Positions 1 through 64,000 of a stretch of DNA of 64,000 nt are shown one piece after another. The stretch's first letter is position 1. The number at the start of each line of letters is the position of its first letter. A program made the translations under genes and the position numbers. Source of the stretch: Mizuhopecten yessoensis (Eukaryota); NCBI RefSeq assembly GCF_002113885.1, contig NW_018408902.1, positions 2,701,490 to 2,765,489 on the forward strand, given 5' to 3'. The notes beneath the pieces are model-generated. The model saw nothing but the letters and a program-made list of their open reading frames with translations, made no database searches and was not told where the DNA came from.

Positions 1-608
1 ACCTATCAGTCATAGAAGGACGAAACATCTTTATTGTGTAGTGCAATTAATTTTGACATAATGTTTCTATGTACAAAGTTTTCTAAGGATCATCGATAAG
101 AAATATATGATGTGTCTAGTAAATTGTTGATAATGTATCCTTGTAATAATTTGTATTTTTCTTTCAAAATACATTGAAGACTGATCATATTTATTATCTA
201 ACACGTGTTTATATATGCCATAATTATTTACAAAATATATTCCTCAGATGCTCTCAATAAAATACCCTTGGTAACATTCTTTACATATAAGTTCATCAAA
301 TATTCACTGTTGACATAACGACGTCATAGAGCTTGCTTTTATTGCGACGTCAAAACGTCATTGCCATGGTAGGTTGATTTTCAGGTTTTCAAGTTTTTTC
401 TTTTAATAACTTTTTTGTTCGTTAATTTATAATATATATTTGTTACACCGTTTGATCCAAATAATAATGATTATGATCGCTCTCTAAAAGTTGAAAATAG
501 CAATAGGTCTGCTTCAAAATTGTCGGCATATTCGTAAAGAATCAAACAACAAAAGCACACAAATTGTACTCTGATTATGTTACACGTTCTTTTCCCTTCC
601 CGTTCTAG

Positions 609-743
609 GCCCGCTCTGCAGTAGACAGAGGTGACTTGGAGGACGCCAAGACGAACTCTAACGTTGCATTGGGAATAAACATTACCAACACTGTTATTGG
701 AATTATTTTTTTCGTGGTTATTGTCGTAGTGGTACTATCCTAG
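609..743 (+). CDS. Last exon of a CD225/dispanin-family gene (copy A1; upstream exons outside window)
   Basis: Pyrimidine tract and AG at 607-608, then ARSAVDRGDLEDAKTNSNVALGINITNTVIGIIFFVVIVVVVLS* (CD225 loop with RGD plus C-terminal TM helix); AATAAA at 816-821; the paralogous upstream exon is visible at 18150-18245. Confidence 0.82.
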   Translation, partial: ARSAVDRGDLEDAKTNSNVALGINITNTVIGIIFFVVIVVVVLS

Positions 744-2449
744 AAAACGTGTCTGGGCCCTGTCAGTTTCAGACTTATTTTACGCCTATCTCAACACGGT
801 ACCTATCGCTTTTTTAATAAACAAACATTTTCAGACATTATTTTTATAAACGTCAACATTCGTTTTCATGAGTCAACATTCGAAAGTAATGCGGTTCCTA
901 TGGAAAAAGTTGAACCTGCTTCAGAAATGTAGACAGAACTCCATACGATTGATATGGATACAGAACAGTCCACTTTAGAAAACTGTAGCAGGATTTACTG
1001 CGTAAAATAGATATGCACGTAACCAACCGTATATTTTACCATTTAATTAAACTGCATATACTGCAAGACAGTTTTTTTTAATGAATGCCCAATTCACATT
1101 TTGCTGTATTCTCATCTGGTATATAGTATATATAAGCAAAATATTTTTTCCAAAACTTCAGCGGTATTCCATATGAAACACGGTAAAGTTGTTGTTTTTG
1201 CTAAGTTCTAAATTTTGCTGTTATGATTTTTTTTTTCGAAAATACACCTTGATCAATAATTTAAAAAAAACAATATCGGAGCTCTTTATGCCAAAGCCAC
1301 TTTACCTGAATTCCGCCAAAAATATATCCTACAGTACAATATATCAATTTCTACACAACAAATAAAATAACTGAGGAAATCGCGTTTTGCAACCAACAAG
1401 TCAACAATAACAATAAATCGTGTCGTTTTTGTTCTTTTTTAAACGTTGTTATTTACATTTTAACATCATTAGACGAACATTGAAAGGTATTTTTAAAATC
1501 GTATTAACGTGCATATTTTCAATTGATACAACAACTTAAATGCATTTCTTTGGTTATTTCATTCCTAAATACATGTATATACATTTCTGCTTATTTGTTA
1601 CGCTCTAACCAAGTAACTGTATGTATTAGTTGACTTCTTTCCTTTAATATGGCCGTACATTTTCTCAATTTCGCAAAGTTATTTTGTTAATACGGAATTC
1701 TGCTAATAAAAAATGGACTTGGAGGCTAAATTTTGTGTTTGTTGTATAATTAAACTTGTGTTTATGTATCTTTTAATCTTTAATTTTCATCGTTTATTTT
1801 TTAAATGGTTATAAAGTGATACAATTATAAGAAGTATTCGTTATTTATATAATGCAATAAATCACAGTAAACAACTTTTGATGTATTAGTCAACAGACAT
1901 ACCAGCAACTATAAGTATATGGGTAGTAAGAAAATACGACCGATTAGATAATAACATTCCTGTAATAAATGTATATTAAATATTTGCCTAGTCAAGCTGG
2001 ATACGTCAAAAAATACGTTAACAGTTTCACATTTAAATAAAGCAAACAATTTGGTAGTCTCCCCTTAGTAACAAAACCTGGCAAAAATGTTCTAATATAT
2101 TGAATTTGCTGTCCAATGTATATATACAAGTTGTCTATTTATCGTTACCAATCTGGATGATCAAGGCTAATATGCATTAAGTGACAGATTTCGTTGTACA
2201 GGTCTTAAAAAGTTGTATATCTTGGACTCTTCAGGCTTATATTGCGTTATAGATATTAGTTGAAAATGTATTAACAGTCTGGAGACGTCATGCTTACGCT
2301 ACAGTCAGATGCACGTATTCGCTGTGTATGCCTCTAGCAGTCTGGCTTAAGTTGCTCAAACGTTGGTCAGAGTTATCCAACGGTTAAGGAAAATTCAAAA
2401 TAATGAAAGAAATTCAAATTCTTAATGTCATAAATTTGAAGATGCTAGA

Positions 2450-2845
2450 TGCAGGTATTCGCTGAGTATATCTCTAGTAATCTAGACGCTTGGGGTTTAC
2501 ACTTCTTCTTCGAGAAATACTGATACTTTAGGATAAATCTACATTTAACTACATGTATAAGTTTTATATTTTTGAGAGGCCTGAATTCACAAGGATAACA
2601 CCACATTAAGCTGCAGGTATCAGTATTTTCTTTAAAAAGGTATTCACACTTTAGGATAACATAATATTAAGCTACAGGTATTAGCTGTCCATTCTTCGAG
2701 AAGCCTTGATACATCAGGATATCACTACACTGAGCTACAGGTATTAGATGTATATTCTTCTAGAAGACTAGATACCTCAGGATAACACTACACTTCGCTA
2801 CAGGTATCAGTAGTATATTCTTCGAGAGGTATTGATACTTGAGTA
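2450..2845. repeat. Degenerate ~63-bp tandem repeat covering the 3' UTR and last codons of the minus-strand CD225 gene
   Basis: Recurring ggataacactacac..gctacaggtat..tattcttcgag with ~63-bp spacing (e.g. 2690, 2753, 2816); paralogous array at ~21390-21780. Confidence 0.75.
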
Positions 2846-5800
2846 AAGAATGCTCACAATCAGTATGATTATAAAACCAAGCAAGAAGTTGATTATATTG
2901 ACGACTTTTGCCGTTTTAGACGAACTTTTCGCTGATGGAATATCCCCACGGGCTATGGCCGATTGGACCTGAAAATGATTAACAATAAAGTGGTATTATT
3001 TGACGATAGAACTGAACGGAGTCACTTAAATTTGTACTGAAAGTTGTGTCAGTAAACGTTCACTTATATTTCATGCAACCAAACAGAACATGTTAACAGT
3101 ACCAACATATTTGTGTTCATGGAGTTTCTGTCAGTATAAATTTACTTAAGTAACATAAAACTGAATAGAAAATGTTTACTTACAACATAAAACTGAATAG
3201 AAAATGTTAACTTACAACATACAACTAAATAGAAAATGTTTACTTACAACATAAAACTGAATGGAAAATGTTTACTTACAACATAAAACTAGATAGAAAA
3301 TGTTTACTTATAACGTACAACTAAATAGAAAATGTTTACTTACAGCATACAACTAAATAAATATAAAATGTTTACTTTCAACATAGAATCAAATAGAAAA
3401 TGTTCACTTACAACATAGAAGTTCACTTACAACGTACCACTGAATAGAAAATATCCACTTACATCACATACACTTATTTAGAAAATGTCCACTTACATCA
3501 TATACAATGAACCAGAGAGTACTAATAGATACGAGTTTTTACTCACGTTAAATGATGCTATTATTGCACCAATACCAAGAGGCCACAGACAGCATAGGCA
3601 TCCAAAAACAGAAATGACCATATGAGATTTTGGTTGGGATTGTGTCTACAAAAAGCGAAAAATAAATTATTAGTCACAATAACTATCTTTTGGGAACTCG
3701 GGAACGTTGAATTTGGAGAGGAGTAAGGGAAAAGTTATATGGCGTATATGTAATTGTCGTCCGTTGATTACGATTTATCTATCAATGCGTGGCGGAAGAA
3801 AAATACATACAATTGGCAAATGCATAAAGGAGTACATTGAAGTTTTCTTCTTTAGAGAAAGATGTAAGGAAATTCACTGGAAATAATTAAATAACATATT
3901 TAATAGGTTGTCGCGATGGAATCTACATCTCCGTATCATTATGATGAAAAAAGGTGGGAAATCATTTTTGGTTCGCCATTACTCTCCCTGTAATAGCGTA
4001 TATAATTGATATTCCATCTTTTGAAACATGGTTGTTTTTGAAATTATGAAATTTAAATGAATCAAGTAAATGCAAGAGCAAATACTCCAATTTAATTCAA
4101 GTATGAAATTCTGGGATCCGCACAGAAAAGTTTACCCCTTTTTTAGAAAAGCTGATCTGATGATATAAGTAAGAAGATATTCGTTCAGTTTGGTCAAAGG
4201 TTATAAATACTGTGTAAATAGTGAAAAAGTCAAACGCCCTGATAGAAGAAACAATTTTTAGGAAGGCTATTCAAGATTGATGAAGGGACCTTTAAGATTT
4301 TAGATCTTAATACTCAATGATCTTTTAATTCCACTTTCGGAGAGTACAGCGTCACTGTATGACTGTAACTCTGCTTTCACAGTGCTAGGGATGGTAATAA
4401 AAGGGGGAATAATCCAAGCCGAAATCGGTCTGTAACAGTATCTTTGTACACATAACTTTTGCAGCGGTACTCTTTACATGAAAACGAGGTAGCTTCCGGA
4501 CAACTGAGAATAAGGTACCCCTCCGCGCATAGATTCTTAAATATGGTTGTTATAACAGAAGCACATTTATTTTCTGGTAGCAAAAATCTTTAAAAGAATG
4601 CTTTAATATTGATAATAAAAATAGCTTATAGTGAACTTACCGGAACCCTGGTCATGACGCCTGGTTGCGAAACAACGACGGCCGTAGCTGGGTAACCATA
4701 TTGAACCCCTGCTTGACATAACATGATAAAATTGAATATAAATATACATTATTATATGTGAAAACAATATTACATCTAAAGATATACTTAATTTTATTAG
4801 AGATATCTTCGATTCATTTTAAGATTTTATTACATTAAAAAAATCTATATTTGAAATGGAGATATTTCATGTCAACTTTTAGGGCCCTCGTTGGGTATTA
4901 AATGTTTACTATAGAGTTCTTATATAATATCGATAGTTCATAGTACAATACTACATTATATGATATACGCTTTTGTTAAATTTACGTACCAGGCTGTTGG
5001 GGAGCCGGTTGACCAGGGTATGAGGGTTGCACGTACCCTGAAATCAATTGACAAAAATGTAAGAAATGTTCATAGCGTGACAGTAAAATAGGGGTATGAT
5101 GTGTGTTGGGAACTACGGTGTGTATGTAATATATTAATTACATATGAATGTAAACATATATACAAATATATATAAATATACTTTAAACCGGGAAACAATC
5201 GCCCGGTCCATTAACTACATATGAATATAAAAATATATACAAATATATATCAAATATATATACAAATATATATACAAATATATATTGATATACTTTATAC
5301 CGGGAAGCATTCGCCCGGTCAAACTTTCGCCCTTCATCCTTAATGTCATTTTCGTCCTGCGTTAATTTCGCCCCTCACATTAAATGAATTATGTATAGTA
5401 CTAATATTCTGTCTACCTATATTCACTGAAATGATAATTTCAACCTCATTAAGGAGGGCGACAAATGCAAAAGATAAACTGCAGCGAAAATTTCCAGTGT
5501 ACACATATATAGTATTAAATGTATTAATAAACATATATAAAAAACAAAAGACAAGAGTTTCTTAGTACCTCCCTAGAGCTTTCACCTCTTTAGAGGTTCA
5601 CCAGGGGAACTTAATATTTATATATCATATCTGCATAGTCGTTATTATTTCTTTGCTTTTTATATTAAATATCTTAATTATTTTAAGAAGGTCGTTCGTT
5701 CATTAACGTTTGGAAACCATAACCACAACCACAACAATGATAAGTGTTGATTTATATGATTAAATGTAAATAGAGCTGTGGAAAGTGACTGCATTTAACA

Positions 5801-8800
5801 CTGCCAACTTACCATTTAGTACCTAAGGAGATATCTCTATTTACTTTAAAGATATCTTATAATAAACAAAATACTTATATAAACCTTATCATAAGTGGTA
5901 TTTATATTACATCTAAAGATGGCTTTAATTTAATTAGAGATAGCTTTGATTCATTTTAAGATTTTTCTGTTACATTTAAAGAATCTATATTTGAAATGGA
6001 GATATCTCTATTTACTTAAAAGATATGTTATAATAAACAAAATACTTATATAAACCTAATCATAAGTGGTATTTATATTACATCTAAAGATGGCTTTAGA
6101 TTAATTAGAGATAGCTTTGATTCATTTTAAGATTTTTCTGTTACATTTAAAGAATCTATATTTGAAATGGAGATATCTCTATTTAATTTTAATTTTTAGG
6201 TCCCTCTTTGGTTATTAAATGTTTATAGAGTTCTTATATAATATCGATAGTTCATAGTACAATACTACATTATATGATATACGCTTTTGTTAAATTTACG
6301 TACCAGGCTGTTGGGGAGCAGGTGGACCAGGGTATAAGGGTTGCACGTACCCTGAAATTAATTGACAAAAAAATAAGAAATGTTCATATAGCATGACAGT
6401 AAAATAGGGGTATGATGTGTGTTGGGAACTACGATGTGTATGTGATATTTCAATTACATATGAATGTAAACATATATACAAATATATATAAATATACGTT
6501 AAACCGGGAAACAATCGCCCGGTCCATTAATTACATATGAATATAAATATATAATTGAAAAAAATGTAAGAAATGTTCATATAGCATGACAGTAAAATAG
6601 GGGTATGTTCTGTACTACGATGTGTATGTATATTTCAATAAGGTGTGGGGGTATTACGTCAAAAGGTGGTAGGTATACAGAGATTCATTTTAAGATATTA
6701 AAGAATCTATATTTGAAATGGAGATATCTCTATTTCATGTTAATTTTAAGATCCCTCTTTGGTATTAAATGTTCACTATAGAGTTCTCATATAATATCAT
6801 TGTTCATAATACAATACTACATTATATGATATTCACTTTTGCTACATTTACGTACCAGGCTGTTGGGGAGCCGGTTGACCAGGGTATGAGGGTTGCACGT
6901 ACCCTGAAATCAATTGACAAAAATGTAAGAAATATTCATAGGGTGACAGTAAAATAGGGGTATGATGTGTTTGTAGGTAACTACGATGAATGTGTAATAT
7001 GTGAATAAAGTGTGTGTGTGTGTGTGGGGGGGGGGGGGTATCATGTGTAAGAATGGTATGTGTATGGACGCTGTTTATAGAGTGACACTGATATGTATCG
7101 TAGTTGTGTAAGGGGTTAGGGTTGATGCGTATAGACGCTTGTGTATGCTGCGGAAGTGGTTGGTGATGGGATAAGAACCTCTGTATGTAGATGATTTATA
7201 TTGGGATACTCCTATGATATACGGGTATGATGCGTATATAGACGGGTTTGTATGCTGCGGAAGTGGGTGGGGATGGGATAAGAACCTCTGTGGGTAGATG
7301 ATTTACATTGGGATACTACTATGATATACGGGTATGAAGCGTATATAGACGCGTGTGTATGAACTGCGGAAGTGGTTGGTGATGGGATAAGAACCTCTGT
7401 GTGTAGATGATTTACATTGGGATACTACTATGATATACGGGTATGATGCGTATATAGACGCGTGTGTATGAACTGCGGAAGTGGTTGGTGATGGGATAAG
7501 AGGCTCTGTGTGTAGATGATTTACATTGGGATACTACTATGATATATGTAGGTGATGTATATACAGGGGTAAACAAACGGGGTATGATGCGTATATAGAC
7601 GGATGTGTCTGCTGAGGAAGAGGTTGGTGATGGGGTAAGAGGCTCTGTGTGTAGAAGATGTACATACGGATACTATGATATATATAGATAATATATATAT
7701 TGGGGTTATAATATGTATGAAGGATATTTGATAGGCAGAGTCAAGTGTATCGACAATGTGCATAATATTATGGGGATGTATTATGCATGACAAATTTGTG
7801 GTGGGTCTAGGTTGTGTAAGTAGAGAACACATTTGTGTACGTACCAGGCTGGGCAGGCTGCCCGGGAGGTGGAGATTGCATATAACCTGAAACCAATTAC
7901 ATGAGATAATAAACGATTGCGACATAAAATGGCTGATCAAGTGTGTACAGTGAAATATCTCAGATTGACATATATATGAAAACAGAGTTTTAATTACTCA
8001 AATTAAAAAAAAATAAAAAACTTACCGGAGTTTGGTGGCACCCCTTGATAGGGCTGTAAGCTATACGGGGGCGGGGGTCCTCCTGAAATTGTCATATCAT
8101 AACATAAGATATTATAGAAAATTATGAAAACACATTATGTGAAACATATGCTTTAATTTGAACAAAACATAAGACTGCTTCATTCTTAAACCTCTTTAAA
8201 GTGAAAACCATGTTTGTTTCTTACCTAATTGCTGAATAATTCCTACTTTTGAGGACGACGACTTACCTGTTTGGGGTGGTGGTTGATGCATGGCCTCGTT
8301 GGCTTTTGAGGGATATCCAGGACCAGCACCTAGAGAATTGTAGAACAATATCGATAATGTGCCTTTCAACTTAAAGTCGAGCAGATTCCGAAAACATGTT
8401 TTATCCTTTCTAAGAAACAAAATGGGTTGAAGACATGCATTTGGCATAGTTAACCAATGGTAATGGTGTGCTAATCTCACACTGGGTATATAGAAAGACA
8501 CAAAACGATACCACCTTGTCAATACAGAGGACAATATACAAAACTACATCAAACACGAACAAGGGATAAACCAAAACAAAATGGAAGACATAATGAAACC
8601 GGAAGTGAAACCATATACTGCAGGAGAGCCTTTCTTGTACCAAATTTGCGATCTATCGTGATGTCTCAAAGCTATAAAAGCCTGTTAGTCACCAAAGACC
8701 AAATATTTATAGAACTATTCTGCAATTATGGTAAGCAGTTACATCAGCACACAGGAAGAAATCTGGTCCTGATAACGCATGTAAAATGTCTACAATGTAA

Positions 8801-11459
8801 ATTGAAGCTTTTCATGCAGAACACCCTGGCTTAGTGTTTTTGTGAATAGAGCGTTTCTTTCGTATCCGACAAGAAATTTCCTGCATTTAGAACAGGCTTT
8901 TGAATTTCATATCGACTTTGATGTATCAGTTCAACAATAAGGGAGGCCAGATGTTACTACTACGAAAAGGAAAGTTAAAAATTGGATCAATTAAGTAGTC
9001 GCTTTAAGATTGACAGTGCGAAGACAATTAATGCATTTTGTAGGAAAATCGCAAGATGTGAAATAAAAGAAGAAGATCGTGCAAAAAAATGTTTAATTTC
9101 AAATTATTGAGGATATGTTAAATTCAAGCACTTCTATTAAGGTGCTCATTAACAAGATTCATCAGTATATAAATGAGAAATCAAGGGGTCGGGCAGACTT
9201 GTATGTTATTTGTTTGCTTTAACAGACTTCTAAAGCACCAAGTTACATAAGAAAACAAAACAGATCAGCTGGAAATGGTTACATGAATCCCTATAGAAAT
9301 AACGTCTCTCTGTTGACATGTCTCCAATAAATTCAACAACGCGCTATCAACCAAATAATAAGATAAGCAGACTACCATATTCAGCGAATGTTGTTTTCTT
9401 AGAAGTGTGAAATTGAACAAAAGATGTCTCACTTTTAATGACAACAAAATATTCATCACTACGTTTGGAAATTTTAGACCATCTGAGCTGATATACCAGA
9501 TTTTCGAGACTGTGTGAAAAGATTCATGTAGCACAACCATTAAGTGTTTATATGTGATACATATCGACACTTATTGGTTGTGCTACATGAATCTTTTCAC
9601 AATCCATATTTACCAACCTGAAGAAAATGTTTAGAAATTTCGAGACATGGTTTTTAGGAATAATGAATTGTGGTATACAGTGTTGTGAAAGCAATAATCT
9701 ACATTTAAAAGTTTGTCTATGAATATTTTTTATGAATATTTTCAATGTTCACTTTTAGTTGATGTCGCAGCATGAATAAACAGTATCACAATTAGTTTAT
9801 CGGTCGTCTTTAATTGACTGACGTACATATTGGTGGTGAAGACCATTTGGCAATCGGCCCTGATGAACACAAGTACATACATCCACCGCATAAACCGTGT
9901 GCAGTGCTGCGTTTATAAATTGATGAGGGACATTACGATACCGACACGTCATGTCGAAGTCATCGCTGTCTGAAACGGAAGTGTGTGACCTGGCTTGCTC
10001 TGGTCAGAACCAACTTTCAGACCCCATACTCCGGAACTTCATACTTCTAGCATACGTTATCAGACCACCCAATTAGTATTGGATTTTTCTGGTAAACCTG
10101 AATTAGGATTGTGAAATGTCATCTCACAATATGTGTATTGTTCAAACTTATATTGTTAAATGAATGAGTATTTATATGTTACTGCCGTACGAATATAATA
10201 TCATTTTACTGAAAATTGTGTGAAAGATAAATTATGCTAATAATAAACAGAAATATAATCTGTTAGTCACCCTTTTTTGTGACTCAGCATCGTGATCACG
10301 TGTTATTTTTCTGTTATTTCCACTGCCGGACAAATCATTCTCATGTTTGCTACTATTGTAAAAGATATGAAACATGATCAATTTTAATACCAGTGGGTTT
10401 TATTTAGCAAGGTTTGATAATCAGTGATTATCTTTCTTCTGGTGAGTAAAAATGTCAAAGAATTGTTACAAGGTGACAGACTAACGCCTAGAGAGAGATA
10501 TTCTATCATCGAGCGTAAAAGTTAGAATCGAGGCTTGGATAGGGTAAGGCTTCTACACCCCCGAATCTACAAACAGATTGACTGTCCGTCATCTCACGCG
10601 GCAGTGGTCTTTTTCTCCTACCTCTCACTCGGACTTATTTCTTTTGATTTTAAACCGGGTAGTAAATTAACACTGACTCTTCTTATGTGACTCTAACATA
10701 ATGTATTGTTTAGGTAACACACAAACAAACAAAAAACATGAGTTTAAAAACAAGAAAGCCCTATGACATTTGTAAGGCAGGCCGCTTAAAATCAAGTGTA
10801 CTTGATAACTGTTTTGGCTGAAGATAACATCAATTGATAAACGATTTGAAAACGTCATATGAAACTGTAGCCCCTGAACTACAGATCACTGGATGAAGTC
10901 CTGTAAGACATATTCTTTAAAGAATGTTGCACGTAGGGTACGCATGTGATGCGTATGAAGAAGTTAAGGCAATTTATTATATAAAACTGAGTCGGACGTT
11001 ACGGTTTCAGGAAAAAATATATAAGCTTGTGTAACATTTTGATCACAAAGAAGATTAAATAATTATTGATTAAATTACTTATACATCTTATTTCAACACT
11101 GTTTTTGAAATAAAAAGAACTACTTATAAAAACAATATATATACAAGCCTAATTGCTTTGATTCTAATTTGGTACAAATATGTATGTACCAATATATCAA
11201 GTGTTTATATATTTCTATAATAAACACTAAACTGATGGCTAAAGTAGAGATTTATTATTACTTTCCAAAGTAACTCAGCTGTTTTTAAGACAAGACATTT
11301 GTAGATGATAGGATTCATGATTATTTATGTATTAACATGTAACAAATCTAACTATTGAAAAATGTTCAATCTAACTTTTAAAACTTTTAGATGAAATCCT
11401 GACATGGCATTATAAAGCAAATATTAGTCTATGAAATTAAACTTACCGGATTGGTCCAT
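2807..11459 (-). CDS. Proline-rich transmembrane protein 1-like CD225/dispanin gene (copy B1), 10 coding exons, 215 aa
   Basis: Exons 11447-11459, 8267-8329, 8026-8082, 7845-7886, 6856-6903, 6304-6351, 4990-5037, 4641-4708, 3547-3645, 2807-2968; all GT-AG and phase-consistent (648 nt). Protein: MDQSGAGPGYP..GGPPPPYSLQPY..(GYVQPxYPGxPAPQQP)x3..VVVSQPG..PKSHMVISVFGCLCCLWPLGIGAIIASFNVQSAIARGDIPSAKSSSKTAKVVNIINFLLGFIIILIVSILY..; has the CCxxPLGxxAI and RGD CD225 hallmarks. Confidence 0.88.
3150..3510. repeat. 32-bp intronic minisatellite
   Basis: Unit aaatgtttacttacaacataaaactgaataga, about 10 copies; shorter paralogous array at ~22085-22350. Confidence 0.9.
3900..4400 (-). mobile_element. Decayed Penelope-like retroelement RT fragment in intron
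   Basis: Frameshifted minus-strand peptides STVKAELQSYSDAVLSESGI and SSIRAFDFFTIYT resemble the Penelope RT region AVKxGLQSYCDTVYSRSGV..SIKTYDFSTLYT; boundaries approximate. Confidence 0.55.
5291..5507. mobile_element. MITE-like element with degenerate terminal inverted repeats
   Basis: tactttataccgggaa..ttcgccc at the left, gcgaaaatttccagtgtacac at the right, internal ttcgccc/gggcga motifs. Confidence 0.5.
7120..7680. repeat. ~108-bp intronic tandem repeat
   Basis: gatgcgtatatagacg..gaagtggttggtgatgggataagaacctctg..gatttacattgggatactactatg repeated about 5 times; only ~2 units in the paralog (24545-24780). Confidence 0.85.
8700..9500 (+). mobile_element. Very old LINE reverse-transcriptase relic
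   Basis: Scattered motif remnants KKSGPDN and NSSTSxKVxINKIHQYINEK..LYVICL..SKA, resembling KxPGPD and STxxA..LYxxFxDxxKAFD; many stops; paralog at ~25800-27510. Confidence 0.35.
9513..9601. repeat. Near-perfect ~43-bp-arm hairpin (foldback)
   Basis: tgtgaaaagattcatgtagcacaacca.taagtgt..atatgt paired with acatat..acactta.tggttgtgctacatgaatcttttcaca; lies in a block absent from the paralog. Confidence 0.85.
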
Positions 11460-12529
11460 GTCTTTGATTAATCTTAATTTTACAAAACAGGCTATGCTGT
11501 ATCCTTGTCCGTATCCCCTAAAATCAAACTTACACAGCCTCTTAAACCCCTTAACGGGAAACACTCCATGACGGCAATTCACATTTACCGGAGGAAGTTA
11601 GAAGTTTAAGGTCAGCAAGTGTCATCCTGTTGTTATTGCTATTAAATTACTGGGATTGTCATTAAAAGTTGTATACATAACTGAATATTTCAGTCGATAA
11701 AAGTGTCCATTTGGACATAAAAAAGAAAGAGGAAAACAAAATGCTATGGTGAAGGGGGTTGAAAATATCAGAACTCACCCTTCTTTCAGAAATTCTGAAT
11801 CTACCAATGTCGAATTCATACGTGGGACGTTTACTTGTTCATGTATACCAGCAGCATAACTTTCATCAAAGCGGTGGTTTCCTTAAACAGGAAACAACAT
11901 ATCGTTATGCAGGTGTGTTTGGGATCGTAATGCTAATTGTAATATCCTGCAGAAAATTTGCGATTGCTTGGAGTTATCTCTCAAACCAAGTGTTGACCCT
12001 TAGTAAAACGCTTTATTATCAATTATATCAGAATACATGTTTAACAAACGTTATATGGACTTAAGTTGAGTTTTAAGCACCTAAAGTAACTTCGTACTAC
12101 ATTTCGTAAAATGATATGAGATAGTTCAGAGCACAGTGTATCTCCGAACAAAAGTATCCCTTTACTTTATTATTTAGTGATTTTGTTAAACTGTCTATTG
12201 CCGACTGGAAACAACAAAAAACTTTTAATTTATAGAAACCGGTCGCGACTGTTGCGTATATATAATCACATTAAACAATACACATGTGGAGGAGGAATCA
12301 ATACTCAATAGACTTAAGTCTCACGAACAAGGAAGAAATTTATTGTAGCATCAAAACTACACGCCATTTCGGCAAAACTTATCTTCTGTCATGTAAACCA
12401 TTTGAAATAGACAATGTTCAGAAAACTGGGTATAAGTATGATACAGGAATTTGTCAATAAAACGAAATATAAAACTAGGGCAAAATGTGAACAAATGTAC
12501 TAATTAGACGGAGACCTTCAAAAGGTACA

Positions 12530-13440
12530 ACGAGAATAAGACCAGATTTTCCAGAAAGGTAAGTGTCTTCTGCCTCATCGACGACATCCCCGTGTAAATC
12601 AAGGTGAAATCAAGGTGAAATCAAAGTAACGTCATTTCCCCACATCGAGAACTCGGATTGTAACAACAGAACGATAAGTTTCACTAATGAACGTAATCAA
12701 AAACATCAACAAGAGAAATAACATGTTTTCCTATGAGTTCATGATATCGACCATAAAACTGGTTCATAGTCTTCATCAATCTGCTTCTTTGAAAACTTTG
12801 CGTTCTAAGTTTGTCTGTCAGAAGTCGACATATATCATGAAAGTCATGATATTCTAAGCAAATTCTTGAATAACAAATTAACTGCGACATGTAAACAACA
12901 TAGGTAGAGGATTCAGAGATGCCACTATCGACAAAGTTAACATTCACGATAGGAGAGTCGGAATTGTCCTCAGGAGGGTATATACGATCGATGTAGTCAA
13001 TAACAATTATTATTCAAAAACACCATATCGACGATATATCTGAATGAGAAATTAAAGGACTTTGCTAGGTTTTTGTTAACTGTTCTGATGAGCTCATCAA
13101 TAAATTAAGCTTTGTATGAAAAATAAAGACAATCGGCCGTCAGATGGGCGCAGTTTGTTTCTATAAGAATGCCTACGGTCTGCTGGAAAATCTTGCAACC
13201 AAGCTCAAAAAGGTATTATCAACCAAGAACTCAATTACCCTTACAATTTTATCCTCATTATATTTCATTTTTGGCTTTTATGGTGCTTTTAGCAAAAAAG
13301 CATTTACTCTCGTAATTAGGGAATTAAGACACTCTATCAGTATGGTAAGAAGTATTATAGTGTAAGGGATCGAAAAATCAAATTAAAATGTGTTAATCAT
13401 GTTGAACTGGTGGTAAATACTGAATAAAAGCTGAAAACAA
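12530..13440 (-). mobile_element. Penelope-like retroelement, decayed RT C-terminal part
   Basis: IEFLVDN..IFQQTVGILIETNCAHLTAD (GIPMGTNCAPLxAD motif), SFNFSFRYIVD (YIDD), and ORF 12684-12947 YVVYMSQLICYSRIC..DF..RLLTDKL..Q.F..L..FYGRYHELI. Confidence 0.8.
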
Positions 13441-14353
13441 ACACCGGGTAAAACAGCATTAAAGCGGATAAAGAAACTTATTCAGAACCAAATGGAATGT
13501 TCATATGTTATACTGATAAATCGACAGTTAGGTTTATAATGTCCCATTAAGAACAGATTAAGATAATTTTATCTCAAACTATGATAAACCTATATTTCAG
13601 CATAACGTACATTGAACAGAATAAAAGGATAAATAATAGACAGTAACTAAATAGCAAGCGTCGCGTATAATGAGGTAAAATGATAAGTGTGATAGCAGTA
13701 ATCATTCCTTGGTGAAATTGTTTATGCCACAGTCTTCGCTGCTTTGATGCGTCTAATGAACAAATGTTGTATACTGCGGATAAGAAGACAAAGTAAACAA
13801 AAATGCAGAAAAATGACAAAAGGAGGCAAGAAAAAAAGACAACGACATTCGAAATAATATCATAACAGAAGATCACATCAAAATCCAAAATAACATACAC
13901 GTCGAAAGAAATTTAATCTAAAGCGAAGCCAACACAGAATAAATATAAACTAATATTTCCATTTGCTCTGCATTGCGACTATATAACCTTACCAAACAAA
14001 ATAGAAAGATATCAGATCATAATTCTCAAATAATTCCCATTGTGTAGTGATATGAAGAACATGTTCGGGACGTCGTGACCAAATGACGTCGTTTTATGTA
14101 ACTCATAACAATTTATGTAGCTATGTTGTATAAAAGGTGAATATCCTCATGGTATATTGATTAAATTGTTGAAATCAAATTGACGATTTGTGTTTATTTC
14201 CACGAACTTTATTGTTTTGCCGGGAAACGTCGCGTGTACTCGTGACGTCACAAGAACAGGTTCCATTGACAGAAAATGCGATAACAGGTTGGAAATATAA
14301 GAAAAACTTAAATTAAAAACGGAAATATAAGTATCAAACTGCCTTCTTTTGAA

Positions 14354-14396
14354 AGTTATTGTCCTATAATTCTCACAGGATTATAGGACAATAACT
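14354..14396. repeat. Perfect 17-bp inverted repeat with 9-nt loop
   Basis: agttattgtcctataat-tctcacagg-attataggacaataact, just upstream of the minisatellite block. Confidence 0.85.
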
Positions 14397-14449
14397 GTCC
14401 AAAGGAGGCAGTTTAATGCTTAAAGAAGCTTTCACAGATCATAGAAGAA

Positions 14450-16495
14450 GAATTGAAGAGAAAACAGCACAGAAAAAATATTAACTGAAGGCAAACCAAC
14501 ACAGTAGAAATGTTAACTGAAGAAAAGTCAGCACAGAAGGGAAACAATAGTTCAGGACAGAAGGAATATATACCAAAGGGAAACAAAAGTTCAGGACAGA
14601 AGGAATATATACCTAAGGGAAACAATAGTTCAGGACAGAAGGAATATATACCAAAGGGAAACAATAGTTCAGGACAGAAGGAATATATACCAAAGGGAAA
14701 CAATAGATCAGGACAGAAGGAATATATACCAAAGGAAAACAATAGTTCATGACAGAAGCAATATATACCAAAGGGAAACAATAGATCAGGACAGAAGGAA
14801 TATACCAAAGGGAAACACTAGTTCAGCACAGAAGGAATATATACCTAAAGGGAAACAATAGAACAGGACAGAAGGAATAAATACCAAAGGGAAACACTAG
14901 TTCAGCACAGAAGGAATATATACCTAAAGGGAAACAATAGATCAGGCCAGAAGGAATATATACCTAAAGGGAAACAATAGATCCGGACATAAGGAATATA
15001 TACAAAAGGGAAACAATAGATCCGGACATAAGGAATATATAGCAAAGGGAAACAATAGATCAGGACATAAGGAATATATACCAAAGGGAAACTATAGATC
15101 AGGACATAAGGAATATATACCAAAGGGAAATAATATTTCAGGACAGAAGGAATATATACCAAAGGGAAACAATAGTTCGCACAGACGGAATATATACCAA
15201 AGGGAAACACTAGTTCAGCACAGAAGGAATATATACCATAGGGAAACAATAGTTCAGGAAAGAAGGAATATATACTAAAGGAAAACAATAATTCAGGACA
15301 GAAGAAAATTTGATATTAACTAAATAGACACAAACACTGAAGAATTATATATACCAAAATGAAACCAGGTCAGGAGAAATATTATTAAAAGAAAAACTAA
15401 GACAGAAGAAAAAAATATTTCAGAGAAATATTAACCATAGAGAAGCAAGCACAAAAGAAATATTTACTAAAGAGAAGCCAGCACAGAAGAAATATAAAAT
15501 AAAGAGAAGCCAGCACAGAAGAAATATTAACTAAAGCGAAACCAACACAGAAGAAATATTAACTAAAGAAATGTCAGCACAGAAGAAATATTTACTAAAG
15601 AGAAGCCAGCACAGAAGAAATATTTTACTAAAGAGAAGCCAGCACAGAAGAAATATTTACTAAAGAGAAGCCAGCACAGAAGAAATATAAAATAAAGAGA
15701 AGCCAGCACAGAAGAAATATTAACTAAATCGAAACCAACACAGTAGAACTATTAACTAAAGAAATGTCAGCACAGAAGAAATATTCACTAAAGAGAAGCT
15801 AGCACAGAAGAAATATTTACTAAAGAGAAGCCAGCACAGAAGAAATATTTACTAAAGAGAATCCAGCACAGAAGAAATATTAACTAAAGCGAAACCAACA
15901 CAGTAGAACTATTAACAAAAGAAATGTCAGCACAGAAGAAATATAAAATATAGAGAAGCCAGCACAGAAGAAATATAAAATAAAGAGAAGCCAGCACAGA
16001 AGAAATATTAACTAAAGCGAAACCAACACAGTAGAACTATTAACTGAAGAAATGTCAGCACAGAAGAAATATTTACTAAAGAGAAGCCAGCACAGTAGAA
16101 ATATTAACTAAAGAGAAGCCAGCACAGAAGAATTTTTTACTAAAGAGAAGCCAGCACAGAAGAAATATAAAATAAAGAGAAGCCAGCACAGAAGAAATAT
16201 TAACTAAAGCGAAACCAACACAGTAGAACTATTAACTAAAGAATTGTCGGCACAGAAGAAATATTAACTAAAGAGAAGCCAGCACAGTAGATATATAAAA
16301 TAAAGAGAAGCCAGCACAGAAGAAATATTAACTAAAGCGAAGCTAGCACGAAAGAAATGTTTACTAAAGAGAAGCCAGCACAGAAGAAATATTTACTAAA
16401 AAAAAGCCAGCACAGAAAAAATATTTACTAAAGTAAAGCCAACAGAGACAAAATATTACCAAAGAGAAATCTACGCATGAGAAATATTACCTGAA
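14450..16495. repeat. Compound minisatellite: 39-bp array (~14538-15300) nested in a 32/33-bp array
   Basis: 39-bp unit aagggaaacaatagttcaggacagaaggaatatatacca (~19 copies); 32/33-bp unit actaaagagaagccagcacagaagaaatattt (~30 copies) on both sides. Confidence 0.95.
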
Positions 16496-18149
16496 GAGCA
16501 TATCCTGAAAAATCTGCACTGTAAGAAATAGTGTCCAATGGCCATCATGTTAGCTTGTCACATGTTTACGTGTTTGAACAAATTATAAAAAAAATCTAGT
16601 TACGTTTGTGAATGCTATAGCGCATCTATTACATGTTCCTTATGCATATTTGACCAGGAAGTTTTGTAATTATCTGCTGATTCTCACAGTAAACTAATCC
16701 GGTTACGGGTAGGTGGTAATATTTTAGCTGGTGAAGAGTAAGAATGTCTGTTTATGATTAGCATATACTATGTGGTTTTTTTTCTAGAATTTCAATTTGT
16801 ATAGGTTATAATAAGTAATAGCATTGTTATACTTTATAAGTGTATATACCATACGCCATTTAGATCGATCCTGTTTCAACTACAATAAAACTTGTATGGC
16901 CCTGTGAGATGTATCATACTGATAAGATTAAAAAGGACGTTTTAATATACAGGTCTTATTTTGAAGTTTACATTAAATGTTGACGTTAACGGTGTGACAG
17001 AATACTGAGAGGTTGAATAAGATTGAATAAAAATTACTATATTTGAATTGAATTACAAGATAAATGTATTGGAAATGGAAGCTCTAGTTTTTCTATTATC
17101 CTTAAGTTTAGTTCGTTTCATGTTTCTAAACCAAAACTTGTATATCTTAGCAAAATCATTTAAACAATCTGCACCTAAATTATACTTATCTTAAGAGGTC
17201 ATTTGAACATAAACTGCATCCATAAATTAAGGCGATATTTCAGGAGATAAAGCATTGCTATCCAAACAAATGCATCAAATATTGCAAGCATCATCATTAT
17301 ATTTATCAATTTTACCACGTTCTTGGAAGTTTGAGCACATGTTTTCTTTTTTCAAACCTTTCGAACAACATTAACGGATTCATATAATGAAATAATATTT
17401 AGCGACTCATTTAGACCTTTAACTTTGTTTTGCACATTGGTAACATAATCGTTTAAGACTGTGTTATGAACCAAACGAAATCATCCAGAGAGATAAGATT
17501 GTCTGTTGTTTTGAAATTAAATATAAGGATTGAAATGGATTTCGTTCACATTAACGATCGTTTACAGCACACATCCATTCAAAATTATTACCCAGGTGAA
17601 CTACAGCAAAACATCACCTGTGCCTAAGGTAATAGCCGATATTTTTTCAAATCTGATAGATCTCCATTTGCAGGTGATGTATACAAAAACATGGAACTTT
17701 ATGTAGAAAATATCATCTGATGTAAACAAAGCAAAAGACAATAAAACGTCATTTTTGTAGTAAGGAAGTTCAAATATTGTAACCAGTAATATGTAAAATA
17801 GCATTATAGCATTTGATTGCTATGAAACATGAGACATGCCGTCGACTGTAATTTAGAGTTGAATGCCTGGAGGTTTCTTCCATACCTTCTATAGATGTAT
17901 CACAATTTTCCGTTTGTTTACTATTATAATCATTTTAATATATAAATCATTCGTCGAGGTTTAATTAAAAAGGAAACTTCATCATTTGATAACACACGGA
18001 AATTTAAATTGATGTCGTGTCTTCCTGTACAAGCTAATGACGGATATTATATCTGTCAGTGTTTGTACGTATAATAAATCATTTTTTCGCTGTTATTTAT
18101 CTGTCTTTATATATAATAATTTATTTATCATCAAATGATTCGAATAAAG

Positions 18150-19678
18150 ACGACGCCTCCTTCTGATTATCTCGGATGGTCAAATTTTGGCTGCCTCTGC
18201 TGCCTGTGGCCTATTGGAATCTGTGCTATTGTGGCCTCCATGAATGTAAGTACACTTAGGCTAGAATTGAATTATATCTATAAAAAAAACTTGCCCATTT
18301 CACTATGTCATACAGCCATGTAAAAAATTATAATAAACTACAAAAATATACAACGTCAGCTGAAACGTTAAAACACACCTGACAGCTTACTACAAACATT
18401 GTGGTGTTAAAATACCGTTCATTTCGATCGCTGTGGCTCTGCAGAACATACAGGGACATGTGTTGGGTGATGTAGCTCGGGGGGGGGGGGGGGACAAAAT
18501 CTGGAACTACTTTGCATTCCGCGGAACGATAATATAATGATCGGAGTACTTTCGTTTATAAAGTGTCTGCTGATAACACTTAATTCAGTTTGAACCTGTT
18601 TGATTTCAAATTATGACTGTTATGTAATAAAGAGAATCTTACATGAGTGTCCATGTCATATTGAGTTTATTAAACAACTCCAATAATTTGATATGACACG
18701 AGACTATAATTTGGTAAACATATGACTCCCGACAGTGTTATGTTCTGGTAATATTTTGAACTTACGAGATTATAAGTAATTACATATCATGCTGTATCTA
18801 TTACCAAATTTTAAAGGTACATTCGCATGTGTATGTCTTAAGTTTATTCTCCAAGATACCAGGTGGTAGAGTCTACTGTTTAGTCCCCGAGATTTACTAC
18901 CGTAACCTTGATGGCCACCGTTATATATTTGTCGGTCCCTAGCATCACCTATCAGTCATAGAAGGACGAAACCTCTTTATTGTGCAGTGCTATTCATTTT
19001 GACATAATGTTTCTATTACCAAATTTTCTAAGGATCATCGATAAGAAATATATGATGTGACTGGTAAAAGGTTGATAATATATCCTTGTAATAATTTGTA
19101 TTTTTCTTTCAAAATACATTGAAGACTGCTCATATTATATTGTGTTTATATATGCCATTATTATTTACAAAATATATTCCTCGGGTGCTCTCAATTAATT
19201 ACCCTTGGTAACATTCTTTACATCTAAGTTCATCAAATATTCACCGTTGACATAACGACGTCATAGAGCTTGCTTTTATTGCGACGTCAAAACGTCATTG
19301 CCATGGTAGGTTGATTTTTACGTTTTCAAGTTACTCTGTTAATAACTTTTTTGTACATTTAATTTATAATATATATTTGTTACGCCGTTTGATCCAAATG
19401 GTAATAATAATCTATGATCTCTAAAAGTTGAAAATAGTAATAGGTCTGCTTCAAACATGTCGACATAATCGTACAGAATCAAATAACGAAAGCACACAAT
19501 TTGTACTCTGATTATGTTACACGTTCTTTTCTCTCCCGTTCTGTGCCCGCTCTGCAGTAGACCGAGGTGGCATGGAGGGAGCTATGACGAACTCTAACGT
19601 TGCACTGGAAATAAACATTACCAACACTGTTACTGGAATTATTTTGTCGTGGTTATTTTCGCAGTGATACTGTCCTAG
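18150..19678 (+). pseudogene. CD225/dispanin gene copy A2, probably disabled
   Basis: Intact exon 18150-18245 TTPPSDYLGWSNFGCLCCLWPIGICAIVASMN with GTAAGT donor. The last exon (19545-19678) has its acceptor AG changed to GT (19543-19544) and a 1-bp deletion giving a stop at 19665-19667. Possible upstream exon 17596-17628 (VNYSKTSPVPK). Confidence 0.7.
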
Positions 19679-22600
19679 AAAACGTGTCTGGGCCCTGTCA
19701 GTTTCAGACTTAATTAACGTCTATCTCGACACTGTACCTATCGCTTTTCTAATAAACAAATATTTTCAGACATTTTTTTAATAAACGTCAACATCCGTTT
19801 TCATGAGTCATCATTCGAAAGTAATGCCGTTCCTGTGGAAATATTATAATCTGCTTCAAAAATGTAGACAGAAGTCCATATGATTGATATTGATACAGAA
19901 CAGTCCACTTCAAAAAACTGTAGCAGTATTTACTGCGTAAAATAGATATGCACGTAACCAAATGTATATTTTACCATTTAATTAAACTGCATACACTGTA
20001 AGATAAAAAAAAATCACATTTTGCTGTATACAGTTTTCGCATTCTAACATCATTTTAACCTAAATGGTATATAGTATATATAAGCAAAATATTTTCCAAA
20101 ACATTAGCGGTATTCCATATGAAACACGGTGAAGTTGTTGTTTTTGCCAAGTTCTAAATTTTGCTGTAATAATTTTCTTTTCGCGAAAATACACCCCGAA
20201 AAATAATTAATAAAAAAATTATCGTAGCTCTTAATGCCAAAGCCACTTTACCTGAATTCCGCTACAACATATCCTACAGTACAATATATCAATTTTTACA
20301 CAACAAATAAAGTAACTGAGGAAATCGCGTTTTACAACCAACAAGTCATCAATTACAATAAATCATGCCGTTTTTGTTCTTTTTTAAACGTTTTTATTTA
20401 CATTTTAACATCATTAGACGAACATTGAAAGGTATTTTAAAATCTTTTTAACGTGCATATTTTCAATTGATACAACAACTGGAATGCATTTTTTGTTATT
20501 TCATTCCTAAATATATGTATATGTATTTCGGCTCCAAGTAACTGTATTTATTGGTTGACTTCTTTCCTTTAAATATAGCCGTACATTTTCTCAATTTCGC
20601 AACATTGTTTTGTAAATATGGAATTCTGCTAATAAAAAATGGACCTGGAGGATAAATTTCGTTTTTGTTGTATAATTAAACTTGTGTTTATTTATCTTTT
20701 ATTAAAGGATTATAAAGTGGTACAATTATAAGAAGTATTCGTTATTTATATAATGCAATAAATCACAGACATACCAGCAGCTATAAGTATATGGATAGTA
20801 AGAAAAAACGACCGATTACACGATAACATTCCTGTAATAAATGTATATTAAATATTTGCTTAGTCAAGTTGAATATGTCAAAAAATACGTTAACAGTTTC
20901 ACATTTAAATAAAGCAAACAATTTGGTAGTCTCCCCTTCGGTACAAAACCTGGCAAAAATGTGCATGAATTTGCTGTCCAATGTATATATACAAGTTGGC
21001 TATATATCGTTACCAATCTGGATAATCAAGGCTAATATTGCACGAGGTGACAGGTTTCGTTGTACAGGTCTTAAACAGTTGTATATATCTGGGACTTTTC
21101 AGGCTTATATTGCGTTATAGGATTAGTTGTAAATGTATTTACAGTCTGGAGACGTCATGCCTGCGCTAGTCAGATGCACGTATTCGCTGTGTATGCCTCT
21201 AGCAGTCTGGCCAAAGTTGCTCAAATGTTGGTCAGAGTTATCCAGCGGTGAAGGAAAATTCAAAATAATCAAAGAAATTCAAATTCTTAATGTCATCAAT
21301 TCGAATTTTTCACTGGCCACCGGTCAAATTTTACCAACCTTTAAGCAACAGGAAACGGGACGTTTTTTCCGACGCTACAACTAGATGCACGTATTCGCTG
21401 AGTATAACTCTAGCAATCTAGACGCTTGAGGTTTACACTTCTTCTTCGAAAAATACTGATACTTTAGGATAAATCTACATTTAACTACATATATAAGTTT
21501 TATAATTTTGAGAGGCCTGAATTCACGAGGATAACACCACATTAAGCTGCAGGTATCAGTATTTTCTTAAAATAGTATTCACACTTTAGGATAACATTAT
21601 ATTAAGTTACAGGTATTAGCTGTTCATTCTTTGAGAAGTGTGGATGCTTGAGGATATCACTACACTGTGCTACAGGTATTATATGTATATTCTTCGAGAA
21701 GACTAGATACCTCAGGAAAACACTACACTTCGCTACAGGTATCGTTGGATTTTCTTCGAGAGGTTTTGGTATTTGAGTAAAGAGTGCTACCAATCAGTAT
21801 GATTATAAACCAAGCATGAAGTAGATTATATTGAGGACTTTTGCCGTTTTAGACGAACTTTTCGCTGATGGAATATCCCCACGGGCTATGGCCGATTGGA
21901 CCTGAAAATGATTAACAATAAAGTGGCGTTATTTGACGATAAAACTGAACGGAGTCACTTAAATTTGTACGGAAAGTTGTTTCAGTAAACGTTCACTTAT
22001 ATTTCATGCAACCAAACAGAACATGTTAACAGTACCAACAGATTTGTGCTCATGGAGTTTCAGTCAGTATATATTTACTTAAGTAACATAAAACTGAATG
22101 GAAAATGTTTACTTACAACATAAAACTGAATAGAAAATGTTTCCTACAACATAAAACTAAATAGAAAATGTTCATTTATATAATACAACTAAACAGAAAA
22201 TGTCCACTTACAACATAGGACCAAATTGAAAATGTTCAGTTACAACGTACCACTGAATAGAAAATGTTCACTTACAACGTACAACTGAATAGGAAAAATC
22301 CACTTACATCACATACATCTATTTAGAAAATGTCCACTTACATAATATACAATGAACCAGAGGGTACTAATAGATACGAGTTTTTACTTACGTTAGTTGA
22401 TGCTATTATCGCACCAATACCAAGAGGTATACACAGACAGCATAGGCATCCAAGCCATACAGAAATGACCATATAAGATTTTGGTGGGGGTTGTGTCTAC
22501 AAATAGTGAAAATAAATTATTAGTCACAATAACTATCTTTCGAGAACGCTGAATTTGGAGAGGCGTAAAGGAAAAGGTATATGGCGGATATGTAATTGTC

Positions 22601-22689
22601 GTCCGTTGATTACGATTTATCTATCAATGCGTGGCGGAAGATGTACGGCAATTCACTGGAAATAGTTAAATAACACATTTATAAGGTTT

Positions 22690-23800
22690 TCGCGATGGAA
22701 ACTACATCTCCGTATCATTATGTTGAAAAAAAGTGGGTAACCATTTTCTGGTTCGCCATTACTCTCTCTGTAATAGCATATATAATTAATATTCCAGCTT
22801 CTGAAAAATAGTACTGTATTTGAAATTATAAAATTTAATTGAATCAAGTCCGCACAGAAAAGCATACCCTTTTCTTGGAAAAGCTGATCTTATTACAAGT
22901 AAGAAGGCATTCGTTCAGTTTGGTCAACGGTATTTTTAGTGTAAAGAGTGAAAAAGTCAAACGCCCTAATAGGAGAAACAATTTTTAGGAAGGTTATTCA
23001 AGATTGATGAGGTGATCTTTTAGATTTTAGATCTTAATACTCGATGATCTATTAATTCCACTTCCTGAGAATACAATATCACTGGACCACTTAACCCTGG
23101 TTTCACGGTGCTAGAAATGGTAGCACGAAGTTGGAATAATGGCATGGGTGAGGTACTAATTGCCATATACTTCATTGTGAATTGTTATTATGAATGCTGG
23201 CATGTAGGTACAGTAGACAGAATGGTTATATAGATTAGTAACACACAAAATGTACTAGGTGGATTTACCTGATTGTTTTATGTAAGGTTTGTATTTCTAT
23301 ATAATTTACACCAAATGTAAATAAGCTTTCTGGTTTTATATCACCGAGTGAAGTTGACGTCTGTTTTCAAATAAAACCGTTGAAAGGAAAAACGATAATG
23401 CATTTATACGTTAATATATGCTTAAATAGAAAGTGAAAATCGTCAAAAAACTACCATTATGATAATTGCTCACTTTACACAGAGTATTCCACAAGTCACA
23501 TCTTGCGAAACATTTTACACAAGTACAGATGTTCAAAATTAATCATTTGAAAACAAAAACAAAAGTAAATAGATTAATAGAAAGTATATGGGTCTACGTC
23601 TGGATGTATCCACTGCCAAAACTACATTTAGTTGCTATAAATGGTATTACGAAGAATGGGTGAGGAACACCTTGAAAAGGAATGAAACTTTCATATCTTC
23701 TAGATCAAAGGGGGAATATTCCAAGTCGAAAAACGGTCTGCAACGGTATCTTTGTACTCATAACTTTTGCAGTGGCACTCTTTACCTGAACACGAGGTAG
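22690..23800 (-). mobile_element. Decayed Penelope-like RT fragment (longer paralog of the 3.9-4.4 kb relic)
   Basis: Peptide remnants LLYLHASIHNN..KYMAISTSPMPLFQLRATISSTVKPGL resemble LYWIPKLHK..RYIAGSAKCSTKPLSKLLTSILSAVKTGL. Confidence 0.55.
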
Positions 23801-26800
23801 CTTCAGGACGACTGAGAATAAGGATAACTCTCCGCACGCACATAGATCCTTAAATATAGATGTTATAACAAAAGCTTATTCATTGTCTAGTGGAAAAATC
23901 TTTAGAATAATGCTTTATTATTTAGCATTAAAATAGGTTGTAGATGACTTACCAGAATTCTGGTCACGACGCCTGGTTGCGAAACAACGACGGCCGTTGC
24001 TGGGTAACCATATTGAATCCCTGTTTGACATTGAATGATTAAATTGTACATATATAAATTATCATATGTGGTATATATATATATATTACATCTCAAGATA
24101 GTCTAATTTTTATTAGAGATATCTTTGATTCATTCAAATATTTTAATTACATTTAAAGAATCTATATTTGAAATTGAGATATCTCTCTTTCATGTTAACT
24201 TTAAGATCCCTCTGTGGGTTTAAATGTTTACTATAGAGTTCTTATATAATATTGATAGTTCATAGTACAGTACTACATTATATAATATACGCGTTTGTTA
24301 CATTTACTTACCAGCCAGTTGGGGAGCAGGTTGACCAGGGTATGAGGGTTGCACGTACCCTGAAATCAATTGACAAAAATGTAAGAAATGTTCATAGCGT
24401 GACAGTAAAATAGGGGTATGATGTGTTTGTAGGTAACTACGATGAATGTGTAAGAATGGTATGTATAGGGTGTCTGTGATGTGTATGTGTATGGACGCTG
24501 TGTATAGAGTGACTATGTATCGTAGTTGTGTAAGGGGGGTAGGGTTGAAGCGTATAGACGGGTTTGTATGCTGAAGAAGTGGTTGGTGATGGAATGAGGG
24601 TGTGTGTCTGTAGATGATTTACATTGGGATACTATTTGTTATATATAAGTGATGTATACACAGGGTCAAATAATAGGGGGTATGATACGTATATAGTCGG
24701 ATGTGTATGCTGAGGAAGAGGTTGGTGATAGGGTAAGAGGCTGTGTGTGTAGATGATTTACATACGGACACTATGATGTTTAAAGATAACTTTTAAAGGG
24801 GTCAACAATATGTATGAAAGATATTTGATAGGCAGAGTCAAGTGTATCGACAATGTGCATATGTAGCTGTATTATACATGACCAATTGATAGTGGGTCTA
24901 GGTTAGGCTGTCAGGGAGGTGAGGATTGTATATACCCTGAAACCAATCACATAATAAACGTTTGCGACATAAAATGGCTGCTACAAGTGTATACAGTGAA
25001 ATATCTCAGATTGACATATATATGCAAACAGAGTTTTAATTACTCAAATTAAAAACAAAACCAGATACCTACCGGAGTTTGGCGGCACCCCTGGATAGGG
25101 CTGTAAGCTATACGGGGGCGGGGGTTCTCCTGAAATTGACGTATCATAACATAAGGTATCATAGAAAAATATGAAAACACATTATGTGAAACATATGCAT
25201 TAATTTGAACAAAACATTACACTGCTTCATTCTTAAACCTCTTTTATGTTAAAACCATGTTCGTTTCTTACCTAAATGCTGAATAATTCCTAATTTTGAG
25301 GACAACGACTAACCTGTTTGGGGTGGTGGTGGTTGATCCATGGCCTCGTTGGCTTCTGAGGGATATCCAAGACCAGCAATTAGAGAATTGTAGAACAATA
25401 TCGATAATGTACCTTTCAACTTAAGGTCGAACAGATTCCGAAAACATGTTTTATCCTTTCAAAGAAACAAAAAGGGTTGAAGACAGTTAACCATAACCAT
25501 AGTTAACCAATCGTAATGATGTGCTGGAAAGGGTTTTAATAGGCAATGCCTGTGCCTAATCCAATTGTGTTTTAAATACAATAAAGTTGATTTGAAATGA
25601 AATTTGCTAATCTCACACTGGATATATAGAAAAACACAAAACCATACCCCCTTGTCAATACAGAGGACAATATACAAAACTACATCGAAAACAAAATGGA
25701 AAATGGAAGACATCATGACACCGGAAGTGGAACCATATACTACGGGAGAGTCTTTCTTGTACCAAATTTGTCATCTATCATGATGTATCAAAGCTATAAA
25801 AGCATGTTAGTCACCAAAGACCAAACATATGTAGAATTATTCTGGAATCGTGGTTAACAGTTACACCAGCACACAGGAGGAAATATGGTCATGATAACGC
25901 ATGTTAAATGTCTACACTGTTAATTGAAGCTATTCATGTAGAACATCCTGGCTTCGTGTTTTTGTGAATAGAGCGTTTCTTTCATATCCAACAAGAAATT
26001 TCAGGCTTTTGAATTTCATATCGACTTGTATGTGCTAGTTCAACAATAAGGGAGGCCAGATGTTATTACTAGGGAAACGAAAGTTAATTATTGGATAAAT
26101 AAAGTCGTCGCTTTTGTCTTTGAGATTGGCAGTTCGAAGACAATTGTTGTATTATATTTACATTCTTGATGTTTGTTCTCTATATGAATCTAACAACTGA
26201 AAAACTGCCATTTGACTATAAATACACTATGAATAAAATGATTCTCGTGGATTCAGTCAGCTGATTTCACACACAATGACCACTTCATATTATTACGCAT
26301 AGTACCGTTTCTGAGAATTGTTATCTCCCCTTCTCCGAGATAAGGTAGTTACGAGAAATAATAATAAACATTACAAAAATCATGAATGGTGCACCATTGT
26401 ACTAATATTATTACTATTTCTAATTTAAAACTAAAAAAAATACTTATAACATTGTCATATTAAATACTGACTTCCGACTCGCAATCGCTTCCTCGTGGTC
26501 ACGAACTTTCTAACATCCAAACGTCCGGCTGGGTAATCCCCGTGACATCAACTTGCACATTAAACTCAGAGAACTTTGTAATGACACAGGGCACTTCATT
26601 CACCAACTTATCATCATTTACATCTGCAGGTTTTTTGGTAAACAGTACATTCAACGGCTGTATATTTTACTTCAAATGAGCTCGTTGCCTACTGCCGACG
26701 GGTGCTCGGCCGACGAGTGCCCTGGATGGTTACTATAGTGACCGATGATTTGAAATAGTGCGGACATAAACGTTTTAAAATATATGATATGCGGTGTTTT

Positions 26801-28326
26801 ATTCGAAAAACAAAATCTAATATGATCATTTTTCAAAAATGAAAGGAATATCACGTGTTGGTTATTATTAGATTCTGGATATATATATTCGTTTCAACAA
26901 AATCAGCTGATCTGCGGAGGTCGAACATTTGAAGTTTGTGTGTAGGCTGGAGTTCTGGCTGTTCCTTTTTTTATGATTTTCTGACCGATACTAATACTAG
27001 AAATATTAAATCTACAAAAAATGTCGTAACTTTTTTACTGTAGTTCATCTTCTGAGAATCGCGTTTTGAAAAAAAATCCATTCAATCCCTATTTGTAGGA
27101 AAATCCCAAGATATGAAGTAAAAGAAGATCGTTTAAAAATATGTTAGATTTCAAATTATTGAGGATATGTTAAATTCAAGCACTTCTGTTAAGGTGTTCA
27201 TTAACAAGATTCATCAGTATATAAATGAGAAATCAAGGGGTCGGGCGGACTTGTATGTTATTTGCTTGCTTTTACAAACTTCTAAAGCATCAAGTTACAT
27301 AAAAAGACAAAACAGATCAGCTGGAAATGGTTACATGAATCCTTATAGAAATAACGTCTCTCTGTTGACATATATCTCAAATAAATTCAACAACGCGCTA
27401 TCAACCAAATAATAAGACAAGCAAACTAGCATAGTCAGTGAACGTTGTTTTCTTAGAAGTGTGATAGTAAGCAAAAGATGTCTCACTTTCAATGACAACA
27501 AAATATTCATTAAGTAAATTATGCTAATAAAAAACAGCAACATAATCTGTTAGACACACTATTTTTGTGACTCAGCATCGCGATCAAGTGTTATTTCTGT
27601 AATTTCGACTGCCGGACAAATCATTCTTATGTTTACTACTTCTGTAAAAGATATGAAACATGATCAATTTTAATGCTAGTGTATTATCTTAAGCAAGGTT
27701 TTATAATCGGTGATTATCTTTCATCTGGTGAGTGAAAATGTCAGAGAATTGTTACAAGGTGACAGACGAACGCCTAGAGAGAGATATTCTATCATCGAGC
27801 GTAAAATTTCAGGTTAGAATCGATGCTTGGATAGGGTAAGGCTTCTACACCCCCATATCTACAAACAGACTGACTGTCCGTCATCTTACGTGGCAGTGAT
27901 ATTTTTCTCCTACCTCTTACGCAGGGTTGACAAATTTCTTCCGCCTCTTAACCGGGTAATATTATAACACTGAAACTGCGAATGCCACTACTCAAACAAG
28001 AAAAACCCTATGACCTTTAATAAGTCAAACCGCTTAAAACCAAGCGTATTAATAACTGTTTAGGCTGAAGATAACATCAATTGATGGATGCGTTTTGACA
28101 AGGTATATGCTTCCAATGATAAAAAAGACAATTTTAAGACGTCGTGTATTCAGTTGATAAGACGTAACATTTCAAAATGTCAAAAAACAAAAAAACAAAA
28201 AATATTGCCTCAAAACGATTTGAAAAGTAAGAGAAAACTTTAGCTCCTGAACTACAGATCACTGGATGAAGTCCTGTAAGACATATTCTTTGACGAATGG
28301 TGCACGTAGGGTACGCGTGTGATGCG

Positions 28327-28418
28327 CAGGGGCACGTTACAAATGTATGTTTATGTGTGTTGTGACCCATATCAGCAGAGCATATGTGTGTATTTCGGGC
28401 ATTTGTAACGTGCCCCTG
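28327..28418. mobile_element. 92-bp MITE with perfect 19-bp TIRs
   Basis: caggggcacgttacaaatg...catttgtaacgtgcccctg, flanked by cgtgtgatgcg / tgtgtgatgcg; empty site at ~10945 in the paralog. Confidence 0.9.
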
Positions 28419-28998
28419 TGTGTGATGCGTACGAAGAAGTTAAGGCAATTTATTATATAAAACTGAATCGTACGTTACGGTTTCAGGAAAAAAAGGTAAG
28501 CTTGTGTATCAATTTGATCACAAGGAGGATTAAATAGTTTATTGATTAAATTACTTATACATCTTATTTTAACACCGGTTTTAATATAAAAACACCTGCT
28601 TATTCACTTTGATTCTAATTGGGAACTAATACGCATGTGCAAATATATTAAGTGTATGTATTTTTCTATAATAAACACTTAGGTAAACACTTAAAGTAGA
28701 GACTATCATTATTTTTCAAAGTAACTGAGCTGTTTTTAAGACAAGACATTTGTAGATGATAGGATTCATGATTATTTATGTGTTAACATGTAAAAAATAT
28801 AACTTTTGAAAAATGTTCAATCTAACTTTTAAAACTTTTAGATGAAAACCTGACATGGCATTATAAAGCAAATTTTAGTCTATGAAATTAAACTTACTTG
28901 ATTGGTCCATGTCTTTGAATAATCTTAATTTGATACAACAGGTTATGCTGTATCCTTGTCCGTATCTCCTAAAATCAAACTTACACAGCCTCTTAAAT

Positions 28999-29722
28999 CC
29001 CTTAACGGGAAACACTCTAAGACGGCAATTCACTTTACCGGAACTAGTTGGAGGGTGAAGGTCAGCAAGTGTCATCCTGTCGTTGTCGCATAGACGTGTC
29101 ACTTTCCCTTTGATCTAGCTATGGTATAATCTACTTAGTTTACACAGTTTTACTAATACCATATGGTATTAGTGAGGCTCCTCCAATATACTGAATACAA
29201 TATAGTTCTCTATTCTCATTGGTCAGCCAATGAAAGTTTAAAGAGGCCAATTAGTGAATGTTAATAGGATATCGACACCGTGAAAAATAACTAAAAATAC
29301 ACACACTGGAAGTTTAAACACATTTTATTCAGCATTGTTTTCTAGCATCCGCGGTCTAGAAACCCCTTAACGGGAAACACTCTAAGACGGCAATTCACTT
29401 TACCGGAACTAGTTGGAGGGTGAAGGTCAGCAAGTGTCATCCTGTCGTTGTCGCATAGACGTGTCACTTTCCCTTTGATCTAGCTATGGTATAATCTACT
29501 TAGTTTACACAGTTTTACTAATACCATATGGTATTAGTGAGGCTCCTCCAATATACTGAATACAATATAGTTCTCTATTCTCATTGGTCAGCCAATGAAA
29601 GTTTAAAGTGGCCTATTAGTGAATGTTAATAGGATATCGACACCGTGAAAAATAACTAAAAATACACACACTGGAAGTTCAAACACATTTATTCAGCATT
29701 GTTTTCTAGCATCCGCGGTCTA
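28999..29722. repeat. 365-bp direct tandem duplication
   Basis: 28999-29358 is repeated at 29364-29722 with a handful of differences. Confidence 0.92.
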
Positions 29723-29779
29723 CCTTTTTCCGTTTTGTAACTTACAACTTTAAGCATGGACTAGTCCGTCTTGTTAGGC

Positions 29780-30165
29780 AAATGGCAAATGGCCATTGTG
29801 AAACACATTTCTGGCCATATTAGAAATATCAGCAAATCGAACCTTGTTCTTTTCTTTAGGCATGTTGAATTAATATAACCATTTTGACATTTAGCGCCCT
29901 CAATGTATACCATTTTCTCCTTCCAACAGGATCCGGGAAACGGCTTTTAACGGGTATTTACTCCTCCTTTGGCTCATCTTTAATCGCCGAGAGAGAAAAA
30001 AAACAATCACATTCCGAAATCGGCAGGAGTTAGGTCTTCTTACACTGTTTCAGTAAGGTTTTCTGGGTCACTTTCGATGCGAGTCATTAACTGAGACATA
30101 TGAATATCGTCCAGGTCGTCAAAGTCATCGTGTGCCAAACTTGGCCTTGAGTTTGAGATGAAGTC
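29780..30165 (-). pseudogene. Decayed coding relic, possibly Crypton/DUF3504-related N-terminus
   Basis: After an AG acceptor at ~30165: acidic DDFDDLDDIHMSQL.., then KSRFPDPV and a frameshifted (W)ARNVF(S)QW-like motif; several stops. Confidence 0.3.
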
Positions 30166-30621
30166 TGGTGAACAAAATAAAATAAATAAAAATGAGAACA
30201 TTAAATGTCAGTCTGACTTTTTGTGACCTAGCCAGTTTACAGATTGGTTAGATGACTACTTGAGTGACACGGTTGACCAACCGAAGTGATTTCTTTCGAG
30301 ATTATTTTCCCAGTCTATTACGCTACGGAGTGTCTGGAGGATATATTCTGGTAATGTTTTAACATCACAGTGTCAGCATGACAATGGTATCTTTGCTGAG
30401 ATTTAACGCTTGTGAATGTGACGTCTACCTATACACCACCATGGACAGCTTTACATTGATAATATCGGAGTGTGCAGTTTAAGGTGAAATAATCAAGAGT
30501 CAACACTGTACTATAGAAAACGAATAGTTAAAACACTTACAAAAATAATAAGGTAAGACAAAATTGAATCTTTGAAATGTTTTAATACAGTGTTGGTCAT
30601 ACAAGTCCTGTATTCGTTTCC

Positions 30622-32621
30622 TTATGAAGTAATCCACCCTAAAGTCGATCTGAACCATTCATATTGATGCTGAGACACCGCCTTTGTTATTAACTGTTGT
30701 TTGTTTTCAGTAGTCTCCCACGTGTCGGGGAGTCTCGTTGCTCGCCTCACAATTCTATTACTAAGAACTTGACGTGCGGCAGACTCATTGGTTTCCGCTA
30801 CAGATTCTTTTCTCCGTGTGTATGCCGAATCACGTGACCGCTCCTTCTGCCTCATTCGTTCTAAATGTTCTGAAACCGGACGATCTATCTTGCCTGTTCG
30901 CTGTTTGGTGACCCTCATAAATTCTTCCTGATCAGGTTTCTTCGTGGTGAACCATTCGATATCGTCCATCTCGACATCACTCGTTTGGATTCTCTGAACT
31001 GAAACAGGTGGCGTCGAGATGTTGGAGAAGGCCGTAGACACGAGTCGTAATGGCCGTGATTCCACCGATGTGTCGGTAACCGCCTCTTCGTCTGCTTGTA
31101 CGTCCGTCGGGCAAGTGTCGTACCAAACGGGTTCGACAAATACTGTAGGATCAATGTGATAGTCCGGAGGTCTCTTACTTGGCCGGAGAGTGTAATAGCA
31201 CTCCGTCAGACACCTGCCCAACAGTGGCACGGGGCATCCTTCAGTACCATCTAGACTATCCACTTCTCTGGGACCCTACAAGTATACGTTGTGATTAGTT
31301 ACATACCCAAACAGCATCAATTTATGTGCATTAGATAAGCGAGGTACTGTTTAGTAATAGTGATGGGCAGCTCATGTTAGACAAAGGGGGAACAACATTG
31401 GCGGTTATAAAAAAATCCGTATTAGCGTGGAGGCATGAATACAAATGTAAGTCGATACCGGTAGTTGTTCTTCCATGCTTAACGTTCAGCATTTAGGGGC
31501 ATCGCAACAACTGATTCGTCAGTAAAATGTGATCGGGCGGAATACTACTGTGTTTGGTACCTTTGGCATGGCATTTCAGTGAGCTAGTACTATAAAGTCG
31601 ACATCAGATCCGCTATAACATACCCGGTCTCTGGCACGCATACACACATGCACGCTTACACAACGCACATGGAGGCGTGTCATTAAAAGACCTTAGCTAT
31701 TAGCAGGACGTTAAACAAATTAATGGTAAAAAAAGCAAAACACATCGGTCAAGGTCACTGTCGAGGGTCAACAACTATTTGTGAACCAATGCCCCGCGTG
31801 TAATAAGGGAGCTCGTTGATGATGTAGTTCATAAGATACAATGTTTGTTGTGATACACGTGCGGTATTTCAGTATCTTGAACGTGTAAATCTTATATATA
31901 TATTCACTTATACCGGAATGAGTTTCTTCAGTTTGGTATGAATTAAGAATGAACACAAAAAAAAGTAATTGAAAACTTATTTTGCGAGCTTTCGAGTGTG
32001 CACTATTTGCTTGGCAAAGGAAACAGATGTGACTCTTTGCTTGACAAAGGAAATAGACGTTTAAAAAAGCTCGCAAAATAAGTTTTCAATTCTTGTTTGG
32101 ATTGAAAACAAACTAAGCATTTATTTTCATTTTTCCCTTTGTCACTCTTGTCAAATTGTGGTGTGAAATATACTCAAAGGATGCCATGTTTTGAACTAAC
32201 TTACAACGTGCAGTGAACATTACAAAATAGCTACAAATGTTAATGCCGTTAAATTTATTTTGAAGACAAACATACCATTGTGATTGGGTCTACCACTATG
32301 TAGCGTCGGTGACTCATCACGTAGAGGCTAGGTAGTAATATCGGACACCCAATAGAAATCTGAAATAAAGGCAATATGTTTTAGGGTTTCTATTCGTTGG
32401 AAAACAAACACTGTCTGACGATAGATTTTGACTTGTTCCACCATAAAGAAACATATATTACGTGACAAGCCGGATGACAGTCGAATATAATTAATAGTTT
32501 AATAGTTGTCTGTCAAATTCTGACTGATTAACAGCAACGCGCAACAGTCAATAAGACTTACCAGTTGCTTGACAGTCTCTGACTGGATAAAAGCGTCGTA
32601 CAATAGCCAATTAAATTTCGT
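30622..32621 (-). CDS. Uncharacterised multi-exon protein gene (5' exons not resolved)
   Basis: Exons 32562-32621 (TKFNWLLYDAFIQSETVKQL), 32276-32359 (ISIGCPILLPSLYVMSHRRYIVVDPITM), 30622-31275 (GPREVDSLDGTEGCPVP..EWFRSTLGWITS*); all phase 0, canonical GT-AG, higher GC than flanks. Confidence 0.55.
31430..31720 (+). mobile_element. SINE (Meta-domain type), 5'-degenerate
   Basis: tgcttaacgttcagcatttagggg..ttcagtgagctagtactataaa core and gaccttagctattagcaggacgttaaac tail. Confidence 0.6.
31967..32091. mobile_element. 125-bp foldback/MITE with 26-bp perfect TIRs
   Basis: aattgaaaacttattttgcgagcttt...aaagctcgcaaaataagttttcaatt; internal direct repeat tttgcttgRcaaaggaaa. Confidence 0.7.
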
Positions 32622-33349
32622 CTGATAAAATTTCAAAAGTTAAACAGATTCTGTAGACGACATCAACATGCTACTGTTTGAAGAAATTGGTGATACGGTA
32701 ATGTCATATAGCATTTATTTTTCATATATCAAGTAACAAAACAGTTCTTCTCTTCCTTATCAGTCAACAGTCCAAACTATTTCCCCTCGATACTGAAACC
32801 AACAAGTTATTGGTTGGCAAACAACCCAATGAATTTTTGCAGGCCCCGGGAAACAGTTCATCAGGTTGGTCCGAAAACGGAAGGGAAATAGTTTTGACTA
32901 GCGAATGCTTAGGAAAGAAACAGCTGCATATTATATAGAAAAGTGTCAGGTTACATCCATGTACATTACCCGATACACCGTTCATACACTAGGGGTGGTA
33001 GATTAATACAATATAACTCAATTACTGATATGCATGGGGTACATGATACTATAAAGAAGGACTGGTGCATAAATCGCAAAATGAAGATGAGACATGCTAT
33101 TTACACCATGATATAGTATATGGAACACAAATTATTATATTAATCACAATATATCACTCCGTATTCTTTTATTTTGCTACTGATATAGTGACTGAAGTAA
33201 TCAAGGACATTAAATGAAGATCATAAGTATGCTTTAATATCTTCAAATGCACAAGAACTGCTCCAGGTGAACTATTTTAGTATTGTAAACATAGATATAA
33301 ACTATTTACTATTTAACCATTATAAAAAGGTTATCTCAACTTATACTTA

Positions 33350-33490
33350 TAGTAATCCTCCTTGTTGGTCCGGATGTTAGCGCGCAAGGAGTCTTGATGT
33401 GGGAGGAAACCAGAGTACCCGAATGAAACTAGCATGTTCGGGCAGGTGACTCCATACCTGTTCACGTCCGATCGGGGAATCTAATCCCGC
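33350..33490 (-). mobile_element. tRNA-derived SINE fragment (V-domain-like)
   Basis: gggaggaaaccagagtacccg (reverse of gggtactccggtttcctccc) and a B-box-like ggggaatctaatccc. Confidence 0.55.
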
Positions 33491-34973
33491 TGTTGTTTTG
33501 ACTAAGATTCATTCATGAGATGACACAGACACAGGGTCTCCGAAGAGGCTCAAGCATATTGTTAACAGATGAAGTATGTCTAACAGTTTAAAATAAGATA
33601 ATGATCAGTTTATTAAAAGCTATCACTAATCCTCTCTACAACAACAAGAATGACAACTGTTGGAAATCTGTATCCTTGTAGTATCGTATGTCTCCCTCTC
33701 TTCTCTATGACTTTCAATGTCATCCACTTCAGTCCATTTTTACTTCCTGTTTACTGAAGTAGCTGTCCTGCATTGATATACTGCTAAAAGGCCTATTGAG
33801 GTTTATCTTAATACCTCTTTTACACGAATCTCACTTAGTTTACTCACCAGTTTTATCCAACCCTTTGTGTAGAGAAATCACGAAAAATAATGATGTTAAA
33901 ATGACGTCACCATCTTGAACTTCTGACGTCTTGGCAAGAAATGGAATTATGGGTATTTTATTTTAGCTCGTTACCGACTGCAGTCGCTCCGATCGAGCCA
34001 TGGGCACCATGGTGTTATTGCTGCTTTCATTCACCGTTTTACTATTTTCAAGAAATTGAATTTTTCTGGATATATATAGAATCCGTGATTTTTTTAAAGA
34101 AAGTAGGGAATGGTGTGGGTTAGGGGCCCGGGCAGCCCTCCAAAAAGGAAAGGTTGAACTTAATTAATACTTTGGAAGGTCTCTAGTGCCACATGGGCTG
34201 TTTTTGAGTGCATATAAGGCCCAAATTTTTTTTTATTATATTTAATCAAATGTATGTATTTGTATATATTTTGTTAATATTTAGTCTCTTGGCGAGGCAA
34301 TCTTGTCCTATTTCTGGCAACATAGGTTATAATATTGTCCTAAAAATTGACCACTTTAAAAATACATCACTTTAATGTTTTAAATCAAAGAGAGAAATTT
34401 AGCAGCTAAAGTGTGGTTCATTGCATTGTGTATTGGATTAATAGTGTGTGGGTTTTTTTTTTACATATGTATGACATTTTCTATCTTATCAAATAGATAC
34501 ATGACCTCTAGAATAAATTTTACTTGAATTAGGAAATATTTCTCTTAAACAATTATACAAGTGAGGGTGATAGATATTGGGTTTCTTTACCTTAATTAAA
34601 GACCAAGCGAAACGAATAAAAAAATGTTCTGTGGGTTTCAGCTGAATGCTGACGTTAGTCAACTTTTCGTTTTTATGGGGCNCCCCCCCCCCCCAAGAAA
34701 AGACAATAAAAGAAAAATCATTTTTATATCAAGAATTCGAATTCTTGATTTCGAAAAAAATGTCACCCAGTTCAGTCTTTAATCCGATTTATAATATAAA
34801 AAAAAATCTAGTCACAAATACAAATATTTGAACTGGAAATATATATTTATTCTACATAATTAAGAAACAAAATGAAGACACAAACTTCGCCCAGAGACGT
34901 ATAGATAAGTCTTCGCTTCGCGTTACGCCCATTGGTAACTCAAGAGAAACAAAAACTGGTTACATTAATCATA

Positions 34974-35194
34974 TAGGGACCCGCTAATTTGTTACAGTTG
35001 GTATGTTTTGAGATGTGCAAGTATAGCTTCATTGGGGATGTCATTTTACCGAGAATTGATTTCAACCCATAACATGTCTAATTAGATCTCATTGGGGATA
35101 TCATTTCAATCAGGTGTTGATTTAAACAAATATAACTTTCTGCACATCAGTAGTGGTCCAATCATACCAACTGTAACAAATTATCAGGTCCCTG
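34974..35194. mobile_element. MITE with ~32-bp imperfect TIRs
   Basis: tagggacccgctaatttgttacagttggtatg / cataccaactgtaacaaattatcaggtccctg; no clear TSD. Confidence 0.65.
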
Positions 35195-35733
35195 TGATAT
35201 AACGAGAGTTATTTGCAGTGCTGTCTTTGAAAACACTAGAAACATCCGCATGGCAAGACATGCGCGTGTGTACACAATGCACGTGATAAGAACAATCCCG
35301 CCATATTTTAAGTTTGGCAAGCGACAAAATGAATTTAACCGTTTACAATGACAGCAAACTTTATTGGAATAGCTGATAGTATATGCAATAAGGTGGGTAT
35401 TCTAGCATTATCGACTAAACCAACAATAGAATAATACAGGCGAGATACATGAGCCCCCACCCCCGCAAAAAACACCAACCAAGTACTGTTGCCCAATCCT
35501 GCAGCAATATATGCAAGTTATCTTACCAACCCCTATTTCAGAAGTCAGAGTTGGACTAAAATATCAATATGAACTTCTGTTGAACTACAGTACCGCTGAT
35601 AAAATATTTACCACTATCTTTTCCAAAGGTCTTACGTAGGCCAGGAATACCAGGCCCAACCAAGCTTTAAAGAAGAATGTGATTTGTTTCGCCGAATTCG
35701 AAGTGTTCAGCATTAGGTGGGAAGGGGTGAAAG

Positions 35734-35920
35734 CATAGGAGCCTGAAGTTCTGTCAATAATGAATAATAATAGTAATACAAAAAAAAAATACTGTCAATA
35801 ATGAATAATGATAGTAATACAAAAAAAATACCCCTAATATGCTTAAAAAATAAGCATATTAGGGGTATTTTTTTGTATTTCTATTATTATTCATTATTGA
35901 CAGAACTTCAGGCTCCTATG
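35734..35920. mobile_element. Palindromic non-autonomous DNA transposon with 7-bp TSD
   Basis: CATAGG..CCTATG termini; the whole element folds back; gtgaaag duplicated at 35727-35733 and 35921-35927. Confidence 0.85.
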
Positions 35921-36649
35921 GTGAAAGCAAAGAGGATGTGTTATTGCACAGGAATTTGACGTTATATCAATAAAATATAGCTGTATAGAGGAAAAAATAT
36001 CTCTAATGCTATAAAAAAAAAACACCAATAAAAGTAGGGAGGGGGCTGGGGTCATCTCGACTTACAGACTTTTTGAAATTTCCGTGGGGGATCCCGATTA
36101 TGCATGCTCAAAATTAAAACATCAATAAAATGTGTGTATTATCCCCAAGAGACAAAAAAAATCCTTTAAAATAACATATTTGAATTGTTCTTTCAGATAA
36201 AGTAATTATATCTTTGAACATATGATTAGTTTAGTAAATTCACTGGTTGGAAATGCTAAGTTTAAAGGTCCAACTCCCTCTTAAATAGGGAGAGTTGGCA
36301 AGTATGTCATTTAGACTGCTATATATTCTTAAAATGATGTCAAACTCCTGTGGTTGTTGAAAAATAAGTTTTGATACAAATTCCAAGACTTGTCTGCTTA
36401 AAGGACTTTCTNCCATTGTCCAACTTGATTGAATGAGATTTGTTTTCAAAAATGACGTTTGAACAAAAGTTTGTGAAGAACATGACCTTGATCCATGTTC
36501 CAAGCCACTGAGGTCAACATTTCTTCAACACTCAAATAGCTTCTTTGAAGTGTTATCAAGGTACCATATTTGGCTGCAAATAAATCCCCAACCCTTGTGA
36601 AAAAAGATTGACCAAAAGTAGGGAGGGGGCTTAATTGTGGGTATTAAGT

Positions 36650-37250
36650 TAAGTTCAGTTAACTTTACTACCAGTAAAGGATCATTTAAGATCCTCTACA
36701 CGGGACTCAAATATACAATAATAACAATACATTAAATAAATCAATTGTGAGAACAGTTCTAATTTCTATAGAATTTCAGACTTATAGTTATATATAAGGT
36801 CGTGATCTTCCCAATGCTTATCTAATCTGTTTTTGAAAGAATTTACTGTTGGTGCAGAGATTACTTGTTCTAGGAGATTGTTCCATATTTTGACTACGCG
36901 TAGAACCAAACAGTTTTTCCTGATATCTAGTTTACAATAATATAGAAACAGCTTTTTCGAACGTCTTCTTGTCCCCTGTCTTTGGACTTTGTCGTTCTGG
37001 CGTTGAAGAATATCCGCTGCCTTGTTATCACAGATATTGCTCGTTATTTTAAATACTTCGATCATATCCCCCCTGATCCTTCTAAAGGCCAGTGTTGGTA
37101 ATATAAATCTATCTGAATAGGACATTTCCTTAAATCCAGGTAACTGCTTAGTTGCCCTCCGTTGTACAGCCTCAATCATATCAATATGTTTAATTAAATT
37201 TGGGTGCCATAAAGTATTTGCATACTCAAGATGGACTCTAACTAGGGTAT
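36650..37250 (-). mobile_element. 5'-truncated CR1-clade LINE (RT C-terminus plus 3' UTR)
   Basis: ORF 36766-37323: LVRVHLEYA..W.P..IEAVQRRATK..RRIRGDMIEVFKI..RVVKIWNNL..VISAPTVNSFKNRLDKHW. Confidence 0.92.
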
Positions 37251-39395
37251 TCCCCTTGTTCACAAATGTCCTCAGTCTCCGATATACATCGTGTACCAGT
37301 TTTGATGTATGAACAAAATACATAGCATGTACTTACAATTGTTCATGTTAAGAAAATGATAACCAACTGGCATTAAATTTAATAATGGCCACCACGACTT
37401 GATTGGTTTGTTTGTGCTGATGTTTTTCTGAACCTTGTTTCTATGATCAATTTGTTCCGATAATTAATTTCATTAAACACTATTTTGTATAATTTATTAT
37501 ATTTGATAAGCATGCATGGTGACCTAGATAATCTTATCATTTAAATAAACATTAAACACTGATGACATGCTTCATGCCAGATGTTTATTTCAATCAATCA
37601 AATCCACCAATCTATTAACATTGCTTGTCAAGTCACTATTCAAAAACACTATTTCAAGTTACCTTCACGGTAAGTTCAGCGGGACATTCTGACCACAAAC
37701 TTGACAGATTTTAAGTAGATCTAGAGGTCAAAAAGTTTTTTTTGTTTGTTTGTCTGCTAGCAAACCTTTAAATACATACAAAATGAAAGTGGGTATCTCT
37801 CATTCGATAAATGAAACCAGCCCCGTGACTCAATTTGCATCTGATAATCCATGGTTATTAACCAATAAAAAGTATTATTTCTCATCGATTTTACAGGGTG
37901 TCTAATTGGTTTAAACACATCACATGACAGGATTATAAAACATTGAGTCTCCCTCACGTGATCCATTTTCCCTGACGATTATTCCTCTTGGAACCCCTCA
38001 AACATTATCGGACGAGTTGTCTCTCTTTGTTAAACTCTATAATGCCCTTGTGTTCCGGACGACACGACAAACAAGTACCAACAATGGCTGCGAACGGGAG
38101 ATGAAGTGCTATTATTTTTGTTTAATTTGATGTAAAATCAAAACACTGACAGTGATAGGTATTTGTAGTATATATATGCTACCAGGCCTAATGAAATAAG
38201 AGCGAACAGGTCAGTCACACCAGTGACAACACAAGAGCTCGTTACATTGCCTAATGTTGATGTATTAAGATGATAGTTGATGATACCTGAAGATTTGTTC
38301 CCCCTCAATAAATCATGTTTCCCTTGGGCTTCGTCCTCGGGGAAATATGATTTGTCTTGGGAAAACAACTCTTCAGGTCTCCCTCACACCAGGGCAATAA
38401 GTGTATATTGGAACATCGCAGATGTGGAAGCATTGCACCTAGATTGATCATCTTCCAGCTTTGTGCTGGAAAGAATTTATGTACATAGTAGGGCTCAATC
38501 ATGAAAGCAGTGGACTAAGCAGCTGGTTAAATCCTCTCTTCTCTGTTACAAATGGTGTCCATGGCCCCCTGACATAACAGTAATGTTAGAACCTGGGTTG
38601 TTGTGATGTTCGAGGGTAAACACATTTAAAAATTGGGATAGTTGTGTGGCACGTTTTAATTATACATAAGATTACACCCTTTAGCTTTGGGTGGAGGGAA
38701 CTTCCTTTTAGCTCTATCAGTAGAGCAACAGACTGGGAAGCTGTGGGTTTCCTGGTTTGATTCATAATCACTTTATTCTCTTTCCTCTGTTCCACTTCCA
38801 TGGAGAGCTATTAATTTTGGATTTTGTGTAAAGAAATGACCTTGACCTAAGTTCAAAGGCCAAGCGGTTTGATATGTTAAATTACTCAATTTACATCTGA
38901 AGAACTAAAAACATCTAGAATTATGTTATTTTGCCAGTAGCTTGTTGGCAATAGATCAAGTGCTATCATTTTTGAAAAAGAAGGCCAATTAAACAGGCGA
39001 ACATCTACTGGGGTCTCTTAATTGCTACCCTTCTATCGTTTCAATGTCTTAATCACAAGCATATATCTAAAAATGATGATCTACAACATTTATCATCTTG
39101 TCGAGTCTATCAGACTATTTATATATAGTAAGAGTAGTTTTCAGGAAAGGACTATTAACAACATAGTTTATGAGTCCTTGTAAATTTGTAATACAATTAT
39201 AATGTGTGCTGTCCAATATTTTATGTACATACATAATATGAATATTGGGATATGGTTTGCGCACAGTACTTTGCCTTGTTGAATTATATTAAAATCCCCA
39301 AGGAAAATTAAAGCTAATGTTATCAGAAAGTAAAAGACCAGGCAGATTCAGTGTTTTCCAACGTTCTGTATAATTATTTATTGTGTTATTGTAGG

Positions 39396-42300
39396 ATGGA
39401 AAATGTGTACCATGTAGAGCCAGTGAAGAATGACAAGCTTCCATTGCCTCCCATCTCGTCCCTGCTATCAGTCAAGTGTAAGAAGCCTGAATCACTCCCT
39501 CAGTATAAAAACACTCCACCAATGTTTATCCCACCGCAGGTCAAGCGTAAAAAGACTTCACCACTTTTGATCCAAACAAAAGTAGAATGCAATTCCTCAT
39601 CATCTGCACCAAAATGTGATAAAATGTTGAATTCTCCAACAGCAGGCAAAAGTAGCACATTTCCACCAATGTCTTCGCCTCCTCCCCCACCTCATCTCTT
39701 GTGTGGGCTAAGTAATGTTCAGACCTTCCAGCATAGCCCTAGCCAGGGGCAGTCAGTAGACAAACGGGGAGCACCAATCCCTGGTGCCATGGCCTCGTAC
39801 CTGAGTGGAGGGTTTCTAGACCCGAGTAGTATTGGGACCACAAACATGATGTGTGGTCCCAACTTTCAGTACCAACAGACCAGCTTTGGAGAAGTCAGTA
39901 CACTAGCCTGTCAGACGATCATATACCAGAACACTAGTATCATATCACCTAGAACAGGATTCAGATCTTCCATCTGTAACCACCCAAGTGCATGGAAAAG
40001 TAATGTTACAAATTTCAGTAGTCCTGAAACCAAAAGTTCTTTAAGAAGCAAGAAGATGACAAGTCACAACCCATCTGCATGGATACAAGATGCCTTTAAG
40101 CCTAAGGATTGCAGGCCTAGATTGATTCAGAGCAAAGTGGTAGATCAGAACAAATTCAGTTGTGATGAAGACCTAGACCAGCTGAAAGAAGCAGGACTAC
40201 ATGCAACAATTTTCGGCAGCATTCCACACAGTTCTCAACAGCTTTTGTTTGGTTCACAGAATTCACACACAGCTGATGGCACAGGTAAAGTGATCAGTAT
40301 TCCAATTGATGAACAAGGCACAGTCTCTGTAAGTTCAAAGAGACCACCAGGTGATCAGGTGACAGAAATATCTTCACAAAAATCTAAAGATATTTGTAAA
40401 TTGTATGTCACCTGTGATATAAAGGATGAAAAAGATGGATCGGAGGAATCAAACCCTAAGACAAAACCGATTTCCCCAGTCTGTCCACCTCTTCTTGCTG
40501 ATGCTAACAAGTTCAGCAACAGTTCAGGAACCACACAACAATTGGATCCAAATAAGTCTGGTTTCAATGTTCCAGAAAGTTCTGACTTCAACTTGTTTCC
40601 TTATCCAAAGATTGATGAGATTGAGAGTGTTGGATCCAATGATTTGGGTGTTGATGATGCTGAGTACCATCCAATCGCATTGCCTTTGGGATGTTACCAG
40701 TTTAATGACAGTGACACTGAATCAGATACAACCAACTATGAAGGATCACTCGGCAGACGCATGGCAAAGATGGGCCAGGACAAATTTGACCTTCACTTAG
40801 ATAAAACTTTGACATTAATGGAGTGGAGTTTAATACCTATCCAAATGGAACCAACCAACAAATCATTGTCTGATGCCGCTAGATGTTCACGGCTCGAGGA
40901 TCCACGCCTTCAACAGTCGATGGATAAAAACCAAGTCAGCAAAGAGACATGTAAGGACGTGACCCTTCAACAGTCGATGGATAAAAACCAAGTCAGCAGG
41001 GAGACATGTAAGGACTTGACCCTTCAACAGTCGATAGATAAAAACCAAGTCAGCAGGGAGACATGTAAGGACTTGACCATTCAACAGTCGATGGATAAAA
41101 ACCAAGTCACCAGGGAGACATGTAAGGACGTGACCCTTCAACAGTCGATAGATAAAAACCAAGTCAGCAGGGAGACATGTAAGGACTTGACCCTTCAGCA
41201 GTCTATGGATGAAATCCAAAAAAACAAGGAGACATGTAACGACTTTAAAAGCATTGGTTCTATTGTACCCAGAGAATTGGAATTTGAACAGCAGGAAGAA
41301 CATTCTGTTGTCGGCAATAAAAATGCTATTTGTCTGGACAAACGTATTACAGAGATGTTAGATGTCAGTTTTCTTGTGTCCAGTCCTCGAGATGATCTTC
41401 ATAAAGGATCTGAAAACAATGATATATCCCAGAGTACTGAAAATGAGAATGGCACTCCAGATAGAGAGAAAAAGAAAACATTCATAGAAATTGAAAATGA
41501 CGCTAAAAAATCTTCAGAAATAGAAGTTTTTGGAGTTTCTGGGGCACTAGTAGTTAAATCACCTGTTGGAGTAGTCTCTGAAGAACTCCTAGCTGTGTCC
41601 CGGATCAATGAGGGATCAGATGGGGTATTGACTACGACCTCTGATGTTTTATCGACCAGTGGTGAAGTTTCTGCAGACCATCAGAGCAGATCATCTTTCT
41701 GTGACACCAGTGATGCAGCCATAGGAGCACAACCAGATAATCCACTGACAAGGATTGCTACTGTTTTATCCCAGAACTTGAGTAAAACTTCCAAGGATAA
41801 AGTTGGTAAAAATGTTAAAAGGTTATCCCAAAATATTTCAAGTGCAATGCAGAAGGTGAAAGGGACGTCGGAGAACACAACTGTCGCAACTGTTGGAAAT
41901 GATTTACAAAAGCGTGAAAGTTGTATCTCCGACTCCATATCTGATACTTTTACAAAAGCTCAGATCAAAGAAGACACACTTATCATGACAATTACCACGC
42001 AGCGTAACAAAAGTAATGTTTCAACCCGTGAGAATGGTTGTACGACACCAGTCCCCGAGAAGAAAGAGTTACCTCCCCTTTGGCACGACTACAAGTCTTG
42101 CAGCGAATGTCATGTTATGTCAAGCCAAGAGAAACAACTCCTTCAGGAATCAGCAGATTTTTTAGGGGAGGATTTCAATGCATTTAGCCGAAGATCACAG
42201 AGAAAAAGAGGTGTTCCAAAAAAGCTTGAGAATTACTTCAGTGAGTGTAGGGAGGTGGCAAAGGGTTACAAAACAGCTGTCAACAAACGAAAACGGCAAA

Positions 42301-45300
42301 AAACGAGAAAGAATACAGGAGACACCTACAGTACATGTGATAGGACTGACCATGATTCTGATTGGGATATGGTAGAATTGTATCAGGATGATGTTGTCGT
42401 AGAAGAACGAAATAATTCGGCCACCGTTTCAGGAGTTGAAACAAGGAATCGAGGTACAAGGACATTTGAAAAACTTGCAAATGAGAAGTACCCAGATTTT
42501 GATATTGATGAGGAATTCCTGTTGAAATCAACCCCAAAGTGTACTAGAAATATGTTGAAGAGGTTGACAACAAGTCTTATAACTAGTTCAAATCACCAAA
42601 GGAGAACAGTAACAAAATCTCAGAAAACACTTCCAATCAGCACTACTACTGAGGTTAATACAGCTCCTTCAGCCCAAACCAAAAACATTACCCAAGGCAA
42701 CAGTGTTTCTGATGATGCCACAAGTCCTTTGCTGATTAATCCAGTGAATCTTGAAACAACCAGTGACCCACCCACTAAGGGTAACATTGGTGACCCCACC
42801 ACCCCTAGGACAACTGATCTGGGAACTGCATTAGTGAACGCTGGCCCTGTGACACAGAACTGCACCGTTTACATCACTCAGGAAGATACAGTCAAGGATG
42901 TCCAAACACAGACAAATGGACAGACAACTTGTACAAGCAATTCGGAAAGACAGAATATTTCAACCACAGATGAAATGGCAACAGTGCATGTCTCCACTGG
43001 TGAAATGAAGAGCAAATCTGCCTCAAACAAAAGAAGCGGAAGTAAGTTACAGGAAAAGAAATCTCAGAAAAGTGTGTCTCGTTCACAAGTGCCTGCAAAG
43101 AAAAAGAAAGGACGTCCATTTAAAACCCTTACTTCATCAAAGGAAGCCGCTATAACATGTGTGACTGATGGTGACATATCAGGCAATACTGGAGAAAAAT
43201 ACCTAGCAGAAGGGAATGATGCTGCAGCCACCACAAAGCTCAAATCTACCAGTAAATCTGAGGAAATTACTTCGTCATCTGATAAGAAAAAGAAAAGCAA
43301 GGAGGTAAGAAAGAATGTTACCTCATCATCAACAGGCAAGCCAAAGAAAAGCAAAATGGAAGGAAAGAAAAAGGGTGATTTACTAAGTCATGATAATACC
43401 GAGGACAATGTTCAGGCAGTTGTAGTAGAAAATGTCACACAAAGCACAGATGTGAAGAAGAAATCTAAAAATATGATTGTTTCTAATGAGGATGATGGTG
43501 ATGCTGAAAAACTGATAGGCACTAAAAAGAAAGTCCAGGGGAAAAAACAGAAAACAAAAGAGAAAGCTGATGACTCGAGCCTGTTGAAAGATCATTCTTC
43601 TCCACAAACGTCGAAAAAAGTTGATGTATTGAAACAGAAAGGTGATGGAAAGGAAACATTACAGAAGAAGAAAAAGATATTTAAAAATAGCAGTGATGGT
43701 CAAAAGAAAAAGACCAGTTGGAAACGCAAAAAAGGCTCAGATAATAGCTTGCATTCTCAATCTAAAAATCTTACAAAGAACATTAGCAATTTAGTTATGA
43801 AGAATAAGAAAAGAATACTCCAGGGTTATGCCAAATTTCGTGTGGTCACCGACCCTGATCAAGCAGCAGAACTGAAGTCCAACAGACCAACAGATTGTCG
43901 TTTCTGTAAGAAGACCATTACATTCTCTGCATTGAAGGACCATGAACGGGAGCACAAGTTCAAATGCATTCGCTGCCGCATAGTCTTTAACAACCAGGTA
44001 AGACCTTGATAAAGTTCTCGAGTGAAAACTGTCCATTATTGCCTCAATAAGATGTCCAATTTAACTGTACAGTATAGTTAAACTTGTCCCCTTAAAACTA
44101 CCTATATAATCTAATACGGATTCTGTATATATCAGAACCTGTCCATTATGACTGCCCAGATTGTATATGATATAGATCCTATATATCAAATCCTATTCAT
44201 TATGACAAAGAATACTGTATTTGACAGAGATGTTTTTTTCAACTTCAAGTACGACCAACCATACTATATGCGATACATATCCTGTTTATATCAAAACCTG
44301 TCCATTATGACAACCCTTAAATATATTGAGTAATAGAGATAAGATATCTATCAAGAAAACCCACCAATAGTGACTGATATCAATACTGTATGTGATACAT
44401 ATCCTGTTTATATCAAAACCTGTCCATTATGACAACCCTTAAATATATTGAGTAATAGAGATGAGATATCTATCAAGAAAACCCACCAATAGTGACTGAT
44501 ATCAATACTGTATTTGATATACATATCATGTTTATATCAAAACCTGTCCATTATGACAACCCTTGAATATATTGAGTAATAGAGATGAGATATCTATCAA
44601 GAAAACCCACCAATAGTGACTGATATCAATACTGTATTTGATATACATATCATGTTTATATCAAAACCTGTCCATTATGACAACCCTAAAATATAATGAG
44701 TAATAGAGATAAGAGATCTATCTAGTATACCTACCCGTAGTGACTGTGATACCAATACTGTATACAATACAGTAATCTTTATTTAAAGTTGGTTAAGTAT
44801 GTAATGGTAAAACATTAGCTCTAGAGAGCTATTGATCAGACTACCTGGTATGTGATATACTGATCCTGTATATATCAAAACCTGTCAAATATGACACCCG
44901 GTATATTTAGTGATAGAGATCAGATATAGGTTAAAACTCCTCCACTTTAACCACCTATAGTATCTGTGATACTAATCTTGTATATATTTGGAGACTGTTT
45001 ATGGTGTGACCTGTCACCCAGTCCCTGATAACAACTGATGCTAGCTGTGAGACTGTTTATGGTGTGACCAACCAGTCCCTGATAACAAATGATGCTATAT
45101 TAATGGCAAAGCAGCTGTAATACACAGTATTTATTTCTTTTCATTTTTTGTTTCTGTTTTTTCCTCTATGTGCTATATGCTTTATATAAGGGGTTGAACT
45201 ATACTGCAAAATATGTCTTCCTTTTTCTTTTGTGATCAATTTTTTCAAGGGTTTAAATACTGAATGCTCTTTTTACCTTGATGAACTGTTTTGCATAAAA

Positions 45301-48300
45301 ATCCCTATTATCAACTATCTTCTTTATTGAGGCCTTGCAAAAATTCCATCTTCTCATTGTAGAAGGAAAAGGAAAAACATTACTTCAAAAAACACAACAC
45401 CAGCAAAAAACATGGGAAGGTTTCTCAGGTGTCAAAGGTGAATGAACTGTACCACTGTATGCTATGTGAGAAATCCTTTATCAGAATCAAGACGTTCCAG
45501 CGCCATCTACATAGCAATATACATGGCTACAATCGTCACATACAGAACAGGTGCCTGTCCATGATGGGAAGTCACACTGAGCAGTCCACTCGGGCCCTAC
45601 AGAGACAGGGCAGTACCCTCCACGCCATTGGCAACGGTGACCAGGAAGGTACGTGTATATCAAAACTGATAAATATTATAACGTTGCTTTATTGTATCTT
45701 GGACAATATTGTTGTTCAATTATTACCATGGCTGACAACAGTCTTTCGGTAGCATGCAATTAAATTAGGTCATATAGAAATGTATGAAGGTCCAATTATT
45801 ATTGAGCATTGAGCCATTTCTCTAGCATTTAAAATTGTTTTCTCTAGGTCACATTGGTTATTTTTCCCAAAAGACTGGATTGAAATCTTTCAGCCTCTTG
45901 TTCTCATCTGCTTGCCCATTGTTAATTTGTTTGTAGTAAATATGATTGGTTTTCAGTTCAATGATCAGTGTTACAAATTTGAAGGAAAAGGAAATTTTGT
46001 ATGTTTCTAATAAGGTCAAATTCAAGATAGGTCATTACATTCAAACTTGCCTAAGTGATTCAAGGAACCACCAGTAAAATGCATGTCACTACAGACAAGT
46101 AATGGTCACCATATAGACTTGTGATTCATATTACTGAGCACATTTACAGTCAGTTATCAGCACCAAGATGTGTTCAACTAGCTTTCAGATTATTTAGATT
46201 ATTTTGATATTCAGTATTGTTGCAATTAACCTTAGTAAATAAAATTCATCAATAAATGGGATCACTCAAGGTGTGATTTGCATTACAATATATACAATTA
46301 TTCTTATGTAAAATCAAAACACTCATGTGTCCTTTTCTGGAGAAGAGAGAGGCCTAGATTCTGATTGTTGGCTTATAGACTGCTGGCAAAAGAAATGTGA
46401 AAAGAAGTAACCTTGACCCATACTTAAGGTTACAGGGGTCAGCTTTTTAAACCACTTAGAGGGCTTCTTCTGAAGCTCGTAAAGGCCTATTCAGATACAT
46501 GTAAATGGCCAGTAGCTTTCATGGTGTGCTACAAAGTTTGCCAAATTTAGGAACTACATTAATCCATATTCAATGTGCTGATGATAGTTGTCAAATTGCT
46601 TAAAAAATTCAAATAACTTTTTTTCTGAAGAAATGATTATGATGTAAGCATTTGTAGGCAAAGTGTTAACGCCAGTAGAATGGCATTTGAACTTATAAGA
46701 TTTCATAGTTATAACTTAATATGTCTTTTTCTAGGAAGTATTTTAATCTCTATATCTTATTTGAGGTCATTAGCAAGTGGACCTGCACAGATGTTGGTTA
46801 CTTGGCAGGTATCAGATCGCTGGCATGGAATGCTATGTACAAAGTTTGCAAAAAGAAATGACTTTGACCCATATGACTGGTCACCAGGGTCGTATTTGTT
46901 AAACATGCAAACCAAGTTCTTTTTATACCGGCCATGATTTGACTGAAGTCCAGGGTATGGAGTAATTGTGTTTGTCTGTCTTTCCGTGTTGACTACATTT
47001 TTCAGAGCATATATCTCGGCCATTGTTTCATAAATGGGAATAAAACTTTGTACATTGGTACATTGTCAAAATCGCTGGGTCACATCCAAAAATGAAGTCA
47101 CTGTGACCTGTGTTTGACTTTTAACTTTGATTTCAAATGCAGAAATACAGTTTCATACAGATTTCAGGAATACATCTTGACCGCTCTTTTGTGAATGATC
47201 ATCAAACTTAATACGTACATCACAGGAAGGCAGTGTGTCCCAAACTAAAGTGAGGTCACTGTAACCTTTGACTTTGACCTCAAGTACTAAAATAAGACAG
47301 GTTTGGACTAAAGCTTGGTTTGAAGTTGGTACCTTACGGTCAAACAACATGTCATATGATATAATTGGATCATAACCTTAATATGACCTCAGGATTTAAA
47401 TACAGCATATGCCTCCAGAGAATATCTAGGCAACCATTTTATGTACGAATATCGAAATTAGTGTGAAGGTCAGGGGATTAATTGTCTTATCTGCAACACT
47501 ATTGATATGAGAACATATATGCAGGGAGCGGGGTAATCAGTGAAGTGCATGCTTCCAAGCTAAGTCTAGTTAAGAATGAAAACACCTAAAATCATGATAG
47601 TTGGCTGCTATATATATATAGCTGGTTGGCTTCGATCTTGTTTCTTAAGTATTACATGAAGAGTAAAAATGAAAATAAAGGGAAATAAATATATATCCAA
47701 TGTGGTCCAGGACCACCATATATGTGATCAAAATAATTTCATGGAACTAACAAAAATTGCTCCAATCCTCAGAAATAAGCATTGAATATCACTTACAATT
47801 CTTGTTCAAGGTTACATTATAGATGTACTGTATAAATCGATTATTTTGTCTGCTCTTTTAATACAGTATCACCAGATGATCAGCTCATTCAGCAAAGAAT
47901 CACATGGAATGGGGCCGAGGACAAGTCACCAAAGACATGGACACTCCCAGAAAATCAGACCAATACTGAGGAGCTGAAGAAACAGCTCATCAAAACTGTG
48001 GAGCATGCTGAAGGAAGGGATACCATCAATTACTACTATCATGAGCCGGAGATCCTAGAATGGATGAAGAAACAGGAAAGCTTCTTACAGAAAATGTCTG
48101 CTCTGCCGAACTCGGACATGCATCAAAGAGCAGAGCCATATGCTGTAGTCACCAACTTCTCAATGATGAACTACCTCACCTCTGGTCCACAATGTTCCGG
48201 CATCAAATATGTCTCAGAGGAAGAAGGTGAGAGCATCCAGTGCATGCACAATAATTCTGCAGATGGCAGCACCCCTTATAGGCAAACTGATCCAGCAGAT

Positions 48301-49320
48301 GGCAGCACTCATTACACACACACTGATCTAGCAGATGGCAGCACTCATTACACACACAATGGTCCAGCCGATGGCAGCACCAATTTCATACCCAACAATA
48401 CAGCAGGTTGCAGCACCAACTGTCTTTGTGATGGTCCTGCAATGGCCAGCGCTAGCTTTGTACCACCCTTTATACAAGAAGATGGATCCCAATTCCTACC
48501 TCATGGTGGATCAATGGTTTCCTACCCAACCTTTGAACCAAGCAATACAGACACAAAGAAAACAAACAGCAGTAAGAACACAACAGAGGTAGGAGTGTCA
48601 TGCACAATGGGACAATTCGCTGTTCATGATGAATCTATGGTGTCTTCCCAGAATAACATACTGAACAACAGGTACCAGCTCTTAGCTGACCCAAGCCCAC
48701 CAGACCAGCCAATGCTGGACACATCTCGGATTCTGAACACAAGTAGTAGTGATCATGACCATTCCGACGTGGACCAGGGCCCGATGGGATGGCTCAGTCG
48801 TGCCATCCAGGACATTGAGGCTGATCCTTACTACCAAGTTCCTGACTTCCTGGACAGCCAGTCCGACCTAGACAACGACTCTGGGTTTAATGAGCATTCC
48901 GTTTCTAAGGATTCATCAGTCTTCCGTATCACAGGTACTCCATCCACATCAGAGTCTGCAGTCACTATGTATACCAGAAACTACACAGATTTGGATAACG
49001 GCCAGCAGATACAAGTCTGTGATAAAAAAGACTTAGAGACTGGTCAGGGAGCAGATACTGGTACTGTTATCCTGCCTGTGAGATGCCCAAACAGTAGCCA
49101 GTCTCGTGAGAACAGTGGTACTCGTTGTTTAGAACCGTTAGTCAGTGACACTTTGTCACCTGCGCAGGTGAGCACATCTAAACAGTGCTGCAAGTCACAA
49201 ATCAATGATGAAGTTGACAAAGAAGATCAAGAATCACAAGAACTGCTCAAACTTAAATACGCTCAAATCCTCTGTGATATTCGCAATGACGTTCTGGGGA
49301 CAAGATCTTACCAGGAGTGA
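39396..49320 (+). CDS. Large, mostly low-complexity C2H2 zinc-finger protein (~2113 aa, 3 coding exons)
   Basis: Exons 39396-43997, 45363-45648, 47867-49320, GT-AG and phase-consistent. Fingers CRFC..HEREH, CIRC..(spliced)..HYFKKH, CMLC..HLHSNIH; AT-hook-like KKKGRP; Lys-rich NLS-like region. Confidence 0.88.
40908..41243 (+). repeat. Coding 57-bp (19-aa) tandem repeat
   Basis: LQQSMDKNQVSRETCKDLT, nearly 6 copies, near-identical at the DNA level. Confidence 0.95.
44270..44760. repeat. 122-124-bp intronic tandem repeat, ~4 copies
   Basis: tgtttatatcaaaacctgtccattatgacaaccct recurs near 44281, 44403, 44527, 44651. Confidence 0.9.
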
Positions 49321-52036
49321 GATATTGTGTAATGTTTACAAGCCCCTCTAATTTACACAACAAAGTTTGTGCATGTTTTCAATGATTCTGTAATGGAAAG
49401 AATTTGTTCCTCTTTTGCCCCAGAAGACTTTAACTATAAACCTCTGAAATGAACTTTGATTTTACATCCAATATAACCATGCTGGAGCTGTTATGTTGAG
49501 TTGTATCATACTCTGTGCCAAAGTATGTTTTTATGAAGTATTTGAAGACAAGAGTACTATTTGAATACCATTTAATATGAAAGAATATATATTTTTAATT
49601 TGATGATGCCTTAGGTCATTGGCTGATATGTTCCTGTTATTGTTTTTTAAAACTAGCTACTGTTGGAAAAATAACCAACTGTCTGAGTGTTTTAATGATG
49701 AAGTAGATTAATGTATTTCCATTTAAGTAATGAGTGTTTACTGTTATTTGAAGTCTTTATTTAGCTCACATGCCACAAAGCAAGTGCCTATAAGCATACT
49801 GCCATATTGTGCATTTTCTGTCTATCGACAGTTTTTCTTTAATGACTTTTCAAGAACAATAATGCCCATATTAGCAATATTTGGTCTGTAGCTTTCTTGG
49901 GTTAAGTATTTTTTTAGTTTTGCGTATATAAAATCCTTAACCTACAATTATTAGAAATCTTAAAACATCTTCTGCAGAACTACATCTCCTAGAGTAATAC
50001 ATATCTGGCCAGGGGTTTGATGAAAGGATGTCTAATAAATGTTCTTGTCTGATATTTATTTGAGGTTCACCCCTGAAGACACATTTTAACTCTTCCAATT
50101 CAAAGGTTGGAATAGTTTATTATGAAAGTTCAGGGGTAAAGATTTGTGGTGATAAATCCAATATGATGTCATTAATTAGTCTCTTGATCAGCCAAGATTG
50201 ACTGATCAATTCAGCATTAAATAATTTTGCCAACACCGTTGAGTAACAGGTGGGTGATACAAGCCATTTGGCTTCTTGTAGTACATGTAATGCAATATAG
50301 CTGTGATTCTCCAAAATAATAATGTGATAGATCATATAGTGTTTTAAGATGTTTTATAATGAAGAAACATGTCGTATTGACAGTTTCTTTGTAATTTATA
50401 GATAGAAACTATAGAATTATGTTTAATGCTTTGGTTAAAATGTAGAACATTTACCATGTAATTATTATCATTTTAATTTCGTCATATAATTTAAAACAGT
50501 GTTCGCTTTTAAATACTTCATACATGTTTTTGTGCGACATGTGAATTGTGTCAAAAATTAATCAGTCCCAACACCCTGACTAGCAAAAGCTCAAATGATT
50601 GTCTATTGGAAATTGATAACCTTGTAAAATTGTTTCTTTTAAAAGTGACTTTTTGCTGTAAATGATGTCAACATTTACATTTCATGATAATAACAGGTCT
50701 TGCTAAACTGGAAATCACTATTATACAAATGTGTCATATTTGTAATAAAGTCAGAAATTGTTGGGATTCGTAAAAAAATTACCGATTTAGTATTCTTCAA
50801 TGTTACATTGATGTTAATTTATTTTACATGTATATACAGGTTATGATCTGTTACTGAGCTAATTTACCTTAAGATGTAAAATTGTACAGTAGTGTTGTGA
50901 ACAAAATTGATCTATAAGATTTTTTACTATTGTTATAACCGTGGTATTATAAGTGTGAAGAGATAGTGAGGAATGTTAAGACTGATTACATATAACTTTG
51001 TTGATATTGGACTTGCATCCACTCGTTTTTGTTGAGAATGAAAATCTTCAATTTTACTGGTTCCATGTAAAGTACATACACAAGATACCAGAGTCAGTGC
51101 TAGAACAAGAATTAGAATAAAGGAATTCTGATGTCCAAATTGAGCATATATTTGTTTTTTATCCAGTGTGTTTTTAAAGTATCGGGACAGGAATAAAATT
51201 TGACCCTGTCTGAAATTGATCTTCCTTTCTCCAATGACTTATCTTCTGAGTTTTTACCTCAGACTCTAACAGTTTTATCTCACTCAAACGCACTCCATCC
51301 AGTGTTAGGATAATGTTTTCACCAAATTGATGGACAAACAGACAATACATCTGATATATATATATATACTCTCTATACTTCATAGGCAGGTAATAAAACC
51401 AAATTTAAATTCCATAATATTAAAGACCTAAAAACATGTTTTGTGATTTTACTAACCCCACCCCCCTCAAAAAACCATACCAACCGATCGACCTACTTTA
51501 TTGTTCAGTCATATTACCTGAAACATACACACCATATTTTTGTCCACATTACATGATGTGTGTTATGAATTATGGAAAAAAGTGCACACAGCTTTTAAAG
51601 TAAATGTAAATGCATAACCAGCAAAAAAACCTTCAGTCATTACTTATAGTTGAAAGGATCAAAACTTTTAATATGTACATTTAATTTTTATTCATTTTTT
51701 TAATAAAACCAGGAGTGTGCATTTGTTTTCAAAATCATTATGATGTTATCAGTTTTGTTGTTTTTCAGGTTATCAAATATATTCTAAAGCCTGGACAATG
51801 TTTGTCATAGCCTAAAACTGAGAGAGAAAAAATCCGGAAAAAGATGCTTGTACAATCTGTTTTAATGAATAATATATAACAGTACAATTTTAGACACTGC
51901 AACGAATTTAAATATCTTGATTTCTTTTGCCAAAACAACAACAAAAACATACCATGCATCACGGAACATCTTTGAACGGAACTCGTTGCTTATAATCATA
52001 AATGATAACAAGATCCTTTTCAAATCTTGAATGATT

Positions 52037-52125
52037 TTAACACATTCACCCCTGAAATTTCATAATGAACTATTCCAACCTTTGAATTGGAAGAGTTCAA
52101 ATGCATTTTAAGGGGTGAATAAGTT
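52037..52125. mobile_element. TTAA-flanked ~90-bp MITE, family A (other copies 50066-50140, 55333-55423)
   Basis: ttcacccctgaa..ttccaacctttgaattggaa..aggggtgaa; TTAA on both ends of the 55333 copy. Confidence 0.75.
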
Positions 52126-52406
52126 GTAAATATAAACCATCAGCAGGAAACCATCTTCAACTTGTATGAAAAATCTCAAACTTTATAGAAATCTCTTGCA
52201 ACCAAGTCTAAAGAAATTTTTGAAAGGTTTCAGGCATATGGGGCAGTAAAATAACTGGGGAACAATTACTTTTTTAAAACCTCTAGTAATTGGAGACATC
52301 AGTCTAAAATTATTTTGTCACACTACTCAAATAACAAAATTTTCAATTTTACTTAATTCTTCTATAACTCGCTTATACATAATTTAATATCAAAACGACT
52401 AGCTTT

Positions 52407-52488
52407 TTAACCCTTTCACCCCTATGTAGACTATCCCATGCATTGAACTGGATGAGTCCATTATGGTCTACAGTGGTGAAAGGGTTAA
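52407..52488. mobile_element. piggyBac-like TTAA MITE, family B (other copy 55628-55718)
   Basis: ttaaccctttcacc...ggtgaaagggttaa. Confidence 0.8.
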
Positions 52489-53205
52489 TGAATATAATAT
52501 AGTGTGCATTCTTTTCTTTTTTTGGCAACAAGTAGGGTTAGAATACACACTTTTATAACAGTTATGGACTAGAATATGGTTTATGATGGAAAATCATTTT
52601 ATTTAAATAGCAATTATATTGCTTGCGACACCACTAAAAATAATCTGAATTGTATTAAATAATGTACAAAATACACCTGAGGAAACATTTATTGTGTACA
52701 AAAGACTATAAATTATATGGGCTCATTTTGGCAAGATAATATTAATGGCACATTAACTAGCACCTTGTAAACAGGTATAACAATCATGGCACATTATTAG
52801 AGACAATTGTCGGTTGACAATAAAAAGACTCCATCGTAAGAAAGAGACAACTGGTTGACACTTAAATACACCATTAAATTAAACATTGTAGTTGATGCTA
52901 ATGATAATTGGGTTTGGAAGCCAAAACAAATTTTTAAAAAAATCACATAAACAGAATAATCACGATTCACCATCAATTTTTAAATGGATTTTTTGTTTTT
53001 TAAAGTTGACAACCAAACATGTTCATGATATATGCAGCTTTGTCCTATTTACTTTAGGACACAAAGGTAGGACAGGTTTTTAACGATTCACTAGCACTTA
53101 CATAAAATCATGCAAAAAAAATGATCACCCAATAAACTGATTTTTGGGCAAAAGTTTGAGATGATATTTTTTCTCTGAAATAAATTTCCATTGGTGATTA
53201 AACAA

Positions 53206-54018
53206 AACAAGAGGCCCATGGGCCTAAACGGTCACCTGAGTCCTACAGTATTTATTTTTGTTGTTGAAATATGTACCAATTTGAGTACAAAATAGTTTGT
53301 CAGGACCATGAGCTGATCATTCCTAGACCGAGTTTCAGTTAAATCGGCCAATTAGAACTTGTTTTTAAGTTTGAAATAGTTTTTTCAAAATGGCGGCCGT
53401 GTCGGCCATATTGGATTTCTGATCGACCCGAAAAATATCAACATTTTGTTAGGACCATGAGTCGATCATTCCTACAAAGTTTCAGTTCAATCGTCCCAGT
53501 AGAACTTGACTTTAAGTTTGAAATAGTTTTTCAAAATGGCGGCCATATTGGATTTCTGATCGACCCGAAAAATAACAACACTTTGTCAGGACCATGAGTC
53601 AATCATTCCTACAAAGTTTCAGTTCAATCGGCCCAGTAGAACTTGACTTTAAGTTTGAAATAGTTTTTCAAAATGGCGGCCATATTGGATTTCTGATCGA
53701 CCCGAAAAATAACAACACTTTGTCAGGACCATGAGTCAATCATTCCTACAAAGTTTCAGTTCAATCGGCCCCGCAGAACTTGACTTTAAGTTTGAAATAG
53801 TTTTTCAAAATGGCGGCCGTGGCGGCCATATTGGATTTCTGTTCGACCCGAAAAATAACAACACTTGATCAGGGAGATGTCAGTAACCTTCCCATGAAAT
53901 ATTAATGAAATCCCTTTGCCAGTATTTCAGCTTAAGTTGAAAATGTAAAATGTTAACGGACGACGGACGACGACGGACAGCAATAGGTCACTTGAGCTAA
54001 AGCTCAGGTGACCTAGAA
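53206..54018. mobile_element. Non-autonomous Helentron-like element (HINE) with central ~137-bp tandem array
   Basis: aacaagaggcccatgggcc..ggtcacctgag start; ~4 repeats (53581 to 53718 period); (ggac/gac)n microsatellite; terminal hairpin ggtcacttgagctaaagctcaggtgacc. Confidence 0.82.
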
Positions 54019-54548
54019 ATGCAAAGACAAAATTATATCTATATATAAGTTACTAGCCTGCATATTTCCTTGACGGATATTCTGTATAATAGGCAAACAA
54101 TCAACACATAATGTATTCCAAAAACGTAACAAGTAAACAGAAGCTTTACGACTAGTATTAAAACTGGATTTCTTAACGTATTTAAAAAAATTCCTGTAAA
54201 AATTAATTGACATCATTTCAGACAAATTTGCTTTCATATTACACTTGTGATATATGACACAATACATATATATATATATATATGAATCGATGTATAACTA
54301 TAAATCAACAGTTAACTAGCAACCTGACTTTTTTGACATATTTAGGATAAAGAACACTGGGGATATATATAATAGCACCGATAGCTGATAAATCTTTAAC
54401 AAAAAACTTCCCACATAATTAAGTTATTTCAAGTAGGATTAACATTATCATTTACATTGTATGTATCAGTATTGAGATTTATAAGTCTCCAAAACAATAT
54501 ATAAAATTTTAGCAGTGAAAAGTTTTTAACCTCCATGTGACAGTAAAA

Positions 54549-54648
54549 ATATATATAAAACAAAACACGAAGGTTAAATTTCGCTAGCACTTTCGCCCAT
54601 CTTGGGGCTCTTCAGGCAATTTGAAATCATGTTTTGTTTTATATATAT
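54549..54648 (-). ncRNA. Minimal type-I hammerhead ribozyme motif
   Basis: Minus strand: AAAUUGC-CUGAAGA-GCCC(caagau)GGGC-GAAA-GUGC-UA-GCGAAAUUU, enclosed by a ~22-bp stem (auauauauaaaacaaaacauga / ucguguuuuguuuuauauauau). Confidence 0.72.
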
Positions 54649-55027
54649 GAAATTTTCGAGTAAAAATATAAAATGAGTCTACAAAATATTCAAACTAGAG
54701 CATGTCCTGTCCACCTTCCTGTGGAGAGGTATTGTACCTGGTAATTACTTTTAACAACATGATATAGTATATATATAATAAGTGATTTGTATACAGGTGT
54801 GCTAAAAACTAAAAAAAAAATCATATGAAATAGTAAGAAAAAGGATTAAAAAATTTCATATTCAACCGATTCAGTCACTTCCCCGTTGTATTACTTTTCA
54901 GGAAACTGGTGGCTGTATCAGCAAGATTCTTCTTAACTTTGTCTTGTATAACAACAGATATGTGGGAAGATGACCTCCTCTTCTACTGTAGGGGAGACCA
55001 GGGTGTGGGAATCAGCTATCATCTGTT

Positions 55028-58000
55028 CTACTGTAGGGGAGACCAGGGTGTGGGAATCAGCAGTCGTCTATGTCCTCCTCCTCCTTTCGCTTGGTCAGCT
55101 GAATCGGAAAAAGAATAACACTTCAACCATCATTGCTGACTGATTCTGATTTATATACCTACATACATTGTACTACATAGAGGACTATTATTATTTCACA
55201 TCTCACCATTGTTTGTATTAAATGTAGTATGGTCTAGTCATTTTTCACATTTATCAGTGATTGTCTAGTGTATATGGTCTGGTATTATTTCATAGTTTAC
55301 AGTGGTAAACCTTTTTTTGTTTAATACAGTGTTTAACTCGTTCACCCCTGAAGACACATTTGAACTCTTCCAATTCAAAGGTTGGAATAGTTCATAATGA
55401 AATTTCAGGGGTGAATGAGTTAATGTCATCACAAGTTCCAAGGTCATATGAGGATGGGTGTCCAAGGAGACACTGCCAAACAGAAAGAAGATAAAGAACA
55501 ATAGAAATAGTGGTTCTAAGTATTTGAATATGGACAAATTATCATTTTAGGTTTCTTTATAGTCCCCTTAGCAGATGGCCCAGTAAAAATTCCCAATTCT
55601 GCACATAAGTTGCCTCTTATTATGACATTAACCCTTTCACCACTGGAGACCAAAATGGACTCGTCCAGATCAATGCATGGAAGAGTTAACTACAGTTACA
55701 AAGGGGTGAAAGGGTTAAATGGAATACTTTCCCCCAAACTTATTCTGTGTACACATGTATTAAACAGTAGTAGGTTCTTGAATCATGTCATTCCAGTGAT
55801 AAACCCATTCTCTCTATTATTTGGGTCTTGTATCTTTTTTTATTCTCTGCATTTTTAGAAGGGGTCATACAATTATCTGGAACTGAGATCTATTTCCATT
55901 CCGGAAAGTCCTTCATGAAATAAGTTTGATGAAAATTCTAACCATGATTTCAAGGCACTTTCAGTGTAACATTCTATAACAGTTCATTATTCATCTCTTT
56001 AAACAATGAAGCAAAAAGCATTTTATCAAACGAGTATGGATCCTTTAAATAAATAAGCAGCACCGTGAAACTATTTTATAATGGATTGCTACAGAATATT
56101 TGGTCAAATTGTGACAAACAGCAAGTTTACTCTACCTTTATTGTAGCCTTTGATCTGGTTTTCTACACCCTGCTGAGCAGAGGAATGGAACCACAGCTGG
56201 TATCCTTAAATAACAATACATGTAATTCAATGGTGAGCTTTTCTAAAATCAGTTTAGGAATTCCTAACACGATTCCATCCTTTACATTCAAACCCTTGCG
56301 AGTAAACATTACCTAATATTTCTTGATAAGGATTTATTAACTTCATAAATAGAATTATCCACAAAATTACTGATATATAAACCATAAAAAATGCTTCATT
56401 ATATTGGTATAACATATAGACACGTACTACAAAGTATCATTATTAACAATCATGCATGTTTGTTTTAATTTTGGTTTAAGACAATTATCATCTATACTGT
56501 ATAGGCAAGTATACAGATATTTAATGATACTTATATATTTTCATTTTCTAACCTGTGTCAGTTGGTCCTAGAATACTTTGAAAGGTACCAAGCAGCTTGG
56601 CATCACCCTTGCTGGCTGTAAATTGGTGACCTGTTCCTTGGTTCATCGTGTCCAGCTCATAAACACCTGTAAAGGAAACAAAACTCCTACCTGAGGGTTA
56701 CATTTATCAATCTTTATATTCATTAATAGGAACAGGTGATATACATACTTGACAAATTCCTGATGTCAGGCTGAACAAGATTGATGTCCGACATTCTGAT
56801 ATGTTATAGATGTATCTCTGATGTCAAACAGGACAAAATTGATGTCTCTGACATTCTGACATGTTATAGATGTCTCTGGTATTCTAACATGTTATAGATG
56901 TATCTCTGATATCAGACTGGATAAGATTGATGTCTCTGACATTGTGATTATTAGGTTATATGTGTATCTCTGATGTCAGACTGGACAAGACTGATGTCTC
57001 TGATATTCTGACATGTTATAGATGTATCTCTGATGTCACACTGGACAAGATTGATATCCCTAACAGTGTGCAGGTTAAGATGTACCTCTGATGTCAGACT
57101 GGACAAGACTGATGTCTCTGACATTGACATGTTATAGATGTATCTCTGATGTCACACTGGATAAGATTGATGTCTCTGACATTGTGATTATTAGGTTATA
57201 TGTGTATCTCTGATGTCAGACTGGACAAGACTGATGTCTCTGATATTCTGACATGTTATAGATGTATCTCTGATGTCACACTGGACAATATTGATATCCC
57301 TAACAGTGTGCAGGTTAAGATGTACCTCTGATGTCAGACTAAATCAAAATTACTGTTCCTACAGAATGGCGGTTATATATTAAACTTACCTCTGAGATCA
57401 GGCTGAACGAGATAACAGTCCCCGACAGTTTGGAGTAACATGTTTTCCTGACGAGACATCATTGGTAATATCTTGCTGAAGTAACTACTGATCCAGTTAG
57501 GGTCGTCAGCCAGAGCTTGGCGCACTTTTGCCCGCTGATTCAAATCATCTGGTGGATAAAAAACAGAGACTTGTATCAATGTTGTACATTGTACTATCAA
57601 AAGCATTGTAGAAATGTTTGTGGAAGGGACAAGTGCATGCATATAGGTTTACCCATGTCCATCTGTAACATTCCAAAAGAACTAACATGCATCTCCCTCA
57701 CTAACAAACCTGTTAATCACCCTTTTGAATGGTAAATTGATATCAGATTAATTAATTAATTTGAAACATAAAGGAAAATAAAAATCACAGGTAGAAGCTA
57801 AATCAGGCTAAATAAAAAAAAAATTGTGTTACTGCCAACCCACCTACCCTAGAATTTTGTGTCTATCCTAAATTTTTGTATTGGCATTTAGTGATATGCA
57901 CTGTTTAAGTCAGAATTCCTGCTGTATATATGCAGAGTAAAAACCTTTTCCAAAATAAAAATAAATTGCCTACTACCTATACCTAACCTATTTTTTCTGA

Positions 58001-60344
58001 GGATGATCCTGGAAACACAAGTAAAAAAAAAATCCCTCATGCATCTTGGGTTGTTTACCATATTCCCATATGTGGACAACATCATTCAAGCCACCAATTT
58101 CGCTGACCCAGTAACCAACCAGACGCGAGTGAGCTGTTCTCAGATGAATCCACTCTTTGCTCAGCTCAATGAATGGTTTCATTTCCTTTGGCCAAATTTG
58201 ATAGATGCGCAGTTCATAAAGCTTGTCAAGCCCATTACTTGTGCTGGTGGTGGAGCTGTGCCGGTTGAGCTTCCTTGGCAACAGACTACACAATGGGGTC
58301 TAAAATATAAGGAAAGACAAGAACTCTGTGAACAAGTGCACATAATATTATCAACTAGTTCAATATTTTCATTTGTCAAATTGTCTGTGAGCACACTTGG
58401 TTTTAACTATTATTAGCCACTTGACCTACAGACCTACACCAAATATTCTGGTATCATGAACAAGAGGCCCAGAGGGCCTTTATCTCTCACATGGATATTT
58501 AAGCAACTATGACAAGATATTTTAATGAAATATATGTTAATACAATTGTACTGAAAATTGTGGCTCTGTCTCACTAAAGGATACATCCTTNGGGGGGGGG
58601 GAACTGGGATGGATTTTAAAGATGTATCCTTATTTCACCATATAGGACCCTGCTCCTAGGGGTGGCCACACCCTTCATTTCCACCTTTGCCCAATGATGC
58701 TCTACACCAAATTTAGTTAAAATCCTTCATTTGTGCATATGTAGAAGGATTTTATATATATTTACCTCAAACTGCCCTATTGGGCTCTGCCCCTCTGCCT
58801 TTGGGGAGCATACCATCCCTTTATAAAAACAAATTTAGTTCAATTTTCCAAGGATGATCCAGACAAAATTTGGTTAAAAGCAATCCATTTTTATGAAAGG
58901 GATAGGATCTTAAAGACTAATCCCTATTTCCCCTGGGGGTGGCCACACCCTTCATTTTCATTTGATTCTCTACACCAAATTTTGTTAAAATCCTTTATTC
59001 ATGCAATGTAGAAGGGTTTTAAATATTTACCTCAAATTGCCCTTATCGGGCTCTGCCTTGGGGAAAATGGGAGGGCAGACACACTCTCCATTCACATAGA
59101 ACTGATCAATGACTTTACTTTACTTGAGAATGCACTCCACGAAATTTGGTTAAAATCCTTCATTTGTACATTAGGAAAAGGATTATAGAAATTTATCCCT
59201 ATTTCCCTCGTTGGGCCTCACCCCTCTGCCCCTAAGGGGCTTAGGGTTAAACCCTCCGTTTATGCACAACTACTTCTCCTTTAACCACAGATGCTCTACA
59301 CCAAACCCTCAGGGCCTTATATTGAATTGTGTTCCCTTTGCCAAAAGATACTCCAGAACAAATTTGGTTAAATCCCTCCATTTGTACAGAAAAAAAAAGT
59401 ATTTACAGCTTTATCCCTATTTCCCCTGTTGGGACCCACTCGTCTGCCCCGAAGGGGCTAAACCCTCCATTTATACACAACTGAGCCCCCTTTAACCAAG
59501 GATGCTGCTCTAGACCAAATTTTGTTAAAATCCTTCCATTTATACAGGAGGAGGATTTTATAGATTTTTCCCTGTTGGGCCCCACCCCTTCACCCAAGGG
59601 GATTTCCCCTATCGCATTGGGCCCCACCCCTTTGCTTTCAGGAACACCCACAGTTTATACAAAATTGATTTTACTTTGCCTAAGGATGTTCTAGCCCTAA
59701 TTTAGTTAAAATTCCTCAAAAAGCTCCATGGTCTTTGTACACTTTCACTCTGAAGGGAAATTATATATTTTTTTATCCCTTTAAGGCCACAGAAGAAGGA
59801 TTTTAAATATAATAAGCGATCTAATTAGGTCCGGTATCATTAATTAATTTACTAAGTAAGTCCTAAGCTTGTGCCATCACTCATTTATTGACTACAGATC
59901 TGGTAATGAAGTCCTGTGTCAATAACAGTTATCACTCAGTCAAACTGTTGAAGTTCTATATGAACTAATGTTTATCACATAAAATGGTTTGTAATTTTTT
60001 TCACAAGAAAATATTTTCCAAAGCATGTAACTGTTTTGTTAAATAGCATGCATTAGATACTGTAATTTAAAATCAAAAACGAAATTTCCCGAAGTGGCCA
60101 TTTTGTTTGTTGGTTGAAGAATCGAGCCGACCGAAATTCGGTCATCAACGATTGAGCATGACCCATGACCATGCAATGATGCATGAACTTGATGAAGTCA
60201 GCAGTTTTGTTGTATTATTTGCATCCGATAATTTCACTTTTAACTCTACAAAGCTTTGATACTTTGATAAAGAGTGCATTTTACCCGTAAATTCAGTGCA
60301 GCTCTACAAATGCCATTTATCAAACTTCTAGACTGCATGGCCAT
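55028..60344 (-). CDS. NIPSNAP3A: Protein NipSnap homolog 3-like, 6 exons, 237 aa
   Basis: Exons 60285-60344, 58059-58299, 57390-57548, 56553-56666, 56136-56204, 55028-55098 (714 nt, phase-consistent). Motifs LYELRIY, GYWVSEIGGLNDVVHIWEYDDLNQRAKVRQAL, GVYEL, LLIPTPWSPLQ*; basic mitochondrial-type leader. Confidence 0.92.
56760..57340. repeat. Intronic ~58-66-bp tandem repeat with 240-bp higher-order duplication
   Basis: gatgtatctctgatgtcagactggacaag units; 56941-57100 is identical to 57181-57340. Confidence 0.9.
58459..59800. mobile_element. Older HINE/Helentron-like element with degenerate internal repeats
   Basis: Starts aacaagaggcccagagggcc; repeated ccctatttcccc..ttgggcccc..caaatttggttaaaatcc blocks; right end unclear. 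Confidence 0.6.
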
Positions 60345-61407
60345 GTTGTACACTTTCACTGTTATCATCAACTTCACTCAGGTCATAGGTCAACGGTTGC
60401 CAGACCTAGATAAGATATGATAGAACAAGTTTCATTGGTTTATTTTCTGCAAGGTACCCCGTCTCCACCAATCATCAACTCTCTTACACAGTAAACATGG
60501 ACGAAGAATAAAAATGGACGCCGATTGTAAACAAGCAATGTTTTGAATAGTTTTAGTGGAATGTTTCTTATGTTTGAGCTATAAATCCGTTTTATGCTGT
60601 ATTTATACGAAGAAGCCATTTTTATGGATTCATGAGGCACCATAATTGTAAGAATTCAAAACGCAGATAAAGCTTTTCTACTTCCTTGCAATATTGCACA
60701 TGTTCGTCAAACATGTTAATGATGTCGACAGTTTCATTCGTGATTCGACCCGGTTGTTAAATACGATTGTTTTGTTTTTTTTGTTTTCTTCTAAACGAAA
60801 TGATTTGGAGCAGAAACGACCGTCTATAAGTGTTAGTAGTACTACATTTGAATAATAAAATAATGTAATGGCAGAGGCAAGATACATCGTGTATATATAT
60901 GCATCTTGATTGCTTGTAATTAGAGAAGTTGGTGTTTTTTTTTTATCTGAGACGTTGATTAAATTACACTTCCCAACTAATCATCAAGGCCTGTTATTAT
61001 GTGGCTTACAAAATAAGTATTTAAGTAACTTTGCACATGTATCTACAGGTTAAAAAGAATTCTAAAAGGCTTCAAGCCAATGATTTACAACAATGAGTTC
61101 ATTTTAAGCTGTCCAGCTGTCCATTCTAGGTGCACTGTAGTAGCAGTTCCAGACTGTCAGCCATCATAATGTTCAATATGAAGAAACGTGATGAATTGAT
61201 TGTTTGATTAAAGATTTGTTCTTGTTAAATAGCCTAACTAACTTAATAATCTGATGATTTGTGCATTGTGAAAGTTGACTGGTGTGACATAACGAGATGG
61301 TTGTAAAGTAGGATGGTTAAAAGTTGAAGTTCTTTCATTCATCCATAGAGTACACATTGAGGCACGTCCATGTAAGACAACATCATTGTTAGTGACCAGG
61401 ATCCATC
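60345..61407. promoter_or_regulatory. Probable bidirectional promoter / 5' UTR region between NipSnap and TBC1D32
   Basis: Divergent ATGs ~1.06 kb apart; locally CpG-richer; YY1-like gccatttt at ~60615. Confidence 0.5.
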
Positions 61408-63536
61408 ATGAGTGGCTGGAGGGGTCTTGAAGGGGAGGATCTTGTCCAGAACCTCCGTCACCTGCTGATCAACTTTGACCCCCATATCCGTGAGGCTGGC
61501 TCCTCAGACCAGGTAGAGGAAGCTCTGGTTCACATGGAGGAAAATGATGAAAATTTCCACAGGTATTAATAGGCATAAGCCACAGGCAGTCTTTTTCAGT
61601 TTTCCATAATCTCAAAGATTTGAGAGTTGTGGTATATGTAAAAATAGTAAATATATACACATTTTGTATGTCAATAGAAATTGACAATGTATATTCCAAC
61701 ACCATAGTCTATATGTTTATATATGTAAGATAAATGTTATCAGCTATTTAATTTTTTAAGATATCAATTATAGAACTACATGCCAGAAGTAAATTCATTT
61801 TCACTAACAAAACCCAATGTATTTAGGAGAAGGTGAATGTCAATAGACTTGGCCGTTGAAATTCTAAATGGATTTTTTTTTTCCAATCTATATTTATGGT
61901 ATATAATTATACCAGCGTGTTGTATTCTTAATAACAAAAACTCTTTTTCTTTTTGTGTCATAAGCATGTACAGTCAAATTTTGACAAATCTGAAATCAAC
62001 CAGTTATCAACACTTTTTACTAACACTGTATCATCCATCACTAAACTAGCTAGGTATTCAAATACAAATGGCATGTTCAACAACTCTAGATCTGTGATAT
62101 TTAATATGGGATAGAATGAAGTTAAATGGAAATCTCCTACATACCTTTTAGACTGTAAACTATGAAAGTTAAGGTGGCATGGTACGTATGTTATAGTCAA
62201 AAGGAGGTATATAATAAGATCAGCAAACAGCAGGTATTGGTAGCAATTTTTGCCAGCTAACTATATAGCTTCATCATGTGATTTTTTGTTTACTTTCCTT
62301 TTACTTCCAATCAAATCTTAGCTTAAGTAAAAGGAGTCATTTATACAGAATTGATATGCACATACAGTTGGAAGATGACAATATTATTTTTTTCAAAATG
62401 GAATTTCAGGTATGAGTTTGTGCGACAGTTGAAGAGGAGGATAGAGGAGGTGTTGGGCCCTATCACTGAGGATGAAATAGAGAAGCAGTCCACATCCACT
62501 GGATCAGTGGACATTGGTCAAGACACACTGGTCAGCAGGATCACTGAGCGTGTCATTCATTCAAAACAGTGAGTTCATGTCTAGTGACTGGTTCTCTATT
62601 ATATATAGTGGCTAGCATGTATAAGGTTATTTTAAAAAAATCCTTCCCTTGCAAACAATTTCATCCTTAAATAAATTTAGGTATTATTACAATAAAATAT
62701 AAAAAATATAAATTTTCACTTTAACTGTTCTCTCTGAATATCATGCAGAAAAGGTAGAAATCCGACCAAGTCAGTAAAGCGACAAATTTCTATCCTCTTA
62801 GTTTTGTTGTCACTGCATAATATTTCTTATTAATCATGTAATGATATATTTACATCTGATACACAATTAAATACCACTGTTATGTTTTAGATGTACAACA
62901 ATTCAGAAATTTCCTAATCAATTTATTATCCAACAGAACTTTAATAGTGCTACATTATTTACTGAAAAAAAGGACTTCANGGGGGGTCTTATTTTGGGAC
63001 TTACAGTACTCATAAATAAACTTATGTTTTCAGCTACAATGACCTATCAAGGAAGATGAAGAAAAATATTATGGATGCAGTTGAACATCTGATGAAGAAC
63101 TTTGAATCTGAGTTTGGTACAGGGCGTCATCGTGACTCTGCTGATCAGCTCCAGGCCAATCGACAGACTCGCAAGACATACATTGTCAGTGATGAAGATG
63201 AGTCGTCATGTGGCAGCTCCTTCAATCAGGTTTATAGCCTCTTTTAATTGGTTGAAATTTAACTATTCTAAATCCATTTACATTTTGTCGAAACTCTAAT
63301 ATTATGGACACTAACTATTTAAAGATTTTTACCTTTTTGTGAGTATGCTGTGTTTCAATGTTATATTTAAATTAGAAATTTTACTTAGAAAATGAACACA
63401 TTAAAACTGACAGCTTTTGACAAGGCGAGTAAAGATATTTGTATCATATACATAATTGTAGGGTATGATGTGGTACACTAGCCTGGAGATGCTGGAGAAT
63501 GTTGCTGAGAAACTGGGCAAGACCAAAGACACACAG
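61408..63536 (+). CDS. TBC1D32: Protein broad-minded (BROMI / TBC1D32), first four coding exons; continues beyond window
   Basis: Exons 61408-61562, 62410-62568, 63034-63229, 63462-63536. EEALVHMEENDENFHRYEFVRQL..LGPITEDEIEK..DTLVSRIT..KNIMDAVEHLMKNFE..SSFNQ matches the BROMI N-terminus ([23 protein letters not shown]). Confidence 0.92.
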
Positions 63537-64000
63537 GTGAAGTAGACAAAGGAAAATTATTGATAAAGCACCTTAAAATGTCAAATGTCTGGTTTTAGAC
63601 TGACTGGTCATAATAATTAACATTGTGGTTTGGCAGATAAAACACATACATTATATGGAACTTAAGATTCACATTAATTTAAAAGAAAGCTTACAAGAAC
63701 ATTCTTCTCATAGGTTGCAGAATATTTAATAGCTGTTAAGGAAATAGCCAATTCTAATATAGTTAATAAATAATATCGCTCATTTAGAATAGATTTTAGA
63801 ATATTTCTCTTAACAATTTTATGCCTTTCTGTCCATACACATTGTAACATTGCATCTCTTCTTAAACCGTTTGTTGGAATTTTTTGTAACTTGACACAGT
63901 GAAGGGATATCTATGTAGTTAAATTCAGTACAGTGTATTTGAGCTTTGTTGATATGCATGCATATGGTTATAGGCTTACGTGGGTACTACATACCTGAAA

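Follow-up and report, generated by a model that had tools for sequence, protein, structure and literature searches.

Does the compact hammerhead ribozyme that lies behind a NipSnap3A-like gene of the scallop Mizuhopecten yessoensis serve that gene, or is it carried along as part of something else? The motif was noticed in a 64,000-nt stretch of genomic DNA (called the window here), and the earlier note described it as a possible orphan ribozyme that cuts the NipSnap mRNA, perhaps only when two transcripts pair. In this work, we arrive at a different answer, to which we assign a probability of about 0.88. The motif belongs to the 140-nt tail end of a high-copy Penelope-like retrotransposon lying behind the stop codon of the gene, and the hammerhead, which probably lies within the 3' UTR, is likely to be a passenger that mostly stays uncut.

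The Hammerhead Motif

The elements that characterize a type-I hammerhead, namely the CUGANGA core, GAAA and the UH triplet, are all present (Table 1), and the minus-strand position given for the core in the earlier note was confirmed both from the sequence and with a structural descriptor. That descriptor found one site in the 64-kb window, 54581..54619, and none in 30 of 30 shuffled versions. The outer helix of about 22 bp, also described previously, is formed by arms (54648-54627 and 54570-54549) that agree at 21 of 22 bases, and it is mainly because of these two inverted 22-nt arms that the 100-nt segment 54549-54648 reaches a fold z-score of -7.37. Rfam, which had been proposed as the means of identifying the motif, gave no match at gathering score anywhere in the window. 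With E values up to 10, the sole hammerhead row was HH9 (15.8 bits against a cut-off of 52, E=1.3); this weak row and the hairpin look-alikes of microRNA families that accompanied it were set aside as chance matches.

Table 1. Coordinates of the hammerhead, the insertion and the host gene in the window
Feature	Position	Strand	Basis or remark
Minimal type-I hammerhead motif, whole	54581..54619	minus	sequence and descriptor match
Stem I	UUGC 54619-54616 and GCGA 54584-54581	minus	4 bp; sequence
CUGAAGA core	54615-54609	minus	sequence
Stem II, GCCC/GGGC	54608-54595	minus	4 bp; sequence
GAAA	54594-54591	minus	sequence
AGUGCU quasi-palindrome (helix III)	54591-54586	minus	sequence
A17	54585	minus	predicted cut between 54585 and 54584
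5'-truncated pseudo-LTR end of a putative Neptune-type element (hammerhead, short end near 54547, tail)	54510..54626	minus	
Penelope tail of about 40 nt, between the two preferred 3' ends of the family	54510..54546	minus	
Inverted partial copy of 22 nt (+48..+70)	54627..54648	plus	pairs with 54549-54570, 21/22
NipSnap3A-like host gene, six coding exons	55028..60344	minus	tblastn with scallop NipSnap3A-like proteins; Pfam NIPSNAP
NipSnap3A-like exon starts	about 60344, 58299, 57549, 56667, 56203, 55098	minus	tblastn
NipSnap3A-like stop codon	55030-55028	minus	413 nt before the hammerhead core
Probable 3' UTR holding the insertion	54030..55027	minus	X1 contigs overlapping from the spliced coding contig; distal end beyond the mapped part

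A Dispersed Family and Its Parent Element

The 25-nt core occurs exactly at 65 places in the genome (the window and 64 others) and, with up to 2 mismatches allowed, at a minimum of 258 places; the reversed control gave 0 in both searches. Perfect cores thus make up 65 of the 258 recognizable ones. A DNA search of the scallop's own genome gave 51 matches from the 40 candidates scored out of 372. The 3' end of the copies is fixed, lying about 107 nt past the core and often followed by TA runs, and their 5' ends vary. Animal genomes are known to contain such remnants of Penelope hammerheads in hundreds or thousands of scattered copies.

The coding part of the element is found elsewhere. At one locus (L029), the core is preceded, at a distance of about 305 nt, by a 139-aa ORF end with a GIY-YIG domain (PF01541, 28.8 bits against a cut-off of 22.6). 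The longer copies carry a CX4CxxC linker of the Neptune type, and at both L029 and L047 a linker of the CX2-5CxxC form precedes a C-terminal endonuclease (EN) that has a CxxC between GIY and YIG. By these linker and EN motifs, and not by a tree, the window family would be classed among the Neptune-type Penelope-like elements (PLEs). In five of the eight closest EN loci (L031-L038), the flank that was fetched contains the hammerhead region, downstream of the EN and on its strand. In a sixth EN locus (L048+L076), a broken pLTR-RT-EN-pLTR element that is 89% identical to L046 over 2,485 nt, the motif region lies beyond an inserted LINE fragment, and the remaining two of the eight show no motif in the fetched flank.

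The finding of at least 258 dispersed core copies, linked to a Penelope element with reverse transcriptase (RT) and GIY-YIG domains, removes the ground for calling the ribozyme an orphan, because the window motif is one of many dispersed Penelope remnants, which is the first half of an outcome that the earlier note had itself named as counting against its proposal, the other half being absence from orthologous UTRs. The lack of a Penelope ORF or a second hammerhead, from which the orphan status had been argued, holds within the window, and both are present elsewhere in the genome. The assignment to minimal type-I hammerheads of the Penelope kind stands.

The RT fragment of the window family is broken and falls below the Pfam cut-off (RVT_1, E=0.0027, 17.9 bits against 29.6), and none of the eight EN loci examined yielded an intact ORF of this family. 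A sister family with 58-60% EN identity has an intact 830-aa frame in which RVT_1 and GIY-YIG both exceed their cut-offs. This Neptune-type sister (L047, L052, L053, also L039-L045) looks recently active: its frames measure about 820 aa, its copies are 99% identical, its EN has many equal-scoring matches, and it carries its own pLTR hammerhead about 110 nt past the stop. Hammerhead-like motifs of other families, with a palindromic helix III, were also seen at L042:2235 and L024:2423 (both minus), where they adjoin copies of these PLEs or nest inside them.

Structure of the Insertion

The insertion in the window, 54510-54648, is composed of a direct tailed copy (-11..+109 in family coordinates) and an inverted arm corresponding to +48..+70. 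Over 121 nt, the direct copy is 80% identical to the 3' end of the RT- and EN-bearing element L046, and it stops at the fixed 3' end of the family. The 3' ends were surveyed at the first 30 of the 65 exact-core places, which represent 29 loci. Half of the direct copies (15/30) end at +102..+112, among them the reference copy L076, cut at +112; another 13 end at +68..+75 and the last two at +40/41, so that two clusters separated by about 40 nt account for 28 of 30 ends. An inverted partner is present at 7 of the 29 loci, and at six of these loci one tailed arm is paired with one short-ended arm, as in the window.

Truncation at the 5' side, an inverted 5' partial copy and a tail on one arm are hallmarks of PLEs. 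An inverted 5'-truncated copy and a tail of 30-40 bp on one end are described as typical of these elements (Craig et al., PMC8557442), and Frangieh et al. (PMC11167929) report that in vitro the tail spans the interval between two internal RT start sites. Because the window copy has the long-plus-short pairing of this known structure, its outer helix is a by-product of insertion and not a designed stem. Inspection of the AT-rich flanks by eye revealed no target-site duplication. The Penelope origin of the insertion is thereby carried by four observations: family membership, the link to GIY-YIG and RT, the two discrete 3' ends and the inverted arm.

Published Penelope biochemistry allows a most likely course of events to be proposed. 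The protein of a Neptune-type element would have nicked AT-rich DNA behind the NipSnap stop, and reverse transcription would have begun at both of the internal sites between which the tail lies. A first cDNA, started at the long end and halted just past the hammerhead, would have given the direct copy; a second, started at the short end and only 22 nt long, would have been joined in inverted orientation. The insertion has most likely drifted since then and is probably transcribed passively.

The Host Gene and Its Probable 3' UTR

The NipSnap3A-like gene has one genomic match. Over the exon compared, it shares 84% identity with its closest named relatives, which are scallop proteins. The hammerhead lies on the same strand, 413 nt past the stop codon (55030-55028), in agreement with the distance of about 400 nt first given. 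As was also noted at first, neither AATAAA nor ATTAAA occurs in the interval from the stop to the motif. A candidate signal proposed near 52690 does exist, as AATAAA at 52693 (another follows at 52603), but it is not the nearest, since AATAAA at 53256 comes earlier; the variant poly(A) signal TATAAA is present at 54643.

Four sequencing runs were aligned to 54030-56740. X1 consists of contigs, RNA by guess; X15 is DNA-like; X21 and X24 are raw RNA reads. In X1, the last two splice joints of the gene are both visible, single-copy intron bins are empty, and overlapping contigs lead from the coding end to 54030. Its depth along the gene end is 33.5, then 21.8 (contig 55010-54575), then 11.5 (contig 54604-54030). 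Both of these contigs cross 54585, which means that uncut RNA exists, although X1 contigs show no strand, ends or level. In the DNA-like run X15, a break occurs at the same point as that between the X1 contigs. Over the UTR, X21 and X24 reach a depth of only 1-5, their reads differ from the window at 3-5 positions each, and nothing below 54485 is covered. At this depth, too sparse for cleavage to be judged from such divergent reads, no listed read ends lie at 54585. Among the runs that a search listed as containing this segment, none is RNA according to its record. Fourteen presumed-RNA contig sets from 6 studies contain 75-90% of the words of 54050-55110, of which X1 alone was counted as evidence, and two further rows of the run search, at 0.04, gave no evidence. 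The placement of the hammerhead in the NipSnap 3' UTR, as originally suggested, is therefore probably right, on the strand-blind contigs of one spliced run.

Several other features of this region were observed. X21 and X24 are labelled with the same species, and the differences of their reads from the window (54750-56670), three of which fall in one 117-bp exon, would fit a divergent strain, a hybrid or a run with a wrong label. A 45-bp tandem duplication (54972-55061) repeats the last nine NipSnap3A codons and the stop at the start of the UTR. An intronic tandem array at 56760-57377 is built of 58-60-bp units that resemble the 3' end of the preceding exon and give weak tblastn matches to the same residues as that exon end. 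The last NipSnap intron contains two short, very-high-copy, MITE-like repeats (55333-55424 and 55628-55700); at the first of them, read depth rises to thousands, with sharp loose ends. Further down the possible UTR, a repeat-like insert at 53250-54020 holds a 137-bp tandem array and has AATAAA 53256 at its edge, and at 39318-49320 a convergent gene on the plus strand has a 1,563-aa open frame with 15-aa internal repeats and C2H2-like zinc-finger ends.

The falling depth in X1, through 33.5 and 21.8 to 11.5, together with the fading of X21 and X24 reads around the element and the TATAAA at 54643, could point to a passenger with an incidental, non-catalytic effect, in which the 22-bp hairpin or the weak TATAAA would shorten part of the transcripts. 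The raw depth of 1-5, the divergent reads and the absence of any listed pile-up of ends speak against it, and plain coverage decay fits equally well; we regard such an effect as unlikely, though it fares better than the other alternatives considered below.

Does the Ribozyme Cut?

If the family ribozyme had usually cut its RNA before reverse transcription, the 5' ends of copies could be expected to record it. These ends were mapped at all 65 places with an exact tail motif (L084-L148), in coordinates where the predicted cut is at +31. Twelve ends lie beyond -25, 20 at -25..0, 14 at +1..+27, six at +29..+33 (two of them a local duplicate) and 13 further down. Since 46 of the 65 tailed copies reach upstream of the cut, most templates were copied uncut. 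There is no clear peak at the cut site, with about 0.9 ends per base at +29..+33 against about 0.6 per base over -25..+66. This agrees with two published studies, in which uncut RNA is the main template and cleavage needs the PLE protein (Frangieh et al., PMC11167929), and in which a metazoan minimal hammerhead has no monomer activity and low dimer activity (Cervera and De la Pena, PMC4209133).

As a separate observation, 27 of the 65 ends crowd at -19..+3, the upstream edge of the hammerhead, and nine of the 12 copies that pass -25 continue to about -115 or beyond. The position of this crowding suggests a stall of the RT at helix I, or a transcript start, and not a cleavage site.

In the folded window copy, stem II forms with a pairing probability of 0.94-0.98, and stem I with 0.18-0.32, a value that is high for the family: in 29 of 30 other copies, each folded in its own flanks, the first stem I pair has a probability of at most 0.04. 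The 22-nt inversion does not pair with the hammerhead but encloses it. In the minimum-energy fold the core is mispaired, and keeping stems I and II closed around an open core costs an extra 2.4 kcal/mol. Within the monomer, helix III consists of 2 bp around a 2-nt loop and is not stable; between two molecules it becomes a 6-bp duplex with two G-U pairs worth -3.8 kcal/mol, against -8.3 kcal/mol for the commonest palindrome of the family. The AGUGCU sequence cannot be put down to private decay of the window copy, as it is found in 5 of 30 family copies and the same column is split within the subfamily. The indirect evidence thus leans against much cleavage of NipSnap mRNA: with a weak, intermolecular-only helix III and no partner hammerhead within the gene, such cleavage would probably be rare.

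The state of decay was assessed among 52 distinct copies, 19 of which were assigned to the subfamily of the window copy on the basis of the sequence that follows the cut. At 13 of 113 columns (11.5%), the window copy departs from the subfamily majority, and 15 other subfamily copies with a well-aligned tail differ at 8-17 columns, three short-ended or indel-rich copies being left out. One of the differences turns a C-G pair of stem I into U-G; at another, 54514, runs X1 and X15 show the ancestral base. Judged from these alignments, the divergence is ordinary for the family. The 25-nt core has no changes, for which the chance at 11.5% divergence is about 5%, a figure weakened because the copy was noticed for its intactness and because a quarter of the recognizable cores (65/258) are perfect.

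It is against this background that a regulatory role has to be weighed. A copy of the same Penelope origin could be active and kept, damping NipSnap in a concentration-dependent manner similar to that of Clec2: the inverted arm would pre-close stem I, two NipSnap transcripts, or one and a family transcript, would pair through helix III, and the cut would remove the poly(A) tail. The core is intact, the motif lies on the strand of the gene and is probably transcribed, stem I is more favoured than in nearly all other copies, X1 depth halves across the element, and the genome contains hundreds of potential partner hammerheads. The intact core, the favoured stem I, the depth step from 21.8 to 11.5, the missing coverage below 54485 in X21 and X24 and the six of 65 ends near the cut all count against the passenger reading, as do the RT fragment below the Pfam cut-off and the lack of an intact ORF in the EN loci. 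Nevertheless, the copy is no more diverged than is usual in its family, its helix III duplex is weak and uncut RNA is present; the depth step coincides with a contig break also seen in X15, and contigs are blind to ends and levels. Moreover, with so many copies in the genome, an intact sense-strand copy in some UTR is expected by chance. We therefore consider a kept regulator improbable. Still less probable is the stricter version in which an inversion-made, pre-closed hammerhead was kept as a switch that cuts NipSnap mRNA only upon helix III pairing with another such transcript or with Penelope RNA. Cleavage of the NipSnap mRNA is probably rare and not under selection, and we infer that the passenger hammerhead is mostly inactive at present.

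The least probable alternative is a MITE bounded by terminal inverted repeats or a monomer of a non-LTR retrozyme (tandem 150-400-nt repeats that give circular RNA). Type-I hammerhead retrozymes are described for a mussel (PMC7229834), and the inverted arms resemble terminal repeats, but the window has a single hammerhead and no tandem array over it, the 5' ends are variable and run into the EN ORF while the 3' ends are fixed, and the inverted arm is internal, differs between copies and is followed by 40 nt of element; both identities are thereby largely ruled out.

Relation to Known Systems

The closest match is with the PLEs. Neptune-clade elements (Craig et al. 2021, PMC8557442) share the C-terminal GIY-YIG with a CX2-5CxxC linker, whereas the examined scallop family copies are all broken and the window holds no coding part. 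The Anolis Poseidon element PAc (Frangieh et al. 2024, PMC11167929) shares two internal RT start sites that bound the tail downstream of the pLTR hammerhead, and uncut RNA as the main template; it belongs to a different clade, and the scallop ends are deduced from genomic copies alone. Metazoan pLTR hammerheads (Cervera and De la Pena 2014, PMC4209133) likewise have a conserved core, a short helix I and a tiny palindromic helix III suited to dimers; most of them are dispersed singly as remnants of truncated PLEs, and some form pairs on opposite strands. The scallop motif differs from those described there in its 4-bp stem II without an extra nucleotide between 9 and 10.1 and in its place in a host 3' UTR, where its activity is putative.

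Non-LTR retrozymes (PMC7229834; bioRxiv 10.64898/2026.07.22.740005) occur in bivalves and carry a type-I hammerhead related to those of PLE pLTRs; unlike them, the scallop motif lacks tandem monomers. The rodent Clec2 hammerheads (Martick et al. 2008, as reviewed in PMC2950038) also lie on the sense strand of a 3' UTR. According to that review, they are discontinuous, occur in homologues of several mammals and lower reporter output by 80%, whereas the scallop motif is compact, belongs to a high-copy transposon family and has only a putative regulatory role. Among the titles and abstract openings found, none reported a mollusc UTR hammerhead regulator.

Significance

If the regulatory reading were true, a transposon ribozyme would have been domesticated as a dimer-dependent mRNA switch, a case not found in the literature searched. 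As a passenger, the window copy matters little in itself. Its family lends genomic support, in a scallop, to the pair of internal start sites that was demonstrated in vitro with the anole element, and it shows that most templates were copied uncut.
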